Part shown: positions 1-64,000 of the stretch, one piece after another
How positions within the stretch are numbered: position 1 is the stretch's first letter
How the letters are laid out: the number at the start of each line of letters is the position of its first letter
IMG/VR virus record: IMGVR_UViG_642973577_000001
Coordinates: 64,001-128,000 of that record
DNA: 64,000 bases
Strand: one strand, 5' to 3'
Source of the DNA: a virus
Taxonomy: Duplodnaviria > Caudoviricetes
Position numbers and translations under genes: made by a program
The notes under the pieces: generated by a model
Database searches by the model: none
The model's input: the letters and a program-made list of their open reading frames with translations, nothing else
What the model was told of the DNA's origin: nothing

Positions 1-36
1 CTACCCGTCCTCTCCTACTAGTGAAGGAGACCAGGA

Positions 37-651
37 GTGACTACTCCAACCGCGCAGCGGAAGTCCCTGCGCCAGCTTCGTGAGTCCAGCGGCACGCTGT
101 TCGCCAAGAACAACACCCCGCACAAGATCACGTGCAACACCGAGCAGGTCAGCTTCGAGCTGGAGCCTGCTGGCTACGACGACTCGATCCGCATCGTCCC
201 GAAGGAGTGCCTCAACGTCCCCGGCTTCCAGCGCCTGTGGATGAAGAAGCACGTCACCATCAGCGACGACGAGGAGATGGAGAACGAGATCACCCTGCTC
301 ATGGGTGGGCAGGTCGAGGTCTCGTCCATCAAGCCGGTTCAGGTCCAGCTGGAGGACGGCACCTGGGTCGAGCAGGAGGCCACCATCGTGCAGCCGCAGG
401 GCAGCAACGCGATGACGGTCCCGGTCGACAACGACCCGACCAGCCGTACCTACGGCCAGACCAAGACCACCCGCTGCATCGTCGGCGGGGAACAGATCTT
501 CCAGAGCGAGCGGGACGTCGCCGAAGGCGTTGCTCCGCTGTGCCCGGAACACCAGAGCGAGTCGCACCGTGTCGTGTCGACTCCACAGGCCGACGGCAGC
601 TGGACGCACCAGCTGTCCGTCATCGAGGCTCCGCAGCGGGGACTCAGCTAG
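37..651 (+). CDS. hypothetical protein (virion gene region)
   Basis: 204 aa ORF, GAAGGAG SD, strong GC3 bias. Confidence 0.75.
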   Translation: MTTPTAQRKSLRQLRESSGTLFAKNNTPHKITCNTEQVSFELEPAGYDDSIRIVPKECLNVPGFQRLWMKKHVTISDDEEMENEITLLMGGQVEVSSIKPVQVQLEDGTWVEQEATIVQPQGSNAMTVPVDNDPTSRTYGQTKTTRCIVGGEQIFQSERDVAEGVAPLCPEHQSESHRVVSTPQADGSWTHQLSVIEAPQRGLS

Positions 652-666
652 TAATCAGGAGGCAGC

Positions 667-939
667 ATGTCGATGTACGACCGGCCCAAGCTGACGCACC
701 AGATCCGTCAGTTCGACCGCAACCCCGGCAAGGGAGAGTCTATCCTCTCCGCCGTGGCTCAGCCGTCAGCGGCTGCTGTCGTGGCCGAGAACAACTCGCT
801 CCAGCGGGCGCGGGAGACCGGCGTGGACGAGCCACGCAACCCGCGTCCCGAGGTGTACGCACACCGGGACTACTACCGCAACGAGTTCGACTCGATCTCG
901 ATCAAGAAGCGGCCTGACCTGGACGAGGGCGTTCTTTAA
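667..939 (+). CDS. hypothetical protein
   Basis: 90 aa ORF after AGGAGG SD. Confidence 0.75.
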   Translation: MSMYDRPKLTHQIRQFDRNPGKGESILSAVAQPSAAAVVAENNSLQRARETGVDEPRNPRPEVYAHRDYYRNEFDSISIKKRPDLDEGVL

Positions 940-942
940 GCC

Positions 943-995
943 CAGCGCAGGTGACCCGGTGTGTCTCTCACGACCACACCGGGTCCCTGTTGCTG
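943..995 (+). terminator. long intergenic hairpin (terminator or processing site)
   Basis: CAGCGCAGG-T-GACCCGGTGTG pairs with CACACCGGGTC-CCTGTTGCTG; no U-tract. Confidence 0.4.
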
Positions 996-1018
996 TCATG
1001 ACCGACTAGGAGGACCAG

Positions 1019-2629
1019 GTGTCGATTCTGTATCCGGGCACCCCGGAGGCTCCGGCGTTCGACACGTTCCACGTGCCGACCCTGCCGGAGGACACGCCGC
1101 TGGCCCAGGCCGGTCCGGGCAACGACCGCAACCTCACCGAGTCGATCGAGGACCTCGGTGACGCGGTGGAGCAGCTGGAGCGTGGCGCGAGCTTCCGCGA
1201 CCACGACCACAGCGGCGACAGCACGCACATCCGCAAGGGCAGCAAGCTCAAGGCGGTCAACACCCACGAGGAGGTCCTGGTCGACGCGCCTGGCGCGATC
1301 CACCGGACCGTAGGCCCAGGCCAGCACCAGGCCGCTGCGGGCAACCACACCCACGACTACGACGGCGGCTCGATCCTCAACGTGCCGTTCAAGATCTGCA
1401 CCAGCAACACCCGACCCGGCCAGCCGGTCGAGGGCATGGTGATCTACGAGAAGGACACCAAGGCCTTCCGGCAGTGGGCGCTGTTCGCCAACAACGTCGT
1501 GGTCGACGGCTTCAACACCCTCTACGAGTTCGACACCGTGTCGACGCTCGGCGTCGGCGGCACGGGCTGGACCCAGAGCTACTCGGGCAACGACACCAAG
1601 GGCAAGATGACCACCCCGGCGGGCGCGCTGGTGTGGGTCGACAACGGCAACGAGCGCAACCGCTCGTGGGCACGTCGCGCCGAGACCACCCAGACCGACG
1701 ACCAGGTGTTCACCTGGATGACCGGCTCGACGGTGATCGAGGAGACGCTGCTGTTCACCGAGAGCGCGTCCAACGACTGGTACTTCCGCGTCAGCGCCGA
1801 CGAGCAGTCCTACCTCCGGCTCATCGTCGGCAACGACTGGGTGGCGGTCAACTGGACCTCCACCGGTCGGGCGAACGAGAAGGAGCTGGGTCGCCTCAAC
1901 AACATCAACACCGACATCCCGAACACGCAGTGGCGTGCGCAGATGGTCGGTCGCGAGCTGCAGATCTTCCGCGCTGGCGAGCTGCTCGGCACGATCAAGG
2001 ACACCCAGAACGTCACCAGCAAGGGCGCGAACTTCCGAGGCTTCATGATCGGCATGGAGGCCGGTGTGCGCGGCTTCGGCCAGACCACGCCAGGCCACAT
2101 CCTGTGGTGGCGCGTGCAGGACCTCCGGTACTACCAGAGCACCAACCGCTGGACCCTGCTGCCGCTGGGAGCCACGCCGGTCACCCGGCTGCGCCAGTCC
2201 AAGACGCAGAAGCTGTTCAGCACCGGCACGATCCTGGAGTTCGCCGAGGAGCTGGAGGACAACTTCGGCTACTTCGACAAGAACGTCAGCCAGACCGACG
2301 TCGTGGTCAAGGAACCGGGCATGTACCGGGTCGAGGCCGCGCTGCAGTGGGACCCGCAGTTCGCCCCGGATCAGGCCCACGTCGTGGTGCTGATCAACGG
2401 TCTGGAGACCACCGTCCGGGACAGCAAGTACATCCGAGGCTCCGGCTTCACGCCAGGCTTCTCGCAGACGCTGAGCCTGGCCGCGCCGATCCGCCTGGCC
2501 GTCAACGACGTCGTGACGATCAAGGCCTACTACACCGCCGGTAACAGCATCATCGACAAGATCTTCTCGTTCTTCGACAGCAACTCCAAGGTGAACAGCC
2601 GACTCGATCTGACCTACACGGGACCGTAA
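1019..2629 (+). CDS. virion fibre-like / minor structural protein
   Basis: 536 aa; HDH and HTH metal-type motifs as in trimeric fibres, beta-rich body, C1q-like C-terminus (PGMYRVEAALQW). Confidence 0.55.
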   Translation: MSILYPGTPEAPAFDTFHVPTLPEDTPLAQAGPGNDRNLTESIEDLGDAVEQLERGASFRDHDHSGDSTHIRKGSKLKAVNTHEEVLVDAPGAIHRTVGPGQHQAAAGNHTHDYDGGSILNVPFKICTSNTRPGQPVEGMVIYEKDTKAFRQWALFANNVVVDGFNTLYEFDTVSTLGVGGTGWTQSYSGNDTKGKMTTPAGALVWVDNGNERNRSWARRAETTQTDDQVFTWMTGSTVIEETLLFTESASNDWYFRVSADEQSYLRLIVGNDWVAVNWTSTGRANEKELGRLNNINTDIPNTQWRAQMVGRELQIFRAGELLGTIKDTQNVTSKGANFRGFMIGMEAGVRGFGQTTPGHILWWRVQDLRYYQSTNRWTLLPLGATPVTRLRQSKTQKLFSTGTILEFAEELEDNFGYFDKNVSQTDVVVKEPGMYRVEAALQWDPQFAPDQAHVVVLINGLETTVRDSKYIRGSGFTPGFSQTLSLAAPIRLAVNDVVTIKAYYTAGNSIIDKIFSFFDSNSKVNSRLDLTYTGP

Positions 2630-3618
2630 TGACCATCCCCCAGGGCTACTCCCCCAAGCTGCGAGACCACTCAGTGGCTCGCAAGTTCGTCGCGCAGAAC
2701 AGCCGTGGCTATCTGGCGCTGGGCATCTTCGACGCAGCAGGCAACCCGGTTGATCCGGCATCCGGCACGCTGCGGCTGAGCGTGTTCTTCGACGACCTGT
2801 CGGGCATGAGCACAGACCCCCGTGGTGAGCTGATCGTCAGCGTCGACCACGTGTCGATCGTGCGCGATGACGTGGGCCTGTACCACTACGACGTCGGCCC
2901 GGAGTGGACGCAGAAGATCGGTCTGCTCAACGCCGAGTGGGCCTACACGGCTGCCGACAGCTCTGGCGAGTTCAAGTTCAACGACGCCATGCAGATCCAG
3001 GAGCAGATGCCGGAGTACGAGCGGCTGCGCCCGGAGGCCAAGCGCATCGTCGAGCAAGTCAGCTGGTTCTTCGGTGACCTGTTCGATTCGACCGCTGGTG
3101 GGCCGTGGCTCCAGGAGAACTACCAGACCCACTTCTCCTACGAGCGCATCGCCCAGATGAGCCAGCAGGCCGTCATGAAGTTCAACATGACCGGCTTCCC
3201 GGTGACCAGCTTCGGCGTCACGGTCGACGAGAAGAAGCTGCCGTCCAACCTCAGCCAGGTCATCGTCTGGGGCACCAAGCTGGAGTGCATCCGCCACCTG
3301 GCGCTGAGCTACACCGAGCAGCCGAACCTGATGAACGTCCAGACGAACATCACCGACCGGCGCGACTACCAGGACCGCTGGTACCGGGTACTGGAGGAGG
3401 AGACCCCCGACTACAAGCAGGCGGTCACCATGGCCAAGCGCGGGCTGCTGAGCCTGGGCCGTGGCTCGCTGCTGGTCTCCGGTGGCATCTACGGTGGCGG
3501 CATGAAGGGTGGCCTGTTCATCCCCGGTATGTACGCCGCCCAGACCCGTGCCTTCCGGTTCTACCCGGCCAGCTTCGGCGTCGGCATCGGCAACTACGCC
3601 ACGGGGGATGCCCGCTAG
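2629..3618 (+). CDS. head-to-tail adaptor (putative)
   Basis: 329 aa, coupled to neighbours, position upstream of sheath. Confidence 0.5.
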   Translation: MTIPQGYSPKLRDHSVARKFVAQNSRGYLALGIFDAAGNPVDPASGTLRLSVFFDDLSGMSTDPRGELIVSVDHVSIVRDDVGLYHYDVGPEWTQKIGLLNAEWAYTAADSSGEFKFNDAMQIQEQMPEYERLRPEAKRIVEQVSWFFGDLFDSTAGGPWLQENYQTHFSYERIAQMSQQAVMKFNMTGFPVTSFGVTVDEKKLPSNLSQVIVWGTKLECIRHLALSYTEQPNLMNVQTNITDRRDYQDRWYRVLEEETPDYKQAVTMAKRGLLSLGRGSLLVSGGIYGGGMKGGLFIPGMYAAQTRAFRFYPASFGVGIGNYATGDAR

Positions 3619-4214
3619 TGCCACGCATCGACCTCGCCGAACCGTACGCGATCCGGTTTGCTCGCCAGAGCATCAAGGACGCGCTCATGATGCACGGCGA
3701 AGAATGCATCCTCATGCATATGTACCACGTCAACGACGTGCCGAAGGACCAGCCGCGCTGCGCCGCGTGCTACGACGACATCTACAAGCAGGGCGACAGC
3801 AGCCGCTGCACCCGTTGCTACGGCACCACCTACGACGGCGGCGTCAAGGAGTTCTGGCGGTCCTGGGCCATCTTCACCGACACCCAGGACCAGGAAGACA
3901 TGAACCGGCAGGGTGTCTGGCACCCGCGCCCCCGGTCGATCCACACCGAGTGGAAGCCCGACCTCTGGCAGCGCGACTACGTGATCCGCGTGGCCCGCTG
4001 GACCCCCGACCACCGGCCCGTGGAGATCGAGGGCATCTACACGTTCAAGGAGGTCAACAACGAGTCGCTGCGCACCGGCAACGTCTTCGGCCAGACCGAC
4101 TTCGACGCCATCAGCCAGCGCGGTGAGGTCGATCGCGTCTCCGAGCAGCTGCCGATCTACAAGTTCCCCGCGCTCGGTCGCGTGATCCCCCGCTACGACG
4201 GGAGGGTCCGCTGA
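3618..4214 (+). CDS. head-to-tail stopper / neck protein (putative)
   Basis: GTG overlapping upstream TAG; CxxC..CxxCxGT zinc motif seen in myovirus neck proteins. Confidence 0.5.
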   Translation: MPRIDLAEPYAIRFARQSIKDALMMHGEECILMHMYHVNDVPKDQPRCAACYDDIYKQGDSSRCTRCYGTTYDGGVKEFWRSWAIFTDTQDQEDMNRQGVWHPRPRSIHTEWKPDLWQRDYVIRVARWTPDHRPVEIEGIYTFKEVNNESLRTGNVFGQTDFDAISQRGEVDRVSEQLPIYKFPALGRVIPRYDGRVR

Positions 4215-4684
4215 TGCCTCTCGTAGGACTCCCGGCGCAGACCTGCGCCGTCATCAGCCAGATGGCCACCACCAAGGCCCGCCAGGACGTCATGGGACGC
4301 GGCTGGCGATCGGCTGGCGCGCTACAGCCCGTGAGCAATCAGGGCGAGGTCGGCATCCGGTCGACGATGAAGCACCTGTTGTACCAGAACAGTGGTGTGA
4401 AGTCGTTTCTCATGTACTGGGTGGAGGGCCGCACGGTTCCGATCACCGACAAGACCGGCACCCACTTCGTGCGCGGCAGGGAGGTCGGCAAGCCTGGCTA
4501 CGTCAACATCCCCGGACGCGGCAGGGTCTGGCGCAACCAGAAGTGGCGCTACCCCGGCCTGCAGCCGAAGAGGTTCATCGAGTCGTCCATCGCCCAGGCG
4601 GTCAAGGAGAACCGCGAGCTGATCCGTTCGTCGGTCATCCGGTCGGTCACTGAGGACAGGAGCAACATCCCATGGCTGACCTGA
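4214..4684 (+). CDS. neck / tail completion protein (putative)
   Basis: 156 aa basic, C-terminal YPGxxPxRF motif, synteny. Confidence 0.45.
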   Translation: MPLVGLPAQTCAVISQMATTKARQDVMGRGWRSAGALQPVSNQGEVGIRSTMKHLLYQNSGVKSFLMYWVEGRTVPITDKTGTHFVRGREVGKPGYVNIPGRGRVWRNQKWRYPGLQPKRFIESSIAQAVKENRELIRSSVIRSVTEDRSNIPWLT

Positions 4685-5391
4685 GAGTCAACGAGGAGTT
4701 CCCCGGCGGCGTCCCTGGCGGTCCGATCGAGCAGGTGAAGCGCGCCGTCATGGTGGCCATCAAGGAGGGCCTGCACGGTTCGACGATGGGCCACGAGATG
4801 AGCGACACCGACATCTCGGTCGAGATGGAATATCCGATGGAGGCCAAGCACTACCCCGGCATCTGGGTGCAGTTCAGCTTCACCGAGTTCACCAACGCGG
4901 GCATCGGCCACGAGATGCTGCACAAGGTCATCGAGAACCCCGGCACTCCGCAGGAGCGGATCAACTGGGAGACCGTCCGGGCGATCATGTTCAAGGGCAC
5001 CGTGAGCCTGTCGGTGGTGGCCCTGACCAACCTGGAGCGCGACCGGGTGTCCGATGCCCTGGTGACCATGCTGGCCTACGCCCGCCAGCCCGAGTACGTG
5101 CTGACCGACCCCAACCGCGACACCAAGCAGTTCCGGGGTCTGGCCACCGCGCTCAAGAACAACCCGTACGTGGCCATCATGATCAACCACGACGCCGTGA
5201 CCCCCGGCGGGCAGAGCGTCACACCTGGCGTCCCCTGGGACCCCGACACGCTCGGCTACGAGGACAGCTACAGCTTCGAGATCCTCGGCGAGTCGAACAT
5301 GGTCTTCCGCAACGACGGCACCTACACGCTGCGCGCTGTGGTCGACGAGGGACAGATGGTGGAGCCACCGAGCCGGTTCGACTGGCAGTGA
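4672..5391 (+). CDS. tail terminator (putative)
   Basis: 239 aa immediately upstream of sheath. Confidence 0.45.
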   Translation: MADLRVNEEFPGGVPGGPIEQVKRAVMVAIKEGLHGSTMGHEMSDTDISVEMEYPMEAKHYPGIWVQFSFTEFTNAGIGHEMLHKVIENPGTPQERINWETVRAIMFKGTVSLSVVALTNLERDRVSDALVTMLAYARQPEYVLTDPNRDTKQFRGLATALKNNPYVAIMINHDAVTPGGQSVTPGVPWDPDTLGYEDSYSFEILGESNMVFRNDGTYTLRAVVDEGQMVEPPSRFDWQ

Positions 5392-5449
5392 CCCTGTGGG
5401 ACGCCCACCGAAGAACGAGAAGACATAGAGGCACGAAAGGACTCCAGAC

Positions 5450-6898
5450 GTGGCAATCGACTTCACGCGGTACCAGCCGCCCGGTGTGTACACCGAGGCG
5501 GTCGGCGGACCGCAGCTTGCTGTCCGATCGTCGGTCCCGACCGCCGTTGCTCTCTTCGGCCAGTCGATCGGGTACAAGACCTACCGCGAGTCGGTCAAGA
5601 TCAACCCGGACACCGACGAGGACACCCCAGCACTGAACCGCACCCTGGCGCAGAAGGGCATCAAGCCCGCCTCGGTGCGCGTCATCGACCCGAACTCGGG
5701 TCAGCTCTACGTGCTCGGCACCGACTACGTGATCACCCGCGTGTCGGTCGGCGACGACTCCGAGGTCGAGAGCCGGGACGACCTGTACACGATCCAGCGC
5801 GTCATCGACGGCGGTCACATCGACCCAGGCGAGACGGTCCAGCTGAGCTACCAGTACACCGACCCGGACTACTTCGAGGTCTACGCCCTCTACGACTACG
5901 ACGACGTGCGCGACTTCTACGGCGAGCCGTTCGACAGCGCGGGCAACATCCAGTCGGAGCTGACGCTCGCGGCCAAGTTCGCGTTCATCAACGGCGCGAG
6001 CACGGTCCTGACCTGCGCGGTTGACCCGGAGGACCCGGACACCGTGACCATGGCCGACTACGCCGACGCGCTGAACAAGTTCCGCGACGAGGAGCAGATC
6101 GCCATCATCGTCCCGGCCACGGGCGCGACCGCGATCCAGGCCCTGGTGCAGCAGCACGTCCAGGCCCAGTCGAACAACAAGTACGAGCGGCGCGCCATCG
6201 TTGGCATGGACGGTTCCGTTACACCGGTCCTGTCGAGCCAGCGCATCGCCAACGCGCAGGCGATCTTCGACCAGCGCGTGGCCCTGGTGTCGCCGTCGAG
6301 CTTCCAGTACTACGCCCCGGAGCTGAACCAGCCCGTGGTGCTCGGTGGCCAGTACATGGCTGCCGCGCTCGCCGGTCTGTCGAGCAGCATGAACGCCGCC
6401 CAGCCGCTCACCCGCAAGGTGGTGCGTGGATTCATTGGCCCAGCCGAGAACCAGCGCGAGGGCGAGAAGAACTTGGAGTCGAGCAACGGTCTGATGGTGG
6501 TCGAGAAGACTCGCCGCCAGCAGGTGCAGGTGCGTCACGGCGTGACCACCAACCCGACCGACCTGCTCACCCGAGAGTGGTCGATCATCGGCCAGCAGGA
6601 CGTCATGGTCTACCGCATCCGGGACTACCTGGACGCCGACGGCCTGATCGGTCAGCCGATCTACGACTCCACCCTGATCCAGGTCAAGGCAAGTGCCGAG
6701 GCCGCACTGCAGTCGCTGCTGCGTGACGAGATCATCCGCAACTACCAGGCGCTCAAGGTCCGCCAGATCGCGACCCTGCCTGACGTTCTGGAGATCCGAT
6801 ACGAGTGGCTGCCTGCCTACCCGCTGAACTACATCGTCGTCCGCTACTCGGTGGCCGTCCTCTCAGGCGACATCACCGTGACCGATACGGCGATCTAG
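5450..6898 (+). CDS. contractile tail sheath protein
   Basis: N-terminal PPGVYTE motif, C-terminal VRHGVTT and PAYPLNYI typical of sheath proteins. Confidence 0.9.
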   Translation: MAIDFTRYQPPGVYTEAVGGPQLAVRSSVPTAVALFGQSIGYKTYRESVKINPDTDEDTPALNRTLAQKGIKPASVRVIDPNSGQLYVLGTDYVITRVSVGDDSEVESRDDLYTIQRVIDGGHIDPGETVQLSYQYTDPDYFEVYALYDYDDVRDFYGEPFDSAGNIQSELTLAAKFAFINGASTVLTCAVDPEDPDTVTMADYADALNKFRDEEQIAIIVPATGATAIQALVQQHVQAQSNNKYERRAIVGMDGSVTPVLSSQRIANAQAIFDQRVALVSPSSFQYYAPELNQPVVLGGQYMAAALAGLSSSMNAAQPLTRKVVRGFIGPAENQREGEKNLESSNGLMVVEKTRRQQVQVRHGVTTNPTDLLTREWSIIGQQDVMVYRIRDYLDADGLIGQPIYDSTLIQVKASAEAALQSLLRDEIIRNYQALKVRQIATLPDVLEIRYEWLPAYPLNYIVVRYSVAVLSGDITVTDTAI

Positions 6899-6925
6899 TC
6901 CCAGATCAGACATAAGGAGTGAAGG

Positions 6926-7396
6926 ATGGCAGAGCCGAACGTCCGCCTTGGCGGTTCCGGTCTCACCACGATGACCTTCCGAGGCACGCGACTGGCCTAC
7001 CTGCAGACCCTGCAGGACACCCCGCCTCAGCCGGTGGCCGGTGCCCAGGTGGTCCAGCCGATCGACGCGGAGACACCGCTGGAGATCGTCACCGCCCTCG
7101 CCGTCGGCGCTGGCAGCCTCCGGCTGACTTTCTACGAGCTGTGGAACGAGCCGGTGTGGTCTCGCTTGCCTGGTTTGGAAGGTACCAACAACCTGCTGGA
7201 GGTCCTCAAGCGACAGGTCCAGATGGGCGAGGTCACCTGCCGCAAGCTCATCAAGTCGCCGTCGGGCATCACCCGCGCTCGGGTGTACCACGGCTGCGTC
7301 ATCACCGACATCGACGAGGGTGAGCAGATCAACATCGGCACCATGACGTTGCCGAAGACGATCACCATGCAGTACGTCCGCACCACCACCGTCTAA
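6926..7396 (+). CDS. tail tube protein
   Basis: 156 aa directly after sheath, YHGCVIT motif, AAGGAG SD. Confidence 0.8.
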   Translation: MAEPNVRLGGSGLTTMTFRGTRLAYLQTLQDTPPQPVAGAQVVQPIDAETPLEIVTALAVGAGSLRLTFYELWNEPVWSRLPGLEGTNNLLEVLKRQVQMGEVTCRKLIKSPSGITRARVYHGCVITDIDEGEQINIGTMTLPKTITMQYVRTTTV

Positions 7397-7404
7397 GGAG
7401 CGCC

Positions 7405-7605
7405 GTGAAGGAGTTTGCTCGCAGCTGGCCCATCATCGGCATCTCGCTGGTGATGTGGTTGGCCGTGGTCATTCTGCGGACCCCCGCGCTTGGCATCGAC
7501 GCGCCCCGCGTCGTCAGCATCCTGGTCAGCTCCACGGCCATGCTGACCCTGGGTGTGTACGTCGAGCGCATCCGGCGCGCACGAGACGAGGAGAAGAAGC
7601 AGTGA
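7405..7605 (+). CDS. small membrane protein (2 TM, charged C-tail)
   Basis: AAGGAG SD, two hydrophobic segments. Confidence 0.65.
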   Translation: MKEFARSWPIIGISLVMWLAVVILRTPALGIDAPRVVSILVSSTAMLTLGVYVERIRRARDEEKKQ

Positions 7606-8330
7606 GCATGCCCATCCAGCGGCACTCGGACAGCTACGCGCCGTTCATGAAGGACGCCGCCGCCTACAACGCCCGCGACCGCCACGCGGCCATCGACGAC
7701 ACCGAGGTGGCCGACCTGCTGCGCGGGCCGTCCATCATGGCCGGTCTGATGCAGCGCCAGGCCGTCGACACGCGGGGCATGGACCCCGACAGCCACGCCT
7801 ACCACGAGCACCCGGCGGGCGGCTACCGGATGGACTACTACCGCGACTCTCCGCCGGAGCTGGCGGAGGGCGAGGAGGCCCGGTACGAGCACAACGCTCA
7901 GGGCATCGAGGACGATGACGCATCCGGTTACAACTGGGGTCCAGAGCCGTCGATCGACGACAGCGGAGTGAGCGATCATCCGGCGCTCCAGCCCCTGGAC
8001 CAGATGCTCAATCAGCACGAGAGCGAGCGGTACCTACACCCGAGGGAAGAGCCTCCGGCGCATTTTAGCCAGGCCCGTCACGGCGCAGTTGCCGCTGACG
8101 GGCTTGCCGCGAAGCTCGCCTTCCCAGTGCAGCCCGCACAACCCCAGCAGCCCGCAGCGCCGGTCTGGTTGGGGCACACGTTCGCGCCAAGCCATCGGGT
8201 GGCACTCCCATGGCGCGATCAGATCATCCAGGGCACAGTGACGCACCTGGACGGTACAAACGTCGGCGTTCGTTGGGACGACGGCCAGCACTCAGTGGAG
8301 GAGCCTTCGGCTATCCGTCCGCTGTACTAG
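7602..8330 (+). CDS. hypothetical protein with C-terminal SH3-like domain
   Basis: GTGA overlap (or ATG 7608); C-terminal GTVTHLDGTNVGVRWDDG beta-barrel pattern. Confidence 0.6.
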   Translation: MSMPIQRHSDSYAPFMKDAAAYNARDRHAAIDDTEVADLLRGPSIMAGLMQRQAVDTRGMDPDSHAYHEHPAGGYRMDYYRDSPPELAEGEEARYEHNAQGIEDDDASGYNWGPEPSIDDSGVSDHPALQPLDQMLNQHESERYLHPREEPPAHFSQARHGAVAADGLAAKLAFPVQPAQPQQPAAPVWLGHTFAPSHRVALPWRDQIIQGTVTHLDGTNVGVRWDDGQHSVEEPSAIRPLY

Positions 8331-8342
8331 TAGAGGACAGAA

Positions 8343-8924
8343 GTGACACAACCCAGTGAAGATCGTCCAGTAGACACCAGCATCGACCCCGACATCAGGC
8401 CACCGGACCGAGAGGCCCTGGCAGCTCTGGAGGAGTCGGGCGAGACCGAGAACCGCCGCATCGTCGGCGAGCTGATCGAGGTGGCAGAAGAGGCTCCGGC
8501 GGAGCCGGAGATCACCCTCACCCACGAGGAGCGCCAGGACTTCGAGCGGCTTCTGACCGTCGGACGTCGGTACAAGACCATCAACGTCGCCGACCACGAC
8601 ATCCGTATTCGGACGCTCAAGACGGCTGACGAGATGCGCATCGGTCTCTACACCAAGCCCTACCTGGAGAGCCACGCCTTCGCACGCGCTCACCAGGTTG
8701 CTGTCATCGCATCCGGCCTGGTCGAGATCCGCAAGAACGGCGTCGAGCAGGAGCTGTGGACCAGCCTCAAGGAGGTGACCGACCCCGACGAGATCTTTGC
8801 CAAGAACGTGGATGCGCTCAAGGAGTTCCATCCGCCGGTCATCGCGAAGATCTACGAAGAGATCATGAATCTGGAGCGTGAGTTCGCGCAACTGGCCGTC
8901 AAGCTGGGAAAATTGCTCGGCTAG
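8343..8924 (+). CDS. tail assembly chaperone (G-like)
   Basis: between tube and tape measure; G-GGA-AAA slippery site at 8906-8912. Confidence 0.8.
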   Translation: MTQPSEDRPVDTSIDPDIRPPDREALAALEESGETENRRIVGELIEVAEEAPAEPEITLTHEERQDFERLLTVGRRYKTINVADHDIRIRTLKTADEMRIGLYTKPYLESHAFARAHQVAVIASGLVEIRKNGVEQELWTSLKEVTDPDEIFAKNVDALKEFHPPVIAKIYEEIMNLEREFAQLAVKLGKLLG

Positions 8925-9298
8925 ACGAGGAGACTGAGGGTCTCATCGCTCTAGCCTGGCATCAGGGACTCCTCCGGGAGAAGTCGCTCAACCCGTTCCA
9001 ACGGTTTGCTGCGATCTACGAGATGCACAAGCGCCGTCGCCAGTTCGTCACCGACATCAACGACACCCTCCAGAAGCAGACCTGGTACCAGCACCCCGAT
9101 CGGTACGTCGACCTGTTTGCCGAGGACGAAGCTGCCAAGGCCCAGGCCTTGAGTATGGGCGGCATCGACCCAGAAGAGGTAGAGGTGGACGACATCGACG
9201 AGCTGGACGCCTACTTCGCGAACCTGGAGAACCAGCGGGAGATGACCGGCGCTGAGCTGTTCGGCAGCGAGGTCCACAACAACGGCGAGTGGATGTAA
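8912..9298 (+). CDS. tail assembly chaperone -1 frameshift extension (GT-like)
   Basis: -1 frame is open from 8912 through ORF 9023..9298. Confidence 0.75.
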   Translation: MARLDEETEGLIALAWHQGLLREKSLNPFQRFAAIYEMHKRRRQFVTDINDTLQKQTWYQHPDRYVDLFAEDEAAKAQALSMGGIDPEEVEVDDIDELDAYFANLENQREMTGAELFGSEVHNNGEWM

Positions 9299-11631
9299 TG
9301 ACGAACCCGGAGAACTTCGACTACCGCGACGATTCGGTCGTCGCCAAGCTGTCGGTCGACATCCCGGCAGCCACGCTCACCGACCTTGACCAGGTACGGG
9401 AACGGGTTGCTGCCATCCGCGTCGAGAACGAGGCAGCCGCTCGGGCGACCGGTGACTGGGCGGGCTACCTGCAGTCGTTCCCGCAGATCATCGAGCAGGC
9501 GAACCAGGCCTACCGCAACATGATCACCCAGATGGAGCGGATGAGCTACATCCAGCAGGAGCTGGGTGGCAGCCAGCCCAACGTCGGTGTGCAGGGCGCA
9601 CCGATGGGTGGCCAGCCTGGCGGTGCTTATTCGACCGCCGCCCCGGCGGGCTACGTCGACCCGTTCATGGGGCTGCCTGGCCAGGGCGCGGGCATGAACA
9701 CCATGGGCGGCATGACCGGCTTCATGCAGTCGATGATGATGAACGACCCGCGCACCTTCGCCAACATGGCGGCGCAGCGTGGCGGCTACGTCAACCCGGC
9801 GCAGCTGGGCCTGATCGGTGGCCAGCTGGCCTCCCAGCGTGGCGTCACGGGCGGCACGGGTGGCGGCATGGGCCAGGGAGCGCCGACCCCCGGCGGCATG
9901 ACCAGCCAGCCGACGTCGACCCATCGCGACTCGAACGCTCCGGGCGACCAGCACCAGAGCGGCCAGCCAACGACCTCGGAGCCGCAGCGCGAACCGACCA
10001 CCCCGCACCCTGACTCTCCGGCCTGGCAGCAGCAGCTGGGCACGGCGGGCGCTACGGCCCTCTCGGTGCTCGCTGAGACCCGTGCGGCCACCGGACGTGG
10101 CGGTAACGCTGGCGGCATCATGGCGGGCGCTGGAGCCATGCTGGGAGCCATCGGACGCATCGGTGGCCACGGTGGTGGCGGCGGAGGCGGTACCGGTGGC
10201 CCTCCGGGCGCTGGAGGCGGCGAGGGAGACGGCGGAAGCGGTGGCGGCTGGGGCAGCATCGCCAAGGGCGCGGGCCTGGCCGGTATGGCGATCGGCGGTG
10301 GCGTCATGGCCAACCGCTTCATCCAGAACGCGGGCGAGCAGATCCAGGCCTACCGCAACCTCGGCGCGCAGACCGGCGGCGGAGCTGTCGAGGGTGCCGG
10401 GTACGAGATCCAGGCCCGGATGATGGCCATGAACCCGTTCATCACCCTGGAGCAGTCGCGCTCGATCATGCAGTCGGCGCTGCGCAACGGCTACACCGGC
10501 CAGGAGTTCGACACGGTGACCGAGATGATGGCCACCAACCTCAAGGACATGAACATGTCCGCTCAGCAGTCGATGGAGATCTTCCGCACGACCGTCGAGA
10601 AGGGCGGCGTCAGCGTCCAGGACTTCTCCAAGGAGATGGAGCACCTCAAGGACCTGACCCGTGTCGACGGCAACGCGATGAGCCAGGACGAGCGCAACGC
10701 GGCCTACGAGGGTACGGCGGGCACGCTGCAGGGGATGGGTCTGCAGGGCCAGTCGCTGACCCAGGCCGTCGAGGGCATCAACGAGGCGTTCAGCGACAAC
10801 CAGCAGCTCAAGAACATCGTGCCCCAGTCGGCCCAGAGCGCGCTGCAGAACCCGGCCTTCCTGTCGACCATGGCCCAGACCAACGGCGTGCGTGGCGTCA
10901 CCAGCCCGACCATGGCCCTGCGCCGCATGCAGGAGCAGGGCATCAGCGTCGACCAGGCCTACTGGAAGACCCTGCAGCGGTACGCCCAGATGGCCTACCA
11001 GGGCACCGGAGGCGACCTCACGCTGGGCGCTGACCGGTTCATGATGATCGTCCAGCCGCTCGGCGTTCAGCTGGGCAGCCCGGACGACTACTACGAGCTG
11101 TACAAGGAGCTGCTCGGCGGAGACGTCGCCACTCGCGGCCACCGTCGTGGCGCGGAGGCCGAGGCCGATCCGGGCACCGCAGGCGAGGTCATGAAGGCGG
11201 GCCTGGCACCGTTCGGCGCGATCGGCGACCTTGCCCAGGCCGGTACCGCCGTCCTGCAGGGCAATCTCGGCCAGGCTTGGAACCAGCTCAAGCAGGCCGG
11301 TAGCGGCATCGCCGCGCCGTTCAAGCAGACGGCCAGGGCGCTCACCAGCGAGGAGGAGATCGTCGCGGACACCCAGCGCCGGTCGGCGGCACCTCAGGCC
11401 ACCGGACCCGAGCGCGCCGAGAACCGCATCCGCACCGAGGGCAACGTCTCGGGCGAGGTGCGCATCACCGTCGACCAGCAGGGCCGCGTCACCGCTCCGC
11501 AGTCGATCCAGCTCACCGGACAGCAGAAGGGCGTCAACGCGGGCGTGGGCAGCCTGACGATGAACAACCCATCGCCGGGTGACCCGAGCTTCCGGCACGC
11601 CAACGGCCCGTTCGCGCAGGGACCTAGCTAA
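9298..11631 (+). CDS. tape measure protein
   Basis: long Gly/Ala/Met/Gln-rich ORF after chaperones; TAATG coupling. Confidence 0.75.
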   Translation: MTNPENFDYRDDSVVAKLSVDIPAATLTDLDQVRERVAAIRVENEAAARATGDWAGYLQSFPQIIEQANQAYRNMITQMERMSYIQQELGGSQPNVGVQGAPMGGQPGGAYSTAAPAGYVDPFMGLPGQGAGMNTMGGMTGFMQSMMMNDPRTFANMAAQRGGYVNPAQLGLIGGQLASQRGVTGGTGGGMGQGAPTPGGMTSQPTSTHRDSNAPGDQHQSGQPTTSEPQREPTTPHPDSPAWQQQLGTAGATALSVLAETRAATGRGGNAGGIMAGAGAMLGAIGRIGGHGGGGGGGTGGPPGAGGGEGDGGSGGGWGSIAKGAGLAGMAIGGGVMANRFIQNAGEQIQAYRNLGAQTGGGAVEGAGYEIQARMMAMNPFITLEQSRSIMQSALRNGYTGQEFDTVTEMMATNLKDMNMSAQQSMEIFRTTVEKGGVSVQDFSKEMEHLKDLTRVDGNAMSQDERNAAYEGTAGTLQGMGLQGQSLTQAVEGINEAFSDNQQLKNIVPQSAQSALQNPAFLSTMAQTNGVRGVTSPTMALRRMQEQGISVDQAYWKTLQRYAQMAYQGTGGDLTLGADRFMMIVQPLGVQLGSPDDYYELYKELLGGDVATRGHRRGAEAEADPGTAGEVMKAGLAPFGAIGDLAQAGTAVLQGNLGQAWNQLKQAGSGIAAPFKQTARALTSEEEIVADTQRRSAAPQATGPERAENRIRTEGNVSGEVRITVDQQGRVTAPQSIQLTGQQKGVNAGVGSLTMNNPSPGDPSFRHANGPFAQGPS

Positions 11632-12353
11632 TGGCAGGCAGGTACAACTTCCCCCAGCAGTCGGCTCCCATGCGGGCCGACGAGCGAGGTATTGCCAGCC
11701 TGACCCACATGGGCCGCACGTTCCGGTTCCGCACCAACCCGAACGAGTTCCGCTGGACCTACACGCTGAACAAGCGCATCGACGCCACCTACGGCGGGCG
11801 GGTCATCCAGCTGCTCGGCACCAAGATCGACGACTTCGCGCTCAAGGCCGACGCGGGCGGCGGTCGCTGGGAGTACGCCAACCGGGCCGCGAAGTTCATG
11901 CGCGACGTCATGGTGGCTCAGCGCAACGGCATCCCGGCCACGTTCGAGTACACCAAGCGCGGCTGGAAGCTCAACTGCTACGTCGTCAGCGTCCCCTTCC
12001 AGGACAGCGTGCAGGAGGTCCTGCGCGAGTTCGAGATCCAGTTCAAGGTCCAGGAGGACATCTCCGGCCTGCTGAGCAAGAACAGCCTGGACCGCGAGCT
12101 GCGTCGGCTGGCCGACGGTGTGGGCTTCCAGCGGTCCAAGTACAACGACCCGCTCAAGGGCGGTCAGCAGATGGGCGACGTCCTCGGCGACCTGCAGGGC
12201 GCGATCCCGCTGGAGCAGCTCCAGAGCGGCATCGTCGGCCTGGACAGTCTCGACGGGCGAGGCATCTATCTGCCGGAGGCCGACCGCCGTCCCGGCGGCA
12301 ACATCATCAATCTCCCCGGCGTCACCAACGCGCCGCCGACCCCAGGAAGGTGA
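11631..12353 (+). CDS. baseplate / tube initiator protein (putative)
   Basis: FRTNPNEF motif, follows tape measure. Confidence 0.55.
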   Translation: MAGRYNFPQQSAPMRADERGIASLTHMGRTFRFRTNPNEFRWTYTLNKRIDATYGGRVIQLLGTKIDDFALKADAGGGRWEYANRAAKFMRDVMVAQRNGIPATFEYTKRGWKLNCYVVSVPFQDSVQEVLREFEIQFKVQEDISGLLSKNSLDRELRRLADGVGFQRSKYNDPLKGGQQMGDVLGDLQGAIPLEQLQSGIVGLDSLDGRGIYLPEADRRPGGNIINLPGVTNAPPTPGR

Positions 12354-12356
12354 CCC

Positions 12357-12524
12357 ATGGCCGATTACGTCAGCAACACCCCGATCAGCCGCCCGCGCCG
12401 CATGCCGTGGGAGGTGCACTGGGACTGCAACGGCATGGTCTGGAACAACGACTACGGATTCTTCTTCAACGCGGTTGACCAGATGGAGCCGCTGGAGCGT
12501 CCAGCAAAGATCCGGGGGCAGTAG
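12357..12524 (+). CDS. small hypothetical tail-region protein (55 aa)
   Basis: MADYVSNTPISRPRAMPWEVHW...; AGGAAGG SD; fills gap, TAGTG coupling. Confidence 0.65.
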   Translation: MADYVSNTPISRPRRMPWEVHWDCNGMVWNNDYGFFFNAVDQMEPLERPAKIRGQ

Positions 12525-13117
12525 TGAGCCACCTGTACATCACCGACTACAAGAACCGCGAGTTCAAGATGAACGTCACGCAGTTCCGGTCGCCCATGCA
12601 GGCGCAGATCAACAGCGTCCAGACCCGCACGCTGCTCGCGCACTTCCCGATCCGTTCGGGACAGCCCGACATCAACTTCACGGTCCAGTACGCCTCACTC
12701 GACGACAAGCACGCCTTCGAGGGGTTCGTGCGCGAGCACCACATCAGCACCCGCGAGGACGACAACACCGAGGTCACCCTGTGGTGGCCCGAGCGCAACA
12801 TCCTCAACTGGACCGGGCACATCATGACCTACACCGTCACCGATAAGCGGTTCGAGATCGCGCCGTCGGCCACCTTCGGCGTGCAGCTGGTCAAGTCGCT
12901 GATGAGCGAGAAGACCACCCTGGCCAGCCGTGGTGCTGACTGGCGCAAGATCCTCGGCCCGCAGCTCAACCCGTATCGGGGCTACGACGACCTGCCGCTG
13001 ATTCTGCCGATCTTCGGCAACCAGCAGCAGCCGGTCAACCCCGAGGACACCACCCTTGAACCGCCTGGTCCACCGGCACCGCAGTCGCCGATCGCACCTC
13101 CGGCGGTGGGCCGATGA
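12524..13117 (+). CDS. minor tail / baseplate protein
   Basis: 197 aa coupled ORF in tail operon. Confidence 0.55.
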   Translation: MSHLYITDYKNREFKMNVTQFRSPMQAQINSVQTRTLLAHFPIRSGQPDINFTVQYASLDDKHAFEGFVREHHISTREDDNTEVTLWWPERNILNWTGHIMTYTVTDKRFEIAPSATFGVQLVKSLMSEKTTLASRGADWRKILGPQLNPYRGYDDLPLILPIFGNQQQPVNPEDTTLEPPGPPAPQSPIAPPAVGR

Positions 13118-16005
13118 CCACACCGAACGTCCCCACCGGCAACGTCACCCCGCCCGGTCCGCAGCCTGGCACCGGCTACAGCCAGACCACGCCCGACCAG
13201 GAGCAGGGCGTCGACAACTACTACCTGACCGACGTCGGCGGCAAGGAGCCGCCACCAATGGAGACCCTGGTCTACACGCCACGGGTCCGCATCATCATCT
13301 CTCGCGACAACAAGCAGTACGACGTGAGCGAGGACGTCGTGGCGGTGTCGATCAACCGGGTGGAGAACTCGGTCAGCTCGGCGGCGTTCCGGCTGATCAA
13401 CAAGCCGGAGGACCAGTACGACGAGAACCACCGGCAGGGCCGCTACACTCCGCTGTTCGCGCCGATGGACCGCGTGGCCATCTTCATGAAGCGCACCGAG
13501 TGGGTGCAGGTGTTCTCCGGCTACCTGGACTCGGTGGCGCTGGCCCAGCTCTACCCCGGCACCGTTGACTTCAAGGCCAGCTGCACCCTCAAGCGGTTGC
13601 TGCACACCTGGTGGGACCCCGGCCTGCCCGACTCGGCCAAGCTGTTCGACCAGTTCGCCAACGACGTCAACGAGGCCGACGGCCAGGAGAGCCAGCTCGA
13701 CAAGGGCCTCGGCTCGACGCTGCGCCGGTTGCTGATCGAGGTCGGCAACATGGACAGCTCGCAGATCCACATCCAGCGGTTCCCGATGGGCTACCTCAAC
13801 TTCATGCGCCAGCAGCTGGAGAAGCTGCAGAGCAGCGAGAAGTCCTACATGGAGTTCCGGCGGATGCTGCTCGGCGACGACACCTCCGGCGGTGTCGGCG
13901 CGGCAGCCGGTCGCCAGCTCGGCGTCACCAAGGGCGCGTACAACGTCGACCAGGCTGGCCGCAAGCTGGAGGTCATCCGGGCGGTCGACGAGATGGGCAT
14001 GGGACCCGACCTGCGCAACATCGGCCTGGGCCAGGGCCTGGGTACGACCTCCGGCGCGGGCAAGGACCTGGAGGACCAGGAAGCCTGGAAGCTGCAGCAG
14101 GAACTCGGTCGCAACTACACCGAGGCCGCGCAGAAGAACGACGCCGCTGTGCACTGCTTCATGACGATCATGGCCGAGTCGAGCTGGATCATGTACGCCA
14201 ACACCGCCGTGCCCGAGTCGCTGAACTTCCCGCACGAGGCCGTCGGCCACGACCACGACTCGGTGGGCCTGTTCCAGCAGCGCCAGACCTGGGGCACCAT
14301 CGACCAGCGCATGAACCCCCGCGAGTCGGCGGGCATGTTCCTCAACGAGTTGAAGAAGCATGACTGGCGCAACATGCCTCGCCCTGCCGCCTGCCAGGCC
14401 GTGCAGCGGTCGGCGTTCTCCGACGGCAGCAACTACGCCGTGCACGAGGCCGTGGCCATGGAAGAGGTCCGGGCGCTGCGCACCTCCGGCGCGGCACCGT
14501 CGCCCGGTGGCCAGCAGTCCACCATCTCCCCGGTCGGCACCGCGCCGCCTCCGATCACCGCTGGCGTGCCTGGCTCCACCGGCATCCCCGGCATCCCGAC
14601 CGTCAACGGCCAGGCCTCCACGCAGGGAGCCAACCAGGCGCTGAACCGTCCGCAGTACGACCTCGCCGAGGCCGTGCAGTTCGGCATGATGCAGCAGGGC
14701 AAGCCCTACCAGTGGGGAGCCAAGGGACCCAACAGCTACGACTGCTCCGGCTTCACGCGGGCCTGCTACCGCTACATCGGCCTCAACATCGGCGACGACA
14801 CCTACAGCCAGGTCGCCAGCGGCACCAAGATCACCATGGCCCAGGCCAAGCCGGGAGACCTGCTCTTCCCCGCCGGTCACGGCCACGTCGTGATGTACCT
14901 CGGCGGCAACCAGATCCTGCACGCGCCGCAGACCGGCGACGTCGTGAAGGTGGCCAACCTGTACTTCACCCCGGCCACGGTGTGCACCTACCCGCCAGCG
15001 ACCTACTCCGGCCCGTCGCCGATCCCGTACGACCCCACACGGGCCGCGCAGGCGTCCAACGGCGGCTCCGACGGCGGCGTGGTACCTGGCACGGCGGCGC
15101 AGGGTACAAACGGTGGTACATACCAGACCGGCTCCAGCGAGCCGATCGCCCGCAACCTGTTCAGCTACATGTTCGAGCCAGGTCGCTTCCAGAGCGGCAT
15201 CTCGGCCCTGTTCGGCATGGACGAGGGCCAGACCGAGAAGGCATTCATCAACGACGAGCCGCTGATTCAGTCGGTCATGTCGATCGCCCGCGCTGGCCTG
15301 CGCAACGTCCAGTCGATGCCTGACGGCAGCTTCGCCGCCTACTACCCGGACTACTTCGGCCTGGACGGCAAAGACGCGATTCTCGACCTTGAAGACATCG
15401 AGATGAAGAACGTCAACATCAACTGGAACGACGACGCGCTGGCAACCCACGTCTACGTCGCCGGTACGGCCAACCCGACCGGCGGTTCGATGGGTCTGCC
15501 TGGCTGGCTGATGACCAAGGGTGTCGCGACCGTCGAGAACGAGTGGCTGTTCCGCCGGATGACCGCTGCCGCCCCGGCGGTCAAGGGCGCAGAGATGCGC
15601 AACGGCAAGGAGATCATGAAGCGGTTCGGCATGCGACCGCTGGTCCAGGACATGCCGAACCTGTTCAACGGCGAGATGGAGTTCCTGATGGCGCTCCAGA
15701 TCTTCATGACCAAGTGGGCTGAGCAGTACTCCACCCAGGTCGAGTTCACGTTCATGCCCGAGCTGTATCCGGGCATGCGCATCAACCTGGTGGGCCACAA
15801 CCTGCAGGTCTACGTCGCTGCGGTGACCCACTCGGGCGACTGGGAGAATGGGTTCACCACCAGCGCGACGATCATGGCACCGAGCAACCCGAACATCCAC
15901 CGCATCGCCCAGAAGATCGACAGCGACCTGCAGTTCGGTACCCACTGGGACCAGCGTGACATCGACGGCAAGCCAATGCCCAGCGACTACTCCTGGATGT
16001 ACTGA
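13114..16005 (+). CDS. baseplate hub with lysozyme-like and NlpC/P60 domains
   Basis: AESS..DHDSVGLFQQR lysozyme-like motif; PYQWGAKGPNSYDCSG..GHVVMYLG NlpC/P60 motif. Confidence 0.85.
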   Translation: MTTPNVPTGNVTPPGPQPGTGYSQTTPDQEQGVDNYYLTDVGGKEPPPMETLVYTPRVRIIISRDNKQYDVSEDVVAVSINRVENSVSSAAFRLINKPEDQYDENHRQGRYTPLFAPMDRVAIFMKRTEWVQVFSGYLDSVALAQLYPGTVDFKASCTLKRLLHTWWDPGLPDSAKLFDQFANDVNEADGQESQLDKGLGSTLRRLLIEVGNMDSSQIHIQRFPMGYLNFMRQQLEKLQSSEKSYMEFRRMLLGDDTSGGVGAAAGRQLGVTKGAYNVDQAGRKLEVIRAVDEMGMGPDLRNIGLGQGLGTTSGAGKDLEDQEAWKLQQELGRNYTEAAQKNDAAVHCFMTIMAESSWIMYANTAVPESLNFPHEAVGHDHDSVGLFQQRQTWGTIDQRMNPRESAGMFLNELKKHDWRNMPRPAACQAVQRSAFSDGSNYAVHEAVAMEEVRALRTSGAAPSPGGQQSTISPVGTAPPPITAGVPGSTGIPGIPTVNGQASTQGANQALNRPQYDLAEAVQFGMMQQGKPYQWGAKGPNSYDCSGFTRACYRYIGLNIGDDTYSQVASGTKITMAQAKPGDLLFPAGHGHVVMYLGGNQILHAPQTGDVVKVANLYFTPATVCTYPPATYSGPSPIPYDPTRAAQASNGGSDGGVVPGTAAQGTNGGTYQTGSSEPIARNLFSYMFEPGRFQSGISALFGMDEGQTEKAFINDEPLIQSVMSIARAGLRNVQSMPDGSFAAYYPDYFGLDGKDAILDLEDIEMKNVNINWNDDALATHVYVAGTANPTGGSMGLPGWLMTKGVATVENEWLFRRMTAAAPAVKGAEMRNGKEIMKRFGMRPLVQDMPNLFNGEMEFLMALQIFMTKWAEQYSTQVEFTFMPELYPGMRINLVGHNLQVYVAAVTHSGDWENGFTTSATIMAPSNPNIHRIAQKIDSDLQFGTHWDQRDIDGKPMPSDYSWMY

Positions 16006-16964
16006 TGAGCGTGAGCTACACGAGGCACTCGGTCGGCGACGTCGACCGCCAGGCCGTCGCGATCCAGTCGGTGAACCTGGACAAGCGCGAGGCCATGGTG
16101 CTGACCCGTGCGCAAACCATGATCAAGGTCGACTGCAGCTACGCCGTCGGCGAGAGCTTCATTACCCCGGCGGTCGGCGAGCAGTGGTACATCGAGCGGT
16201 ACGAATCCACCTGGAAGCTGCAGACCCGCATCCCGTTCAACGACGAGACGCTGCTCATCGAGCCGGAGGAGGGCCAGGTCTCGGTCGGCAGCGACAAGGG
16301 TCCGCTGGAGCTGAACGGCACCGAGCTACGCGCACACGGCCCGGTGATCATCGACGGCGGCAAGGTCCTGCAGTTCGGCACCGGCCACGCCTACCGCGAC
16401 AACAACGGCACCCTGGAGCACCGCTCTTCGACCGCTGACGACGACGACCCGTGGCTGCCGGTCTTCCCCGGCGTCGACATCCCCGAGGTGCCGGTGCTCA
16501 GCGTGGCCGGTCGCACGGGCGACGTCGTGATCGTGGCCAACGACATCAGCAACGCCACGGCGGCGGGCAAGCAGGTCTTGCAGATCGCCAGCCTGACCGC
16601 GCTGCGCACCGCGCTGGCCATCCCTTACCCGATCCACTACGCCCAGACGTTCATCACCCGCGCCGTCGGCTACGGCGAGAACACCATGGGCCTGCGCATC
16701 CAGGACGCCTGCACGATCAACTCCATCACCTGGCGCTGCGGCACCGCTGGCGTCGGCGGCAACATGAGCGTGGAGCTGCGCAAGAACGGCGCGCTGGTCA
16801 CCGGTACCCAGACCGCGATTACGCCCGCCCAGCAGGCCTCTGCGCTGACCGTGACCGGTTCCTGGTCCTTCGCCGCAGGCGACCTGCTCCAGGTCTACGT
16901 CAGCCAGGTCAGCCCGACCCCTGGCGTGGGCCTGGTCGCCGACATGCGGGCGGTGCTGAACTAG
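16005..16964 (+). CDS. baseplate spike / minor tail protein
   Basis: follows hub; PAVGEQWYIE OB-like N-terminus, VLSVAGRTGDV fibre motif. Confidence 0.6.
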   Translation: MSVSYTRHSVGDVDRQAVAIQSVNLDKREAMVLTRAQTMIKVDCSYAVGESFITPAVGEQWYIERYESTWKLQTRIPFNDETLLIEPEEGQVSVGSDKGPLELNGTELRAHGPVIIDGGKVLQFGTGHAYRDNNGTLEHRSSTADDDDPWLPVFPGVDIPEVPVLSVAGRTGDVVIVANDISNATAAGKQVLQIASLTALRTALAIPYPIHYAQTFITRAVGYGENTMGLRIQDACTINSITWRCGTAGVGGNMSVELRKNGALVTGTQTAITPAQQASALTVTGSWSFAAGDLLQVYVSQVSPTPGVGLVADMRAVLN

Positions 16965-17575
16965 TGCCCCTTATCGTCCCCCAGTTCCGGGGCTACCTCC
17001 CGGCCATCGAGCAGATCTGGGCTGCCCCTGGCAGCTACACGTTCGATCTTGACATCAGGCACCGCTTTGTCGACCTGGTGGGCATTGGTGGTGGCTCCGG
17101 CGGCAACGGTGGTGACGGTGGCGCGGGCCGCGCCGGTACCGGTGGCGTGGCTGCAGCGTGGGGCAACCTGCGTCTGACCCGAGGCACCGACATCCCCTGG
17201 ACGGCCACCCAGGTCCAGGTCGTCGTCGGCGTCAAGGGCGCGGGCGCACCCAAGGAGCAGCAGGGCCGCGCTGGCACGGCCACCACGTTCACCATCGGCG
17301 GCGTCGTGGTGCTCACCTGCCCCGCAGCGGCCAGGCCGACTCCGCAGTACCAGGGCCGCTACGACGGCCAGTCTCCGGGCGACTACACCTACCCGCTGAC
17401 CGGCACCGTGTTCGCCGGAGGCATCGGCGGTGGCGGTGGTGCCCGCGACGGCAACGGCGCGCACGCGACCGGCGTGGGAGCTGGCGGCGGTGCTGGCAAC
17501 GGCGGTATCTACACCGTGGCCTGGGAGGGCGGAGACGGCTCAGGCGGCGGAGCCTGGGTGAGGGGGTCCCAGTGA
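16964..17575 (+). CDS. glycine-rich minor tail protein
   Basis: GTG overlapping TAG; GGGSGG/GAGGG repeats typical of actinophage receptor-binding proteins. Confidence 0.7.
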   Translation: MPLIVPQFRGYLPAIEQIWAAPGSYTFDLDIRHRFVDLVGIGGGSGGNGGDGGAGRAGTGGVAAAWGNLRLTRGTDIPWTATQVQVVVGVKGAGAPKEQQGRAGTATTFTIGGVVVLTCPAAARPTPQYQGRYDGQSPGDYTYPLTGTVFAGGIGGGGGARDGNGAHATGVGAGGGAGNGGIYTVAWEGGDGSGGGAWVRGSQ

Positions 17576-17597
17576 CCAGAAGAGAAGAGGAGGACCG

Positions 17598-18020
17598 ATG
17601 AGTTTCAGTCTGGCGCTCGCCGACGGCGACCTGGTGCAGAAGGGCGACCAGCTCGACCTCGTGTTCGGCGTGGACAAGCTCAACCAGGACGTCTACCTCT
17701 GGCTGATGGAACGGTACGGCGGCGACCGGTTCCACGTCACCATGGGCAGCATCCTCCAGGAGTTCATCGGCGGCATCGTGAGCGGCTCCACGCGGGCCGA
17801 GGTCGAGTCCGAGGTCCTGCGCGTTCTGCAGAACTACCAGGCCGTCCAGCTGCGCGGCATCAAGGAGAATCCGCAGCTCTACAGCACGAGCGAGCTGCTG
17901 GTGTCGATCGACGACATCCAGGCCCGCATGAACTACGACACGGTGAACGTCACCGCGAGGCTGCGCAACGGGTCGGGCAACACCGCCACGATCCGCGTGG
18001 CCTCGTCCATCCAGCAGTAG
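17598..18020 (+). CDS. baseplate wedge protein (gp25-like)
   Basis: LALADGDLV..GDRFHVTMGS motif, precedes baseplate J. Confidence 0.75.
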   Translation: MSFSLALADGDLVQKGDQLDLVFGVDKLNQDVYLWLMERYGGDRFHVTMGSILQEFIGGIVSGSTRAEVESEVLRVLQNYQAVQLRGIKENPQLYSTSELLVSIDDIQARMNYDTVNVTARLRNGSGNTATIRVASSIQQ

Positions 18021-18030
18021 GAGACGCCAA

Positions 18031-19773
18031 GTGGCAAAGACACCAGACGAGATCTCCAAGGAGATGCTCGCCAAGCTCCGCGTGACCATCCCAGGCATGT
18101 CGTTCGAGCTGGGCACCCCCGAGCGCAAGATCATCGACGCCGTGGCCGAGTCCATCAGCGAGGCCTACGTCGACCAGTACCTTGTCGGCTCTCTGCTGGA
18201 CATCGAGTCCAAGGCCGGTCTGGAGCTGGAGCAGTGGGTCGGCATCTTCGGGTTCGGTCGGCTGCAGGGACGGCAGGCGTCGGGTGTGGTCCGCGTCGAG
18301 CTGGCGAATGCAAACGCCCAGGACATCCCGATCGCCCAGGGCACCCAGTTCTACACCCGCCAGGGCCTCCCAGGCAGCACAGGGCAGCTCTTCTTCTCCG
18401 CCACCCAGGCCGTGGTCATCCCCGCCGGTAGCTACGTCGCCGACGTGCCGATCCAGTGCACCGTCGTGGGCAGCGCGGGCAACGTGCCGCCCGACAGCAT
18501 CGTCTACCTCGGCTCGATCATCGGTGCCACGTCGGTCACCAACCTCACCGCCCTGACCGGCGGTGTAGACGTCGAGACCGACGCCGAACTGCGCCAGCGG
18601 TTCAAGGACACCTTCATGCGCAACATCGCGGGCACCGAGGACTGGTACCTGGGACTGGCGTACCAGAACAAGAACGTCAGCCGCGCCGCCTGCTTCGGCC
18701 CGATCCGCAAGTACGTCACCCAGATCGCCGTCCCGGACACCACGCTCAACCTGCCGGTGACCAACGACGTCAAGTACGCCTGGCCCAAGGGCGAGACGGT
18801 GTTCAAGAACCTCGGCCAGGAGGACGAGAAGTTCTACCGTCCGTTCGACGACTACACCTTCACCGCCGGAGCATCGCCGCAGATCACCCGCGTGGCCACC
18901 GGAGCCATGGTGGTCGGCGACATCGTGGACGTCGAGTTCGAGTACACGACCCGCTCCAGCCGCAACAACCCGCAGGCGGGCATCACCAACAAGGTCGACC
19001 TGTACGTCAACGGCCAGGACCCGTACACGATCACCGAGCGCACCGTCGTCTCGGCGCAGACGCTCTCGTCCAACTCCAGCGACGAGCTGTGGACCGGCAA
19101 CTTCGCCCGCGTCGGCACCGCCGGTACGCCGTCGGCCAGCAACCGGTTCATGCGCCTGGGCAGCGTGCCGATCCTGACCTTCCCGTCGTCGATCGTCGTC
19201 GGCGCGACCAACTACCAGCAGGGCGTGCACTACCACATCCTGCGCGGCACCACCCTGGAGGCGGGCAGCCCTCGCGAGGTCGCCGGTATCGAGTGGCTGC
19301 CAGCTGGCCCGTCCTCTGGCACTCCGCTGACGCTTACTTACGTCTACAACAGGGTTCCCGAGGTCCTCAACGCCGTCGTCAAGCAGGGCAAGCAGATCAC
19401 GACCGACGTGCTGGTGCACCAGGCCGGATACGCCTACCTGCGGATCTACCTGTCGATCGAGTTCGATCGCGGCTTCGTGGTCACCCAGGTCACCAACGCG
19501 ATCCAGACCCGACTGCGCGAGTACTTCGCCAGCCTGCCGTTCGGCTCGTGGATCGAGCTGAGCGACCTCAACCTGGCGGTCCACCAGGTGCTCGGCGTCG
19601 ACAACGTGAACATCACGACCAGCGCCGAGAACGGCAGCAACTACGGCATCAAGGTGTTCGGCAACTCCACCGACGTCGTGCCGTCGTCGATCCAGACGGC
19701 TGACTTCAAGCTCAGCGACAACACGCTGCCGGTCTTCATGGAGGCCGTCATCTTGCGCAAGGCGAACAGGTAG
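18031..19773 (+). CDS. baseplate J-like protein
   Basis: GSAGNV..TGGVDVETDAELRQR signature. Confidence 0.9.
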   Translation: MAKTPDEISKEMLAKLRVTIPGMSFELGTPERKIIDAVAESISEAYVDQYLVGSLLDIESKAGLELEQWVGIFGFGRLQGRQASGVVRVELANANAQDIPIAQGTQFYTRQGLPGSTGQLFFSATQAVVIPAGSYVADVPIQCTVVGSAGNVPPDSIVYLGSIIGATSVTNLTALTGGVDVETDAELRQRFKDTFMRNIAGTEDWYLGLAYQNKNVSRAACFGPIRKYVTQIAVPDTTLNLPVTNDVKYAWPKGETVFKNLGQEDEKFYRPFDDYTFTAGASPQITRVATGAMVVGDIVDVEFEYTTRSSRNNPQAGITNKVDLYVNGQDPYTITERTVVSAQTLSSNSSDELWTGNFARVGTAGTPSASNRFMRLGSVPILTFPSSIVVGATNYQQGVHYHILRGTTLEAGSPREVAGIEWLPAGPSSGTPLTLTYVYNRVPEVLNAVVKQGKQITTDVLVHQAGYAYLRIYLSIEFDRGFVVTQVTNAIQTRLREYFASLPFGSWIELSDLNLAVHQVLGVDNVNITTSAENGSNYGIKVFGNSTDVVPSSIQTADFKLSDNTLPVFMEAVILRKANR

Positions 19774-19782
19774 GTCTGACCC

Positions 19783-21129
19783 ATGCCGAACAACAGCCCC
19801 TTCCCCCTGATGCCGTCCAAGTCCACCGAGCTTCGGATGGACCACTTCGACCAGAACGTCTACGTCGCTGACGCGACCACGATCCTGTACAAGTTCATGG
19901 ACGCGCTGTGCGGCGACTCCGGTGCTGGCAGCCTCAAGAAGGAGATCTTCATCCAGCGCCTCTCCGGCGCGATCAGCGGTATCTACGGCTCCGACCTGGA
20001 CTACATCTTCGGCAACGCGGCCTTCCTCTCCCGAGCGCCATCGGAGAGCTACAGCTACGACACCATGACCCAGATGCTCACCAGCGACCAGTGGGACGAG
20101 GTGCAGGCCAAGGACGCTTGGTACCGGGCGCGCATCACCGAGTACTTCCGGGCCTGCTCGGCTGGCGGCACCGCCGAGGGCATCCGGCTGGCCGTCCACG
20201 CGGCCTGCTCGGTCGACTGCGAGATCATGGAGAACTGGCGCTACATCGACGACTTCGGCCTCGGCCAGAACGTCGGGCGTGCACCGGTCTCGGCGCGCAA
20301 CGAGGTCACCATCCGGCCACACAAGTCCGCGCTGGACCCCAAGGAGCGCCGCCTGCTGCGCGACATGCTCGACAAGATCACCCCGCAGGACTCCATCGCC
20401 ACGATCGACACCAACGGCCTGAGCGTCTCGACGCCGGTCCCGGTGCGTGGTGTGGTGGCCGATTCGGTCTACTACGAGGTGCAGAAGGTCGTCACCGGCA
20501 CGCCCGTGCTGGAGGACTTCCCCAACCCCGAGCTGCTGGCCGCTGACCTGGACCCCACCGAGCAGTACCTGTGGTCCAAGTCGCCGGAGCTGGCACCGTA
20601 CGCCCAGTTCAACATCACTCAGGAGTACGGCTACTACTACCTGGTCGGCGGCGGCAAGCGCAGCCCGATCGACTCGGTGAGCTACGGCACCCTGCAGCCC
20701 GACGGCAAGGTCAAGGCAGAGCCGCCGTTCGAGCTGTTCGAGTCGACCGGCCAGTTCACCGCGTGGATGGAGTACGAGCGCGCCGACAGCCCCGACAACT
20801 ACCCCGGCGGTAAGTTCGGCCTGACGCCCACCCAGGAGCCAGCACTCAACCCCGACCGCACCGCCTACCAGTTCAAGTACACCAGCCAGCAGGCCTACAT
20901 CGACGACCGAAAGGCCGAGGTGCTCGCGATGGGCGGCTATGCTGACGACCAGCGGTACCGCCTCCCAGTGGAGAAGGCCTCGGCGAGCAAGCGCACGTTC
21001 ACCGCCGACCTGGCCATCGCGTACTCCGCGCCCGCCCGTGACTCCACCGTCACCTCCAGCTGGACCGCACGCAAGCCTCGCCAGGCCAACCGCGAGGTGC
21101 GCGATCCGGCCAACTTCGTCAGGAGCTAG
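19783..21129 (+). CDS. baseplate wedge protein (gpI-like)
   Basis: D..YRARI..GGTAEGIRLAV pattern, follows baseplate J. Confidence 0.65.
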   Translation: MPNNSPFPLMPSKSTELRMDHFDQNVYVADATTILYKFMDALCGDSGAGSLKKEIFIQRLSGAISGIYGSDLDYIFGNAAFLSRAPSESYSYDTMTQMLTSDQWDEVQAKDAWYRARITEYFRACSAGGTAEGIRLAVHAACSVDCEIMENWRYIDDFGLGQNVGRAPVSARNEVTIRPHKSALDPKERRLLRDMLDKITPQDSIATIDTNGLSVSTPVPVRGVVADSVYYEVQKVVTGTPVLEDFPNPELLAADLDPTEQYLWSKSPELAPYAQFNITQEYGYYYLVGGGKRSPIDSVSYGTLQPDGKVKAEPPFELFESTGQFTAWMEYERADSPDNYPGGKFGLTPTQEPALNPDRTAYQFKYTSQQAYIDDRKAEVLAMGGYADDQRYRLPVEKASASKRTFTADLAIAYSAPARDSTVTSSWTARKPRQANREVRDPANFVRS

Positions 21130-21134
21130 CCAAA

Positions 21135-24100
21135 GTGGCCGAACAGAAGTACTACTTCGACTTCCACTTCCCGCTCAAGGTCGTCGCGCTCATCCTGCAG
21201 CTGATCTTCGGCAAGGGAGGCACCGACGCCCAGGTCGTCGACCCCGCGACTCGCGAGTGGTTCAGCCAGCCGCGTCCGGGCCGCGACGGCGGCACCGAGG
21301 TCATCACGACCACCTTCAAGCTGCCGCTGAGCATCTCCGAGCTGAGCACCGAGATCCTGCGCGTGCCCTGCCAGGTCGAGTTCTGGTACCAGGACCGCAA
21401 CAACAACTGGCGTCCGGTGCTGGACATGACCCGGCTGCCGGTGCGCATCAACGTGGCCCGCTCGGACGCTCGCTCGTTCTACAAGTTCACGTCCAAGGTC
21501 TATCCGATCGTCGCCAAGCAGATGCAGATCCGCGTAACGCGGACCAACGATCCGACGATGGAGGGCACCCCGTTCGTCGTCGGCCTTCGCAACACGCTCA
21601 TCCGGCGCAACGTCTACGACCGCGCCCAGGGCCAGCAGTACTTCGAGGAAGAGCAGGACATCCTCGGCAACGTCATCACCAAGTACATCAAGGACTGGGA
21701 CGCCAAGCGGGCCATCGACGACGACCCGTACACGTTCTGGAAGAGCGCCCCGATGCCCGACCCCGGCGCGGTGGCCAACCTGTTCCTGGACCTGCGCGGC
21801 GACGACGGCGAGCCTCGCTCGGTCGACAAGTTCTATATCGACCCGGTGTACACCGGCCAGCACCTGAACCTCTACTACTCCAGCGACGACACGATCGGCA
21901 CCCGCAAGCTCAACCCGGTGGCGATTCGCCCCGACGAGGACGAGAACACCGAGTGGCGGCTGGGCCGAGGCCGCAGCGACATCAGCGCCACGCTGCAGGA
22001 GAGCTACTACCGCTGGAACATGAACCTCGGCCCGCAGATCGGCCAGGCGGCATGGATCGGCGTCGAGTGGACCCCCGACTTCGACGCGGCCAGCGGTCCT
22101 CCGGGCAACCCGGTCCTCTACCGCGTGCGCGAGCCAGCTGGCCAGTGGAAGCCGACCCTGGAGTACGACGTCGGCGCGGGCGAGTTCACGCTGCAGTTCG
22201 ACAACGGCTCCGACACCCGCACCTACAGCGCACCCCTGACGTCGACCTTCAAGGCCGGTGACACGCTGCGCATCGTGGTCGGCTGGCGCTATGCCCCGAA
22301 CACCGTCTACATCAGCGTCCTGGACCGCCGGGGCAACGAGATCGCCCACCTGGAGGCCAACCCGTCCACCCTGCCGATGCAGGTGAGCCTGGACGGCACC
22401 AACGAGCTGTACGGATTCCGGGGGCTGGTCACCGCGCTCATCGTCAAGCTGGAGAGCTACCAGAGCAGCCGCGACCAGTTCATGGCCTCCCCGACCTACT
22501 ACGTCGACCCGGACCCGGTGATCCCGGACCCGGCCACCGGCCTGATCCCCAGCACGAGCCTGGACAACGCCGTCTACGCCGTCAGCTGGACCGCCCAGGA
22601 GCACGGCTCCGGCGGCGCAAGCGAGACCGCCTACGAGGACAAGGAGTGGACCCCGGTCTGGCGCAACTACGTCGTCGAGAAGGGCATGCTGTTCCTGCCC
22701 CAGGCGATCAGCGCCAAGTACTGGAAGTTCGAGTTCAGCCAGCTCACCGAGCAGCCCTACCCGATCTACGAGAGCGACATCGAGGTCCGGTACAAAGTCT
22801 TCCCGACCTCGGTCGTCCAGCAGTCCAGCCTCGGGCCGCGCCTGTACACGGGCGAGGGCGGCTTCCTGGGCCTGGGCACCTTCATCAGCATGAACGGCGT
22901 CCGGTCGGTCAACTGGCTCAACCCGGCCAGCATCCTGGACGCCGTGGGGTCGGTGCTGACCACCCAGTACGACGTCGTGCAGATCACCCAGTCCAACGGC
23001 TACATCAGCGAGACGATGCCCAACGCCGCCGACCTCAACCTGGAGGAGAGCCGCCGGATCGAGGCGGGCAGCCAGTACGTCTACCGGCGCGAGACCCTGC
23101 AGCCCTACATCATGGCCGAGGACCAGTACGTCACCACGATCAAGGCCGAGGGCCTGCAGAAGCTGGCGACGTTCACCGACGTGCCGTGGGAGGACATCGC
23201 AGCGGCCAACCCCGGCGCGATCACCCGCGTACGGTCGATCGGCACCCTGCCGGTGCGCGGCACCGACTGGTGGATCTACCCCGGCCAGCAGCTCAAGGTC
23301 CCGGCCAACGTCATGCAGAAGCTCACCGACACCTCCACGGTGACCGAACGCAAGATGACGCTGGAGCGGCGCGTGCGGTTCAACAGCCAGAGCGTGCACC
23401 GCTACGACTACCGGACCCTCAAGCGGGACGCGGCCATCGCCTACTTCGCCGCCGTCCGGGAGATCATCCCGTTCACGTCGACCTTCATCGCGGGCGAGGA
23501 CAAGCCGTACTTCGACTTCCCGACCTACGACCCCGACCAGTTCGTGACCAACTTCGTGAAGCGGCAGCCGACAGGCCCGATCACCACGCAGAAGAAGGTC
23601 TACCAGATCGACAACCGGCTGTTCGAGCGCAACCTGGCCAACTGGATCGCCTCCGGCGACAACTGGAGCTGGGACGGCACCAAGGGCCGCTGGCTGCGCG
23701 GTACGGCGCGGTGCGAGACCAACGGCCTGCACAACGAGCTGCTGAGCCAGATCAACGACGTCGAACCCGGCGAGCAGTTCAAGGTCCACGTCGACCTCAT
23801 GTGGGAGGACGTGACCGTCGCCAACACCCAGGAGGCGTTCGGCCTGGCGATCCGCTACTACCGGGCCGACGGCAGCTTCCTGTCCGACGCCTACGTGGGC
23901 ACCGTCAGCTACTCGGACTGGTCGACCCACAGCGACGGCGCGTGGAGGTCGATCGACGGCACCATGACCGCCCCGGCCAACGCCGCCCGGTTCCGGGTGG
24001 CCCTGGTGGTCGCGGCAGCTGCCCAGGCGGGCGGCAAGGTCTGGTTCGAGAACGTGCGGGTGGAGACCACCGACACGACTCTGGCCACGGTGTTCAAGAG

Positions 24101-24905
24101 CCTGCAGACGCGCTCGACGTTCTCCAAGGTCTCGGTCGACTTCAAGGACTCGGGACTGTGGCGCGCCGACAGCATGTGGGCCGACATCAACCCCGACAGC
24201 CAGTCCATCGGGGACACCGAGCTGGCCTACTACACGCGCACCATCCCCGAGACGATTCCCGGAGGTACCTGGGGTGACACCACAAAGGCGTGGTCGACTG
24301 AGGACACTGTGTGGGGAAGCCCGTACGGCGTGGTCAATATCAGCGTCGATCCTAACCGTCGCTATCAGGGCAAGCGCGTACTTCGCTTCCGAAGGGCTGC
24401 GGGCGCTGGTCAGGCCGGTATCAAGGTCAAGCAGTGGACTCACTTCGTTCCTCAGGGCCTGTTCCGCATCGGTGCCGTTTTCTACAAGCCGACGGCAAAT
24501 GACAACGTGGCGACGGTTCGACTCCGCCGACTGGCCGATGGCGTCATCGTCTACGAGGAGTCAGTCGTCGCTCCAGCTGGTCGTTGGCATGAGTTCAAGA
24601 CACGCTTCGTCGAGATCCCGCCGGGGGCTGACCAGGAGTACAACGTAGAGCTGACCCTGGAGGGCGACGACGAGGACGAGCTGTACCTCTCGGACCTCTA
24701 CACCGAGCTGGCGCTGGTCCGGTACTTCGTTCGCCTCGGCGGCGTCGGCAGCTTCCTGCACGAGGTGACCGACCTGCGCTACGAGGACGGTCGCGTCAAC
24801 GTGACCACGACCGTCCCCGTCAGCGACGTCAGCGTGACCGCCAGCATCATCTCGCCAGAGGCCTGGGCGTACGGGGCGCGCATCACCCCGCACTACCTCA
24901 AGTAG
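21135..24905 (+). CDS. large minor tail protein with carbohydrate-binding-like domains
   Basis: 1256 aa beta-rich; AIDDDPYTFWKS and TAPANAARFRV..WFENV motifs. Confidence 0.7.
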   Translation: MAEQKYYFDFHFPLKVVALILQLIFGKGGTDAQVVDPATREWFSQPRPGRDGGTEVITTTFKLPLSISELSTEILRVPCQVEFWYQDRNNNWRPVLDMTRLPVRINVARSDARSFYKFTSKVYPIVAKQMQIRVTRTNDPTMEGTPFVVGLRNTLIRRNVYDRAQGQQYFEEEQDILGNVITKYIKDWDAKRAIDDDPYTFWKSAPMPDPGAVANLFLDLRGDDGEPRSVDKFYIDPVYTGQHLNLYYSSDDTIGTRKLNPVAIRPDEDENTEWRLGRGRSDISATLQESYYRWNMNLGPQIGQAAWIGVEWTPDFDAASGPPGNPVLYRVREPAGQWKPTLEYDVGAGEFTLQFDNGSDTRTYSAPLTSTFKAGDTLRIVVGWRYAPNTVYISVLDRRGNEIAHLEANPSTLPMQVSLDGTNELYGFRGLVTALIVKLESYQSSRDQFMASPTYYVDPDPVIPDPATGLIPSTSLDNAVYAVSWTAQEHGSGGASETAYEDKEWTPVWRNYVVEKGMLFLPQAISAKYWKFEFSQLTEQPYPIYESDIEVRYKVFPTSVVQQSSLGPRLYTGEGGFLGLGTFISMNGVRSVNWLNPASILDAVGSVLTTQYDVVQITQSNGYISETMPNAADLNLEESRRIEAGSQYVYRRETLQPYIMAEDQYVTTIKAEGLQKLATFTDVPWEDIAAANPGAITRVRSIGTLPVRGTDWWIYPGQQLKVPANVMQKLTDTSTVTERKMTLERRVRFNSQSVHRYDYRTLKRDAAIAYFAAVREIIPFTSTFIAGEDKPYFDFPTYDPDQFVTNFVKRQPTGPITTQKKVYQIDNRLFERNLANWIASGDNWSWDGTKGRWLRGTARCETNGLHNELLSQINDVEPGEQFKVHVDLMWEDVTVANTQEAFGLAIRYYRADGSFLSDAYVGTVSYSDWSTHSDGAWRSIDGTMTAPANAARFRVALVVAAAAQAGGKVWFENVRVETTDTTLATVFKSLQTRSTFSKVSVDFKDSGLWRADSMWADINPDSQSIGDTELAYYTRTIPETIPGGTWGDTTKAWSTEDTVWGSPYGVVNISVDPNRRYQGKRVLRFRRAAGAGQAGIKVKQWTHFVPQGLFRIGAVFYKPTANDNVATVRLRRLADGVIVYEESVVAPAGRWHEFKTRFVEIPPGADQEYNVELTLEGDDEDELYLSDLYTELALVRYFVRLGGVGSFLHEVTDLRYEDGRVNVTTTVPVSDVSVTASIISPEAWAYGARITPHYLK

Positions 24906-25208
24906 CTACTTCGCGTGGCTCTTGAACCGGCCCGGACGGCTGCGCATCACGATCACCATGTTCTGGTGGGTGGGCACCCGGTAGGCCGGTCCCCAGCTCT
25001 GGATCTTCCAGGCCTTGTTGCAGCCCTCGATCTGGTCGATGGCTTCAACGGTGACCTCGCTGGTGACGACCAGCTGGCCCTCGGCGTTGCGGCTCTCCCG
25101 GCGTTCGGTGGTGCCCCGGCTGCCGGTGACCCGTGCCATGGCTGCCGCTCCGACAATGGCGTCGGCCTCGGCCTGGGTGAAGTAGTCCTCCATTGCGTGG
25201 TTGCTCAT
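24906..25208 (-). CDS. hypothetical protein (leaderless)
   Basis: ATG lies 7 nt downstream of TATAGT -10. Confidence 0.7.
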   Translation of the reverse strand: MSNHAMEDYFTQAEADAIVGAAAMARVTGSRGTTERRESRNAEGQLVVTSEVTVEAIDQIEGCNKAWKIQSWGPAYRVPTHQNMVIVMRSRPGRFKSHAK

Positions 25209-25214
25209 GGCTCA

Positions 25215-25251
25215 ACTATAGCAGTCGACTAGAACCTTTTGCAACCCCTAC
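25215..25251 (-). promoter_or_regulatory. SigA-like promoter GTAGGGG-TTGCAA-N18-TATAGT
   Basis: near-consensus -35 and extended -10 (TGcTATAGT). Confidence 0.75.
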
Positions 25252-25445
25252 CGGCGGTTCTTCTTCGATCGCTTCGGCGCACGGTACTTCCGGGGCTGCG
25301 CGGTGAGGTGCCAGCCGCCGCAGCGGCACTCGTACACGCGGATGGGCGAGTAGAGGGTCTTCCCGAGCCGAGGATCGTGCAATGCCTGCTCGGCGCTCTC
25401 CTCGGTGCGATAGCGGCTCTTCGTGGGTGTGGGGCAAGTATTCAT
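25248..25445 (-). CDS. small zinc-binding protein
   Basis: C..K..Y..RVYECRCGGWHLT motif common in actinophages. Confidence 0.7.
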   Translation of the reverse strand: MNTCPTPTKSRYRTEESAEQALHDPRLGKTLYSPIRVYECRCGGWHLTAQPRKYRAPKRSKKNRR

Positions 25446-25526
25446 TCCTATGACACTACACTAGAGCTGTCTCACCTGCCTAGAAGATTCCGGGTTGACT
25501 TTCGTTCTAGGCCCTGTCAGTCAGTG

Positions 25527-25598
25527 ATGGCCGAGAAGACCTTCACCGAGGCGAAGAAGCGCGCCCGCGAGCATCACCTCGCACTGATCGGGAAGTAG
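25527..25598 (+). CDS. 23 aa peptide MAEKTFTEAKKRAREHHLALIGK
   Basis: phage-like codon use; TTGACT upstream. Confidence 0.4.
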   Translation: MAEKTFTEAKKRAREHHLALIGK

Positions 25599-25630
25599 GG
25601 GTTGCGGCGTCGGTGTTCTTCTAGTAAGCT
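25595..25630 (+). promoter_or_regulatory. SigA-like promoter GTAGGGG-TTGCGG-N17-TAAGCT
   Basis: ATG at 25637 is 7 nt after the -10. Confidence 0.7.
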
Positions 25631-25636
25631 ATAAGT

Positions 25637-25780
25637 ATGAACACGAACACCGACGCCGGTCGCCTCCACAGCGAGCGCCGCACCGCACAGGCTCGCGCCG
25701 CCGCGAAGCCGGTGAACAAGGCCCGCGCCGCCAAGCGCCCCGGCAAGGGCAACCGCAACAACTGGAAGAAGGGCATCTGA
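25637..25780 (+). CDS. small basic protein (47 aa, leaderless)
   Basis: MNTNTDAGRLHSERR...KRPGKGNRNNWKKGI; TGATG coupling. Confidence 0.65.
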   Translation: MNTNTDAGRLHSERRTAQARAAAKPVNKARAAKRPGKGNRNNWKKGI

Positions 25781-25929
25781 TGGCACGTATGCTCGGCACC
25801 TACCGCCAGCCGCCTTGCAAGCGGTGCTGCGGCGACCGCTTCAAGGACGAGCGCAAGGTCACCAAGCGCGCCGTCAAGCGCGCCGAGAAGGCCGACCTCC
25901 GCCGCGACATCGAGAAGGGACGAGTGTGA
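25780..25929 (+). CDS. small basic Cys-containing protein (49 aa)
   Basis: MARMLGTYRQPPCKRCCGDRFK...; TGATG coupling at both ends. Confidence 0.65.
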   Translation: MARMLGTYRQPPCKRCCGDRFKDERKVTKRAVKRAEKADLRRDIEKGRV

Positions 25930-26036
25930 TGCGCAACTTCCACCACCGCGTGCGTGCGGTCTTCCTGGGAGCCGCCGCTGGCTCCTCGGTCTACGTCGGG
26001 CTGATGGGCCTGGCGTACTGGTTCACCACCCTGTGA
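25929..26036 (+). CDS. small membrane peptide (35 aa)
   Basis: coupled ORF with one hydrophobic helix. Confidence 0.55.
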   Translation: MRNFHHRVRAVFLGAAAGSSVYVGLMGLAYWFTTL

Positions 26037-27622
26037 ACCCGAAGCTCAACACCATCGGCATGGGGCTGATGGGCACCGGATGGGTGAGCGCCCAGGCTCT
26101 CATGGACGCACCGCCGCCCGTACTCGATCAGGTCATGGTCGCGGCCTTCGGCGTGTGGTTCACTAGTATGGCTCTGGAGCAGCGGAAGAAGTCTGACGCT
26201 GCCGACCAAACACCCACGGAGGTCCCAGTGGACTGGACTGACTCTGCCGAGCGCCTGCTGGAGCAGCTCGAAGAGGAGAACACCCCCAAGCCGACGTTCT
26301 TCTGCGCGACCGGCGACCACATCGTCGATGAGGTCATCTGGCTGGAGCAGATCGCGCTGGGCTGCAAGCCCTGCATGCTCAAGCTGCGCGACACCCTGAC
26401 CAAGGACCGCGACATCACCATGCGGCTGTGGAAGGGCAACCCCGACGGCACGCTGACCCAGATTCCGGCGGACCCCGAGAAGAAGCCGCTGCCGACCAAG
26501 ACCTCGGCCACCACGCCCGCCAAGACGGCGGCGCGACGTCGTGGGCCGAAGGAGTACATCCGCGAGCACCAGGACTGGACCTGCACCCAGTGCGGTCGCG
26601 GGTTCGATACGGCCCAGGACGGCTTCTACAACACCATGACCGGCTTCGTCTGCAAGCGGTGTGCAGGCACCGCGATCAAGGGCGGCAAGCCGGTGGGTGG
26701 CCTGACCGCACACAAGGCCGAGCAGCGCGTCAAGAGCCGAGTCGCCGACGGTGGTCCGTACACCGTCGACAAGGTGAACGTGGCCGCTGGCGAGGTCGTC
26801 AAGGCCTCCGGTGGCCGCACCTCCATCCGCATCCGGGGCGACGTCGGCCCTGGCGCGCTGGTGAAGGCCTCCGGCGGCAACTGCCGGATCATCATCGACG
26901 GCGACGTCTACCAGAACGCCACCGTCATGGCCTCTGGTGGCTCGGGCGAGATCATCGTCAAGGGCTACATCTACGACTACGCGATCGTGAAGGCCTCAGG
27001 AGGCTCGTGCCGCGTCAACCACCACGGCCATGCCGCCACGGCCCAGGTGAAGGCCTCGGGCGGCTCTGCGACGGTCTCAGACCTCTCCGGCGGTCGCGAC
27101 GAGGACGCCGGTCCCCGCGACTTCACCCGGTACCAGGCTCCTGGCCCGATCGCCACGACCAAGAGGCAGTGGGCCGACGCCGAGAGCTTCGCGAACAACC
27201 GGGGCGACGACCCGCTGACTCGCTACCTGCACGAGATCACCGCACCGTCGATCCAGGACCAGCTCAACGACGTCACCCAGAAGCGGATCAAGCGCAACCA
27301 GGAGATCGCCGAGCGCAACGGCCAGGGCGACTTCATCATCCCCACGTGCGTGGAGTGTGGCCTGCTGGACCCGGAGAATCCGGTGGCTGGCTGGACCAAG
27401 AACCCGCCGGGGTACAAGTGCGCCGTTTGCCTGTCTGGCAGCACCCCGGACCAGGCCAAGCGGAGCTACCGGAAGTGGCGCGTGCAGTCCCGCAAGGACC
27501 TGCCGAAGTCGCCACAGGACCGCGAGACCTACTACGTGATCGACGACAACGAGGTCCTGACCTGGTTCGATGGCACCTGGGTCCGGGTCCTGATCCCGAA
27601 CAGGAACACCGTCGACAAGTAG
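26033..27622 (+). CDS. membrane-anchored protein with zinc fingers and xASGG repeat domain
   Basis: N-terminal hydrophobic segments, several CxxC pairs, five ~21 aa repeats. Confidence 0.75.
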   Translation: MNPKLNTIGMGLMGTGWVSAQALMDAPPPVLDQVMVAAFGVWFTSMALEQRKKSDAADQTPTEVPVDWTDSAERLLEQLEEENTPKPTFFCATGDHIVDEVIWLEQIALGCKPCMLKLRDTLTKDRDITMRLWKGNPDGTLTQIPADPEKKPLPTKTSATTPAKTAARRRGPKEYIREHQDWTCTQCGRGFDTAQDGFYNTMTGFVCKRCAGTAIKGGKPVGGLTAHKAEQRVKSRVADGGPYTVDKVNVAAGEVVKASGGRTSIRIRGDVGPGALVKASGGNCRIIIDGDVYQNATVMASGGSGEIIVKGYIYDYAIVKASGGSCRVNHHGHAATAQVKASGGSATVSDLSGGRDEDAGPRDFTRYQAPGPIATTKRQWADAESFANNRGDDPLTRYLHEITAPSIQDQLNDVTQKRIKRNQEIAERNGQGDFIIPTCVECGLLDPENPVAGWTKNPPGYKCAVCLSGSTPDQAKRSYRKWRVQSRKDLPKSPQDRETYYVIDDNEVLTWFDGTWVRVLIPNRNTVDK

Positions 27623-27655
27623 GGGTTGCACGTCTGACACGGGGTCTGCTACGGT
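27619..27655 (+). promoter_or_regulatory. promoter of tRNA array GTAGGGG-TTGCAC-N18-TACGGT
   Basis: extended -10 TGcTACGGT; same upstream motif as two other promoters. Confidence 0.7.
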
Positions 27656-27662
27656 AGATCCC

Positions 27663-27740
27663 GTGTTTACGATTGCCGATACCACCACGCGAGGGACGCT
27701 CATGCGAGCGGCCTATCGACCGTGGCATATCAAGCACTAG
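27663..27740 (+). CDS. leaderless leader peptide MFTIADTTTRGTLMRAAYRPWHIKH
   Basis: GTG at predicted TSS; in-frame ATG 27702 with GAGGGA SD; atypical codons (3 CGA). Confidence 0.55.
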   Translation: MFTIADTTTRGTLMRAAYRPWHIKH

Positions 27741-27817
27741 TCGTCGCAGCTTTCGAGCCGTGACGACGACCGGCTCGAAGATTCCACACCCGTAGTGGGT
27801 GTTTTCTCCTTGAGCCG
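27740..27817 (+). promoter_or_regulatory. attenuator-like alternative hairpins and terminator
   Basis: 27740-47/27760-67, 27752-60/27771-79 and 27771-78/27810-17 pairings compete; ACACCC-GTAGT-GGGTGT-TTTCT terminator-like. Confidence 0.55.
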
Positions 27818-27831
27818 ACCGGCAGCACAAT

Positions 27832-27903
27832 CGGGATATGGTGTAAGGGTTAGCACGATTGGTTTGGGACCATTCTGACGGGGTTCGAGTCCCTGTTTCC
27901 CGA
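27832..27903 (+). tRNA. tRNA-Pro(TGG)
   Basis: cloverleaf, loop TT-TGG-GA, TTCGAGT T-loop. Confidence 0.85.
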
Positions 27904-27932
27904 CGTACGACAACTGAATAGCACGACCCTAT

Positions 27933-28000
27933 GCAGGTGTGAAGCGGCTTCCCGAAGGATTCCAACCCCTGAGGCGTGGGTTCAACTCCTACCACCTGTG
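27933..28000 (+). tRNA. tRNA-Trp(CCA), miniature D-arm
   Basis: GCAGGTG/CACCTGT acceptor, loop TT-CCA-AC, D-arm GAAG-CGG-CTTC. Confidence 0.7.
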
Positions 28001-28032
28001 CGTAAAGCGTCCAAACCACCTACCATGGTTAG

Positions 28033-28380
28033 ATGGCTTACAAGGACCCGTCAGACCCACGTCTGCTTGAGAAGCGTAGAGCGCATTACTACGCCAACAA
28101 GCAACCGTATCTAGATCGGGCAAAGGCTCAAAGGACAGCGATGTCCGTATGGGCCAGACAACTAAAGAGCGGACCCTGTACTGATTGTGGAGGCACTTTC
28201 CACCATTTTCAGATGGATTGGGATCACATTGGTGACGACAAAGAGTTCGACGTCGGCAAAGCGGTCAGGATAGGGTACGGCAAGAAGCGAATCTTGGCCG
28301 AGATCGCGAAGTGCGAGTTGGTTTGCGCCAACTGCCATCGCCTTCGGACCTGGAGGAGACTTCACCCTGAGGATGAGTAG
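28033..28380 (+). CDS. HNH endonuclease
   Basis: CTDCG..MDWDH..EIAKCELVCANCHRLRT. Confidence 0.88.
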   Translation: MAYKDPSDPRLLEKRRAHYYANKQPYLDRAKAQRTAMSVWARQLKSGPCTDCGGTFHHFQMDWDHIGDDKEFDVGKAVRIGYGKKRILAEIAKCELVCANCHRLRTWRRLHPEDE

Positions 28381-28390
28381 TCCTCGCAAT

Positions 28391-28474
28391 GCCGTGTATG
28401 CCCAACTGGTGTTTGGGAGCAGGCTGTAACCCTGTGGCCTTCGGGACGGCGGAGTTCGATTCTCTGACGCGGCA
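28391..28474 (+). tRNA. tRNA-Tyr(GTA)
   Basis: loop CT-GTA-AC, long variable arm. Confidence 0.88.
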
Positions 28475-28499
28475 CGTTTAATCCCTTGCGGGATTGAAT

Positions 28500-28554
28500 C
28501 GAGCAGAGGTAGCTTCTACCTCAGCTCGTATGAAACTTGAGAACTCCATAGTGT
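28500..28554 (+). promoter_or_regulatory. hairpin followed by rrn boxA-like sequence
   Basis: CGAGC-A-GAGGTAG-CTT-CTACCTC-A-GCTCG hairpin then TTGAGAACTCCATAGTGT. Confidence 0.5.
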
Positions 28555-28613
28555 AGTACTAGAGATCTGGCCAGGCACCATCCTGGCCACAAACCCGGCT
28601 CGTCCGGGTGCGT

Positions 28614-28687
28614 AGCGGGGTAGAGCAGCTCGGTAGCTCGCCAGGCTCATAACCTGGAGGCCGTGGGTTCAAATCCCACTCCCGCCA
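28614..28687 (+). tRNA. tRNA-Met(CAT), initiator-like
   Basis: A1:C72 mismatch, fMet-type D-arm GAGCAGCTCGGTAGCTC. Confidence 0.88.
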
Positions 28688-28690
28688 CTA

Positions 28691-28824
28691 GGTCTCGGGT
28701 CGAGAGAGTCTGTCGGTTATCGCTGGTTCGATTCCTGCCGGGTCCACCCATGGACCCGTCGCTCCATGGCGGAGCACCCAGCTAGCGGCTGGGATTCCGG
28801 CACTCAACACCCATATCCGAGACT
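28691..28824 (+). ncRNA. Y RNA-like (YrlA-type) RNA 1; arm order T-acceptor-D-anticodon
   Basis: 10 bp terminal stem, GGTCGA and GTCGGTTATC/CCGGC motifs enclosing permuted cloverleaf. Confidence 0.75.
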
Positions 28825-28827
28825 TCT

Positions 28828-28900
28828 GGGGATGCATGTTCCTTGGGGGCGACTGATCCTTGCAAGATCGGTGAGGTGGGTTCGATTCCCATCATCTCCA
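28828..28900 (+). tRNA. tRNA-Ala(TGC)
   Basis: G3:U70, loop CT-TGC-AA. Confidence 0.85.
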
Positions 28901-28904
28901 CTTT

Positions 28905-28976
28905 GTGCTGATGGCCGAGATGGTTAGGCACTGGGTTGCAACCCCAGGCACGCAGGTTCGAGTCCTGTTCGGCACT
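28905..28976 (+). tRNA. tRNA-Cys(GCA)
   Basis: loop TT-GCA-AC, U73. Confidence 0.9.
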
Positions 28977-29009
28977 CAAAGCCCCGCTGGAGGCTTCATA
29001 TCCGGCTCT

Positions 29010-29080
29010 GGTCCTATGGGGTAGTGGTAGCCCATCTCCCTCTCACGGAGACGGCCCGAGTTCAATTCTCGGTAGGACTG
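29010..29080 (+). tRNA. tRNA-Glu(CTC)
   Basis: loop CT-CTC-AC, canonical cloverleaf. Confidence 0.9.
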
Positions 29081-29082
29081 CT

Positions 29083-29153
29083 GTGGCCATAGTTCAATGG
29101 CAGAACGCCGGGTTGTGATCCCGGTCGCGAGGGTTCGATTCCCTCTGGTCACC
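29083..29153 (+). tRNA. tRNA-His(GTG)
   Basis: loop TT-GTG-AT, C73; genomic -1 base is T. Confidence 0.9.
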
Positions 29154-29155
29154 CC

Positions 29156-29226
29156 GCGCTCGTGGCATATTGGTTGTGCTCCAGCCTTCCAAGCTGGCTA
29201 AGCAGGTTCGATTCCTGTCGGGCGCT
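29156..29226 (+). tRNA. tRNA-Gly(TCC)
   Basis: loop CT-TCC-AA, U73. Confidence 0.88.
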
Positions 29227-29383
29227 CGCAGTATTCGCAGTATCACCCGCAAGGGGGCGCACCAAGGCTTACCACCTACGCAGGCAGTCGACGGCCTCGA
29301 AACGGTACATGGACCTCCTGGATGTCCTGGGGAGGTGCAACGGGCAAGCCGGAGACTTCACCCGCCGGTCTACAGGGCATCAT

Positions 29384-29456
29384 GGGGCTGTAGCTCAATC
29401 GGTAGAGCGTCTCGCTGGCAGTGAGAAGGCAGTCGGTTCGATCCCGACCAGTTCCA
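29384..29456 (+). tRNA. tRNA-Ala(GGC)
   Basis: G3:U70, loop CT-GGC-AG. Confidence 0.92.
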
Positions 29457-29489
29457 CGTACCGTCTTGAGGCGCGTTAGTCCTCAGCTT

Positions 29490-29561
29490 GCCTTCATAGC
29501 TCAGTTGGTAGAGCGTCGGACTGAAAACCCGGAGGCCGTGGTTCGATTCCACGTGTTGGCA
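29490..29561 (+). tRNA. tRNA-Phe(GAA)
   Basis: loop CT-GAA-AA; two U-U pairs in acceptor. Confidence 0.88.
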
Positions 29562-29565
29562 CAAT

Positions 29566-29633
29566 GCTCCTCTAGTCTGGGACAGAAGTCGGGTCACATC
29601 CGATCGAGCGGGGTTCGATTCCCTGGGGGAGTA
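29566..29633 (+). tRNA. tRNA-Val(CAC), miniature D-arm
   Basis: GTCGG-GTCACAT-CCGAT anticodon arm, normal T-arm, D-arm GTC-TGG-GAC. Confidence 0.65.
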
Positions 29634-29646
29634 CGCAAGATCTAAT

Positions 29647-29720
29647 GGCCCTAGAGCACGGTCTGGTAGTGCTACGGACTCTTAATCCGCAGGTCGTAGG
29701 TTCAAATCCTACTGGGGCCA
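29647..29720 (+). tRNA. tRNA-Lys(CTT)
   Basis: loop CT-CTT-AA. Confidence 0.88.
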
Positions 29721-29731
29721 CTTCACCTTAT

Positions 29732-29804
29732 GCGCTCGTAGCTCAGCTGGTAGAGCTGCTGACTCTTAATCAGCATGTCGGGGGTTCGAGTCCCTCCGGG
29801 CGTA
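29732..29804 (+). tRNA. tRNA-Lys(CTT), second divergent copy
   Basis: loop CT-CTT-AA, canonical. Confidence 0.92.
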
Positions 29805-29818
29805 CGTTAGAATTAGCT

Positions 29819-30124
29819 ATGAGTGCTAATTCTGAGGCCGTGTCTCGTACGCGGCGCAAGCACAAGGCTCTGCTGGTCGCAGAGCACGGTGGCAAGTGTC
29901 TGGACTGCGGGGTCGCTTACCCGCCGTACGTGATGCAGTTCGATCATCGGGACACGACGATGAAGGCCTTCGGCCTGAGCGGCAAGTCCCAAACCTGGTC
30001 ACTCGCCCGGAAACGAGCGGAGGCCGAGAAGTGCGACCTGGTGTGTGCGAATTGCCACGCCATCAGGACGCACAAACAGCGGTGTGGAGGATGCGAACTC
30101 TGCACCAGTGTGCTTGAGGTGTAA
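29819..30124 (+). CDS. HNH endonuclease
   Basis: GGKCLDCG..MQFDH..EAEKCDLVCANCHAIRT; ATG 6 nt after TAGAAT. Confidence 0.85.
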   Translation: MSANSEAVSRTRRKHKALLVAEHGGKCLDCGVAYPPYVMQFDHRDTTMKAFGLSGKSQTWSLARKRAEAEKCDLVCANCHAIRTHKQRCGGCELCTSVLEV

Positions 30125-30182
30125 ATGGTCGCACGACACCTTGCCAAGGTGTAGGAAGCCGGTTCGATCCCGGTCAGGCACT
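30110..30182 (+). tRNA. tRNA-Gly(GCC)
   Basis: loop TT-GCC-AA; overlaps HNH 3' end. Confidence 0.88.
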
Positions 30183-30261
30183 CGTCGCCGTACCGGTTCA
30201 GCCGGTCGCATAGTGAGAAGTGGCAACCTCATCGCTGGCCCAGCGAAACAGGGCACTCGAT

Positions 30262-30336
30262 GGCCTATCGGTCCAGTCTGGAGTGGACACCGCCCTGTCA
30301 CGGCGGAGAGCACGGGTTCAAATCCCGTATAGGTCG
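30262..30336 (+). tRNA. tRNA-Asp(GTC)
   Basis: loop CT-GTC-AC, G73. Confidence 0.9.
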
Positions 30337-30339
30337 CGT

Positions 30340-30414
30340 CGGAGTGTAGCGAGGTTCGATTCCTCGGGGTCCGGGAGAAATCCTTGTCCCGTTGTGTCTG
30401 GCGATGCAGCTCCG
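30340..30414 (+). ncRNA. small T-arm-containing structured RNA (putative)
   Basis: CGGAG/CTCCG closing stem around CGAGG-TTCGATT-CCTCG. Confidence 0.4.
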
Positions 30415-30417
30415 TAT

Positions 30418-30490
30418 GCCTGTGTAGCTCATCTGGCAGAGCGCCCTGCTCATAACGGGGAGGTAAGTGGTTCGAGACCACTCATAGGTA
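30418..30490 (+). tRNA. tRNA-Met(CAT) elongator (or Ile2)
   Basis: loop CT-CAT-AA. Confidence 0.88.
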
Positions 30491-30493
30491 CAA

Positions 30494-30587
30494 GGTGACA
30501 GCGGGACTAGACCCCCGGTGCCCTGCTGCGGCGAAACTTCTGCGCACCGTCTATGCGTGGACCGGTGAAAATCCGGCGCTGTAGCCA
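30494..30587 (+). ncRNA. acceptor/T-loop-like structured RNA (putative)
   Basis: GGTGACAGCG/CGCTGTAGCC stem adjacent to CCGG-TGAAAAT-CCGG hairpin. Confidence 0.4.
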
Positions 30588-30588
30588 A

Positions 30589-30662
30589 GCCTGTTAGCGG
30601 ACTGGTCGTCCGATCCAAGCTGATAACTTGGCGCAAGGAGTGTTCGATTCACTCAGCAGGTA
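30589..30662 (+). tRNA. tRNA-Ile(GAT)
   Basis: CCAAG-CTGATAA-CTTGG anticodon arm. Confidence 0.85.
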
Positions 30663-30663
30663 C

Positions 30664-30803
30664 GTTCGATGGGCCGATGGAATGTCGGTTATCTCCCGCA
30701 GCCAACCTTTGCGGGGTAGCTCAGTTGGTAGAGCGCCACCCTTTAAGGTGGAGGTCGTCGGTTCGAGTCCGATCCCTTTCCGGCTCCGCTCATGCCCATC
30801 AAC
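30664..30803 (+). ncRNA. Y RNA-like RNA 2; arm order acceptor-D-anticodon-T
   Basis: GATGGGC/GCCCATC stem, GGCCGA, GTCGGTTATC/CCGGC; acceptor hairpin with internal G-CCA. Confidence 0.75.
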
Positions 30804-30808
30804 ACAAT

Positions 30809-30881
30809 CTCCCGGTGGTTCAACGGATAGAGCGCCAGACTACGAATCTGGAGAGTGGGGGTTCGATTCCCTCTCGGGAGA
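30809..30881 (+). tRNA. tRNA-Arg(ACG)
   Basis: loop CT-ACG-AA. Confidence 0.9.
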
Positions 30882-30883
30882 CA

Positions 30884-30993
30884 AAGCACGGGCCGATCGG
30901 TCGTCGGTTATCGTTTAACGGAAAAACAATTCACTCATAATGAATCACTCCGGGTTCGAGTCCCGGTTCCGGCTCCATTAAATGCCCGTGTTT
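30884..30993 (+). ncRNA. Y RNA-like RNA 3; D-anticodon(CAT)-T with Y stem as acceptor
   Basis: AAGCACGGGC/GCCCGTGTTT stem, GGCCGA, GTCGGTTATC/CCGGC-TCCA. Confidence 0.7.
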
Positions 30994-30997
30994 CAAT

Positions 30998-31068
30998 GCT
31001 GGATTAGCATAGTGGTAGTGCCCTTCCTTGGTATGGAAGTAGCCGGGGTTCGATTCCCCGATTCAGCT
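30998..31068 (+). tRNA. tRNA-Thr(GGT)
   Basis: loop TT-GGT-AT. Confidence 0.9.
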
Positions 31069-31074
31069 CGCAAT

Positions 31075-31146
31075 GCTCTTGTAGCTCAGTGGTAGAGCAC
31101 CAGCCCGACATGCTGGTTGTCCGAGGTTCGATTCCTCGTTGGAGCA
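31075..31146 (+). tRNA. tRNA-Val(GAC)
   Basis: loop CC-GAC-AT (C33). Confidence 0.85.
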
Positions 31147-31149
31147 CGT

Positions 31150-31284
31150 TGGATGGGTCGACCGCAGGTCGGTTATCTCCTGTCAAGAGGGTGGTCGCGG
31201 GTTCGATTCCCGTCGTCGTTCCTGGAACGGCGTAGCTCAGTGGTAGAGCACCAAAAACACCGGCAGCATCCCCATATCCATCCA
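31150..31284 (+). ncRNA. Y RNA-like RNA 4 (closest to classic YrlA); arm order anticodon-T-acceptor-D
   Basis: TGGATGGGT/ATCCATCCA stem, GGTCGA, GTCGGTTATC/CCGGC; canonical T and D arms flanking closed acceptor hairpin. Confidence 0.8.
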
Positions 31285-31325
31285 TCACCTAGCTCCAGGT
31301 CGCCCTCCGGGACTGGCCTGGCTTT

Positions 31326-31396
31326 GCCTCCATCGTTCAGTGGTAGGACGCCTGCCTTGTAAGCAGGCTGCGGGCGTTCGATTCGTCCTGGAGGCT
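31326..31396 (+). tRNA. tRNA-Thr(TGT)
   Basis: loop CT-TGT-AA. Confidence 0.9.
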
Positions 31397-31402
31397 CTCT
31401 AT

Positions 31403-31476
31403 GGTTCGGTGGTCTGCTGGCTGTGCCACTCAGGTTTTCACCCTGGGATACGCGGGTTCGATTCCCGTCCGAACTA
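31403..31476 (+). tRNA. tRNA-Glu(TTC)
   Basis: loop TT-TTC-AC; weak D stem. Confidence 0.8.
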
Positions 31477-31560
31477 CGGTGGGGGAGGCAGCAGTCGAGA
31501 GCTGTCCCGTTCGGGGCTACCAAGCACCCGGCGGTGGGCGCAGGCACTCCCCCTCCCAGT

Positions 31561-31633
31561 GCTGGTGAAGCGTGAACGGTTTACGCACGGCCCTCGTAAC
31601 GCCGAGAAGTCGGTTCGACTCCGACCTCCAGCT
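31561..31633 (+). tRNA. tRNA-Thr(CGT)
   Basis: loop CT-CGT-AA. Confidence 0.85.
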
Positions 31634-31697
31634 CCCTGGCTTGGGATGGCAGGCCGATCTGTACCGTGTCGGCGGGCAATACCGACACCATCCCTCT

Positions 31698-31767
31698 ACC
31701 CTCGCCAGCGGACCTGGCGTGAGGCCTCCGACGCCACACTGCGGGAGTTCGACTCTCTCCGGGGGTG
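31698..31767 (+). tRNA. tRNA-Arg(CCG), atypical D-arm
   Basis: ACCCTCG/CGGGGGT acceptor, loop CT-CCG-AC, T-loop TTCGACT. Confidence 0.65.
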
Positions 31768-31796
31768 CTTTCCGGCACAGGGGGTACACTCTCCTT

Positions 31797-32198
31797 GTGA
31801 CGACTCAAGCACGACGCGATTACATGCGCGAGTACCAGCGCAAGTGGAAGGCCCAGCGCCGTGCTGACTACTTCGCCGACAAGGCCTGCGTACGGTGCGG
31901 GTCCACCGAGAACCTCCGGCTCGATCACATCGACCCGGCCAAGAAGGTGGACCACAAGATCTGGACGTGGAGCCAGGAACGCCGCGAGGCCGAGCTGGAA
32001 AAGTGCCAGGTGCTCTGTCAGCCCTGTCACGACGCGAAGACCGCCGAGGACATGGGGTGGAAGCTCTGCGGCACCAAGCGGGCCTACAACAACGGCTGCC
32101 GCGAGGCACCGTGCAGGCTCGCGAACACCGAACACAGGCGCAAGATGCGCGCCCAGAAGGCCGCTGTAGCTCATGCGGACAGAGCGACCGTTTCCTAA
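31797..32198 (+). CDS. HNH endonuclease
   Basis: CVRCGSTENLRLDHIDP..KCQVLCQPCHDAKT; GTG 7 nt after TACACT. Confidence 0.88.
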   Translation: MTTQARRDYMREYQRKWKAQRRADYFADKACVRCGSTENLRLDHIDPAKKVDHKIWTWSQERREAELEKCQVLCQPCHDAKTAEDMGWKLCGTKRAYNNGCREAPCRLANTEHRRKMRAQKAAVAHADRATVS

Positions 32199-32233
32199 AC
32201 GGTAGGCAGGGGGTTCGAGTCCTCCCAGCGGTG
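32160..32233 (+). tRNA. tRNA-Arg(CCT)
   Basis: loop TT-CCT-AA; contains the HNH stop codon. Confidence 0.9.
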
Positions 32234-32266
32234 CTTGGATCTGGTACTACACTGTGGCGTTCCCAT

Positions 32267-32339
32267 TGAGGTGTGGTCTGCTGGCAGGCCAGCGGGCCTT
32301 TGACCCCCGCCTCCGTAGGTTCGATTCCTGCCACCTCAG
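32267..32339 (+). tRNA. tRNA-Gln(TTG)
   Basis: U1:A72, G73, loop CT-TTG-AC. Confidence 0.8.
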
Positions 32340-32340
32340 C

Positions 32341-32416
32341 GCCTCTGTAGCTCAGTGGATAGAGCACCGAGTTTCTACCTCGGGTGCCGGGAGTTCGATC
32401 CTCTCCAGGGGCACCA
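32341..32416 (+). tRNA. tRNA-Arg(TCT)
   Basis: loop TT-TCT-AC, encoded CCA. Confidence 0.92.
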
Positions 32417-32418
32417 TG

Positions 32419-32491
32419 GGGGCGTTGGTGAACGCGGCTATCACTCTTGGCTTTTACCCTTGAATACCGGGATCGAGACCCGGACGCCCCA
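32419..32491 (+). tRNA. tRNA-Lys(TTT)
   Basis: loop CT-TTT-AC, weak anticodon stem, ATCGAGA T-loop. Confidence 0.7.
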
Positions 32492-32492
32492 C

Positions 32493-32825
32493 TCAATAAC
32501 CGAGGCGGTCCGCGCCCGCGTGGGTGATGTAGCAGACCATGCGAGCCTTGCCCGTCCGCCCGGTCCGCCGCGTCTCATTGCCGTTGCGCTCGATCTGCCC
32601 CAGAGCGCGTAGGTCTCCGGCGCGGCGTCGGTAGCCGTCCTCCACCAGATCGAAGCCGCATGCCTCCATGGCCTCCTCGTCGGTTAGACCGGCGGGGTAG
32701 GCGTCAGCGTAGGCCTGCAGCAGCGCGACCTGAATGCTCTCGCGCCGCTGGCGCTCCGGCACCGCGTCATGCGACGTCTCGGGGTCGCTCGTCCTCACGA
32801 ACTCGTTGCCTGCTGGTGTGGTCAC
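32493..32825 (-). CDS. winged-helix DNA-binding protein (putative)
   Basis: RTSDPETSHDA..GLTDEEA..RRRAGDL motif; AGGAAGG SD. Confidence 0.7.
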   Translation of the reverse strand: MTTPAGNEFVRTSDPETSHDAVPERQRRESIQVALLQAYADAYPAGLTDEEAMEACGFDLVEDGYRRRAGDLRALGQIERNGNETRRTGRTGKARMVCYITHAGADRLGY

Positions 32826-33003
32826 TCGGGACCCCTTCCTGTGGGTGGGTGTGACCGGCCTTGAGACCGGCCTTGTCGCAGTGCTTGCCGCACGGCAGGC
32901 AGTGGGGGTTCTCGCCCCAGCTGCCGAAGTAGTGGCGGCTGGTGATGCCGCTCAGATCGTACCCGCATCGCTCGCAGGTGATTATTCGCCGAACAGTACC
33001 CAT
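32767..33003 (-). CDS. small zinc-finger protein (putative)
   Basis: MGTVRRIITCERCG..CLPCGKHC; GGAGGT SD; overlaps neighbours. Confidence 0.45.
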   Translation of the reverse strand: MGTVRRIITCERCGYDLSGITSRHYFGSWGENPHCLPCGKHCDKAGLKAGHTHPQEGVPSDHTSRQRVREDERPRDVA

Positions 33004-34838
33004 CGGTTCGACACCTCCTCGGGCATCTCGGCCAGCTCGATGTCCTCCGGGGTCAACTCCTCGGTAGTGCCCTGCGTGGCCGCTGACAGCCGCATGCGGG
33101 CCTGGCAGATGTGCCAGATCCGTTCCTCCACCGAGTCCTCGGTGATCATCACGTACGACGTCAGGCCCTCCAGGTAGGAGTCGGCCCGGTCGATGCGCTT
33201 GTTGCGCTGGGTGAGCAGGTCGTAGTCGCGGATCGGGTCGATGTTGATCACGTACCGGGCGTTCTGGAACGACAGCCCCAGCGCCCCGGCGTCCGAGGAC
33301 AGGAACGCCACCACGTTGGGCTGGGCCTTGAAGGTGTCCACAGCCTTCTGCGACAGCCGACGGCTCTGTCCGGTGCCCCAGTGCTTCACGTGGCGCACGC
33401 GCAGCTTCGGACTGATCAGATGCAGCCCGCCGGTCGTCCAGTGCACGAAGCAGACGGCCTGGTCGTACTGCTCGGCGATACCGTCGAGCATCTCGTTCAG
33501 CAGGTCGATCTTGGGCGCGTGGCCCTCGGCCAGGTGGGGGTGCTCGGCCATGATGTCGGCGGCGATCTGGTCCTCGGTGACCCGCAGCGCCTCCGGGGTG
33601 ATGGCCACCATCTGCAGCAGCCGCATGTACGGACCGGGGTCCAGACCCTTGCCCAGGACCGCCTTGCGGGCCTCCTCGGTGATCACCTCGAACGCCTCGC
33701 GCTGGCCGTCGCTGGCCTGCACCATGACCGGGATGGTGGGCATGTTCGACTTTCGGCGCACGGCCATCGTCCGGTCGGCTACCCGGTGGCGGACCTCCTG
33801 GAGCTTGGCGTGGTCCCAGTTGTACGTGGTCAGCGGGAACGAGCCACCGTTGCGGGTCGGCTGCATCTTGGTCTTCACCTCGCGGGCGTACCGCTCCACG
33901 AAGTCCTTCTTGGTGCCCAGCGGGTTCGATCGCGGATGACCGTCGAGCGAGAAGACGTCCCGGAACCGCAGCGGCGACGGGCCGACCACGGTGGCCGACA
34001 TCGGCCACACGGTGGCCTCGCACTCGCGGGTGAGCTTGTCCAGGGCGGCACGGGTCTGGTTCTGGCCCTCGTCGGCGATCAGTTTCTGGGCCTCGTCCAG
34101 GATGAACAGGACCCGCTTGCCCTTGGTCAGCGCGGAGATCTCGTCGTAGTCGAACTTGAGCTTCTCGAAGTTCATCACCAGCACGTGGTGGCCCCCGGAG
34201 TAGATCTTGCGCCTGCGAGGCTTCCCGCCGTCGGTGAGCACCGCGTCCAGACCGGCGTTGTGCAGGAACCGGTAGAGGTTGATCTTGAGGTCGCTCGTCG
34301 TGGCCGCGATGACCAGATCCACGCCCATGCCCAGGCCCTCGTACTCCTGGAGCCGCCGGATGGCCGCTCCGGCGCAGAAGCTCTTCCCGGCACCGGCAGA
34401 CCAGTTCCAGAAGAAGAACCGCTCCTCGTTGGACTTGCGGCCCAGCAGGTGGCGCTCCAGGGCCTTGTTCAGGCTGAACACCTGGTAGTCCAGCAGCTCG
34501 TAGCCAGGGACCTCGAACGGGGTCGACCAGCGAGCGTGGTCCTCCAGGATGCCTCGGGTCGACTCCTCGAAGATGACCGCCCAGCCGTCCTTGGCGATGT
34601 GCTCCAGGAAGGGGTCCAGCAGGAAGGTCTCGTTGAGAACCAGGTGGCGGGACATCCATTTGTGATAAGCTCGGTAGAACTCTTGCCGGTTGTCCCAGTC
34701 GCCCACGTCGAAGTACAGGCAGCCAGGGTAGTCGGGGTGCTCCTGCACCATTGCGATGCGATCGGGGTGGATGGGGACGTTGAGGAGTCGCTCGATCTCG
34801 GCGTCCACGTCATCGGCAGGAAGGTGCATTTGAGCCAA
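32982..34838 (-). CDS. SNF2-family helicase
   Basis: GAGKS, DEAQ, SAT, GLSFQNA..QRNKRIDR motifs. Confidence 0.88.
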   Translation of the reverse strand: MAQMHLPADDVDAEIERLLNVPIHPDRIAMVQEHPDYPGCLYFDVGDWDNRQEFYRAYHKWMSRHLVLNETFLLDPFLEHIAKDGWAVIFEESTRGILEDHARWSTPFEVPGYELLDYQVFSLNKALERHLLGRKSNEERFFFWNWSAGAGKSFCAGAAIRRLQEYEGLGMGVDLVIAATTSDLKINLYRFLHNAGLDAVLTDGGKPRRRKIYSGGHHVLVMNFEKLKFDYDEISALTKGKRVLFILDEAQKLIADEGQNQTRAALDKLTRECEATVWPMSATVVGPSPLRFRDVFSLDGHPRSNPLGTKKDFVERYAREVKTKMQPTRNGGSFPLTTYNWDHAKLQEVRHRVADRTMAVRRKSNMPTIPVMVQASDGQREAFEVITEEARKAVLGKGLDPGPYMRLLQMVAITPEALRVTEDQIAADIMAEHPHLAEGHAPKIDLLNEMLDGIAEQYDQAVCFVHWTTGGLHLISPKLRVRHVKHWGTGQSRRLSQKAVDTFKAQPNVVAFLSSDAGALGLSFQNARYVINIDPIRDYDLLTQRNKRIDRADSYLEGLTSYVMITEDSVEERIWHICQARMRLSAATQGTTEELTPEDIELAEMPEEVSNRWVLFGE

Positions 34839-35023
34839 AGTCTACCAGGTCGCTATAGGCCAGCTACAGGGTTTCCAGGGTGGTGGCCAGGGCGTTTGCC
34901 AGAGGGCTGTAGAGCGTGTAAAACAGATATGATCTTGGGAGGGGATCAAGGGGTGGGGCACGAAGTGCGGATTCTCTCTCGTATCTCTTCCGGTTGAGAA
35001 CCCAGGTTCACTGGTTGAGGTAC

Positions 35024-35046
35024 CGTTTCTCCAACCTGGAGAAACG
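35024..35046. repeat. perfect 10 bp inverted repeat in divergent intergenic region
   Basis: CGTTTCTCCA-ACC-TGGAGAAACG. Confidence 0.7.
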
Positions 35047-35088
35047 TATCCCGCGAGGCGGTACAAAGCCCACTACAAAGAATCGAGT

Positions 35089-35463
35089 TTGCCAGTGAAG
35101 GCCAAGGACGCCACCAAGTGGGCCGATCAGGAACTCGAACTCCGGCAGGACGAGACCGGGCAGCGGTTCCTGGAGTTCTTCACCGAGTGGTTCACCCTGG
35201 CCGAGAAGCTCTACGAGGAGCGCGGCGAGCACGGCAATCTCGTCCGGTCCTGCGTCTCGTCGGTGCGCCACGCCCTGCTGGACGTCGAGAGCCGTCGCGG
35301 GTACCTGGCCATGGAGTGGTTGGGCCAGATGCTGCTGCTGGCCGAGCAGAACTGGGTGTACGGTGCCGAGATGGAGCGCGGCCTGACCGTGCTGGAGCGT
35401 CGGATGATGGAAGTCATGGCCGCAGTCAAGCTGGTGGAGCTGCAGGAATCCGCTAAGCTGTAG
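35089..35463 (+). CDS. hypothetical protein
   Basis: 124 aa ORF, phage codon bias; start uncertain. Confidence 0.7.
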   Translation: MPVKAKDATKWADQELELRQDETGQRFLEFFTEWFTLAEKLYEERGEHGNLVRSCVSSVRHALLDVESRRGYLAMEWLGQMLLLAEQNWVYGAEMERGLTVLERRMMEVMAAVKLVELQESAKL

Positions 35464-35498
35464 AAGTTTCCAAGCACCACCCCACCCACAGGAGCCGC

Positions 35499-35723
35499 AT
35501 GGCCGTCCAGATTCCCACCTTCCACGGTGACGAGATCAACGTCGTCAACCGCGACGACGGGCGCGTGGCCATGGAGCTGGAGGACCCGGAGACCAAGGTC
35601 CCGACCGGCGTGGTGCTGCTGACCGCCGAGGGCGCGATCGAGCTGGGCAAGGCCCTGCAGGCGAAGGGCGAGTTCCTCTGGGGCATCCTGCGCGAGGAGA
35701 TCGAGGGTCCGAAGGATGTCTGA
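35499..35723 (+). CDS. hypothetical protein
   Basis: CCACCCACA-GGAG upstream. Confidence 0.7.
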   Translation: MAVQIPTFHGDEINVVNRDDGRVAMELEDPETKVPTGVVLLTAEGAIELGKALQAKGEFLWGILREEIEGPKDV

Positions 35724-35940
35724 CCAGCCACTTACGCCCACGGCAGAACGTCGCCGCCGGTACGAGCACCTCACCAGCCGCCAGTGCTGGGAGATCCGCC
35801 GCCGCATCGTGGCTGCCGAGAACGAGTGCGACGTCGACTACATGCCGCTGTCTCGTGCGGTGTTCTCCCTGGCCAGCCACTACGGCGTCAGCCCCGGCAC
35901 CATCGTCAAGGTCATCGACGACATGCCGGATTCTCGCTAG
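35716..35940 (+). CDS. small HTH protein
   Basis: LASHYGVSPGTIVKVI HTH pattern. Confidence 0.65.
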   Translation: MSDQPLTPTAERRRRYEHLTSRQCWEIRRRIVAAENECDVDYMPLSRAVFSLASHYGVSPGTIVKVIDDMPDSR

Positions 35941-36018
35941 ACGAGTATTTGTCGGCGACTACAGCTATACTGGACGAGAAGTAAGCAACAACCACCACCC
36001 CCATAGCCAAGGAGCATC

Positions 36019-36726
36019 GTGACCAACTCACTCATCGAGCAGGACCTCAAGACCATCCTCGCCAACGCCGACGGCAGCTACGTCGAGCAGTACGAGGCCA
36101 TCGTCAAGGCCGAGGACTCCAAGGCGGTCGCCGCCACCAGGTCCTCCCGCGAGAGCCGCACCGCCCGCTGGAAGGCGGCGCTGGCCAAGATGGACCGCAA
36201 GGACATCGCGGTCGTCAACAAGTCGTTCCAGACCTTCATCCGCAAGCTCAAGGACGCCTCGCCGATCCTGAGCGTGGAGGAGCCGACCCGGATCGCCCTG
36301 GCCGAGGCCAACCAGCTCATGGGCATCTGGGAGGAGATGGTCCGCATCGAGGACACCGCCAAGGCGACCCGCGAGCAGATCAAGGCCCGCGTCTCCGGCG
36401 CGATGACCGCCGAGTTCGCCGAAGAGGGCGAGGAGTACCCGGAGCAGATCAACGCCTCCATCGACGCGCCGGAGTACGGCAAGCGGTTCGCCCGCCAGGG
36501 CTGCGGTCGCAAGGACCCCGAGCTGGACGAGAAGAAGCTGGCCAAGCTGCTCGGCGAGAAGCTGTGGAAGCAGGTCTCCACCGAGGAGGTCGTCGTCAAG
36601 CGCAACGTCGACATCGAGGCCCTCATGGCGGCGGCGCAGAAGGACCCGGAGATCCTGGAGAAGCTGCGCGCCAGCCTCAAGGTCGGCGAGTGGAAGTCGC
36701 CGAGCTTCGCGGTCCACAACATCTAG
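36019..36726 (+). CDS. hypothetical helical protein
   Basis: 235 aa, AAGGAG SD. Confidence 0.75.
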   Translation: MTNSLIEQDLKTILANADGSYVEQYEAIVKAEDSKAVAATRSSRESRTARWKAALAKMDRKDIAVVNKSFQTFIRKLKDASPILSVEEPTRIALAEANQLMGIWEEMVRIEDTAKATREQIKARVSGAMTAEFAEEGEEYPEQINASIDAPEYGKRFARQGCGRKDPELDEKKLAKLLGEKLWKQVSTEEVVVKRNVDIEALMAAAQKDPEILEKLRASLKVGEWKSPSFAVHNI

Positions 36727-36742
36727 GACAAGGACAACGGCT

Positions 36743-37693
36743 ATGCAGCCAGACCAGGAGACGGTCGAGAGAGAGGACTCGCAGAGTCCACCCGGATACC
36801 GGTCCGACGGTGTAGCCAGTCCCGTTCAGCCGATTCCCCGCCACCACGACGGTGGCGGGGTTTCCGCTGTAACGGAGACCGACGTACCCCAGGACGATCT
36901 GCGACCCGGCGGCAGCAACTGGAACCCCGAGGCCACCCTGCAGGAGCAGGTGACGATGGCCGAGCGGGTGGCCGCTGCACGCGAGTCGCTCTACCCGTCC
37001 GGGCAGCCGACCGATCAGCCCGATGCCTTCCCCGTCGGGCATGAGGATGTGGCCGACGACGCCGACCTCCAGGCCTTCCTGGACCAGGTGGCCAAGGCCG
37101 ACGCCAAGCACGAGTCGCCGCCGGTAGCGACCGCGCAGCGCCGTGGCCGCAACCCGCACAGCGTCAAGCGTGGCCAACGCCGCACCGAGGTCAAGGCACC
37201 GCCGCCAGCGCCCAAGCTGGACAAGCGCGACCGCCAGATCGAGGACATCAGCGACGAGCAGCTGCTGGCCGACGCGGGCATCGTGCCGTTCTACAGCACC
37301 ACCGAGGCCGCGCAGTTCTTCGACAAGACGAACCAGTGGCTGTACTGGGGTCTGCGCAAGGAGGTCAACGGGGAGCCGGTCGAGCCGGTGTTCATCTACC
37401 CCGACGGCACCCCGATCGAGCCGGAGCGTGTGGGTGACCCCCGCGAAGGACGTCGGCGCTTCACGCTGCCGATCATCAAGGCCATCCTGCTGAGCAACTA
37501 CCGACGCGGCAACGTCGAACCGGACGAACTCAAGAAGATCCTCCGGCGCATCCGCATCAACGAGCTGGGCGGCGAGTGGCGCGAGCGCGAGGGCTGGAAG
37601 AAGGTGCGCGGCAAGTGGGTGCACCCGAGTCTGCTGGAAGAGGTCAACGGCAAGTGGGTCAAGAAGAAGGGTGCAGAGGTTGACGCTGGTTAA
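36743..37693 (+). CDS. MerR/excisionase-like HTH DNA-binding protein
   Basis: FYSTTEAAQFFDKTNQWLYW..GRRRFTL. Confidence 0.65.
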   Translation: MQPDQETVEREDSQSPPGYRSDGVASPVQPIPRHHDGGGVSAVTETDVPQDDLRPGGSNWNPEATLQEQVTMAERVAAARESLYPSGQPTDQPDAFPVGHEDVADDADLQAFLDQVAKADAKHESPPVATAQRRGRNPHSVKRGQRRTEVKAPPPAPKLDKRDRQIEDISDEQLLADAGIVPFYSTTEAAQFFDKTNQWLYWGLRKEVNGEPVEPVFIYPDGTPIEPERVGDPREGRRRFTLPIIKAILLSNYRRGNVEPDELKKILRRIRINELGGEWREREGWKKVRGKWVHPSLLEEVNGKWVKKKGAEVDAG

Positions 37694-38324
37694 GGTGGCC
37701 CTGACGGGCACACACGGGGTCGGCAAGACCTTCATCGTCGACAACGTGGCGGCGCTGGCGCTCAACGAGGGCTGGCAGGTCAACATCGTCTACAGCCCCA
37801 CCCGGCGGGTGAAGAAGCTGGGTGCGGCCTACGGCATGAAGAACAACATGGACGGCGACTGGCACTTCCAGTGGCACGTCATGAGCCAGACCCAGCTGCG
37901 CGCCTGGGAGGCCGAGGAGTACCTGACCGAGTTCAGCTCCGCCCCCGACGCGCCCAAGCTGATCATCGGCGACCGGTGCCTGTGGGACCCGTGCGCCTAC
38001 ACCGCCGACCTGCTGCACCGGATCGCCGCCACGTCGATCGCCAGCGCCGACGCCCACCGCCGGAAGAACCTGCTGGAGGACGTCTACCGGTTGGGTCACC
38101 TCACCGCCAGCACCGACACCTTCTGGGACCGGGTGTTCTTCAAGCCCCACCACCCCGACCACCTGACCCCCGATCCCGACCGGCTCGACGACCGCGACTA
38201 CCAGCTGGCCGTCGAGAAGCGGTTCGAGGAGATCCTGGAGGGCCGCGACGTCGGACGTCTCGACATCGACCGCAACGTCGCTGTCGACGAGCTGTGGAAG
38301 TGGATCAGTGACCAAGCCAGCTGA
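37671..38324 (+). CDS. P-loop nucleotide kinase / AAA_28-like ATPase
   Basis: KVALTGTHGVGKT, IIGDRCLWD..AY; start uncertain. Confidence 0.75.
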   Translation: MQRLTLVKVALTGTHGVGKTFIVDNVAALALNEGWQVNIVYSPTRRVKKLGAAYGMKNNMDGDWHFQWHVMSQTQLRAWEAEEYLTEFSSAPDAPKLIIGDRCLWDPCAYTADLLHRIAATSIASADAHRRKNLLEDVYRLGHLTASTDTFWDRVFFKPHHPDHLTPDPDRLDDRDYQLAVEKRFEEILEGRDVGRLDIDRNVAVDELWKWISDQAS

Positions 38325-39435
38325 TCAGCGCCTCAAGCAGGCCATCGACGAGGTGGTGGACCCGCAGATCGAGGCCCAGCAGACCTACATGCCCTACGTG
38401 GCCGACAAGCCGTTTCCGGTCAGCCGCGCCGACCTGATCTACGTGTGGGACCAGTACGGCACCCAGTACCTGGACTTCACCGCCAGCGCCCTGCCGCTGG
38501 GCCACCGCGATCCCGCGATCCAGTCCGGGTTCAACGAGCAGTGGCAGCAGTACAGCCGCGTCGGCGCGTCCGGGGACCATGTGCTGCGGATGCCGGTCGA
38601 GTACGCCAAGGCCCTCTCCGACAGCCTCACCTGGCTCGGAGACGACCCGCTGCAGGTCTACTTCACCCCCGACGAGGACAGCGCGTTCAGCGTGGCCATG
38701 AGCCTGGCCCAGCGGGTCACCAACCGGGTGTTCCTGGAGACCAAGACCGACGAGCCGCGCATGTGGGGCGACGTCGCCGCCCTGGTGGTCCACCTGATCG
38801 ACAAGACCGGCAAGCCGGTCTACCCGCCCGCCGTGCAGGCTCAGGCCGACGACGCCCGCCGTTCCGGCGCGTTGGTGATCGTGGACGAGTCCGAGACCGG
38901 GTTCGGTCGCTGCGGCGCGGTGTGGAGCCAGCACCAGTGGGGCATCAAGCCCGACATCACGGTCGTGGGTGGACCGGCGGGTGGAGGCTTCCCGTTCGGT
39001 GCCGTGGTGGCTCCCCGGCGGCTCTGGGAGGTCGCTGAGGGCGAGTTCCGGCGTCAGCACTACGCGGGGCACCCGGTGATCGCCACGGCGGGCCTGAGCG
39101 TGCTCAACCGGCTGACCGAGACGCTGATGGAGAACGTCACCGAGACGGGCAAGACCCTGCACGAGAGCCTCGGCGAGCTGGAGTCCCAGTTCCCCGAGAT
39201 CCTGTCCGGGCACCGGGGCGCTGGCCTGTATCAGACCATCGAGACCCACGAGCCGTACCAGGCCGAGCGCCTGGTCGCCGACGCTCGCAGCTACGGACTG
39301 TTGCTCCCCAAGGCAAACGGATGCAGGATCAAGCTGATGCCCCCTCTGGTCATCAGCGAGCTGGAGCTGCGTCGAGCCGTCGACATCATCGCCGGAGCGT
39401 GCCTGGACCAGGCGGAGGATGACGAGACCACGTGA
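38308..39435 (+). CDS. class III aminotransferase-like protein lacking catalytic Lys
   Basis: YVWD..YLDF..LGH, IVDESETGFGRCG, PDITVVGGPAGGGFP. Confidence 0.8.
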   Translation: MTKPADQRLKQAIDEVVDPQIEAQQTYMPYVADKPFPVSRADLIYVWDQYGTQYLDFTASALPLGHRDPAIQSGFNEQWQQYSRVGASGDHVLRMPVEYAKALSDSLTWLGDDPLQVYFTPDEDSAFSVAMSLAQRVTNRVFLETKTDEPRMWGDVAALVVHLIDKTGKPVYPPAVQAQADDARRSGALVIVDESETGFGRCGAVWSQHQWGIKPDITVVGGPAGGGFPFGAVVAPRRLWEVAEGEFRRQHYAGHPVIATAGLSVLNRLTETLMENVTETGKTLHESLGELESQFPEILSGHRGAGLYQTIETHEPYQAERLVADARSYGLLLPKANGCRIKLMPPLVISELELRRAVDIIAGACLDQAEDDETT

Positions 39436-39916
39436 TATGACCTGGGAGAGCCTGGAAGGGGTGAGTGTAATTCCCCCAGCCCCAGAGGAAAGTCCCGTGG
39501 CCCAGTCAGACGTCAATATCGGTCTTCGCAACGATCAGATCTTCCAGCGGTACCTCGTGCGCCGGATCTTCCGGGAGGTCGAGTTCCGCATCGTCGAGAC
39601 CGACGGCACCGAGCACGTCGGCTACATCACCGGGTTCGACGACCGCTGCATCCAGATGTCGATCACGCCCTTGACCGACATCGACGCGCCACGCGCCGTG
39701 CTCGTATTCTGGCCTTTGCGTCGGATCGAGGAGACCGGTGGTAAGGTCGATGACCTGCCGTCGGATCAGCGGCAGGCAATCCGAAGCTATAGCCATGCGC
39801 TTCGGGCGCAGTGCGAGAAGACCCTTGCTCAGCAGGGTAACACCGCAGGTCAGAACGGGAATCGTCGGGCCGAGCAGCGTAACGGGACTTCCCCCGCGTT
39901 CAGCGATGGGCTATAG
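39419..39916 (+). CDS. hypothetical protein, possible Sm/Hfq-like fold
   Basis: FRIVETDGTEHVGYITGFDDRCIQM resembles Sm1; start may be GTG 39497. Confidence 0.55.
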   Translation: MTRPRDMTWESLEGVSVIPPAPEESPVAQSDVNIGLRNDQIFQRYLVRRIFREVEFRIVETDGTEHVGYITGFDDRCIQMSITPLTDIDAPRAVLVFWPLRRIEETGGKVDDLPSDQRQAIRSYSHALRAQCEKTLAQQGNTAGQNGNRRAEQRNGTSPAFSDGL

Positions 39917-39948
39917 TGTTCCTATAGTCAAATAGAAGGAGCTACTAG

Positions 39949-40338
39949 GTGGCATTCACGGACATCGACCCTCTGGAAGAGGACATGAAGGTCCGGGTCG
40001 AGGACATGTCTCCCGACCAACTCGTGGTCTATCTCAAGGACTGGCAGGAGGCCGTCAACGGCGTCACGATGGCGCTCGACGGCAAGGAGCTGTACATGAT
40101 GCGGTGGCTCCAGAAGGTTTACGGCGACGACGCCGGGTTGATCATCAAGTGGGTCTGCTGGAAGCACCGTGGCAAGGACGACCGCAACCAGCTCATCGTG
40201 CACCGGATGTTCTGCACGAAGATGAAGTGGTGGGTCGACAAGATGCACCAGGAGATGCAGACCGCCAAGCGCCGCGAGGAGGGTCGCCAGACCCAGCGCG
40301 AGCAGATGGCTGACTCCGGCTTCGCGACGAGCCTGTGA
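39949..40338 (+). CDS. hypothetical protein (replication operon)
   Basis: AAGGAG SD, coupled to DnaC-like gene. Confidence 0.7.
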   Translation: MAFTDIDPLEEDMKVRVEDMSPDQLVVYLKDWQEAVNGVTMALDGKELYMMRWLQKVYGDDAGLIIKWVCWKHRGKDDRNQLIVHRMFCTKMKWWVDKMHQEMQTAKRREEGRQTQREQMADSGFATSL

Positions 40339-41162
40339 GCGGACCCGAGACCTACCTGGGCAAGTTCTTCTCCGACGAGGTGCAGGATCGCATCGTCTCG
40401 GAGAACCCGCAGCTCAAGGGTGGGGACCCCACGAAGTACTGTCCGACCTGCGGCACCACCGGCACCTACGTCTGGCAGGGCGAGGAGCACGTGTGCGACT
40501 GCGTGCAGCAGATGCACCTGCACATGCACTACCTGCACTCGGGCATCGGCACCACCTACCAGCGGCTGAACTGGAACGACTACACCGGCCCGACCAACAT
40601 CGACGACCTGGTGGACACCTACGTCGGCAACCACCAGGCCTACGTCAGCCGGGGCGTCGGTCTGTTCTTCACGGGCGACTACGGCACCGGCAAGACGATG
40701 GTGGCCAACCTGATGCTCAAGGAGTTCGTCAAGCGCGGCTACACCTGCTACGCGACGACGTTCGCCCAGATGATCGAGATGTACACCGCCGGGTGGAAGA
40801 AGGCCTCCGAGCAGCGCGTGTTCGAGCGCCGGTTCAAGGAGTCGCAGATCCTGCTGCTCGACGACGTGGGTCGCGACTGGATGATGAGCCAGGAGCTGAA
40901 CAAGGCCGGTGGCCGTCGGTCGACGCTGGAGGAGTCCACGTTCGACACCATCCTGCGCACCCGCGTCCAGTACGGGCGACCGACGTTCATCACCACCAAC
41001 CTGACCACCGACGACCTCCAGACCAGCTATGGCGGCGCGGTGCTGAGCCTGCTCAAGGAGAAGTCGATCCTGGTCAAGTTCATCGGCGAGGACCATCGGC
41101 CCAAGGCCAACACCCGCGAGCTGGAGGAGATCCGCAAGGGGGAGGTGCGTCCCATTGTCTGA
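40335..41162 (+). CDS. dnaC: DnaC-like helicase loader
   Basis: Zn motif, GDYGTGKT, LLLDDVG, PTFITTN. Confidence 0.88.
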   Translation: MSGPETYLGKFFSDEVQDRIVSENPQLKGGDPTKYCPTCGTTGTYVWQGEEHVCDCVQQMHLHMHYLHSGIGTTYQRLNWNDYTGPTNIDDLVDTYVGNHQAYVSRGVGLFFTGDYGTGKTMVANLMLKEFVKRGYTCYATTFAQMIEMYTAGWKKASEQRVFERRFKESQILLLDDVGRDWMMSQELNKAGGRRSTLEESTFDTILRTRVQYGRPTFITTNLTTDDLQTSYGGAVLSLLKEKSILVKFIGEDHRPKANTRELEEIRKGEVRPIV

Positions 41163-42414
41163 TCTTGAGTCCAAGATGATCGGCAAGATGATCGGCGACC
41201 ACAAGGTGATCGACCGCCTGTGGGGCATGGGTCTGCGCGAGACGGTGTTCGAGGACCCGATCAACCGGGTGATCTTCGAGTGGATCGTCGACTACTGGCA
41301 GAAGGCCTCCATGCAGCTCGCGCCGACGTGGGTGGTCATGGAGACCGAGTTCCCCGGCCAGCGGTTCGAGCACGACGTCGAGGAGTCGACCGAGTGGCTC
41401 GTGAGCGCCCTGCAGCGCCGGTACACGCTCAACCAGGCCCAGGAGATCCTGCTCAGCGCGGGCAAGACGCTGCATGAGGACCCGATCGCCACGCTGAGCA
41501 AGCTGTGGCGGGACGCCCACGACATCACCGAGCGCACGGTCGCCCGGACGTCGCGGGTGGACATGGCCGAGAACATCGAGCAGCGCCGCATGGAGCTGGA
41601 GGCCCGTCGCACGGCGGTCGCCGGAGGCGTGCCGTACGGGTTGCCGATGATCGACGAGCACACCCACGGGCTGCTCGACGGCGAGCTGTGCGCGGTCGCA
41701 GCCTTCACCAAGGTCGGCAAGAGCTGGATGCTCTGTCACAGCGCGATCCAGGCCCACCTGGCGGGCCTCAAGCCGATCGTCTTCACGCTGGAGATGAGCA
41801 TCAAGGAGATGACGCACCGCATCGACGCCTTCGCCTCCGGTGTGGGCTACAACCACATCTCCAGCGGCGACATGCTGCCCCAGGACCGCACGCGCCTGCA
41901 CGAGGCCCAGGACGCTCTGGCAGCACGCGGGCCGCTTCTGGTGGAGCGCCCGGAGCGCGGCGAGCGGACCGTGAAGTACATGGTGAACCGGGCGCGCCAG
42001 GTCGGCGCGAACGTCATGATGATCGACCAGCTGTCGTTCATGGACGCCGAGGGCCGCTATCAGGGCGACCAGGCGCTGCGGTTCAAGCACGGCGAGATCA
42101 TGTTCGACCTCAAGGATGAGATCAGCCGCGAGAGCGCCGGGGCACTTCCATGCATGTTGGCTGTGCAGCTCAACCGCGATAGCCAGCGCGGCGATGGAGG
42201 CCGAGGTCAGCTGCACAATTTCGCCAACTCCAGCTTCATCGAGCAGACTGTAGATGTTGCGTTTGGCCTATGGCGGAATGAAAATATGCGTAACAACAAT
42301 GTGATGGGCATCGACACGATGGGAACCCGTCGTGGAGACCGGCAGAACTGGCTCTTGGGCTGGCGTCTGAGCGATCGCACCGAGATCACGGTGCGCGGAG
42401 TGAACGAGGAGTGA
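41155..42414 (+). CDS. dnaB: DnaB-like replicative helicase
   Basis: AFTKVGKS, FTLEMS, MIDQL, AVQLNR, IEQ. Confidence 0.9.
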   Translation: MSDLESKMIGKMIGDHKVIDRLWGMGLRETVFEDPINRVIFEWIVDYWQKASMQLAPTWVVMETEFPGQRFEHDVEESTEWLVSALQRRYTLNQAQEILLSAGKTLHEDPIATLSKLWRDAHDITERTVARTSRVDMAENIEQRRMELEARRTAVAGGVPYGLPMIDEHTHGLLDGELCAVAAFTKVGKSWMLCHSAIQAHLAGLKPIVFTLEMSIKEMTHRIDAFASGVGYNHISSGDMLPQDRTRLHEAQDALAARGPLLVERPERGERTVKYMVNRARQVGANVMMIDQLSFMDAEGRYQGDQALRFKHGEIMFDLKDEISRESAGALPCMLAVQLNRDSQRGDGGRGQLHNFANSSFIEQTVDVAFGLWRNENMRNNNVMGIDTMGTRRGDRQNWLLGWRLSDRTEITVRGVNEE

Positions 42415-42593
42415 CTATGAGTGACGGTTGGAAGCTGGCCGCTCTAAAGCGGCGGCGGTCGTTCCTCGGTGATCGGCTGCAGCAGGTCCGTAGTGACGGC
42501 CAGATGCACCACAGGGCCACGAAGTACGACCAGCGGGAGCACGACGCGCTGGAGTGGGCCATTCAGCGTCTGGACACCGAGCAGGCATCGTGA
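42411..42593 (+). CDS. hypothetical protein
   Basis: 60 aa coupled ORF. Confidence 0.55.
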   Translation: MTMSDGWKLAALKRRRSFLGDRLQQVRSDGQMHHRATKYDQREHDALEWAIQRLDTEQAS

Positions 42594-42596
42594 CCC

Positions 42597-43742
42597 GTGG
42601 CTAAGACCGGCCTGGCGGCGATGAAGGCCGCGAACGTCGACTTCGCCGACATCCATCGTCGGATCGACCCGCAGGCCGTCCTGGACCACTACGGGGCAGA
42701 GAACCAGTTCGAGCAGACCAACCTGGACGGCACCGTGGAGGTCATCCACAGCTGCCTGGTGGACCGGGTGGACCCGCACCACGCCAACGGCGATCAGAAC
42801 CCGTCGGCGGCGTGCAACCTCAACAAGAAGACGTGGGTCTGCTACAGCTACGTCGACCCGGAGACCAACAAGTCCGGGTACGACATGCTGCATCTGATCA
42901 TGAAGATGGAAGGCGCGAAGGAGCCTCGCGATGTCATGGATCTGGTCCGAGGATTCCTGGAGGGCGGGACCGCCGAGCCGAACCAGTTCATGGCCAAGCT
43001 CAGCGCCCTGGTTGTGGCTCCCGAGTCGGAGAAGACCGGACCCCCTGTGGTCCGAGGTCTCTCGGAACGCAACCTCGCCCAGTGGGGCTACACCCACCCC
43101 TACATCGTGGAGCGCGGCATCGACCTGGACACCGCCAGCCGTCTCCAGATCGGCTACGACCCCGACGAGAACCGGATCACGATCCCGCACTTCTGGAATG
43201 GGCGTCTGGTGGGATGGCAGAAGCGGGCTATTCCGAACCGACCAGGAGAGTGGCCTGGCACCGTGCCCGCAGTGCCGAAGTACCGGAGTAGTCCGGGATT
43301 CCCCAAGTCCGAGACACTCTATCGACTCGCTGAGGCGCGAGTTTCTGGGCGAGTGGTCGTCGTCGAGTCCCCCTTCTCGGTCATCAAGGCCGAGGCCCTG
43401 GGAGTACCGGGAGTCACGGCGACGTTCGGCGCGAAGATCACCGACCACCAGCTCGATCTACTGAAAGGCGTCGATGACCTCGTAGTATGGATGGATGATG
43501 ACGATGCTGGCCGCGCTGCTGAGCGGCGTCTCGTCGCTAATCTCTACCGACACTCTGGCGTTCGTGTGGTCACTCCAGATGACGGTAAAGACCTGGGGGA
43601 CTACACCAGCGCCAGCGACATCCTGACCAAGATCGACCAGGCCACACCCGGCTACGACAAGCTGGTCCAGTACGACCGAGAGAAGGCAGAATGGGCGAGA
43701 AGATCCCGAGTGTCCGCACCCTCCCGACCGGGGAGAAGGTGA
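42597..43742 (+). CDS. DNA primase (zinc finger + TOPRIM)
   Basis: H..GDQNPS..WVCY, PKYRSSPGFPKSETLY, VVVES, MDDDDAG, KDLGD. Confidence 0.9.
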   Translation: MAKTGLAAMKAANVDFADIHRRIDPQAVLDHYGAENQFEQTNLDGTVEVIHSCLVDRVDPHHANGDQNPSAACNLNKKTWVCYSYVDPETNKSGYDMLHLIMKMEGAKEPRDVMDLVRGFLEGGTAEPNQFMAKLSALVVAPESEKTGPPVVRGLSERNLAQWGYTHPYIVERGIDLDTASRLQIGYDPDENRITIPHFWNGRLVGWQKRAIPNRPGEWPGTVPAVPKYRSSPGFPKSETLYRLAEARVSGRVVVVESPFSVIKAEALGVPGVTATFGAKITDHQLDLLKGVDDLVVWMDDDDAGRAAERRLVANLYRHSGVRVVTPDDGKDLGDYTSASDILTKIDQATPGYDKLVQYDREKAEWARRSRVSAPSRPGRR

Positions 43743-43930
43743 CGCACTACCCCAGCGGCGAGCAGGTCCTGCAGCCGACCAACTCGCTGGCCGACGTGCT
43801 CGGCGAGCAGGAGCAGAACCTGCAGGACGCCAGCCAGGCCCTGGTGGAGGCCAACCTGACCCGAGTGGAGGAGAAGCGTGAGCGACAGGAGAGCGGGACC
43901 CCCGTACCAGCGGACAAATCGCCCGTCTGA
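43691..43930 (+). CDS. hypothetical protein
   Basis: 79 aa with phage codon bias, overlaps both neighbours by ~50 nt. Confidence 0.5.
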   Translation: MGEKIPSVRTLPTGEKVTHYPSGEQVLQPTNSLADVLGEQEQNLQDASQALVEANLTRVEEKRERQESGTPVPADKSPV

Positions 43931-44648
43931 GTTCTTCGACTCGCGTGATTCTCCATACTCCGCTGGCGTCGGCTTCCCGAGCTGCTGCACAGACCTCGTT
44001 CCTGCCCCTCGAAACACTCGCGATCCCCATGACTACTACCGCGAGCTGGGTGTCGACCCAGGAGCCAGCAAGGCCGAGATCAAGAGCCGTCTGCGGCAGC
44101 TCTACGTCGAGCTGCATCCTGACACGGGTGCTGAGCCAGATCCCGAGCGCCTCAATCGCGTGAAGAACATCGCCGAGGTGCTGCTGGACGACCAGGCGCG
44201 GCTCAAGTACGACAACACCCCTGAGGGCCAGCGGCTGATGGACAAGGTGTACGCCGAGGAGCTGAGCAAGCTGGACCTCCCCCGGACGGCGGCTGCCGCC
44301 CGCGAGGCCCTGCGCCCGCAGAAGGCCTCCCCGTACGGGAAGGTGGGGCGGTTCGACTACTTCTCGGCGGGCCATCGGAGCACAGACCCCCTGTGCGCCC
44401 AGCAGTGGTACCACTACCTTCTGGGCGTGATGGTCAAGGCAAACTACAAGGGCCGTCTGCGGCTGATGCTGTGGGACGGCACCAAGCCTGCGTGGAACGC
44501 CGCGCAGGAGATCCTGATGGTTCCTCGCAGGTGGGAGCCATCGGCACACGCTGCAAATGCTCTAGTCACGAGAGTTATTGGCAGCACAGGTATCTCGAAC
44601 ATTTCGGAGGTGTCCCCGGAGCTTCCTACCCATTTGTCCCGAACATGA
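43878..44648 (+). CDS. DnaJ-domain protein
   Basis: DYYRELGV..ASKAEIK..LHPD J-domain. Confidence 0.85.
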   Translation: MSDRRAGPPYQRTNRPSEFFDSRDSPYSAGVGFPSCCTDLVPAPRNTRDPHDYYRELGVDPGASKAEIKSRLRQLYVELHPDTGAEPDPERLNRVKNIAEVLLDDQARLKYDNTPEGQRLMDKVYAEELSKLDLPRTAAAAREALRPQKASPYGKVGRFDYFSAGHRSTDPLCAQQWYHYLLGVMVKANYKGRLRLMLWDGTKPAWNAAQEILMVPRRWEPSAHAANALVTRVIGSTGISNISEVSPELPTHLSRT

Positions 44649-44730
44649 GGTAGTGTTCATCACGCAGCACCAACCACATGAGTAACAAGGGCTACGGCCA
44701 ACCATTTTCTAAGAGAGAGCAAACACAGCC

Positions 44731-45660
44731 ATGGCAAAGACTGGTCTCAAGGCCATCAACGACGCAATCGCCGAATCCGCCAAGGGTGGCGGCGGTTTCT
44801 CCGGTCGACTGGGGTACTTCAACCTCAAGGCCGACGAGAGCATCGCGCTCCGGTTCCTGACCGACGTGGACGACATCCTCACCGTCGACTTCTACGAGTT
44901 CATTCAGGACAACAAGGGCAAGCCGCAGAACTTCGTGGTCCGCCCCGATCTGCTCGACGACCCCAACGCCGAGGACTACGTGCTGACCTACGGCGGTCAG
45001 CAGAAGGACTACGGCAGCTCCGACCTCACCGAGCCGACGCCCAAGACGCGCACCGTCGCGCTGGCCGTCGTCCAGAAGGAGGTCGTGACCCAGGGCGATA
45101 ACGGTCGCAAGATCGTCACCTACGAGGACGAGTGGGTCGACATCGAGACCAAGAACGGCACCTTCGAGGGTCGCCAGTTCATCATCGTCAAGCAGGCCTA
45201 CAAGAACTTCTGGTCGCCGCTGGTCTCGCACTACGACGAGAACGGCACCCTCTGCGACCGGGTGTACAAGATCAAGCGCAACGGCAAGGGCACCGACACC
45301 AACTACTCCTTCATGGAGAAGGCCGTCGACCCCGACTGGAACCACGACGGCTCCAGCTACAAGGAGCTGCAGCAGCGGTACGGCTACGGCACCGACAAGA
45401 CCGACGTCCCCGACGACGAGCGGTTCGCCTACTGCCCGCAGACCCTGACCGAGTGGGCCGAGTACATGGCGTCGGAGGACCGGGTGAAGTTCTTCCTCGG
45501 TGACGCCAGCGAGCGCGAGGAGAAGGAGCAGGCCCGCTCCAGCGACAACGGCAGCAAGACCGGTGACGGCTCGCTGCAGGCCGACGACGACGAGGCTCAG
45601 GCTGCGCCTGCGCCGAAGACCGGCGGCTCGCTGCAGGAACGGCTGGCCAAGCACCGCTAA
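44731..45660 (+). CDS. single-stranded DNA-binding protein (gp32-like)
   Basis: YFNLKADESIALRFL, YKIKRNGKGTDTNYSF; acidic; precedes polymerase. Confidence 0.75.
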   Translation: MAKTGLKAINDAIAESAKGGGGFSGRLGYFNLKADESIALRFLTDVDDILTVDFYEFIQDNKGKPQNFVVRPDLLDDPNAEDYVLTYGGQQKDYGSSDLTEPTPKTRTVALAVVQKEVVTQGDNGRKIVTYEDEWVDIETKNGTFEGRQFIIVKQAYKNFWSPLVSHYDENGTLCDRVYKIKRNGKGTDTNYSFMEKAVDPDWNHDGSSYKELQQRYGYGTDKTDVPDDERFAYCPQTLTEWAEYMASEDRVKFFLGDASEREEKEQARSSDNGSKTGDGSLQADDDEAQAAPAPKTGGSLQERLAKHR

Positions 45661-45800
45661 GACCCCAACCCCCGCCAGCGCCCTTCTGGATCGTCTCCGG
45701 CTGGGTAGACCTGGTATCCCACACGGGGGAAGCCGACTCACAATCGGTTACGGGCTGGGCCGGGGCAGGAGGGATACCTGCCCCGGTTCCGGGTCTTAGC
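45656..45800 (+). ncRNA. structured intergenic RNA element upstream of dnaE (putative)
   Basis: GCTAAGACCC/GGGTCTTAGC closing helix with inner hairpins. Confidence 0.5.
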
Positions 45801-45811
45801 AAAGGAGTGCC

Positions 45812-48800
45812 ATGAGCATCAGCAACGCCGATTACGTTGCTCTTCACAACCACGGCGACACCAGCTTCCTGGACGGTCGCGCCCGCCACGAGGAGATCGT
45901 GGAGCGCGCCGTCGAGCTGGGGAACGAGGCCGTCAGCCTGACCGACCACGATGAGGTCAACGGCCACATCAACATGTGGAACCTGTGCCAGAAGGCGGGC
46001 ATCAAGTTCGTCCCCGGCGCGGAGCAGCGGTGGCTGATGGACCCCGAGGAGTCGCGCCGACTCTCCACGAGCGGCTACGACTACAGCCACATCTGCCTGC
46101 TGGCCGAGAACAACGAGGGCCTCAAGAACCTCTGGACCCTCTCGTCGCTGGCCTACGAACCCGGCAACTTCTACCGGTACCCGCAGCTCAACCCGCCGCT
46201 GATGAAGCAGTACGCCAGCGGCCTGTGGGCCTCCGACGGCTGCGGCCTGACCCGGTTCGCCGGGTACATCGAGGAGGACGACGAGGAGAGCGCCCGCCAG
46301 GAGTGGGCGGTCCTGCTGGACATCTTCGGCGACCGGTTCTACTCGGAGCTGCACACGTTCAAGTTCCTGGAGAGCGAGGATCGACCGCTCGACGCCAAGG
46401 AGCGCGAGATCAACGCCAAGATCACGAAGATGAACCACGCCAAGGTCCGGTTCGCCCAGGAGATGGGCGTGCCGCTGGTGGTCGTGAACGACGCCCACTA
46501 CGCCTGGGAGCGGGACTGGAAGCAGCACCGCCTGGTGTGGAAGATGAACACCAAGAACAAGAAGGACCAGAGCGAGGGCAACGCTCACGCGGCGGACTGG
46601 ATGATGTCCGCCGACGAGCTGGTCCACTACATGGGCCTGCACGGCATCTCACGGTCGATCGTCGAGGAGGCGGTCAAGAACACCCGCATGATCGCCGACA
46701 GCTGCACGGTGGAGATCAAGCCGACCATCAACATGCCTCGGCTGCACGACACCGACGAGGAGGACCGTGCGGCCTTCCTGCGCTCGTGCGAGGAGGGGTT
46801 CAAGCGGTTCGTCACCGACAAGGGTCTCGACGAGGAGACCTACCGGGCGCGGCTGGAGCGCGAGCAGAAGCTGATCATCGACAAGGACTTCTACGGGTAC
46901 TTCAACGTGGTCAGCGACTACATGCTGGCCGCACGCTCGGGCGAGTACATCAAGTGGGTCAAGCCTGGTGCCAAGCCCAAGCCGTGCATCTGCGGCCCTG
47001 GCCGTGGCTCCGGCGGCGGCTCGCTGGTGAACTACCTGCTGGGCATCACCTCGCTCGACCCGATCAAGTACGACCTGTCGTTCGAGCGGTTCATCAACCC
47101 CGACCGCCCCGACTTCCCCGACATCGACGTCGACTTCCAGAAGAGCCACCGCAAGGACCTGCTCGGGTACATGGCTGCCCGGTACGGCGGCGACAAGGTG
47201 GTCGCGATCGGCACGAAGGCCAAGAGCGGACCGGCGCGTGCGATCCAGGACCTGTGCAAGGCCCTCGGCATCGACTTCAAGGACAGCCTGGCCATGTCCA
47301 AGCTCATCAAGAAGGTCGACTTCTCGGACACCAACGACTACGAGGTCAACCCCGACTACGTGCCGCCGACGTGGGAGGAGACGCTGGAGCTGATCGGTGG
47401 CGAGCTGCAGCCGTACATGGAGAAGTACGCCGACACCGGCCTGTTCCGCTACGCGCAGGACATGGTGGGCCTGAGTCGCCAGGCGGGCGTGCACGCGGCT
47501 GGCATCTTCATGGACACCGATCCGATCCTGGGCAAGGCACCGACCCGTCGCAAGGGCGGCTCCCCGGACGCTCCGGTGGCCACCCAGTTCGACATGGAGG
47601 AGATGGCCTGGCTCGGCGCGGTCAAGATGGACTTCCTGTCCAACAAGGGCCTGGACGTCCTGTCGATCGCCCGCGACCTGATCTGGGAGCGCCACGGCAA
47701 GTGGATCGACTACGACGGCTTCCTCTACGGCGCGCCGCCCGAGGGTGCCGAGATCATCCACATGGACGACGACAAGTACGCCGACCCCACCATCTGGGAG
47801 CAGATCGACCTCGGCCACACGGCGGGCATCTTCCAGATCAACACCCCGTCGGGCACCAAGCAGGCGAAGCGGTTCAAGCCGCGCAACCTCAAGGACCTGG
47901 CCGACCTCGTGTCGGTCAACCGACCGGGCGTGCTGCGGGTGCCTGGCCTGCTGGACCGCTACATGCGGCGTCGGCACGGCGAGGAGGAGATCACCTACGA
48001 CCACCCGCTGCTGGAGCAGGTGACCGGCCACACGATGGGCATCCTGGTCTACCAGGAGGACCTGGTGGCCGCGTGCCGCCTGCTGGCCAACTTCACCCCC
48101 GGCGAGGGCGAGACGCTGCGTAAGGCGATCGGCAAGAAGAAGCTGGACCTGATGCAGAGCTTCAAGGGCCAGTTTCTGGAGGGCTGCATGGCCAACCGCG
48201 AGTTCACCCGCCAGGGTGGCAACCGGGCGCTCGCCGAGCGCATCTGGCAGCAGATGATCGCCTCGGCCAGCTACGCCTTCAACAAGGCCCACGCCATGGG
48301 CTACGCGATGCAGGCCGTGCAGGAGATCTGGGTCAAGGCCCACTACTTCCAGGAGTTCGAGACCGGCTGCCTGGCCGTCTACGGCGAGGACGTCAAGGAC
48401 GGCGAGAAGAAGTCGCTGGTGTTCCTCCGGGAGTGCCGCCGTCGCAAGCAGCCGGTGCTGCCGCCCGACGTCAACCAGAGCCAGGAGCGGTTCAGCCTGA
48501 CCGACGATGGCATCCGGTACGGGCTGATCGACATCAACGGCATCGGCCCGTCGGTGATCCCCGACATCATCAAGAACCGCCCGTACGTCGACCTGCAGGA
48601 CTACCTGGACCGCACCAAGAAGGGTCTGGGCGGCAAGCGCGGCGTCGTCGACAACCTGGTCAAGATCGGCGCATTCGACTGGACCGGCCAGAGCCGCTCG
48701 GACATGCTCGATCAGGTCTACTACCACTGGTGCCGGATGGAGATCGCCGAGAAGAAGCGCAACAGCATCTCGGTCGAGGAAACCGACAAGATCGTCTGGG

Positions 48801-49228
48801 ACAAGTGGCGGAAGAACCCCGACAAGTTCCCTCGGTTCAAGTTCGACAAGCCCGAGGTCGTGCAGAAGATCGAGGAGGATCTGGTCGGCACGTTCATCAC
48901 CCGTGACCCGATGGGACCCTACGTCTCCATGATCGAGGGCGAGTGCATCCAGCACCCGACCGACATGGAGGACTTCCGCACCGGCCAGCGGTTCGTGATC
49001 GGCGGCGAGCTGATGCGCATCCACAAGCACCAGGCCCGCAACGGCGAGATGGCCTTCCTGACGGTCCGGTGGAATGAGGAGGACTTCGAGTTCCTCGCGT
49101 TCAACGACAGCTGGAAGGCCTGCAAGCCGATGCTGTCGGTAGGCGCGCCCGTGGCGTGCGAAGTGATCAAGCTAGACGGTGATTCAGCCAACCTGAGCAC
49201 CGTCGTGAGACTAGACTGGATGGACTGA
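45812..49228 (+). CDS. dnaE: DNA polymerase III alpha subunit
   Basis: PHP LHNH..SFLDG..TDH, GPGRGS..SLVNYLLGIT, PDIDVDF, YAFNKAH. Confidence 0.96.
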   Translation: MSISNADYVALHNHGDTSFLDGRARHEEIVERAVELGNEAVSLTDHDEVNGHINMWNLCQKAGIKFVPGAEQRWLMDPEESRRLSTSGYDYSHICLLAENNEGLKNLWTLSSLAYEPGNFYRYPQLNPPLMKQYASGLWASDGCGLTRFAGYIEEDDEESARQEWAVLLDIFGDRFYSELHTFKFLESEDRPLDAKEREINAKITKMNHAKVRFAQEMGVPLVVVNDAHYAWERDWKQHRLVWKMNTKNKKDQSEGNAHAADWMMSADELVHYMGLHGISRSIVEEAVKNTRMIADSCTVEIKPTINMPRLHDTDEEDRAAFLRSCEEGFKRFVTDKGLDEETYRARLEREQKLIIDKDFYGYFNVVSDYMLAARSGEYIKWVKPGAKPKPCICGPGRGSGGGSLVNYLLGITSLDPIKYDLSFERFINPDRPDFPDIDVDFQKSHRKDLLGYMAARYGGDKVVAIGTKAKSGPARAIQDLCKALGIDFKDSLAMSKLIKKVDFSDTNDYEVNPDYVPPTWEETLELIGGELQPYMEKYADTGLFRYAQDMVGLSRQAGVHAAGIFMDTDPILGKAPTRRKGGSPDAPVATQFDMEEMAWLGAVKMDFLSNKGLDVLSIARDLIWERHGKWIDYDGFLYGAPPEGAEIIHMDDDKYADPTIWEQIDLGHTAGIFQINTPSGTKQAKRFKPRNLKDLADLVSVNRPGVLRVPGLLDRYMRRRHGEEEITYDHPLLEQVTGHTMGILVYQEDLVAACRLLANFTPGEGETLRKAIGKKKLDLMQSFKGQFLEGCMANREFTRQGGNRALAERIWQQMIASASYAFNKAHAMGYAMQAVQEIWVKAHYFQEFETGCLAVYGEDVKDGEKKSLVFLRECRRRKQPVLPPDVNQSQERFSLTDDGIRYGLIDINGIGPSVIPDIIKNRPYVDLQDYLDRTKKGLGGKRGVVDNLVKIGAFDWTGQSRSDMLDQVYYHWCRMEIAEKKRNSISVEETDKIVWDKWRKNPDKFPRFKFDKPEVVQKIEEDLVGTFITRDPMGPYVSMIEGECIQHPTDMEDFRTGQRFVIGGELMRIHKHQARNGEMAFLTVRWNEEDFEFLAFNDSWKACKPMLSVGAPVACEVIKLDGDSANLSTVVRLDWMD

Positions 49229-50343
49229 TGGCAAACGCGCAAAAGCTGCTGGACAGCATCAACAAGAAGTACGGCGAAGGCACCATGATGCGTGCCAGCG
49301 AGGTTCCGGTGCATCCGGCGATCCACTCGGGCAGCTACGCGCTCGACTACGCGATCGGCATCGGCGGACTGCCCCAGGACCGCACCATCGAGATCGGCGG
49401 CGGCGAGGGCTGCGGCAAGACGACGCTGGCTCTGCTGGCCATGGTCCAGTTCCTCACCGACCCGGCCAACGAGGGCCGCTCGGCGCTGATCCTGGACATG
49501 GAGCACAAGCTCACGATGAGCTGGGTGCGCGAGCTGATCGGCGACGAGCTGATGGACTCCGACCGGGTGCTCTACGCCCAGCCCGACCACATCGAGCAGG
49601 CCACCAACATCTTCGTCGACCTGGTGAGCACCGGAGAGGTCTGCTACGTCCTCTACGACTCGATCGGCGGCTCGGCGGGCATGGCCGTGGTCCAGAAGGA
49701 GGCCGAGAAGGCTCAGGTCGGCGGTGACGCCAAGGCCATCGGTCGGCTGCTCAACCTGGCCAACATCTACTGCTCCAAGTACCGGTGCCTGGGCGTGTTC
49801 ATCAACCAGGAGCGCGACGATATGGACGGCTACCGCCGGTACATGACCCCTGGTGGCCGCAAGGCCAAGTACATGTTCATCCTGCGCATCCGGCTCAAGG
49901 CCTCCACCAAGGCCGAGGACAAGATCATCCGCAAGATCAACGGCGAGGAGCGCCAGATCGGCACGCTCATCAACGCCACGATCATGAAGAACCAGCTGGC
50001 CGCGCCGTTCCGGTCGGCCAAGTGGAACATGTACAACGTCTGGACCGAGGAGTTCGGGTTCGGCATCGACACCACCGAAGAGGTGGTGCGTCTGGGCACC
50101 GCGACCGGCGTCATCCAGGGCAGCGGCTGGTACACCCACCCGGCGTTCCCCGGCGGCAAGCTGCAGGGCATGAAGGGCATCCAGGCGGCGGTCAAGGAGG
50201 ACCCGAAGCTGCGCGACACGCTCGTGAGCGAGATCCTGGCCGCGCTCAAGGGCGACGAGGACCTGGCCGCGTCCATCGCGCCGATCGACACCGAGGCGGC
50301 GGAGATGATGTCGCAGCTGGAGAGGCAGGACGCCGATGCCTGA
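49228..50343 (+). CDS. recA: RecA-like recombinase
   Basis: LDYAIGIGGLP, GEGCGKTT, QPD..EQA, FINQ..TPGG. Confidence 0.93.
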   Translation: MANAQKLLDSINKKYGEGTMMRASEVPVHPAIHSGSYALDYAIGIGGLPQDRTIEIGGGEGCGKTTLALLAMVQFLTDPANEGRSALILDMEHKLTMSWVRELIGDELMDSDRVLYAQPDHIEQATNIFVDLVSTGEVCYVLYDSIGGSAGMAVVQKEAEKAQVGGDAKAIGRLLNLANIYCSKYRCLGVFINQERDDMDGYRRYMTPGGRKAKYMFILRIRLKASTKAEDKIIRKINGEERQIGTLINATIMKNQLAAPFRSAKWNMYNVWTEEFGFGIDTTEEVVRLGTATGVIQGSGWYTHPAFPGGKLQGMKGIQAAVKEDPKLRDTLVSEILAALKGDEDLAASIAPIDTEAAEMMSQLERQDADA

Positions 50344-50743
50344 CACCGACCCGAGTTTCTACGTCACGCTCAAGTTCCAGAAGGGTGCTCTGGACACCAC
50401 AGATGGGCGCTCAGGCTACCGGTACAAGCCCGGTGCCCGGATGTACCCGACCAAGCAGCCTGCGAGCGCCATGAGGCGCAGGTGGCTGGGCGAGGGCTAC
50501 GACGTCCGCCTGGCCCGTGTGTGGATCGACGAGGACGGCCAGCCGCACATCGAGTACTGCGACCAGGACGACAACATCAAGCCCGTCTGCAGGGCCACCA
50601 GGACCCGGCAGCGCAGCTACCCGCCGGGGACTACCTACGTCGACCGGCTCTGCGTTCTGGACGCCGACCACGGCGGCAGGCACTGCACCACCCGGCAGCG
50701 GACCCGCTACAACGAGTTCGACGCCGACGGCGAGACCTCGTGA
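50336..50743 (+). CDS. hypothetical protein
   Basis: 135 aa coupled ORF, C-terminal CVLDADHGGRH motif. Confidence 0.65.
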   Translation: MPDTDPSFYVTLKFQKGALDTTDGRSGYRYKPGARMYPTKQPASAMRRRWLGEGYDVRLARVWIDEDGQPHIEYCDQDDNIKPVCRATRTRQRSYPPGTTYVDRLCVLDADHGGRHCTTRQRTRYNEFDADGETS

Positions 50744-51093
50744 GGCAGCAGCCTGGCTGGGAGGCCTGGGAGAGCCACGTCAACGAGACCCTGGGTCTGT
50801 CCGGTACCGCCGGGTCAGGTAACCAGTGGTACGAGAAGGGCGATGGAGTAGACAAGAGCGACTCCGAGTACGCCTTCCAGGTCGAGTCGAAATACACTGA
50901 ACAGACGGGGTTCAGGGTCACCAAGGTCGTTGGTGACTACGCGAAGCAGGCCGCGATGGCGGGCAAGAAGTTCGCCCTGTGTGTGCGGATCTGGGGTCGT
51001 GGGCAGAAACAACCCAGCGACTATGCGGTGATCCCGTTCGAGGTGTTCGTGGATCTGGTCGAGAGAGCCAAGGAGGCAGAGCAGCGTGGCTAA
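50740..51093 (+). CDS. PD-(D/E)xK nuclease / Holliday junction resolvase-like
   Basis: GTGA overlap; GSGN..KGD..VESKYT. Confidence 0.7.
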   Translation: MRQQPGWEAWESHVNETLGLSGTAGSGNQWYEKGDGVDKSDSEYAFQVESKYTEQTGFRVTKVVGDYAKQAAMAGKKFALCVRIWGRGQKQPSDYAVIPFEVFVDLVERAKEAEQRG

Positions 51094-51862
51094 AAGCGGG
51101 TTCGGGCTGGGCCGCGACGTCTTCCGGTCGCTGGGCGATCGGGAGATCGTTGCCCCCTACCTCAAGAACGCCATGCTGGACCCGAAGTGGCCGTCGAAGT
51201 ACACCATCACCGTCGACAGCTCGCCCTACTACGGCCTCGGCGACGGCTACTTCCACCCCTCCACCCACGGCCTGATGGGCGAGCGCGAGCTGTACTACCG
51301 GTTCCACCCCGAGCACCGCGCCAACCTGCTGTTCGACCCGCACGACTTCAACACCGAGATGACCTTCGCCCAGGGCACCGCCCTGCACGCCGTGGTCCAG
51401 ACCCAGCTCCAGATGGTCAAGATCCTTCGCCCGGAGAACGTGGAGAAGGAGTTCATCATCACCGAGCACCACGTGCGCGGGCGGACCGACATGGTGGTCG
51501 ACCACCCCACCGAGGGCGAGCTGCCGGTGGAGTTGAAGACCCAGAACAGCCGCGCCTTCGCCTTCCAGGAGGACATCAAGGACACGTGGAACCTGCAGCT
51601 CAACATGGCCCTGTACGGCCTGGGCTACGACAAGGGTGTGCTGCTGGTCCTGGAGGCCGCACGGCCATTCCGCACTCGCGAGTTCACCGTCTACCGCGAC
51701 GACGAGCTGCTGGCCCGGACGTTCGCCAAGTTCGACTACGTGCGCGAGTGCATCGAGAACAACACCCCGCCGCCGCATTGTTGCAGTAAGGGGTCCAAGA
51801 CGATGGAGGCCTGCCCAGCGCGGTACGAGTGCTGGCTGGCCAGTGAGGTGAGAAGTGCCTGA
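51086..51862 (+). CDS. Cas4-like / RecB-family exonuclease
   Basis: FHPS, GTALH, GRTD..VELKT, QLNMALY, C-terminal Cys cluster. Confidence 0.8.
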   Translation: MAKSGFGLGRDVFRSLGDREIVAPYLKNAMLDPKWPSKYTITVDSSPYYGLGDGYFHPSTHGLMGERELYYRFHPEHRANLLFDPHDFNTEMTFAQGTALHAVVQTQLQMVKILRPENVEKEFIITEHHVRGRTDMVVDHPTEGELPVELKTQNSRAFAFQEDIKDTWNLQLNMALYGLGYDKGVLLVLEAARPFRTREFTVYRDDELLARTFAKFDYVRECIENNTPPPHCCSKGSKTMEACPARYECWLASEVRSA

Positions 51863-51995
51863 TAACGAGGAGCGTCTGCGGGACGCTATCGAAGCCGCCG
51901 AGACCGGCGTGAAGACGAAGATCGGGAAGCCCCGCCACGAGGCTCCCGACGTCTGCAACGTGTGCAACCTGGACCACGTGGGGGAGTGCTTCTGA
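51855..51995 (+). CDS. small hypothetical protein (46 aa)
   Basis: GAGGT SD; CNVCNLDHVGEC zinc motif; fills gap. Confidence 0.55.
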   Translation: MPDNEERLRDAIEAAETGVKTKIGKPRHEAPDVCNVCNLDHVGECF

Positions 51996-51996
51996 G

Positions 51997-52281
51997 ATGA
52001 CGACCGCGACCAAGACCGATGCCGTCGAGCTGGTGCTGGAGGAGCTGGACTTCTCTCCCACCTGCGAGATCCGCGTGTCCTGGTCGTTCAAGGTCTTCGG
52101 GTTCACCTTCCGGTTGCCGCCGGGGAAGCGGTGCGACAAGCCCGCGCCGTGGATCGGTCGTCTGCCCTGCTGTGGCCATCATGTCCTGGTCTGCGACGGC
52201 CACCGTCGCGACCGCACCATCGGCTTCCCGCACTGCGGGCACCGTTGGCAGTACCTACACCTCACCTGGAGCAAGATCTGA
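51997..52281 (+). CDS. Cys-rich hypothetical protein
   Basis: 94 aa, GGGGAG SD. Confidence 0.65.
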   Translation: MTTATKTDAVELVLEELDFSPTCEIRVSWSFKVFGFTFRLPPGKRCDKPAPWIGRLPCCGHHVLVCDGHRRDRTIGFPHCGHRWQYLHLTWSKI

Positions 52282-52649
52282 TGGCCAACCCCAACGGACG
52301 CAAGGGCAGCTCGTTCGAGCGCCTGGAGGCCGACTACTTCAAGGAGAACTGGCCCGACGCCGCCGCCGAGTTCATCGACCGGCAGGTCAAGGTCGGCAGC
52401 CGCGACGTCGGTGACCTTGCCAACGTCCGCCTGGGCAAACACAAGATCGCCGTCGAGTTGAAGAACGTCCGGGGCATGAACCTGGCCGGTTGGGTCAAGG
52501 AAGCCCAGGAAGAGGCCCAGAACCTGGACGCCATCGCTGGCATTGTCGTCCACAAGAGGGTGAAGCACGGCAAACCCGGCGAGCAGTATCTCACCATGAC
52601 GGTCGACGACCTGATCAACATCATCCACGCAGCAAGGAGTACACAGTGA
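52281..52649 (+). CDS. Holliday junction resolvase (Hjc-like)
   Basis: MANPNGRKGSSFE..DVGD..VELKN..W..EA..EA. Confidence 0.8.
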   Translation: MANPNGRKGSSFERLEADYFKENWPDAAAEFIDRQVKVGSRDVGDLANVRLGKHKIAVELKNVRGMNLAGWVKEAQEEAQNLDAIAGIVVHKRVKHGKPGEQYLTMTVDDLINIIHAARSTQ

Positions 52650-53359
52650 CACGTACTGGAGACCTCGCGACCGACGTCGCACAGGATCTGCACGACAAGC
52701 ACCTCGCAGCCGTGGAGGTGATGGGCGAGGTAGAGGTGGACCAAGAGTCGCCCATGCGCGGTGACGTCAAGAAGAGCCTCTTCCACCGGCTGGAGTTCCG
52801 CTGGCGCAAGGACGACGAGAAGATCCTCACGGCCATCCGCGCCGCCGTCGACCGCAGCTTCATGGAGCTGTACGGAGAGGCCATCGAAGCCATCGACATG
52901 CTCTACGGCGAGATGCGGGTGCCTGTAGTAGACGACAACGGCGTTGTAGAACACGACAGCGCAGGTAGAGTAGTCTGGCAGAAGGACTCTAGAGGTCGTG
53001 AGATCGAGGACTGGAGTCAGCTAACAGGACAAGACATCGAGACGGCGCTGCTGCGCATCGCATACATCAAGCTCACTCTCGCACCCCAGCTGAACGATCT
53101 GCTTCTCGAAGCGGTGTTTGCCAAGCATGTCGCCGACGATGCCTTCGCGGATGCGTACGAGGAACTCCTGGACGACACCATTCCGGCCAGGAACGCGCAC
53201 GCCTCCCGCAAATCGCGTGTCGACAAGTACCACGCATTCTTCCGCTACTACCTCTACAGCCACGCTGAGGTATTCATGAAGGAGCTGAACAACTTCGCTC
53301 GGGTGCTGGAACGAATCCGGTACTGGAGGATCGACGAAGGTGGGAAGACAGCTCCCTAG
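52646..53359 (+). CDS. hypothetical protein
   Basis: GTGA overlap, AAGGAG SD. Confidence 0.7.
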   Translation: MTRTGDLATDVAQDLHDKHLAAVEVMGEVEVDQESPMRGDVKKSLFHRLEFRWRKDDEKILTAIRAAVDRSFMELYGEAIEAIDMLYGEMRVPVVDDNGVVEHDSAGRVVWQKDSRGREIEDWSQLTGQDIETALLRIAYIKLTLAPQLNDLLLEAVFAKHVADDAFADAYEELLDDTIPARNAHASRKSRVDKYHAFFRYYLYSHAEVFMKELNNFARVLERIRYWRIDEGGKTAP

Positions 53360-54233
53360 TTACGACCCCGACAAGGACGGGCCTTATGACACGTCCAAGC
53401 GGCGCAGGGAGATCTTCAAGCGCGTCTACCAGAACATGGAGCGATGGCGCGCTCAGCAGGAGGACTACGGCATGTCGCCGTTCATGGAGTCCCCCGACGG
53501 CGAGACGATCTACTACGGGGACCTGATGACCGGTCTGCCCGTGCTGGCAGCCACAGCCCCTCAGCAGCTCAAGGCGTTCGAGCGCATCTGCCTCAAGGAG
53601 TACACCGAGAGTGCCGCGACAGCAGAGATCCTCCCTGACTCCAAGTGGTCGACCCCGGTGCAGCAGTACTCTGACGATGCCCTGCGGAAGATGATCGCAG
53701 CGTATGATGCTGTTCAGGACGGCACCTGGGACCCAGTTGAGGCCGTCAAGAAGAAGAAGCGCCGCCCACCACAGCCAAAGGAAGACCCCATCGTGACCAG
53801 TGTCGAAACAGCCCCGGAAGTGCCGGAGGACGTCCAGGACGAGACGCCGCTCAAGTCGAGCCGCATCGCCCACCTGGACTGGACAACGTGCTCCGCCGAG
53901 AACCAGCGTCTCGCGGACTACATCAACTCGATCGCGAATGTGGGTATCACCGGGCAGCAGGTCAAGGCCTTGGCCTTCCTGCGCAAGCCCTGGTACCGGT
54001 CTGCTGAGGAGCAGGCCATCCGCAAGGAGGAGGCCGACCGCAAGGAGGCCGAGAAGGCGAAGTACGCCTACGAAACTGACGAGCAGCGTGCGAAGCGGTT
54101 CGAGGCCGCTCGCCGTCTCAAGGCGGCAGAGGCCGCTCAGGAGAAGGCTCGTCAGGCCATGGAAGAGGTACGCCAGCTGCGCATCGAGGCGGGGCTGGAC
54201 CCAGACACGGGAGAACCTGCCAATGCCGCATAA
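53340..54233 (+). CDS. sigma-70 region 4-like DNA-binding protein
   Basis: PQQLKAFERICLKEYTESAATAEIL..VQQYSDDALRKM pattern. Confidence 0.5.
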   Translation: MGRQLPSYDPDKDGPYDTSKRRREIFKRVYQNMERWRAQQEDYGMSPFMESPDGETIYYGDLMTGLPVLAATAPQQLKAFERICLKEYTESAATAEILPDSKWSTPVQQYSDDALRKMIAAYDAVQDGTWDPVEAVKKKKRRPPQPKEDPIVTSVETAPEVPEDVQDETPLKSSRIAHLDWTTCSAENQRLADYINSIANVGITGQQVKALAFLRKPWYRSAEEQAIRKEEADRKEAEKAKYAYETDEQRAKRFEAARRLKAAEAAQEKARQAMEEVRQLRIEAGLDPDTGEPANAA

Positions 54234-54283
54234 GTACACGCTCGCCGAAGTCGGCACCTTGACCCGAAGGGTTCGACTTCACC

Positions 54284-54550
54284 ATGACGTCCATGCGCTT
54301 GACGAGCGGTCCGAACTACTCCCTGGAGGCCCAGGCCAACGAGCTGCTGCGTGAGTCCCGCAAGGGGGTAACCAAGCTCTCCGAGAAGAAGGACTTCCTG
54401 ACCGAGGACCAGCTGGAGCTGCGCTGGGAGAAGGAGGTGCCCAACGGGCACGGCTTCCCGGAGGCTCACCTTGTCAGCGGGCTGTTCAAGCGGTCCTACA
54501 ACCCGCTGGCGGGCAAGCGACCGTCGCGCCAGCACCGTGACGATGGGTAG
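54284..54550 (+). CDS. hypothetical protein
   Basis: 88 aa, phage codon bias. Confidence 0.65.
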   Translation: MTSMRLTSGPNYSLEAQANELLRESRKGVTKLSEKKDFLTEDQLELRWEKEVPNGHGFPEAHLVSGLFKRSYNPLAGKRPSRQHRDDG

Positions 54551-55318
54551 GTGACCATGACCCTCTCCGAGGGCGAACTGAACCGGCAGGTGTCCCGCGA
54601 GGTGGCCCGAGTTCGCGACCAGGCCGGGTCTGTGCCCGGACGCACCCGTGGCCAGAAGTGCCGCATCTGCTCGGACCCCGACGCCCGCCGCCGCGTCAAC
54701 AGCTTGCTCTCGATCGGCATGGGTCCCACCGAGATCGTCCGCAACCTCGAAGACATCAACCTCAAGCGCAAGAAGAACGCCCAGATCGGCTTCTGGTCGG
54801 TCCGCGACCACCGCGAGAACCACTTCAACATCCAGGAGCCTGCCAAGGCAGCCATCCTCCGCATGCTGGAGGACGAGTACCAGCGCGAGCACTCTGACCT
54901 GCTCGCCGAGGGCGTCGGCAACATCCTGACCGGGCGCGGCTACCTCAAGATCGTGGCCCAGAAGGGCTTCCAGCAGCTCATCAAGGACGACACCACCGTC
55001 GGCTTCACCACGGGCCTGGAGGCCCAGCTCAAGCTCGACGAGCTGGAGAAGGACGACCGCGACCAGGCCGAGCGCGCCATGCTCCGCCGCGACGTCGGCC
55101 TCATCCAGCAGGCCATCCGCGAGGAGTTCACCGAGGAAGAGATGCGCCGCCTGTCGCGCCGCCTCAACATCCTGCGTGGCGTGACCACCGAGGAAGACGA
55201 GGACGAGGACGACGATGATCAGATCATCGACGCCGAGGTCGACGAGGACGATGAAGAGGGCGGCGAGGTCGCAGACTTCGTGATGGGCCACGACGACGAA
55301 GATCCCCTGGAGGACTAG
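54551..55318 (+). CDS. zinc-binding protein with acidic tail
   Basis: CRIC..HRENH; D/E-rich C-terminus. Confidence 0.7.
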   Translation: MTMTLSEGELNRQVSREVARVRDQAGSVPGRTRGQKCRICSDPDARRRVNSLLSIGMGPTEIVRNLEDINLKRKKNAQIGFWSVRDHRENHFNIQEPAKAAILRMLEDEYQREHSDLLAEGVGNILTGRGYLKIVAQKGFQQLIKDDTTVGFTTGLEAQLKLDELEKDDRDQAERAMLRRDVGLIQQAIREEFTEEEMRRLSRRLNILRGVTTEEDEDEDDDDQIIDAEVDEDDEEGGEVADFVMGHDDEDPLED

Positions 55319-56304
55319 TGAGCACCGAGCCGACAGTGCAGGTGCTCGACACCAGCTACGACATGAACGGGGTCAGCGTGGTCACGGCCACCAAGACCGC
55401 CGCCGCCCCGCGCCGGGGCACCATCTACGACCCGGCCACCCTGGCAGCCGCCGTGCCGGTCTGGTTCCATCCGCTGCGTGACGGGCGCTTCCTGGGGCTG
55501 TTCGCCGAACGCTGGCACACGGCCACCATCGGCTCCGGCGGGCCGCAGAGCTACAGCAGCTACGTCGAGACCACCGCCCCGAGCTGGATGGTGTTCGACC
55601 CGAAGACCGGCAGCTACTCCGGCGTCCAGGAGATCCCCAGCCGCCTGGTCGGCACCCGCGACCTCTCCGGCGCGGCCAGCCGGTTCGACTACCTGTTCAC
55701 GATCGGCACCATCGGCGACGAGGCCCTGCTGCAGCACCACCTGATCAGCCCGTCGGGCGAGGTCCTGCTGCACGCCGAGGAGATCATTCCCGAGCGCAAC
55801 GGCGTGGTGTTCTCCTACGGCTGCTGGGTGGGCGACCGCTACCTGACCGTGGTCGGCACCGACGACGCCAGCCGCGTCTACCTGGCCCGCAAGCGATGGT
55901 CCCGCGTCGGCGACAACGCCGACCCGGACTGGGGCGTCTGGGAGTACAAGGGCCAGCGAGGCTGGTCACCCGACCCCGCTGACCTGGTGCCCCAGGTCGA
56001 CCGGGACGGCCAGGCCCTGGTCACCTCCGGCCCGGTGAGCTACTGCAAGCTCAAGAACCGCGAGTTCATCAGCCTCATGACGGCCACCGACGCCAAGATC
56101 TACTCCAGCCGCGACGTCGAGAAGGACTGGGCGCTGGAGTACCAGCGCGAGGCCGATTACTTCTACCTGCAGCCGCAGCTCTACTACAACCCGACCATGA
56201 TCCCTGCAGGTAAGCGGGTCGGCGTGCCGTACGTGGTCACCGACTTCATCAGCTCCGCCGGGGCGCAACAGCTGCTCGTTGGATGGGATGTGTTCGCCCG
56301 CTAG
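55318..56304 (+). CDS. beta-rich hypothetical protein
   Basis: 328 aa coupled ORF. Confidence 0.7.
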   Translation: MSTEPTVQVLDTSYDMNGVSVVTATKTAAAPRRGTIYDPATLAAAVPVWFHPLRDGRFLGLFAERWHTATIGSGGPQSYSSYVETTAPSWMVFDPKTGSYSGVQEIPSRLVGTRDLSGAASRFDYLFTIGTIGDEALLQHHLISPSGEVLLHAEEIIPERNGVVFSYGCWVGDRYLTVVGTDDASRVYLARKRWSRVGDNADPDWGVWEYKGQRGWSPDPADLVPQVDRDGQALVTSGPVSYCKLKNREFISLMTATDAKIYSSRDVEKDWALEYQREADYFYLQPQLYYNPTMIPAGKRVGVPYVVTDFISSAGAQQLLVGWDVFAR

Positions 56305-56372
56305 AGGGTGTAGAGTGAACCAGGCAACACCCTGTAGCAACATTTTTTATCCACCCACATTCAAGGAGTACC

Positions 56373-57401
56373 GTGCTGGTATCTGAGTTGAAGCAGTCCC
56401 TCGAAGGTGTGAACGAGCAGTCGCTGGAGGTCACGTTCTCCGGCATCGCGGTCGATGACGAGGCGCGCAGCCTCAGGATCGACACCGGCTCACACGAGGG
56501 CACCCGCGAGTTCCAGTTCGACGAGCAGCTCGAACGCTCGCTGAGCAAGTACCTCGGCGTCTCGAAGTCGTATCTGGCCAAGTGCCCGCCCGACCTCAAG
56601 GCCCACAACCTGAACTACTGGCTCGACCAGAAGCCCAACGTCGCCGTCACCGTCGAGGTGCTCGACGATCGGGTAGTGGCCTTCCACCGCCCCAACCTGG
56701 TGATCCTGCCCATCCGCGAGGTCGCCGACGTCATCACCCAGGCCATGGAGCCGGGTGACGAGGTGGTCCAGCTGCTCCGCGACGAGACGTCGTTCCACAT
56801 CGACATCATCACGCCCAAGAGCGTCGAGGTCGATCCGGTCGAGGGCATCGAGGACCGGCAGCGCGGTGAGCGCCAGATCGGCGACATCACCCGTGGCGGC
56901 GTCCGCGTCCTGTCCAGCCCGACCGAGGTCAAGCCGCCGGTCGTGGTCCCCTACCTCCACCGCCTGTGGTGCACCAACGGCTGCTCCGCGCCGGTCGAGG
57001 ACGGCACCATCCGCCTCCGTGGCAACACGGTCGAGGAGGTTCTGGAGGAGATGAACCAGGTCATGCGCCGCGTGCGCGGCAACATCGACCAGCAGCTGGA
57101 GGACTTCGCCGAGATGGCGAGCAAGCGCGTCCCCGGCAGCCCGTCGCGGTTCGCCCGCCAGATCGGCAACGAGTACGGCATCCCGGCGCGGGTGATGACC
57201 CGCGTGCTCGATCGCGTCGAGCTGCTCCCGGAGGACACCGCCACCCTGTACGACGTGCAGCAGGTGTTCACCCAGGCCGCGAACGGCACGGTGCCCTACC
57301 GGACGATGATGCGTCTCCAGACGCTGGCCGGTGACATGGCGATGGACACCGACACGGTGGTCCACCGCTGCCAGACCTGCGAGCGGCTGCTCCCCGAGTG
57401 A
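56373..57401 (+). CDS. DUF932-like protein
   Basis: PYLHRLWCTNG and TLYDVQQVFT motifs. Confidence 0.6.
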   Translation: MLVSELKQSLEGVNEQSLEVTFSGIAVDDEARSLRIDTGSHEGTREFQFDEQLERSLSKYLGVSKSYLAKCPPDLKAHNLNYWLDQKPNVAVTVEVLDDRVVAFHRPNLVILPIREVADVITQAMEPGDEVVQLLRDETSFHIDIITPKSVEVDPVEGIEDRQRGERQIGDITRGGVRVLSSPTEVKPPVVVPYLHRLWCTNGCSAPVEDGTIRLRGNTVEEVLEEMNQVMRRVRGNIDQQLEDFAEMASKRVPGSPSRFARQIGNEYGIPARVMTRVLDRVELLPEDTATLYDVQQVFTQAANGTVPYRTMMRLQTLAGDMAMDTDTVVHRCQTCERLLPE

Positions 57402-57697
57402 CCGATCGCAAGGCCAGCATCATCGCTGGCGTGATGATGGTCGCTCTGATCATCGCAAGCGCGCTCACGGTCGGCCTCTTCGGGGCTGGCGCGTGGGAGT
57501 TCGTCACCGCCGACGTGCTCCCCGCCAAGACGCTCGACGCCGGAGACCGCTGGGCGGGTGTGGCCGTGTGCCTCATCCCGATCCTGATGGTGGCCGTCAT
57601 CTGGGCACAGCTGATCGCCTTCTCGCGGTACGTGAAGGCGAAGGACGCCGAGAAGGCATCGGCGGAATCGACAGAAGGAGTAACCCCACGTGACTGA
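57398..57697 (+). CDS. membrane protein (2 TM)
   Basis: two hydrophobic helices. Confidence 0.7.
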   Translation: MTDRKASIIAGVMMVALIIASALTVGLFGAGAWEFVTADVLPAKTLDAGDRWAGVAVCLIPILMVAVIWAQLIAFSRYVKAKDAEKASAESTEGVTPRD

Positions 57698-58442
57698 CAA
57701 GAACAAGACCCTGATCGCCGCCCTGCTGGACCGCAGCGGCTCCATGCGCTCCCGCGCTCGCTCGACCGAGGAGGGCTTCAACGAGCTGATCCACGGCCAG
57801 AAGAACGAGCCGGGGCAGGCCTACGTGACGCTGGCGCAGTTCGACGACCAGTACGAGGTCGTCTACGCCAACAAGCCGATCGCCGAGGTGCCGCCGCTGT
57901 CGCTGGTGGCCCGCTCGATGACGGCCCTCAACGACGGCATCGGCAAGCTGGTGACCGACGTCGGCGCGGAGCTGGCCGCACTCAAGGAGGACGAGCGCCC
58001 CGGCCTGGTCATCTGCGTGATCATGACCGACGGCATGGAGAACGCCTCCCGCGAGTGGACCGCGCAGGCCGTCAAGGACCTGATCAAGGAGCAGGAGACC
58101 AAGTACGGCTGGAAGTTCATCTTCCTCGGCTCGGGCATCGACGTGCAGCAGGAGGGCGTGGCCCTGCGCGGCTTCGGCGCGCAGCGGTCGATGGCGTTCG
58201 ACGCCGATGCTCCGGTGGCCGTGGCTGCGGCCTACAGCGCCACCAGCAACCTCATCGGGTCCTACCGGGGCATGGCGGCGGCTGGCGCAGCGCCGGAGGC
58301 CATGGACGCCGTGGGCTACACCGACGAGGACCGCGCCGCCGCGATGGCCAAGCAGCCTCCGGGCCGTAAGGAGGGCGAGAGCCAGGCCGACTGGAAGTCG
58401 CGCCTGCAGTCGCGGGGGATGGTCGACAGCTCGTCGCGGTAA
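57690..58442 (+). CDS. von Willebrand factor A domain protein
   Basis: LLDRSGSM MIDAS, TALND, IMTDGMENAS. Confidence 0.9.
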   Translation: MTDKNKTLIAALLDRSGSMRSRARSTEEGFNELIHGQKNEPGQAYVTLAQFDDQYEVVYANKPIAEVPPLSLVARSMTALNDGIGKLVTDVGAELAALKEDERPGLVICVIMTDGMENASREWTAQAVKDLIKEQETKYGWKFIFLGSGIDVQQEGVALRGFGAQRSMAFDADAPVAVAAAYSATSNLIGSYRGMAAAGAAPEAMDAVGYTDEDRAAAMAKQPPGRKEGESQADWKSRLQSRGMVDSSSR

Positions 58443-58446
58443 CCCC

Positions 58447-58477
58447 TTGACCGGGAGACCCCGGAGTGTGCTACAGT
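58447..58477 (+). promoter_or_regulatory. promoter TTGACC..TGcTACAGT of Gln/Asn tRNA locus
   Basis: extended -10; ATG at predicted TSS; spacer is long (19 nt). Confidence 0.65.
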
Positions 58478-58484
58478 CGTCCTC

Positions 58485-58517
58485 ATGCGTACCAACCGCC
58501 TGAATCGACAGCAGTAG
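58485..58517 (+). CDS. leaderless leader peptide MRTNRLNRQQ
   Basis: ATG 8 nt after -10; AAC, AAT, CAG, CAG codons. Confidence 0.6.
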   Translation: MRTNRLNRQQ

Positions 58518-58540
58518 CCCTCCGGGGTCTACTGCGTCTT
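58507..58540 (+). terminator. attenuator hairpin overlapping leader stop codon
   Basis: GAC-A-GCAGTAG-CCC..GGG-T-CTACTGC-GTC; only a short pyrimidine tail. Confidence 0.55.
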
Positions 58541-58544
58541 CTAG

Positions 58545-58615
58545 TGCCTGTTGGTGTAATGGCAACACGCCGGTTTCTGACACCGGTATTCTTGGTTCGA
58601 GTCCAGGGCGGGCAG
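58545..58615 (+). tRNA. tRNA-Gln(CTG)
   Basis: loop TT-CTG-AC, U1:A72, G73. Confidence 0.92.
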
Positions 58616-58635
58616 CTCTTCCCCTAGCGGGATGA

Positions 58636-58709
58636 TGGTCACTAGCTCAATTAGGCAGAGCAACGCCCTGTTAAGGCGTCAGGTGAAGGTTCGAGTCCTT
58701 CGTGGCCAG
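58636..58709 (+). tRNA. tRNA-Asn(GTT)
   Basis: loop CT-GTT-AA, U1:A72, G73. Confidence 0.92.
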
Positions 58710-59163
58710 CTTGAAAACCTGTTCGCGCTGCAAAGTCGAGAAGCCCAGGTCTGAGTTCCACAGGTGGAGCAAGGCCAAGGACGGGCTGAATCATCACTGC
58801 AAGGACTGCGTGAGCGACAAGGCCAAGGCTCGGTATCGGCGTAGCCCGGAGTGGCGCGCCAAGCTCGTCGAGAACGCCATCGAGCGCCGCAAGAAGCTCC
58901 AGCAGTACGCTTTCACGTATCTGACCGAGCACCCGTGCGTCGATTGTGGTGAGACTGATCCGATCGTCCTGGAGTTCGATCACGTGCGTGGTGAGAAGGT
59001 TCGAGCCATCTCGTCGATGCTCGGAAACGGCGGCTCCCTGGACCGACTCAAGGAGGAGATCGCCAAGTGCGACGTCCGGTGCGCTAACTGCCACGCTCGC
59101 GTGACGGCCCGCAGAAACGGGCGGTATTGGAAGCTGGCGTTTATCCCTGTAGTATCTGTATAG
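58702..59163 (+). CDS. HNH endonuclease with N-terminal zinc finger
   Basis: KTCSRC..CKDC, CVDCGETDPIVLEFDH..KCDVRCANCH; start GTG 58702 or TTG 58711. Confidence 0.88.
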   Translation: MASLKTCSRCKVEKPRSEFHRWSKAKDGLNHHCKDCVSDKAKARYRRSPEWRAKLVENAIERRKKLQQYAFTYLTEHPCVDCGETDPIVLEFDHVRGEKVRAISSMLGNGGSLDRLKEEIAKCDVRCANCHARVTARRNGRYWKLAFIPVVSV

Positions 59164-59201
59164 TCTGTTTGTTCCACCCACCCACATTCAGGAGGCATCC
59201 C

Positions 59202-59666
59202 GTGCCATATACCGATCAGTACGTGGACCACGTGTTCTCGTACCACGCACCTCGCGAGGGGCAGCCGGAGGTCTACGAGACCATCCGTACCCACGCCAAG
59301 GCGTTCTTCCAGGTCATCAACCGGCTCGTGCCCGACGGCGCGGACAAGGCCGACGCGCTGCGCTCGCTGCGCAACTGCGTCATGACCGCCAACGCCGGAG
59401 TCGCCCTCGCGGGCGGACCCGAGGCGTTCATGGTCAAGACCGCCGACGTCGCCGCCGTCGCACGGCGCGCCAAGGACGTCGAGGCAGCGGCCACCCGGTC
59501 GCCGTACCAGACCACGCTGGGCTTCAAGGCCCAGGGCGGCGAGTACGAGGTCTCGATCGACCCGACCGCCAAGCGCGACGACGGCTACACCGAGGTCAAG
59601 AAGGTCGACACCGGCAAGCCGATCGCTTCCCTGGCCGACGACTACCTCCGGGCCAAGGGCCTGTGA
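59202..59666 (+). CDS. Acb2/Tad1-like anti-defence sponge (putative)
   Basis: FSYHAP..Q..YETIR..K..VPDG.DK..AL..L..VMTANAGVA helical hairpin. Confidence 0.6.
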   Translation: MPYTDQYVDHVFSYHAPREGQPEVYETIRTHAKAFFQVINRLVPDGADKADALRSLRNCVMTANAGVALAGGPEAFMVKTADVAAVARRAKDVEAAATRSPYQTTLGFKAQGGEYEVSIDPTAKRDDGYTEVKKVDTGKPIASLADDYLRAKGL

Positions 59667-59944
59667 AGCGCGTAGGTCTCGCCCTCAGTGCGGTGAGCAT
59701 CAGCCTGGCTCTGGTGCTCACCGGCTGCGGGTCGACGGGCGTGAAGAACCGTCCCGGCGGAGGCACCCAGCAGACCGAGGACTGCGACTTCGACGACATG
59801 ATCGAGGGCGACAGCGACTGCTACGGGTCCAAGAAGAAGACCACCACCAGCAAGAAGCCGACCACGACGGCCAAGCCCACCACCAAGGTGGCCACGCCGA
59901 CCAAGAAGGCTTCCAGCGGCTCGTCGGGGAGCAAGAAGAAGTGA
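59663..59944 (+). CDS. lipoprotein with Lys/Thr/Ser-rich tail
   Basis: signal peptide with LTGC lipobox. Confidence 0.7.
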   Translation: MKRVGLALSAVSISLALVLTGCGSTGVKNRPGGGTQQTEDCDFDDMIEGDSDCYGSKKKTTTSKKPTTTAKPTTKVATPTKKASSGSSGSKKK

Positions 59945-60186
59945 TGGACGGCGCGCTGGCGTGGGACATCCAGAAGTGGAACTCAGAGCAGGATCGGCCC
60001 ACCCTCAGTACCGCTCAGGTGGAGGGTTTGGCCACCTACCTCTCCGACAAGGGGTGGGGCGCAGCCAAGCGGGATGTTAGCCTGGGAGACGTGCGTGGCC
60101 TGGTCGAGAAGGGCCGCAAGCTCGTAGACGACCTTCTAGGAGAACCCCGCCGTGCCGATGCCCCTGGTCAATCCACTCACCGGTAA
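59941..60186 (+). CDS. hypothetical protein
   Basis: coupled 81 aa ORF. Confidence 0.55.
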   Translation: MMDGALAWDIQKWNSEQDRPTLSTAQVEGLATYLSDKGWGAAKRDVSLGDVRGLVEKGRKLVDDLLGEPRRADAPGQSTHR

Positions 60187-60595
60187 GCCGTTCGAGCGGC
60201 CTGCACCTCCGGCACCGGAGGCGGTAGAGATCTACCCGTCTGAGCTGCCCAAGGTGCAGGCCGCGTTCAAGACGCTCCAGGACCGGTTTGCCCAGAAGGT
60301 CGTAGAGGACCCGCTGGAGGCGGCGAACGCCTTCAACCAGCTCGCGGTCAACGAGTTCGGCGACATCGGGTTCGAGATCGAGGTCGAGTGGCACGAGGCC
60401 AGCGAGAACCCGTTCGGCGAGGCCAAGATGTACGTGCCCCGGATCAACATCGTCGGTCGCACCCGCAAGGAGACCGAGATCGACCACGACCGCATGCAGC
60501 ACGACATCGTGACCGGCAAGGCCGACGGCGTGGCGGGCTACATCCGCGAGGACGGCTCCGAGCGCGAGGACCCCATCAAGAAGATCATCGTCTGA
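60152..60595 (+). CDS. hypothetical protein
   Basis: AGGAG SD, phage codon bias. Confidence 0.7.
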   Translation: MPMPLVNPLTGKPFERPAPPAPEAVEIYPSELPKVQAAFKTLQDRFAQKVVEDPLEAANAFNQLAVNEFGDIGFEIEVEWHEASENPFGEAKMYVPRINIVGRTRKETEIDHDRMQHDIVTGKADGVAGYIREDGSEREDPIKKIIV

Positions 60596-60792
60596 TGGCA
60601 GCCGGGGATATGTCTCCGTGGCCGGAGGACTACTGGTGGGAGCAGCGGGTGGCCGACGCTGAGTTCGCCCGTCGCGAGGCCGAGCGGGAGGCTCAGCAGC
60701 GGCGGAGTATCGGGGAGGAGTTCGGGATACCCAACCCGGACAAGATCCAGGCGCACGTGGACACCATCTGCGCCGCCCGATTCAAGGAGTAG
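60595..60792 (+). CDS. hypothetical protein
   Basis: TGATG coupling, 65 aa. Confidence 0.55.
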   Translation: MAAGDMSPWPEDYWWEQRVADAEFARREAEREAQQRRSIGEEFGIPNPDKIQAHVDTICAARFKE

Positions 60793-60795
60793 CCC

Positions 60796-61245
60796 ATGGT
60801 CACACTGGAGGCCCGTTCTCGTCGGCTCACGACGCTCAAGAACTTCGGGCGCATCACTGACGCCTTTCAGATCATCGTGCTGGGCACCTTCGGCCAGTAC
60901 CTCTATAGCGGCGGAGCCGAGCAGCTCAAGGCCAAGCACTGGAACGCCGCTCGCGACTTTTTCGGCGGCTACCAGGGCGTCGGCATGGCCATCATGGTCA
61001 TCGCGGGCATCGGCTTGCTCGGGCTGTTCTCGCTGGCTCTAACCAAGCGCGACTGGGTGTACACGATCCTCATGTGGATCTACTCGCTGGCCGCGTTCTT
61101 GTTCTTCGTGATCGTCGGCATCACCCACCACCTGGCGCAGTCGGGCAGCACCGGCCTGTGGTCGCTGGGCCTGGCGGGCTGCTTCTTCCTGTTCACCCGG
61201 ATCGCCATCACGATCGCCACACCCCTGCAGCCGGAGGCCTCATGA
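60796..61245 (+). CDS. membrane protein (about 4 TM)
   Basis: AAGGAG SD, hydrophobic segments. Confidence 0.75.
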   Translation: MVTLEARSRRLTTLKNFGRITDAFQIIVLGTFGQYLYSGGAEQLKAKHWNAARDFFGGYQGVGMAIMVIAGIGLLGLFSLALTKRDWVYTILMWIYSLAAFLFFVIVGITHHLAQSGSTGLWSLGLAGCFFLFTRIAITIATPLQPEAS

Positions 61246-61721
61246 CCCGACCAACAGCTCAAAGCTCCGCCGCTGGCGTCAAGCGCCCGACGAGCGCGGT
61301 AGGCCTGTCTCCCCTGGAGTGGGGCGACAAGTGCTTCCTGTGCGGTAACTCGATCGCCGAGGGAGCTGGTGAGGGCTTCTACCAGTCCAAGAAGGGCGGC
61401 TTCCTGCGTTGCCACCGTGGTTGCCTCAGCACCATGGAGATGGCCGGAGGCCACCCCAAGGACTTCCACCGGGTGATGGCCGAGCGCAAGCAGTCGCCCG
61501 TGCACGACAAGCCGGTGCACCAGGACGTCGAGGCCGAGAAGCTCCAGGTTGAGTACGACGACGAGATGCCACCTCCGGCGCAGGCCTACAACGGCCCTCG
61601 CTCGATCAAGTTCGACGACCTCCAGCACCTGCAGGGATTCATCACCCAGCGCGGCGCGATCCCGGATCACGTCCGGGTGTTCATCGGCGACTACGTGATC
61701 CAGGCCGGTGGCGGTGGCTAG
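61242..61721 (+). CDS. zinc-binding hypothetical protein
   Basis: ATGA overlap, CFLC..CHRGC. Confidence 0.65.
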   Translation: MTRPTAQSSAAGVKRPTSAVGLSPLEWGDKCFLCGNSIAEGAGEGFYQSKKGGFLRCHRGCLSTMEMAGGHPKDFHRVMAERKQSPVHDKPVHQDVEAEKLQVEYDDEMPPPAQAYNGPRSIKFDDLQHLQGFITQRGAIPDHVRVFIGDYVIQAGGGG

Positions 61722-61956
61722 TATCGACGTCCTCGGCGTAAAGGTGACCTTCCGGCATCGAGACGCCGCGTTGATCAGCGACAACGAGCTGGCCGACATC
61801 GAGGAGATCGTCGAGGCCGAGCAGGAGTCGCTGCACTACCGCACCGAGGACACCGGCACCGAGGTGCTGCGCGAGATCGAGTTCCTGACCGACTACGTGA
61901 ATCCGCGCCAGGCGCGCTACAACACTGTGTCGGACGTGACGGGGACCCCCGAATAG
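61708..61956 (+). CDS. hypothetical protein
   Basis: 82 aa acidic ORF. Confidence 0.6.
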   Translation: MAVASIDVLGVKVTFRHRDAALISDNELADIEEIVEAEQESLHYRTEDTGTEVLREIEFLTDYVNPRQARYNTVSDVTGTPE

Positions 61957-62003
61957 GTAGGGAGGCCGGAAAGTACCGGCCTCACGACGAAGGGATAGTT
62001 CCC

Positions 62004-62669
62004 GTGCCCGTGAAGAACGAAGAGTGGGAAGTGCCCGTACTCCCCGGCCTGCCTGCCGCTGGTGCCGGAAAGCGGTACAACTACCTCACCTCCAACCCCA
62101 GCCCCGCAGAGGCCTGCGAGCGCATCGCTGCAGCCCTGGGAGGCACTCTCCTGGTCCGCACCGCCGACCTGGACCTCAAGGCCCTGCGCGAGACCGGCAA
62201 GCTGCCAGAGAAGATCGCCTACTCGGTCGACGTCACTCGGTTCTACGACGAGATCAGCACCATCGACGACGGCAACGGCGGACGCCGCCCCAAGCTGCCT
62301 GGCTCCGGCATGGGCATGCCCACCTGGGCCGAGCTGGACGAGTGGTACGAGGAGAAGGGCTACCAGTACAACCGCCGCCACAAGATCGACCACGACGAGT
62401 GGAAGCGCGGCGAAGAGCGCGAGCAGCTGCTGGCCAAGTTCCGCAGCGTCCTGCCGTCCGAGGAGAGCGACGAGGCCCGTCTGCGCAAGATCGCCGACAC
62501 CCTGGACCTGGACGTCCGCCCCAAGGCCGAGGCTCCGCAGACCGGTGTGGAGGCCGTCAAGGGCCTGTGGGGACTGACCCTCAAGAGCACCGCCATCGTC
62601 GCGAGCAAGCTCGCTGCCGAGGGCAAGGAAGCCGCAAAGGCGAAGTGGGCCAAGGCCCGCCGAACCTAG
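62004..62669 (+). CDS. hypothetical protein
   Basis: 221 aa, phage codon bias. Confidence 0.7.
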   Translation: MPVKNEEWEVPVLPGLPAAGAGKRYNYLTSNPSPAEACERIAAALGGTLLVRTADLDLKALRETGKLPEKIAYSVDVTRFYDEISTIDDGNGGRRPKLPGSGMGMPTWAELDEWYEEKGYQYNRRHKIDHDEWKRGEEREQLLAKFRSVLPSEESDEARLRKIADTLDLDVRPKAEAPQTGVEAVKGLWGLTLKSTAIVASKLAAEGKEAAKAKWAKARRT

Positions 62670-62698
62670 TTGCTTCCAGCTCCTAGACCCTGTAGTCT
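62670..62698 (+). promoter_or_regulatory. SigA-like promoter TTGCTT-N17-TAGTCT
   Basis: intergenic, upstream of CCACCCACA-GGAAGG. Confidence 0.5.
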
Positions 62699-62735
62699 GC
62701 CTATAGCGATTAAAACCACCCACAGGAAGGTCGCT

Positions 62736-62990
62736 ATGGCAGAACTAGACGTGGATGCCCCCATCCCGTTCATGCCCACCGAGGGCGTGGCACACGGGGA
62801 GGGGGGCGTCTTCGACATCGTGGTGAGCTATGAGTTCACCATGCGCGTCGAGGTCGCACCCGGCGAGAACGACGACGATGGCCTCACCGACGGCGAGTAC
62901 GCCTCCGAGAAGGCCATGGACTCCTCCCCCGACATGAACGGGGAGAAGACCTCCGGTCCGGTCCTGATGGACATCCGGCGGGTCTCCTGA
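62736..62990 (+). CDS. acidic hypothetical protein
   Basis: ATG after AGGAAGG SD. Confidence 0.7.
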   Translation: MAELDVDAPIPFMPTEGVAHGEGGVFDIVVSYEFTMRVEVAPGENDDDGLTDGEYASEKAMDSSPDMNGEKTSGPVLMDIRRVS

Positions 62991-63304
62991 TGGCCAAGCG
63001 CAGGAAGATCAAGGTCGACGTCGGCACGATCACGGTCACGATCCCGGAGCACATCATCCAGGCCGCGATCGAGCTGCAGATCGTCAAGTACCTGGAGGAG
63101 AACGTCGACTTCCAGGCCATGCTCAAGGAGGCCGTGGACGCCGAGGTCGCACTCATCGCGCCGATGCATCCGAACATGCAGGCCGTCATCGACAGCGTGC
63201 GCGATCACCTGGACCGCTACCCGCTGATCGGCAACGACCAGGCCTTCCAGGACTACGTGGGCCAGAAGATCTTCGAGTGGCTCCAGCAGAAGCCGGTCCG
63301 ATGA
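62990..63304 (+). CDS. hypothetical protein
   Basis: TGATG coupling. Confidence 0.7.
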   Translation: MAKRRKIKVDVGTITVTIPEHIIQAAIELQIVKYLEENVDFQAMLKEAVDAEVALIAPMHPNMQAVIDSVRDHLDRYPLIGNDQAFQDYVGQKIFEWLQQKPVR

Positions 63305-64000
63305 ACCCACTCAAGGCGCTGCGTCTCGTGGCGATTCTCCTCGGCGTGTTCGTGCTGGCCTTCGCCTGCTCGGACGGCTACTACCGTGCCCAGGCCGACC
63401 CCGACACCGACCGCCGCGTGGTGGTCGAGCCGTCGGTCGACGACGCACGTTCGATCGAGAACCGCATCGAGAGCCGCCTGCGTCCCGACGACGAGATCTA
63501 CGTGACCATCTGGCCAGCTGGCGAGTTCCAGCGCCCGGAGTCCAACGGCGTGGTGTTCCTCTACGCCGAGGGCAAGCAGGTCACCGTGGTCGGCAACGAC
63601 TGGGTGCCCCAGGTCTGGCTCGACGAGCGCCTGGACCGCATCGACAACGTGACCCGCCGTCCGGTCGACCAGATCGTGCGCCTCATCGACGAGATCCACG
63701 AGTACCAGGAGGACAATCCTCGCGAGTCGCCCGCGCCGGAGATCACCATCCAGATCACCACCGCCGAGGCACCTCCGCCTCCGCCTGCCGCCCCGGAGCC
63801 TCCCAAGGAGCCGTTCCGCTGGACCACGGCCTGGAAGTTCGGCGCTGGTGCTGGCGGAGGAGTCGCGCTGCTGTTCATCATCTGGCTGCCGCTGCACATC
63901 CGGCTCATGCGTCGGCGCAAGCGGTTGGCCGTCATCGCCAAGCGGGCCGAGGAACAGGCCGACTGGACCTACGACAAGTACGGCATCAAGTCCACCATCG
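63301..64000 (+). CDS. exported/membrane protein, truncated by window end
   Basis: ATGA overlap; signal-like N-terminus, Pro-rich linker, TM helix; open to window edge. Confidence 0.65.
   Translation, partial: MNPLKALRLVAILLGVFVLAFACSDGYYRAQADPDTDRRVVVEPSVDDARSIENRIESRLRPDDEIYVTIWPAGEFQRPESNGVVFLYAEGKQVTVVGNDWVPQVWLDERLDRIDNVTRRPVDQIVRLIDEIHEYQEDNPRESPAPEITIQITTAEAPPPPPAAPEPPKEPFRWTTAWKFGAGAGGGVALLFIIWLPLHIRLMRRRKRLAVIAKRAEEQADWTYDKYGIKSTI

What the first reader, a model, noticed from the sequence alone, without database searches (positions are those of the whole stretch)
28691..31284. Four Y-RNA-like genes, each a different circular permutation of the tRNA cloverleaf
Seen: four elements (28691, 30664, 30884, 31150) share terminal stem + GGYCGA + 6-8 nt + GTCGGTTATC ... 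CCGGC + short linker ending AT + terminal stem, with covarying stems. The enclosed domains are T-Acc-D-AC, Acc-D-AC-T, D-AC-T (stem replaces acceptor) and AC-T-Acc-D, so the cloverleaf is entered at a different point each time. Established: bacterial YrlA RNAs join a Ro60-binding stem to a T-Acc-D tRNA mimic, and some mycobacteriophages encode Ro. Inference: a panel of Ro-tethered tRNA mimics displaying different faces and anticodon loops, acting as decoys for anticodon nucleases or adaptors for RNA repair/decay. I do not know of such a permutation set being described. No Ro gene lies in this window.
Basis: partly seen in the sequence, partly recalled or inferred. Interest (0 to 1): 0.93.

Follow-up and report, generated by a model that had tools for sequence, protein, structure and literature searches.

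The report
Phage Y RNAs hidden among tRNAs
A large mycobacteriophage hides four small RNA genes in its tRNA cluster; each joins the stem typical of Ro60-binding "Y RNAs" to a tRNA look-alike, and two join it in ways I did not find described for this RNA family.

Summary
The four elements are real. Each has a terminal stem, G-N-CGA, an exact GTCGGTTATC, a closing CCGGC helix and a linker ending AT. The window is bases 64001-128000 of a 164,602-bp Myrna-like mycobacteriophage. That genome encodes a true Ro60 3.3 kb beyond the window end, with two more copies of the scaffold just upstream of it.

The scaffold matches the published YrlA design (GNCGAA motif, YUAY; Chen 2014). It also matches the Ro-adjacent YrlA-type RNA of Bxz1-type phages.

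- E4 and E1 are ordinary YrlA-type modules (T arm, closed acceptor, D arm). Their supposed "anticodon arms" are a variable arm (E4) and a hairpin specific to this phage (E1).
- E3 has the order D-anticodon-T, as Deinococcus Yrn1 was modelled.
- E2 is a complete cloverleaf permuted at the T/acceptor junction. It has an encoded G-CCA and a 6-nt anticodon loop.

Homologs in Phabba and ScoobyDoobyDoo keep the folds with compensatory changes. There are no expression or Ro-binding data.

Verdict: a new variant of a known kind. This scan had already noted the E2 type in another Myrna-like genome (e1-5669618, e1-5669633).

The parts
28690..28826 (+). E1: Y-RNA-like gene of YrlA type (T arm, closed acceptor, D-like arm) plus an extra hairpin specific to this phage
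   Evidence: MFE helices: terminal stem 28691-28700/28815-28824; scaffold helix 28712-28716/28797-28801; T arm 28722-28738; closed acceptor 28739-28758; D-like arm 28761-28775; extra hairpin 28777-28793. Rfam YrlA gives a partial match at 28715-28778, 27 bits. It starts 1-2 nt after tRNA-Met (ends 28688) and ends 1-3 nt before tRNA-Ala (starts 28828). Homologs follow the same tRNA in Phabba, ScoobyDoobyDoo and Yassified.
30664..30805 (+). E2: Y-RNA-like gene carrying a complete cloverleaf permuted at the T-stem/acceptor junction
   Evidence: MFE helices: terminal stem 30664-30674/30794-30803; scaffold helix 30684-30688/30780-30784; closed acceptor 30694-30701/30709-30716, with G-CCA directly after the 3' strand; D arm 30719-30734; anticodon arm 30736-30751 with a 6-nt loop; T arm 30757-30773. 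Rfam tRNA matches 30714-30776, 46.7 bits, model positions 5-66 only. ARAGORN calls a full tRNA on the rotated sequence. RNAalifold on 3 phages: 41 pairs, 4 compensatory.
30884..30993 (+). E3: Y-RNA-like gene in which the scaffold helix takes the place of the acceptor stem (D, anticodon arm CAT, T)
   Evidence: Terminal stem 30884-30893/30984-30993; scaffold helix 30903-30907/30969-30973; T arm 30950-30966. Anticodon arm 30929-30945 (centroid fold and consensus). Rfam tRNA matches 30910-30967, 39.4 bits, model positions 7-64. ARAGORN calls 'tRNA-Met' at 30903-30977. RNAalifold on 3 phages: 29 pairs, 6 compensatory. The D arm is present only in this phage.
31150..31284 (+). E4: canonical YrlA-type Y RNA (V hairpin, T arm, closed acceptor, D arm)
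   Evidence: Terminal stem 31150-31158/31276-31284; scaffold helix 31168-31173/31259-31264; V hairpin 31175-31195; T arm 31197-31213; acceptor 31214-31232; D arm 31235-31249. Best Rfam YrlA match in the genome: 31190-31252, 40.3 bits, model positions 24-84. About 75% identical over query bases 21-102 to the Ro-adjacent RNA of Bixzunavirus (Bxz1-type) phages (Bxz1 itself 85% over bases 21-67).
28712..28721 (+). Shared decamer GTCGGTTATC of E1 (scaffold helix 5' strand plus the YUAY of the YrlA scheme)
   Evidence: Exact match. YUAY is named as a conserved YrlA feature in Chen 2014.
30684..30693 (+). Shared decamer of E2
   Evidence: Exact match.
30903..30912 (+). Shared decamer of E3
   Evidence: Exact match.
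31168..31177 (+). Shared decamer of E4
   Evidence: Exact match.

Best explanation
E1-E4 are four paralogous phage Y RNA genes of the YrlA kind. Each has a Ro60-binding module and an effector module.

The Ro60-binding module is a terminal stem that ends in a G-rich helix, followed by CGA opposite a conserved AU, and then a second helix (GUCGG with CCGGC). The effector module is a tRNA look-alike.

They lie in tRNA-sized slots of the phage tRNA array. Most likely (inferred) they are made from the same long transcript and cut out by the enzymes that trim the neighbouring tRNAs. The phage's own Ro60 then binds them, together with the two further copies encoded directly upstream of the Ro60 gene.

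The scaffold is joined to the tRNA body at three different points:
- in place of the anticodon arm (E1, E4; the published YrlA design);
- in place of the acceptor stem (E3; as Yrn1 of Deinococcus was modelled);
- at the T-stem/acceptor junction of an otherwise complete cloverleaf (E2).

By analogy with M. smegmatis YrlA (inferred), the closed acceptor loops that encode N-CCA are opened by RNase P and end in CCA. For E2 this would give a two-piece, whole-tRNA-shaped RNA tethered to Ro60. Its short or variable anticodon loop argues that it does not decode.

The likely role (inferred, weakest step) is to present tRNA shapes to tRNA-binding host or phage factors. Candidates are tethering Ro60 to PNPase or other partners, gating Ro60, or competing with tRNA-cleaving nucleases.
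For: Shown in sequence:
- The scaffold occurs at 4 sites in the window, and at 5 forward, 0 reverse and 0 control sites in the whole genome.
- A sixth copy with a CGG variant and a canonical copy (V, T, acceptor with ACCA, D) lie directly upstream of the Ro60 ORF.
- The Ro60 ORF scores TROVE E=2e-47 and vWA_Ro60 E=2.2e-41, and matches PDB 2nvo (Rsr) at E=6e-89.
- Phabba, ScoobyDoobyDoo and Yassified also encode TROVE proteins, 3 of 3 searched.
- The same scaffold precedes Ro (gp220) three times in Bxz1.
- E4 is about 75% identical to that Ro-adjacent RNA in Bixzunavirus (Bxz1-type) phages.

Published YrlA features (Chen 2014, sections read):
- GNCGAAN0-1G resembles the vertebrate GGUCCGA contacted by Ro60.
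- YUAY begins the V loop, followed by V, T, acceptor and D arms.
- M. smegmatis YrlA is cut by RNase P and receives CCA.

Folds:
- MFE folds recover the scaffold and arms in all four elements.
- The 16 distinct terminal-stem sequences among the 19 parsed copies kept (of 20; the mis-parsed Phabba E4 row dropped) all pair 7 of 7, against a mean of 4.73 for non-cognate combinations. This is partly by construction, because I required at least 7 pairs.
- E2: 41 consensus pairs, 4 compensatory. E3: 29 pairs, 6 compensatory.
- E1 acceptor hairpins are 7-8 bp with four different sequences in four phages.
- Rotated E2 is a full cloverleaf with a 7-bp acceptor, G and CCA. The linear acceptor reading has 2 mismatches and 2 G-U. 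Forbidding the upstream strand to pair costs 6.5 kcal/mol.

Context:
- Each element starts 0-2 nt after a tRNA, and three end 1-5 nt before the next tRNA.
- Array-embedded copies of the same scaffold are kept in 202 and 200 Bixzunavirus records.
- The phage encodes a PolyA_pol/CCA-type nucleotidyltransferase.
- A phage Ro60 binding two phage Y-like RNAs and host PNPase in vitro is published for Thermus phage phiLo (PMC12135203, passages).
Against: - I have no expression, end-mapping or Ro-binding data for any of the four.
- Rfam YrlA stays below its gathering score of 69: E4 40.3 bits, E1 27 bits, both partial, and no match at E2 or E3. The same model also gives only 32.5 bits for the Ro-adjacent Bxz1 RNA.
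- No Rfam Y_RNA match is listed at E<=10.
- The sixth base of the GNCGAA motif is G, T, T and C in E1-E4, not A.
- The elements lie 36-39 kb from Ro60, whereas published YrlA genes were nearly all within 4 kb of it.
- Folding z-scores are weak for E3 (-1.90) and E4 (-0.94) and do not distinguish the strands.
- Only three Myrnavirus genomes carry E2 and E3, so compensatory counts are small and relatedness is not controlled.
- E3 is unstable. Its D arm exists only here, Phabba has an extra hairpin after the T arm, and ScoobyDoobyDoo has a different anticodon-like loop.
- E4 is missing from the ScoobyDoobyDoo array.
- In ScoobyDoobyDoo the CCA of E2 does not directly follow the acceptor strand.
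Confidence: 0.75

Rival explanations
1. E2 and E3 are working tRNA genes, and the Y-like flanks are only an unusual precursor or processing structure. E2 would be a suppressor or Ser tRNA and E3 an elongator Met tRNA. Alternatively E2 is a permuted tRNA gene that is matured into a normal tRNA.
For: - Public records annotate the E2 homologs as tRNA-Ser (Phabba) and tRNA-Sup(cta) (ScoobyDoobyDoo).
- ARAGORN calls tRNAs inside both elements.
- Rfam tRNA scores are 46.7 and 39.4 bits, above its threshold of 29.
- E3 is followed by T-CCA and E2 encodes G-CCA.
- Wang et al. [quoted passage not shown]
Against: - The Rfam tRNA matches are local (model positions 5-66 and 7-64) and leave out the acceptor stem.
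- The linear acceptor of E2 has 2 mismatches and 2 G-U. The scaffold helix of E3, read as an acceptor stem, has two U-U.
- The E2 anticodon loops are 6, 7 and 6 nt long and all different in the three phages, while the stem covaries.
- E3 loses its D arm in both relatives, and Phabba's annotators did not call it a tRNA.
- No RtcB ligase gene is present to rejoin a permuted tRNA.
- The flanks are the same scaffold as the Ro-adjacent RNAs.
Confidence: 0.08
2. The array copies are by-products of recombination between Y RNA genes and neighbouring tRNA genes (shared T and D arm sequences), drifting without a function of their own.
For: - The architecture varies between close relatives: the extra hairpin of E1 is only here, the D arm of E3 is only here, Phabba's E3 has an added hairpin, and E4 is absent from the ScoobyDoobyDoo array.
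- The T and D arm sequences of E4 are identical (17 of 17) to those of array tRNAs.
- All three topologies can be read as different stretches cut out of a tandem tRNA repeat (my inference).
Against: - E1, E2 and E3 keep their slot after the same tRNA in three genomes that are only about 81-84% identical there.
- Stems keep pairing through changes on both sides.
- The E2 body is at most 50 of 66 identical to any array tRNA, so it is not a recent copy.
- The corresponding array copies in Bixzunavirus are kept in 202 and 200 records.
Confidence: 0.12
3. The shared stem is not a Ro60 site but a general processing or stabilising module of the tRNA-operon transcript, for example a nuclease entry or protection site.
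For: - The elements abut tRNAs within 0-5 nt.
- No sigma-70-like promoter was found in 27000-33000, against a mean of 1.3 in shuffles.
- They lie far from Ro60.
Against: - The same module occurs two or three times directly upstream of Ro60 in all five genomes examined.
- It carries the motifs published for Ro60 recognition.
Confidence: 0.05

Closest known systems
YrlA RNAs of bacteria and mycobacteriophages (Chen et al. 2014, PMC4201824; Rfam RF02553; structure in Wang et al. 2018, bioRxiv 10.1101/312249)
   Same: - A 5' G-N-CGA motif, YUAY, and a stem formed by the two RNA ends.
- A tRNA-like module with T arm, closed acceptor stem and D arm (E1, E4 and the Ro-adjacent copy).
- A partner Ro60 gene in the same genome on the same strand.
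- 7-bp acceptor stems with N-CCA in the loop, as in M. smegmatis YrlA, which RNase P cuts.
   Different: - The four copies lie inside the tRNA array, 36-39 kb from Ro60.
- The sixth motif base is not A.
- E2 and E3 carry an anticodon-type arm, which YrlA lacks.
- In E2 and E3 the scaffold joins the tRNA body at other points.
- The Rfam score threshold is not reached.
Yrn1 of Deinococcus radiodurans (as modelled in Chen et al. 2014)
   Same: - The tRNA-like features are in the order D-like, anticodon-like arm, T arm, with the Ro60 stem formed by the RNA ends, as in E3.
- The anticodon-like loop has 6 nt instead of 7, as in E2 of this phage.
   Different: Yrn1 has no full D arm and belongs to another sequence lineage. 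Here the same scaffold carries both the YrlA and the Yrn1 orientations in one genome.
Yrl1 and Yrl2 of Thermus phage phiLo with phage Ro60 (PMC12135203)
   Same: Phage-encoded Ro60 with several Y-like RNAs that have a 5'-3' stem and an internal bulge with a CGAA motif. Binding to phage Ro60 and to host PNPase was shown in vitro.
   Different: Those RNAs lie upstream of Ro60. The passages I read do not describe tRNA-like modules in them.
Circularly permuted tRNA genes (Cyanidioschyzon merolae; Soma et al. 2007, as cited in bioRxiv 10.1101/312249) and two-piece tmRNA genes (recalled, not checked here)
   Same: The 3' acceptor strand (with CCA in E2) is encoded upstream of the 5' strand, so the acceptor stem is first a closed loop.
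   Different: In permuted tRNA genes the ends are spliced and ligated to give a working tRNA. Here the ends form a Y-RNA stem, no RtcB is present, and the anticodon loop of E2 is irregular.

Membership tests
YrlA / bacterial Y RNA (Chen 2014; RF02553) | 5' motif GNCGAAN0-1G | tested here: inconclusive
   The GNCGA core is present in 4 of 4 elements. The full motif is present in 0 of 4, because the sixth base is G, T, T and C. The full motif is met in the Ro-adjacent copy and in the E1 homologs of Phabba and ScoobyDoobyDoo. The Ro-adjacent Bxz1 RNA that E4 matches also has G at the sixth base.
YrlA / bacterial Y RNA (Chen 2014; RF02553) | Conserved YUAY at the start of the V region | tested here: met
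   UUAU lies within the exact decamer GTCGGTTATC in 4 of 4 elements. The feature is named.
YrlA / bacterial Y RNA (Chen 2014; RF02553) | tRNA-like module in the order (V) - T arm - closed acceptor stem - D arm, without an anticodon loop | tested here: inconclusive
   Met in E1 and E4 (partial Rfam matches to model positions 24-84). Not met in E2 (acceptor, D, anticodon arm, T) or in E3 (D, anticodon arm, T).
YrlA / bacterial Y RNA (Chen 2014; RF02553) | Rfam gathering score (69 bits) | tested here: not met
   E4 40.3 bits, E1 27 bits, none at E2 or E3. The model also fails on the Ro-adjacent Bxz1 RNA (32.5 bits) and on the own Ro-adjacent copy (no match), so it does not cover this phage lineage.
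YrlA / bacterial Y RNA (Chen 2014; RF02553) | Encoded within about 4 kb of Ro60 on the same strand | tested here: not met
   E1-E4 lie at genome positions 92.7-95.3 kb and the Ro60 ORF starts at 131,306, on the same strand. Two other copies of the scaffold do lie within 300 nt of it.
YrlA / bacterial Y RNA (Chen 2014; RF02553) | Bound by Ro60/Rsr | not testable with these tools
   This needs immunoprecipitation or gel shifts.
tRNA (RF00005) | Contiguous cloverleaf with an acceptor stem formed by the two ends, and a 7-nt anticodon loop | tested here: not met
   The Rfam tRNA matches are local (model positions 5-66 and 7-64). The linear acceptor of E2 has 2 mismatches and 2 G-U, and its loop has 6 nt. 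The acceptor reading of E3 has two U-U, and its D arm is lost in relatives.
Circularly permuted tRNA genes that mature to working tRNAs | Ends removed and ligated (splicing endonuclease motif, RNA ligase) to give a normal tRNA | tested here: inconclusive
   The permuted order is met for E2. No RtcB is present in the phage. I did not test for a bulge-helix-bulge motif. The ends form the Y scaffold instead.

The most novel reading that the evidence does not exclude
The phage fields a panel of Ro60-tethered tRNA mimics that show different faces of the tRNA. One of them (E2), after RNase P nicking, is a whole tRNA body with a CCA end on a Ro60 handle. The panel serves as bait or competitive inhibitor for host tRNA-cleaving defence nucleases, or delivers them or damaged tRNAs to a Ro60-exonuclease machine. 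The fast-changing anticodon loops of E2 would be the trace of that conflict.
Probability: 0.2. Interest if true: 0.85.

Novelty: new variant of a known kind. Interest (0 to 1): 0.62.

Why it matters
Y RNAs with a tRNA-like domain are known, but the function of that domain is an open question in the Ro60 field.

Here one phage carries six paralogs on one common handle, with the tRNA body attached at three different points. One paralog has all four arms.

This acts as a natural swap experiment. The paralogs can be deleted one by one in a phage that grows on a laboratory mycobacterium. [quoted passage not shown]

The finding also corrects annotation. Public records call the E2 homologs tRNA-Ser or a suppressor tRNA. 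In all 16 rows shown of the 202 and 200 Bixzunavirus records that carry the array copies t1 and t2, nothing is annotated under the match.

Tried and rejected
- Chance motif: rejected by strand bias and the backwards-read control.
- Protein-coding: only mechanical ORFs run across the tRNA genes, so I did not pursue this.
- Rfam at gathering thresholds gives only tRNAs. At E<=10 there is no Y_RNA match.
- Expression: no RNA holder is listed.
- The four runs I laid are contigs, and the 'RNA?' run is flagged as probably DNA. They show that relatives exist in wastewater samples and in one 164-kb assembly. They say nothing about transcripts or RNA ends.
- The RNAalifold run on the E1 group failed because MAFFT misaligned the 3' halves. 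I used single folds instead.
- Two IMG/VR scans for the 5' motif returned 235 loci. After filtering for a terminal stem of at least 8 bp, 43 sites remained, most of them chance. None was a Myrna-like array copy.
- An E2-specific 17-mer found only the Phabba copy among 123 loci from IMG/VR and metagenomes.
- A single-protein search for Ro60 loci in IMG/VR found only Phabba. Whether E2-type RNAs exist beside other Ro60 genes is therefore untested.
- Literature searches for a prior description found none of array-embedded or anticodon-arm-bearing phage Y RNAs.
- The reviews PMC10870794 and PMC6047535 are not held.

Full report
**What the window is**

The window is bases 64001-128000 of a 164,602-bp virus record. 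The region of the finding is a dense tRNA array. ARAGORN finds 29 tRNA-like genes between 27832 and 32492, and Rfam gives 26 tRNA matches there.

The nearest public genomes are Mycobacterium phages Phabba and ScoobyDoobyDoo (genus Myrnavirus). More distant relatives are about 200 Bixzunavirus phages such as Bxz1.

**The observation**

The decamer GTCGGTTATC occurs exactly four times, all on the + strand, at 28712, 30684, 30903 and 31168. Each copy is preceded by G-N-CGA.

In single-sequence folds each copy sits in the same frame:
- a 9-10 bp terminal stem;
- an internal loop;
- a 5-6 bp helix (GTCGG with CCGGC) that closes a multi-branch junction.

The pattern GNCGAN{4,10}TCGRTTMYC gives 5 forward, 0 reverse and 0 control matches in the whole genome. 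In five related genomes it gives 29 forward, 0 reverse and 0 control matches. By my reading 4 of these are T-arm look-alikes and 2 are overlapping duplicates, which leaves 23 sites.

A script that parsed 20 copies found that the linker ends in AT just before the 3' stem strand in 18 of them. Of the two exceptions, one (Phabba's E4) was mis-parsed and the other (the Ro-adjacent copy) was read in another register.

The terminal stems differ between paralogs: there are 16 distinct sequences among the 19 copies kept, with the mis-parsed row dropped. All pair, whereas non-cognate combinations average 4.73 of 7. I had selected for at least 7 pairs, so this is only partly independent.

Folding z-scores are modest (-3.27, -3.12, -1.90, -0.94) and the reverse strands fold about as well. 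The case therefore rests on motifs, strand bias and comparison, not on folding energy.

**Ro60 and further copies**

The genome has one 3.3 kb beyond the window end:
- a 553-aa ORF with TROVE (E=2e-47) and the Ro60 vWA domain (E=2.2e-41);
- E=6e-89 to Deinococcus Rsr (2nvo) and E=1.8e-88 to Xenopus Ro60 (1yvp).

Directly upstream of it lie two more copies of the scaffold:
- a short one with a CGG variant of the motif;
- a canonical one with V hairpin, T arm, 7-bp acceptor stem with ACCA in its loop, and a D-like arm.

Phabba has the same pair. ScoobyDoobyDoo has three copies before its Ro60. Bxz1 and Yassified have three between gp219 and Ro gp220. All three relatives searched encode TROVE proteins.

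**What it is**

Chen et al. 2014 (sections 5, 6, 8 and 10 read) define YrlA RNAs as follows:
- a 5' GNCGAAN0-1G motif resembling the vertebrate GGUCCGA contacted by Ro60;
- a conserved YUAY;
- V, T, acceptor and D stem-loops.

They report such RNAs in 22 phages including mycobacteriophage ET08. They also show that M. smegmatis YrlA, which has a 7-bp acceptor stem, is cut by RNase P and ends in CCA.

The four elements carry GNCGA and UUAU. E4 is about 75% identical over 82 nt to the Ro-adjacent RNA of Bixzunavirus (Bxz1-type) phages. E4 also gives the best Rfam YrlA match in the genome, 40.3 bits to model positions 24-84. This is below the threshold of 69, but the Bxz1 RNA reaches only 32.5 bits.

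So the scaffold is the YrlA and Y RNA handle, and the elements are paralogs of the Ro-adjacent RNAs.

**The tRNA modules**

- **E4** (V hairpin, T, closed acceptor, D) is the ordinary YrlA order. That is the V-arm position of the YrlA scheme.
- **E1** is T, closed acceptor, D-like arm, plus a 7-bp hairpin with a 3-nt loop. The hairpin is absent from the homologs in Phabba, ScoobyDoobyDoo and Yassified. The acceptor hairpins of the four E1 homologs are 7-8 bp with four different sequences.
- **E3** has D, an anticodon arm with a canonical CAT loop, and a T arm, with the scaffold helix in place of the acceptor stem. This is the order in which Chen et al. modelled Deinococcus Yrn1. Only the anticodon-type arm and the T arm are shared by the three phages, and the T stem covaries (29 consensus pairs, 6 compensatory).
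- **E2** is the unusual one. The 3' acceptor strand with G-CCA comes first, followed by a short linker, the 5' strand, a textbook D arm, an anticodon arm, a variable loop and a T arm. The scaffold leaves at the T-stem/acceptor junction.

For E2, a script that rotated the sequence obtained a complete ARAGORN cloverleaf with a 7-bp acceptor. The linear reading used by annotators has 2 mismatches and 2 G-U, and blocking the upstream strand costs 6.5 kcal/mol.

Across the three phages, 41 pairs are predicted for E2 and 4 have compensatory changes, including one in the anticodon stem.

The E2 anticodon loops are 6, 7 and 6 nt long and all different. Public records consequently call the homologs tRNA-Ser and tRNA-Sup. 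This argues against decoding.

The E2 body is at most 50 of 66 identical to any tRNA of the array, so it is not a recent copy.

Full-length E2 homologs occur in 3 of 50,697 phage records; two are the same Phabba genome under two accessions, the third ScoobyDoobyDoo. E3 homologs found by BLAST occur in 2 records, both Phabba.

**How it probably works**

Shown:
- The elements fill tRNA-sized slots. They start 0-2 nt after a tRNA, and three of the four end 1-5 nt before the next.
- E1, E2 and E3 keep their slot after the same tRNA in all three Myrnavirus genomes.
- Related array copies t1 and t2 are kept in 202 and 200 Bixzunavirus records, with nothing annotated under the match in all 16 rows shown.
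- No sigma-70-like promoter was found in 27000-33000.

Inferred:
- The elements are co-transcribed with the tRNAs and released by the tRNA-end processing enzymes.
- They are bound by phage Ro60 through the shared handle.
- The acceptor loops that encode N-CCA are opened by RNase P, as in M. smegmatis YrlA. These loops are found in E2, the Ro-adjacent copy, Phabba's E1 and the Bixzunavirus t1.
- The phage also encodes a PolyA_pol/CCA-type nucleotidyltransferase and no RtcB.

The purpose of the tRNA shapes is open. Published possibilities for YrlA include:
- tethering to PNPase, and gating of Ro60;
- binding of an unknown factor that recognises the tRNA elbow (bioRxiv 10.1101/312249, passages);
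- competitive inhibition of an anticodon nuclease (PMC7790460, passages).

A phage Ro60 that binds phage Y-like RNAs and host PNPase in vitro is reported for Thermus phage phiLo (PMC12135203, passages).

**Origin (my inference)**

All three topologies can be read as different stretches cut from a tandem repeat of one tRNA:
- T to D across a junction (E1, E4);
- 3' acceptor strand to T across a junction (E2);
- D to T within one copy (E3).

This fits their location in a tRNA array and the idea that Y RNAs derive from tRNAs.

**Novelty**

Already known:
- YrlA RNAs are circularly permuted tRNA mimics.
- Mycobacteriophages encode them beside Ro60.
- Yrn1 has the opposite orientation.

What I did not find in the papers searched:
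- Y RNA paralogs embedded in a phage tRNA array;
- three attachment points on one handle in one genome;
- a Y RNA carrying a complete cloverleaf with an anticodon arm.

The supplements of Chen 2014 and two reviews could not be seen.

Earlier notes of this scan reached the same reading of the E2 type in another Myrna-like genome (e1-5669618, e1-5669633). They also describe a similar set in a 424-kb phage (e1-5713129, not checked by me). These are leads, not independent evidence.

**Verdict**

'Four different permutations' is overstated, and the function is untested. This is a new variant of a known kind, of good but not exceptional interest.

Noticed in passing
window 30338-30417: The 80-nt spacer between tRNA-Asp and tRNA-Met contains a T-arm-like stretch (GGTTCGATTCC flanked by complementary bases). 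No tool called a tRNA or a scaffold copy there.
   Followed up: no
window 27933-28000: Borderline Rfam tRNA match (29.1 bits against a threshold of 29) that ARAGORN did not call. Phabba annotates a tRNA-Trp between tRNA-Pro and tRNA-Tyr, the same slot (ScoobyDoobyDoo has Trp before Pro).
   Followed up: no
window 31636-32159: A 524-nt stretch without any tRNA call inside the array. ARAGORN found no tmRNA in the window, although Phabba and Yassified annotate a tmRNA in their arrays.
   Followed up: no
window about 29820-30124: A small ORF inside the tRNA array. The corresponding Phabba gene is annotated as an HNH endonuclease.
   Followed up: no
L005:5981-6099 and L005:7105-7213 (Yassified), with the same sites in Bxz1: Bixzunavirus phages carry two array-embedded copies of the same scaffold. 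One is T arm, closed acceptor with CCA, D-like arm. The other is hairpin, T arm, hairpin. They are present in 202 and 200 phage records, with no annotation under the match in all 16 rows shown.
   Followed up: partly
L006:3885-3959 and L006:4154-4237 (Bxz1), and own genome 131019-131096: Short copies of the scaffold without a tRNA-like module (75-84 nt) flank the YrlA-type RNA upstream of Ro60, much like YrlB of M. smegmatis.
   Followed up: partly
L163:3238-3314, L040:3022-3105, L248:621-721, L224:1370-about 1480 (IMG/VR contigs): Unrelated uncultured viral contigs carry small stem-enclosed elements with the same G-N-CGA ... GTCGGTTATC 5' motif. One of them (L224) has a T arm. The handle therefore seems widespread in phages.
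   Followed up: no
own genome 11882-12250 (outside the window): A 400-aa ORF with a PolyA_pol-family (CCA-adding type) nucleotidyltransferase domain, E=3.1e-33.
   Followed up: no

Follow-up and report, generated by a model that had tools for sequence, protein, structure and literature searches.

At positions 58447-58710 of the window, by which we mean the whole stretch of 64,000 nucleotides analysed here, a putative promoter is followed by a very short ORF, a stem-loop and two tRNA genes:

58447..58452, + strand: -35-like hexamer TTGACC of the putative promoter of the Gln/Asn unit
58469..58477, + strand: extended -10, TGC + TACAGT (the 'class 2' promoter motif TGCTACAGT), invariant in 13/13 genomes read
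58485..58517, + strand: leaderless 10-codon leader ORF, MRTNRLNRQQ, with TAG; its ATG lies 7 nt past the -10
58507..58538, + strand: stem-loop of 13 bp with two single-nt bulges, the 5' arm containing CGA CAG CAG TAG (RNAfold)
58545..58616, + strand: tRNA-Gln, anticodon CTG (ARAGORN; Rfam RF00005, 49.8 bits)
58636..58710, + strand: tRNA-Asn, anticodon GTT (ARAGORN; Rfam RF00005, 62.2 bits)

The promoter spacer is 19 nt long and ends in TGC (58469-71), placed directly before TACAGT (58472-77). The TTGAC of the -35 is kept in position in the relatives Phabba and G001, and the Bxz1-like phages carry a weaker TGGACC. A consensus promoter scanner made no call at this promoter, nor at those of the Ser/Leu and array units described below, and the promoters are assigned because of their recurrence and conservation. 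Judging from the geometry, transcription of the Gln/Asn unit would start at the leader ATG, which no Shine-Dalgarno sequence precedes. The internal codons of the leader are CGT ACC AAC CGC CTG AAT CGA CAG CAG, with the TAG at 58515-17, placing Asn codons at positions 4 and 7 and Gln codons at positions 9 and 10 of the peptide; CAG CAG are the final two sense codons, and thus consecutive sensor codons are present. The gap between the stop codon and tRNA-Gln is 27 nt, and the interval from the stem to tRNA-Gln contains neither an ORF nor a ribosome-binding site. A first-pass annotation of this DNA had pointed out the promoter with its putative start site, the ATG, the ORF, the hairpin and the two tRNAs, and all of them are present in the sequence.

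The phage genome is 164,602 bp long, and the window corresponds to its bases 64001-128000. Among named phages, the nearest relatives are Phabba and ScoobyDoobyDoo (Scooby; Myrnavirus), both Mycobacterium phages, and more distant ones are the ~200 Bxz1-like phages (Bixzunavirus). The Myrnavirus and Bixzunavirus relatives belong to the Ceeclamvirinae, with M. smegmatis, a tractable laboratory strain, as the host. Scanning IMG/VR with exact motifs gave a single new relative, the 167-kb IMG/VR contig G001, and otherwise known relatives only. Among the matches listed from looser anchored pattern scans of viral and metagenome contigs, there were 18 GC-rich candidates, none of which was real, and after filtering the matches from these scans were discarded as chance. 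The relatives compared represent about 4-5 independent lineages.

Four tRNA units with a common promoter geometry

We searched the whole genome with a regular expression consisting of TTG at about -35, TGNTANNNT, 5-8 nt and then ATG or GTG, and obtained 15 matches. Ten of them (TGCTA[GT]A[ACG]T, 6 nt, ATG) lead into ORFs of 53-230 aa, so that the phage is predicted to make leaderless protein genes routinely. Another four (TGCTAC[AG]GT, 7 nt, ATG or GTG) lead into ORFs of 1-25 codons followed by tRNAs, and the one remaining match falls in neither class. The four short-ORF matches represent every tRNA cluster in the genome: Ser/Leu at genome position 32382, PTH2/tRNA(cta) at 33014, the large array at 91647 (window 27647) and Gln/Asn at 122469 (window 58469). 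Either the 9-mer TGCTACAGT or TGCTACGGT is found upstream of all four units, with ATG or GTG 6-7 nt past the -10 in all four and in all lineages read. All tRNA promoters either overlap or directly adjoin the stop codon of the gene before them, and no terminator separates the two. In M. smegmatis, a 5' ATG or GTG is described as necessary and sufficient for translation (Shell et al. 2015, PMC4633059).

The array unit has the following features:

27626..27655, + strand: promoter, TTGCAC and TACGGT separated by an 18-nt spacer that includes TGC; Phabba, Scooby and G001 have it conserved
27663..27740, + strand: leaderless 25-codon leader ORF (VFTIADTTTRGTLMRAAYRPWHIKH + TAG), start 7 nt past the -10
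27740..27767, + strand: hairpin starting at the G of the TAG stop (RNAfold)
27771..27817, + strand: composite stem around a terminator-like hairpin (27786-27802), then a T-rich tail (RNAfold, z -4.26)
27832..32492, + strand: tRNA array of 29 default ARAGORN calls, tRNA-Pro(tgg) to tRNA-Lys(ttt)

A parallel layout at 27663 had been proposed in the first-pass annotation, and it is real, running from TGC-TACGGT through 7 nt, GTG, 25 codons, TAG and hairpins to tRNA-Pro. Three relatives start with ATG where this genome has GTG, at an unchanged distance of 7 nt from the -10. A relaxed ARAGORN scan adds Trp(cca), Asp(gtc) and Arg(ccg) as array candidates, and the whole-genome regular expression found no internal promoter-plus-leader inside the arrays of this genome or I3. 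At the array position, I3 carries a non-alignable leaderless ORF of 22 codons, in which Pro, Trp and Tyr codons stand ahead of tRNA-Pro, Trp and Tyr and 6 codons are not cognate to the array.

The Ser/Leu leader, MFALLSLSSSLRLS, lies outside the window as a leaderless 14-codon ORF at genome 32398-32442, with Ser or Leu at 10 of the 13 sense codons. Downstream are Ser(gct), Ser(cga), Leu(cag), Leu(gag) and Leu(caa). Ser(cga), a class-II tRNA lying between Ser(gct) and Leu(cag), is missed by default ARAGORN and found by the relaxed scan in 5/6 lineages, with a weak match to the Rfam long-arm tRNA model (29.3 bits). In the leader, CTC, CTG, AGT and TTG stand consecutively, giving one codon for each of four tRNAs, and CTT and TCG occur later; hence every tRNA of the cluster has a cognate leader codon. 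That leader codons track the downstream tRNAs, also at a Ser/Leu locus, had been predicted beforehand, and it held at this unit, which was not in the DNA available to the first-pass annotation.

The suppressor tRNA(CTA) unit (genome 33014) comprises a PTH2-family gene (Pfam PF01981) and tRNA(cta). It opens with GTG TAG GTG, that is, a start codon at the predicted +1, an amber codon and the in-frame PTH2 start. The 9-nt RTG-TAG-RTG is kept, with differing flanks, in Phabba, Scooby, G001 and I3, and in I3 it is preceded by TTGACA, 18 nt, TACTGT and 6 nt. The amber codon before tRNA(CTA) is a candidate fourth codon/tRNA match.

Upstream of the tRNA clusters of four other actinophages (CosmicSans, Anansi, JSwag and GodonK), no leaderless codon-matched ORF was present; the GodonK cluster has a promoter-like site upstream but lacks a start codon at the expected +1.

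Codon content of the leaders

As null distributions we used windows of the phage's own sequence, taken either in frame within genes or in any frame. The Gln/Asn leader, as the first-pass annotation stated, has Asn or Gln at four of its nine internal codons, and at least 4 cognate codons in 9 has p = 0.0036 against in-frame gene windows and 0.0009 against any-frame windows. For the Ser/Leu leader, its proportion of Ser/Leu codons was reached in 0/50,000 gene windows and at 2e-5 in any frame; representation of all 4 default tRNAs has p 8e-4 with either null, and that of all 5 tRNAs was seen in 0/200,000 gene windows and at 2.2e-4 in any frame. The Gln/Asn and Ser/Leu leaders are therefore enriched in codons reporting on the tRNAs downstream. 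In the array leader, 22/24 codons are cognate to array tRNAs (23/24 if the relaxed tRNA-Trp call is included), with p 0.065 under gene codon usage; the test is weak here, and the codon content is only consistent with the matching idea.

The cross-matches are low. The Ser/Leu leader has 0/13 Gln/Asn-cognate and 3/13 array-cognate codons, the Gln/Asn leader has 1/9 Ser/Leu-cognate codons, and the array leader has 1/24 and 0/24 for the other clusters. GC3 bias is absent from the leader codons, many of which are rare. CGA is enriched in the leaders with p 5e-6 versus gene codon usage, but only p 0.01 versus any-frame triplets. All leaders end in TAG, which we discarded as a signal, since TAG also ends 23/57 high-confidence ORFs and the sharing is not significant.

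Conservation of the leaders

The first-pass annotation had made its proposal depend on conservation of the ORF, and the frame is indeed kept across lineages, with 3-nt indels only. The Gln/Asn leader ORF is intact in 13/13 Myrna-like and Bxz1-like genomes read:

this genome and Phabba: MRTNRLNRQQ, 10 codons
Scooby: MRTNVNRQQ, 9 codons
G001: MFTTAMNRQQ, 10 codons
nine Bxz1-like genomes: MRTSSQQNRQQ, 11 codons

The four peptides are 9, 10, 10 and 11 codons long, and therefore all indels are multiples of 3. The 5' half is variable and NRQQ with the stop is fixed; the insertion in the Bxz1-like phages brings two extra CAG codons, giving four CAG in total. Sixteen nucleotides over AAT CGA CAG CAG TAG are invariant, synonymous sites included. 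A 76-nt leader-only query matched 205 phage records at coverage of at least 80%, and the 25 of these 205 matches that were listed had no annotation under the leader.

The Ser/Leu leader is intact in 6/6 genomes read and nearly invariant, varying in one codon (CTC or CGC) and at position 3 (GCA or ACA). It matches 195 records at 90-99% identity, and is unannotated among the matches listed. The array leader is in frame in 4/4 Myrna-like genomes, with one in-frame 3-nt indel among relatives, several non-synonymous changes and different 3' ends. Because the leader peptides are not conserved as proteins, it is probably translation and not its product that is kept, and a micropeptide function was ruled out for lack of residue conservation. 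In the key segments even the nucleotide sequence is invariant, which makes constraint on the codons and constraint on RNA structure inseparable there.

RNA structure at the stop codons

Stable stems (z -2.8 to -4.3) include or directly adjoin the stop codon in each of the leaders. The Gln/Asn stop lies in the 5' arm, the Ser/Leu stop in the 3' arm of a 7-bp stem that is followed by a second, 6-bp GC stem, and the array stem begins at the G of TAG. In the G001 array leader, an unrelated, non-homologous hairpin also begins at the G of TAG; the fold of the I3 array leader is weaker (z -1.47). The whole Gln/Asn leader has an MFE of -22.9 kcal/mol (RNAfold, z = -3.36), and 1/200 shuffles folds as well. 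The hairpin of ~13 bp that the first-pass annotation had drawn, with the last codons and the stop in its 5' arm, corresponds to the RNAfold stem at 58507-58538. Its core, 58511-58535, is invariant but for one C-to-T change (a G-U pair) in some Bxz1-like phages. No compensatory changes were seen in the stems among the genomes compared, and because the stems are almost invariant, covariation is uninformative either way.

The weak U-tail that had been pointed out is likewise found, the tail past the Gln/Asn stem not being rich in U (TTCTAGTG). A terminator scan gave no call at this hairpin, the U-tract is absent in every lineage read, and the same scan found no terminator in the Ser/Leu unit. At the array leader there were 2 overlapping calls versus 0.5 expected; the site at 27786-27802 is canonical in this genome only, and the relatives' tail is less U-rich. 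The combination of GC stem and U-tract that defines an intrinsic terminator is thus lacking in the Gln/Asn and Ser/Leu units, and the array unit of this genome is terminator-like.

When we constrained the folds with ribosome footprints, a ribosome whose A site held Asn7, Gln9 or Gln10 covered the 5' arm of the Gln/Asn stem, and a ribosome at the stop codon covered the same arm. These constrained folds contained no competing antiterminator for Gln/Asn, showing only loss of the stem; partly overlapping stems are present in the folds of the Ser/Leu and array leaders. The suggestion that a stalled ribosome blocks a terminator hairpin is therefore not supported as written, given that the U-tract is missing, that no antiterminator is predicted and that a ribosome at the stop covers the same arm. 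Mycobacterial RNA polymerase needs a U-tract for termination, or help from NusG. Occlusion of an intrinsic terminator is unlikely at the Gln/Asn unit because the U-tract is absent, and a simple terminator switch would also be kinetically awkward, because a ribosome on a 33-nt ORF would trail the polymerase in both states.

Rfam searches of the three leader regions returned tRNA-type models only, even at E up to 1. The Ser/Leu ORF contains a 9-bp complement to tRNA-Ser positions 1-9, which is used in the unconstrained fold (p 0.039). For Gln/Asn (p 0.27) and the array (p 0.77), the leader is not significantly complementary to the first tRNA's 5' strand, and with these three values we rejected such pairing as a general output.

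Discussion

The features above suggest ribosome-borne sensing, in which codon-matched leaderless ORFs detect a shortage of cognate tRNAs and raise the output of the tRNAs downstream, and we regard the chances of this reading as about evenly balanced. Sensing by translation is well supported statistically, and decoding would be the sole explanation that we can offer for the input. The anatomy, the codon match with its statistics and the conservation are what we observed; we infer where transcription starts, that the ORFs are translated, in which direction the output responds and through which step. A dedicated promoter of the TGCTACAGT type would open each tRNA unit of this Myrna-like phage and of its Bxz1-like relatives, with ATG or GTG as the first transcribed base, and RNA starting with RTG would be translated without a leader in the mycobacterial host. 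The ORF of 1-25 codons would be composed of codons read by the tRNAs just downstream. When cognate charged tRNAs are short, the ribosome would linger at the last sense codons and cover the stop-codon stem, and with the stem covered the output of the downstream tRNAs would go up; when they are plentiful, the ribosome would terminate and leave, and the stem would form. Candidates for the output are a hairpin-dependent pause or weak termination, access of Rho or RNase, and processing or stability of the precursor.

Taken to the whole genome, this would make a 'tRNA ribulon' of Cluster-C mycobacteriophages (Ceeclamvirinae), with every tRNA operon autoregulated by its own leaderless codon-matched sensor ORF, including the start-amber for tRNA(CTA); we put this wider proposal forward tentatively, at somewhat less than an even prospect.

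Among the observations counted on the other side of the sensing model are the weak array test, the 6/22 non-cognate codons of I3 and the four actinophage clusters without the design.

The leaders may instead be translated without sensing particular tRNAs, serving insulation or anti-termination and not feedback. The ribosome would then melt the stop-codon stem, or shield the only unstructured part of the precursor from Rho or RNases, and untranslated read-through RNA from the upstream gene would be stopped or processed at the stem. This fits the way in which the tRNA promoters abut or overlap upstream stop codons with no terminator between, the location of the stems at the stop codons, the lack of a Shine-Dalgarno before the leader ATG and a geometry common to 10 leaderless protein genes, but it leaves unexplained why leader codons match their own cluster and not others and why the Bxz1-like insertion brings two extra CAG codons, and we consider it unlikely.

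We find it quite unlikely that conservation acts on a DNA site or on structure in the 5' leader RNA, for instance a signal for processing or stability of the tRNA precursor, a site of pausing or termination or a site bound by a protein, with the small ORFs being incidental. The invariance even at synonymous positions, folds that beat shuffles (z -2.8 to -4.3), the absence of GC3 bias, the many rare codons and the unconserved peptides would all be expected of such an element. Against it, a start codon stands exactly at the predicted start in four units and every lineage, with ATG/GTG exchanges; indels come in threes only; and the codon match has p 1e-3 to 1e-5 per unit against any-frame windows. 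The stems of three units share no sequence, which makes a common protein operator unlikely, and no Rfam family matches.

The same anatomy could also support feed-forward control, in which fast cognate decoding would let the ribosome open the stem in time and thereby accelerate phage tRNA synthesis. Only a closely following ribosome could, in our estimation, prevent a co-transcriptional stem, and reading of the amber codon that comes second in the PTH2 unit would depend on tRNA(CTA) being present. In the Gln/Asn ORF, however, the cognate codons are clustered at the 3' end, where a stalled ribosome also covers the stem, and the known leader-peptide systems considered here are homeostatic, so we hold positive feedback to be very unlikely. 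Ribosome-free recognition, either T-box-like codon-anticodon pairing or pairing of the leader with the 5' acceptor strand of the first tRNA, is extremely improbable, because apart from the 9-bp Ser/Leu complement (p 0.039) the complementarity is not significant (p 0.27 and 0.77), leaders of 60-170 nt have no T-box architecture and no T-box or Rfam match to E 1, and the +1 start codon and the kept frame are left unexplained.

Sensing through decoding, the reading that we prefer, invites comparison with classical attenuators, such as trpL, hisL, leuL, pheL and thrL, and pheM before pheST. As in these, a short leader ORF is enriched in the monitored codons and RNA stems lie downstream; the stall position decides the RNA fold and the act of translation matters, not the peptide, and we liken the phage leaders to them in this respect. 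Unlike them, the phage leaders are leaderless, have 1-25 codons and stand ahead of tRNAs, not of biosynthesis or synthetase genes; in the Gln/Asn unit no 1:2, 2:3 and 3:4 alternative pairing was found and the stem lacks a U-tract, and a terminator-like site is present in the array unit only.

The closest system is the 'Cys ribulon' of M. smegmatis, whose leaderless poly-Cys sORFs are described by Canestrari et al. (10.1101/834739) as stall sensors for which two consecutive codons suffice, the attenuator output being an unmasked ribosome-binding site. As far as it is presented there, the 'Cys ribulon' has in common with the phage units the host genus, a leaderless sORF at the front, a stalled ribosome that blocks an RNA duplex and the coordination of several loci by one tRNA pool. 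It differs in that the phage sensors are phage-encoded and the regulated product would be the sensed molecule itself; because the downstream genes are tRNAs, unmasking of a ribosome-binding site is inapplicable. The phage element would thus work like a leader-peptide attenuator, yet it appears to fail the output features of both the classical and the poly-Cys types.

T-boxes bind uncharged tRNA without a ribosome, are ~200 nt or longer, carry conserved motifs and control synthetase or amino-acid genes. The phage leader resembles them in being a leader RNA that would use a codon-like specifier to report how much of a given tRNA is available, and identity with a T-box was ruled out as the three leader regions gave no Rfam T-box match. 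The Rho-dependent attenuators tnaC, mgtL and corL have leaders with long unstructured rut regions. There, as proposed here, a ribosome held near the end of the ORF hides RNA by the stop codon, whereas the phage units have only 27-90 nt, mostly paired, between the stop and the first tRNA. The PTH2 unit, which opens with RTG-TAG-RTG, the second RTG being the start of the real ORF, recalls start-stop mini-ORFs and termination-reinitiation; it differs from them in that its mini-ORF is leaderless and in frame with the downstream ORF, and its stop is the codon of the suppressor tRNA encoded in the same unit.

We know of no leader-peptide attenuation of tRNA genes. A literature search at the level of abstracts turned up no account of leader ORFs preceding phage tRNA genes, and such leaders were absent from the results of a term search of PMC3029335. 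If the 'tRNA ribulon' is true, it would be the first leader-peptide control of tRNA genes, with the operon product being the sensed ligand, and the phage would detect, per codon family, when decoding fails, for example once host tRNAs have been cleaved or depleted, and would make just those tRNAs that are lacking. If the leaders are sensors, this would also account for the separate units, each with its own promoter, that carry the Gln/Asn and Ser/Leu tRNAs, and it would bear on why large phages carry tRNA sets; it would also offer a link to host defences based on tRNA cleavage or depletion. The groupings themselves fit known classes: Gln-tRNA and Asn-tRNA are both made through GatCAB in mycobacteria, and the Ser and Leu tRNAs form the long-arm class. 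The leader elements, at 60-170 nt, would serve as compact codon-specific stall reporters for mycobacteria.

A start-amber mini-ORF in the PTH2/tRNA(cta) unit

A nine-nucleotide RTG-TAG-RTG element was found outside the window, in the stretch of the same phage genome termed L017.

L017:1031-1039 (genome 33030-33038): RTG-TAG-RTG 9-mer

Its first start codon coincides with the +1 predicted for a promoter of the TGCTACAGT type and is immediately followed by an amber codon, right after which, in frame, begins the gene of a PTH2-family peptidyl-tRNA hydrolase; tRNA(cta) lies downstream in the same unit. The element is also present in the related phages Phabba (stretch L018), Scooby (L021), the IMG/VR contig G001 (L024) and I3 (genome 93747), and across these lineages the 9-mer is invariant while the flanking sequence differs. 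One of the phage's tRNAs, a conserved one, has CTA, the amber anticodon (L017:1523-1594), even though TAG is the stop of 23 of the 57 high-confidence ORFs in the whole genome.

A second promoter class before protein ORFs

A second recurring promoter class consists of TTGCRC, a spacer containing TTCTAG, TGCTA[GT]A[ACG]T and 6 nt, followed by ATG.

Window 25213-25223, minus strand: site of this promoter class
Genome 3004, 3836, 4599, 9336, 52020, 56691, 57036, 134114 and 134641: nine further sites of this class, outside the window

The ORFs starting at the ATG of these promoters encode 53-230 aa, five of the ten beginning with MSN, and look like leaderless protein genes; seven of the ten end in TAG.

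Codon content and pairing of the leaders

The three predicted leaderless short ORFs preceding tRNA units (the Gln/Asn pair, the tRNA array and the Ser/Leu unit) contain the rare Arg codon CGA at five places.

Window 58506-58508, 27687-27689, 27705-27707 and 27717-27719; L017:432-434: CGA codons

CGA accounts for 5 of their 46 sense codons and for five of their seven Arg codons. Measured against high-confidence genes, where it makes up 0.5% of codons, the enrichment has p 5e-6; measured against any-frame triplets, 2.9% of which are CGA, p is only 0.01. CGA may be a deliberate slow codon, or the enrichment may just mirror absent codon bias.

Positions 1-9 of tRNA-Ser(gct) (L017:467-475) are complementary to nine nucleotides of the Ser/Leu leader ORF (L017:420-428; p 0.039 vs shuffles), and when leader and tRNA are folded together without constraints, this pairing replaces the acceptor stem. 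Comparable leader/tRNA complementarity was not found in the Gln/Asn and array units.

Further tRNA candidates and a neighboring ORF

Four in-cluster candidates were found only with a relaxed ARAGORN setting.

Window 27933-28001: Trp(cca)
Window 31146-31222: Asp(gtc)
Window 31694-31768: Arg(ccg)
L017:564-647: Ser(cga)

The Trp(cca) and Ser(cga) candidates are colinear with relatives, and a weak tmRNA-like Rfam match (window 27954-27997) overlaps the Trp(cca) call. Another ARAGORN call within the array (window 30710-30781) is a tRNA whose anticodon is given as two bases (tt).

Window 58702-59163, plus strand: 153-aa ORF with paired CxxC motifs

This ORF, without a Pfam match, begins at a GTG overlapping the final 9 nt of tRNA-Asn. 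In some Bxz1-like phages, an annotated HNH endonuclease adjoins the Gln/Asn tRNA pair.
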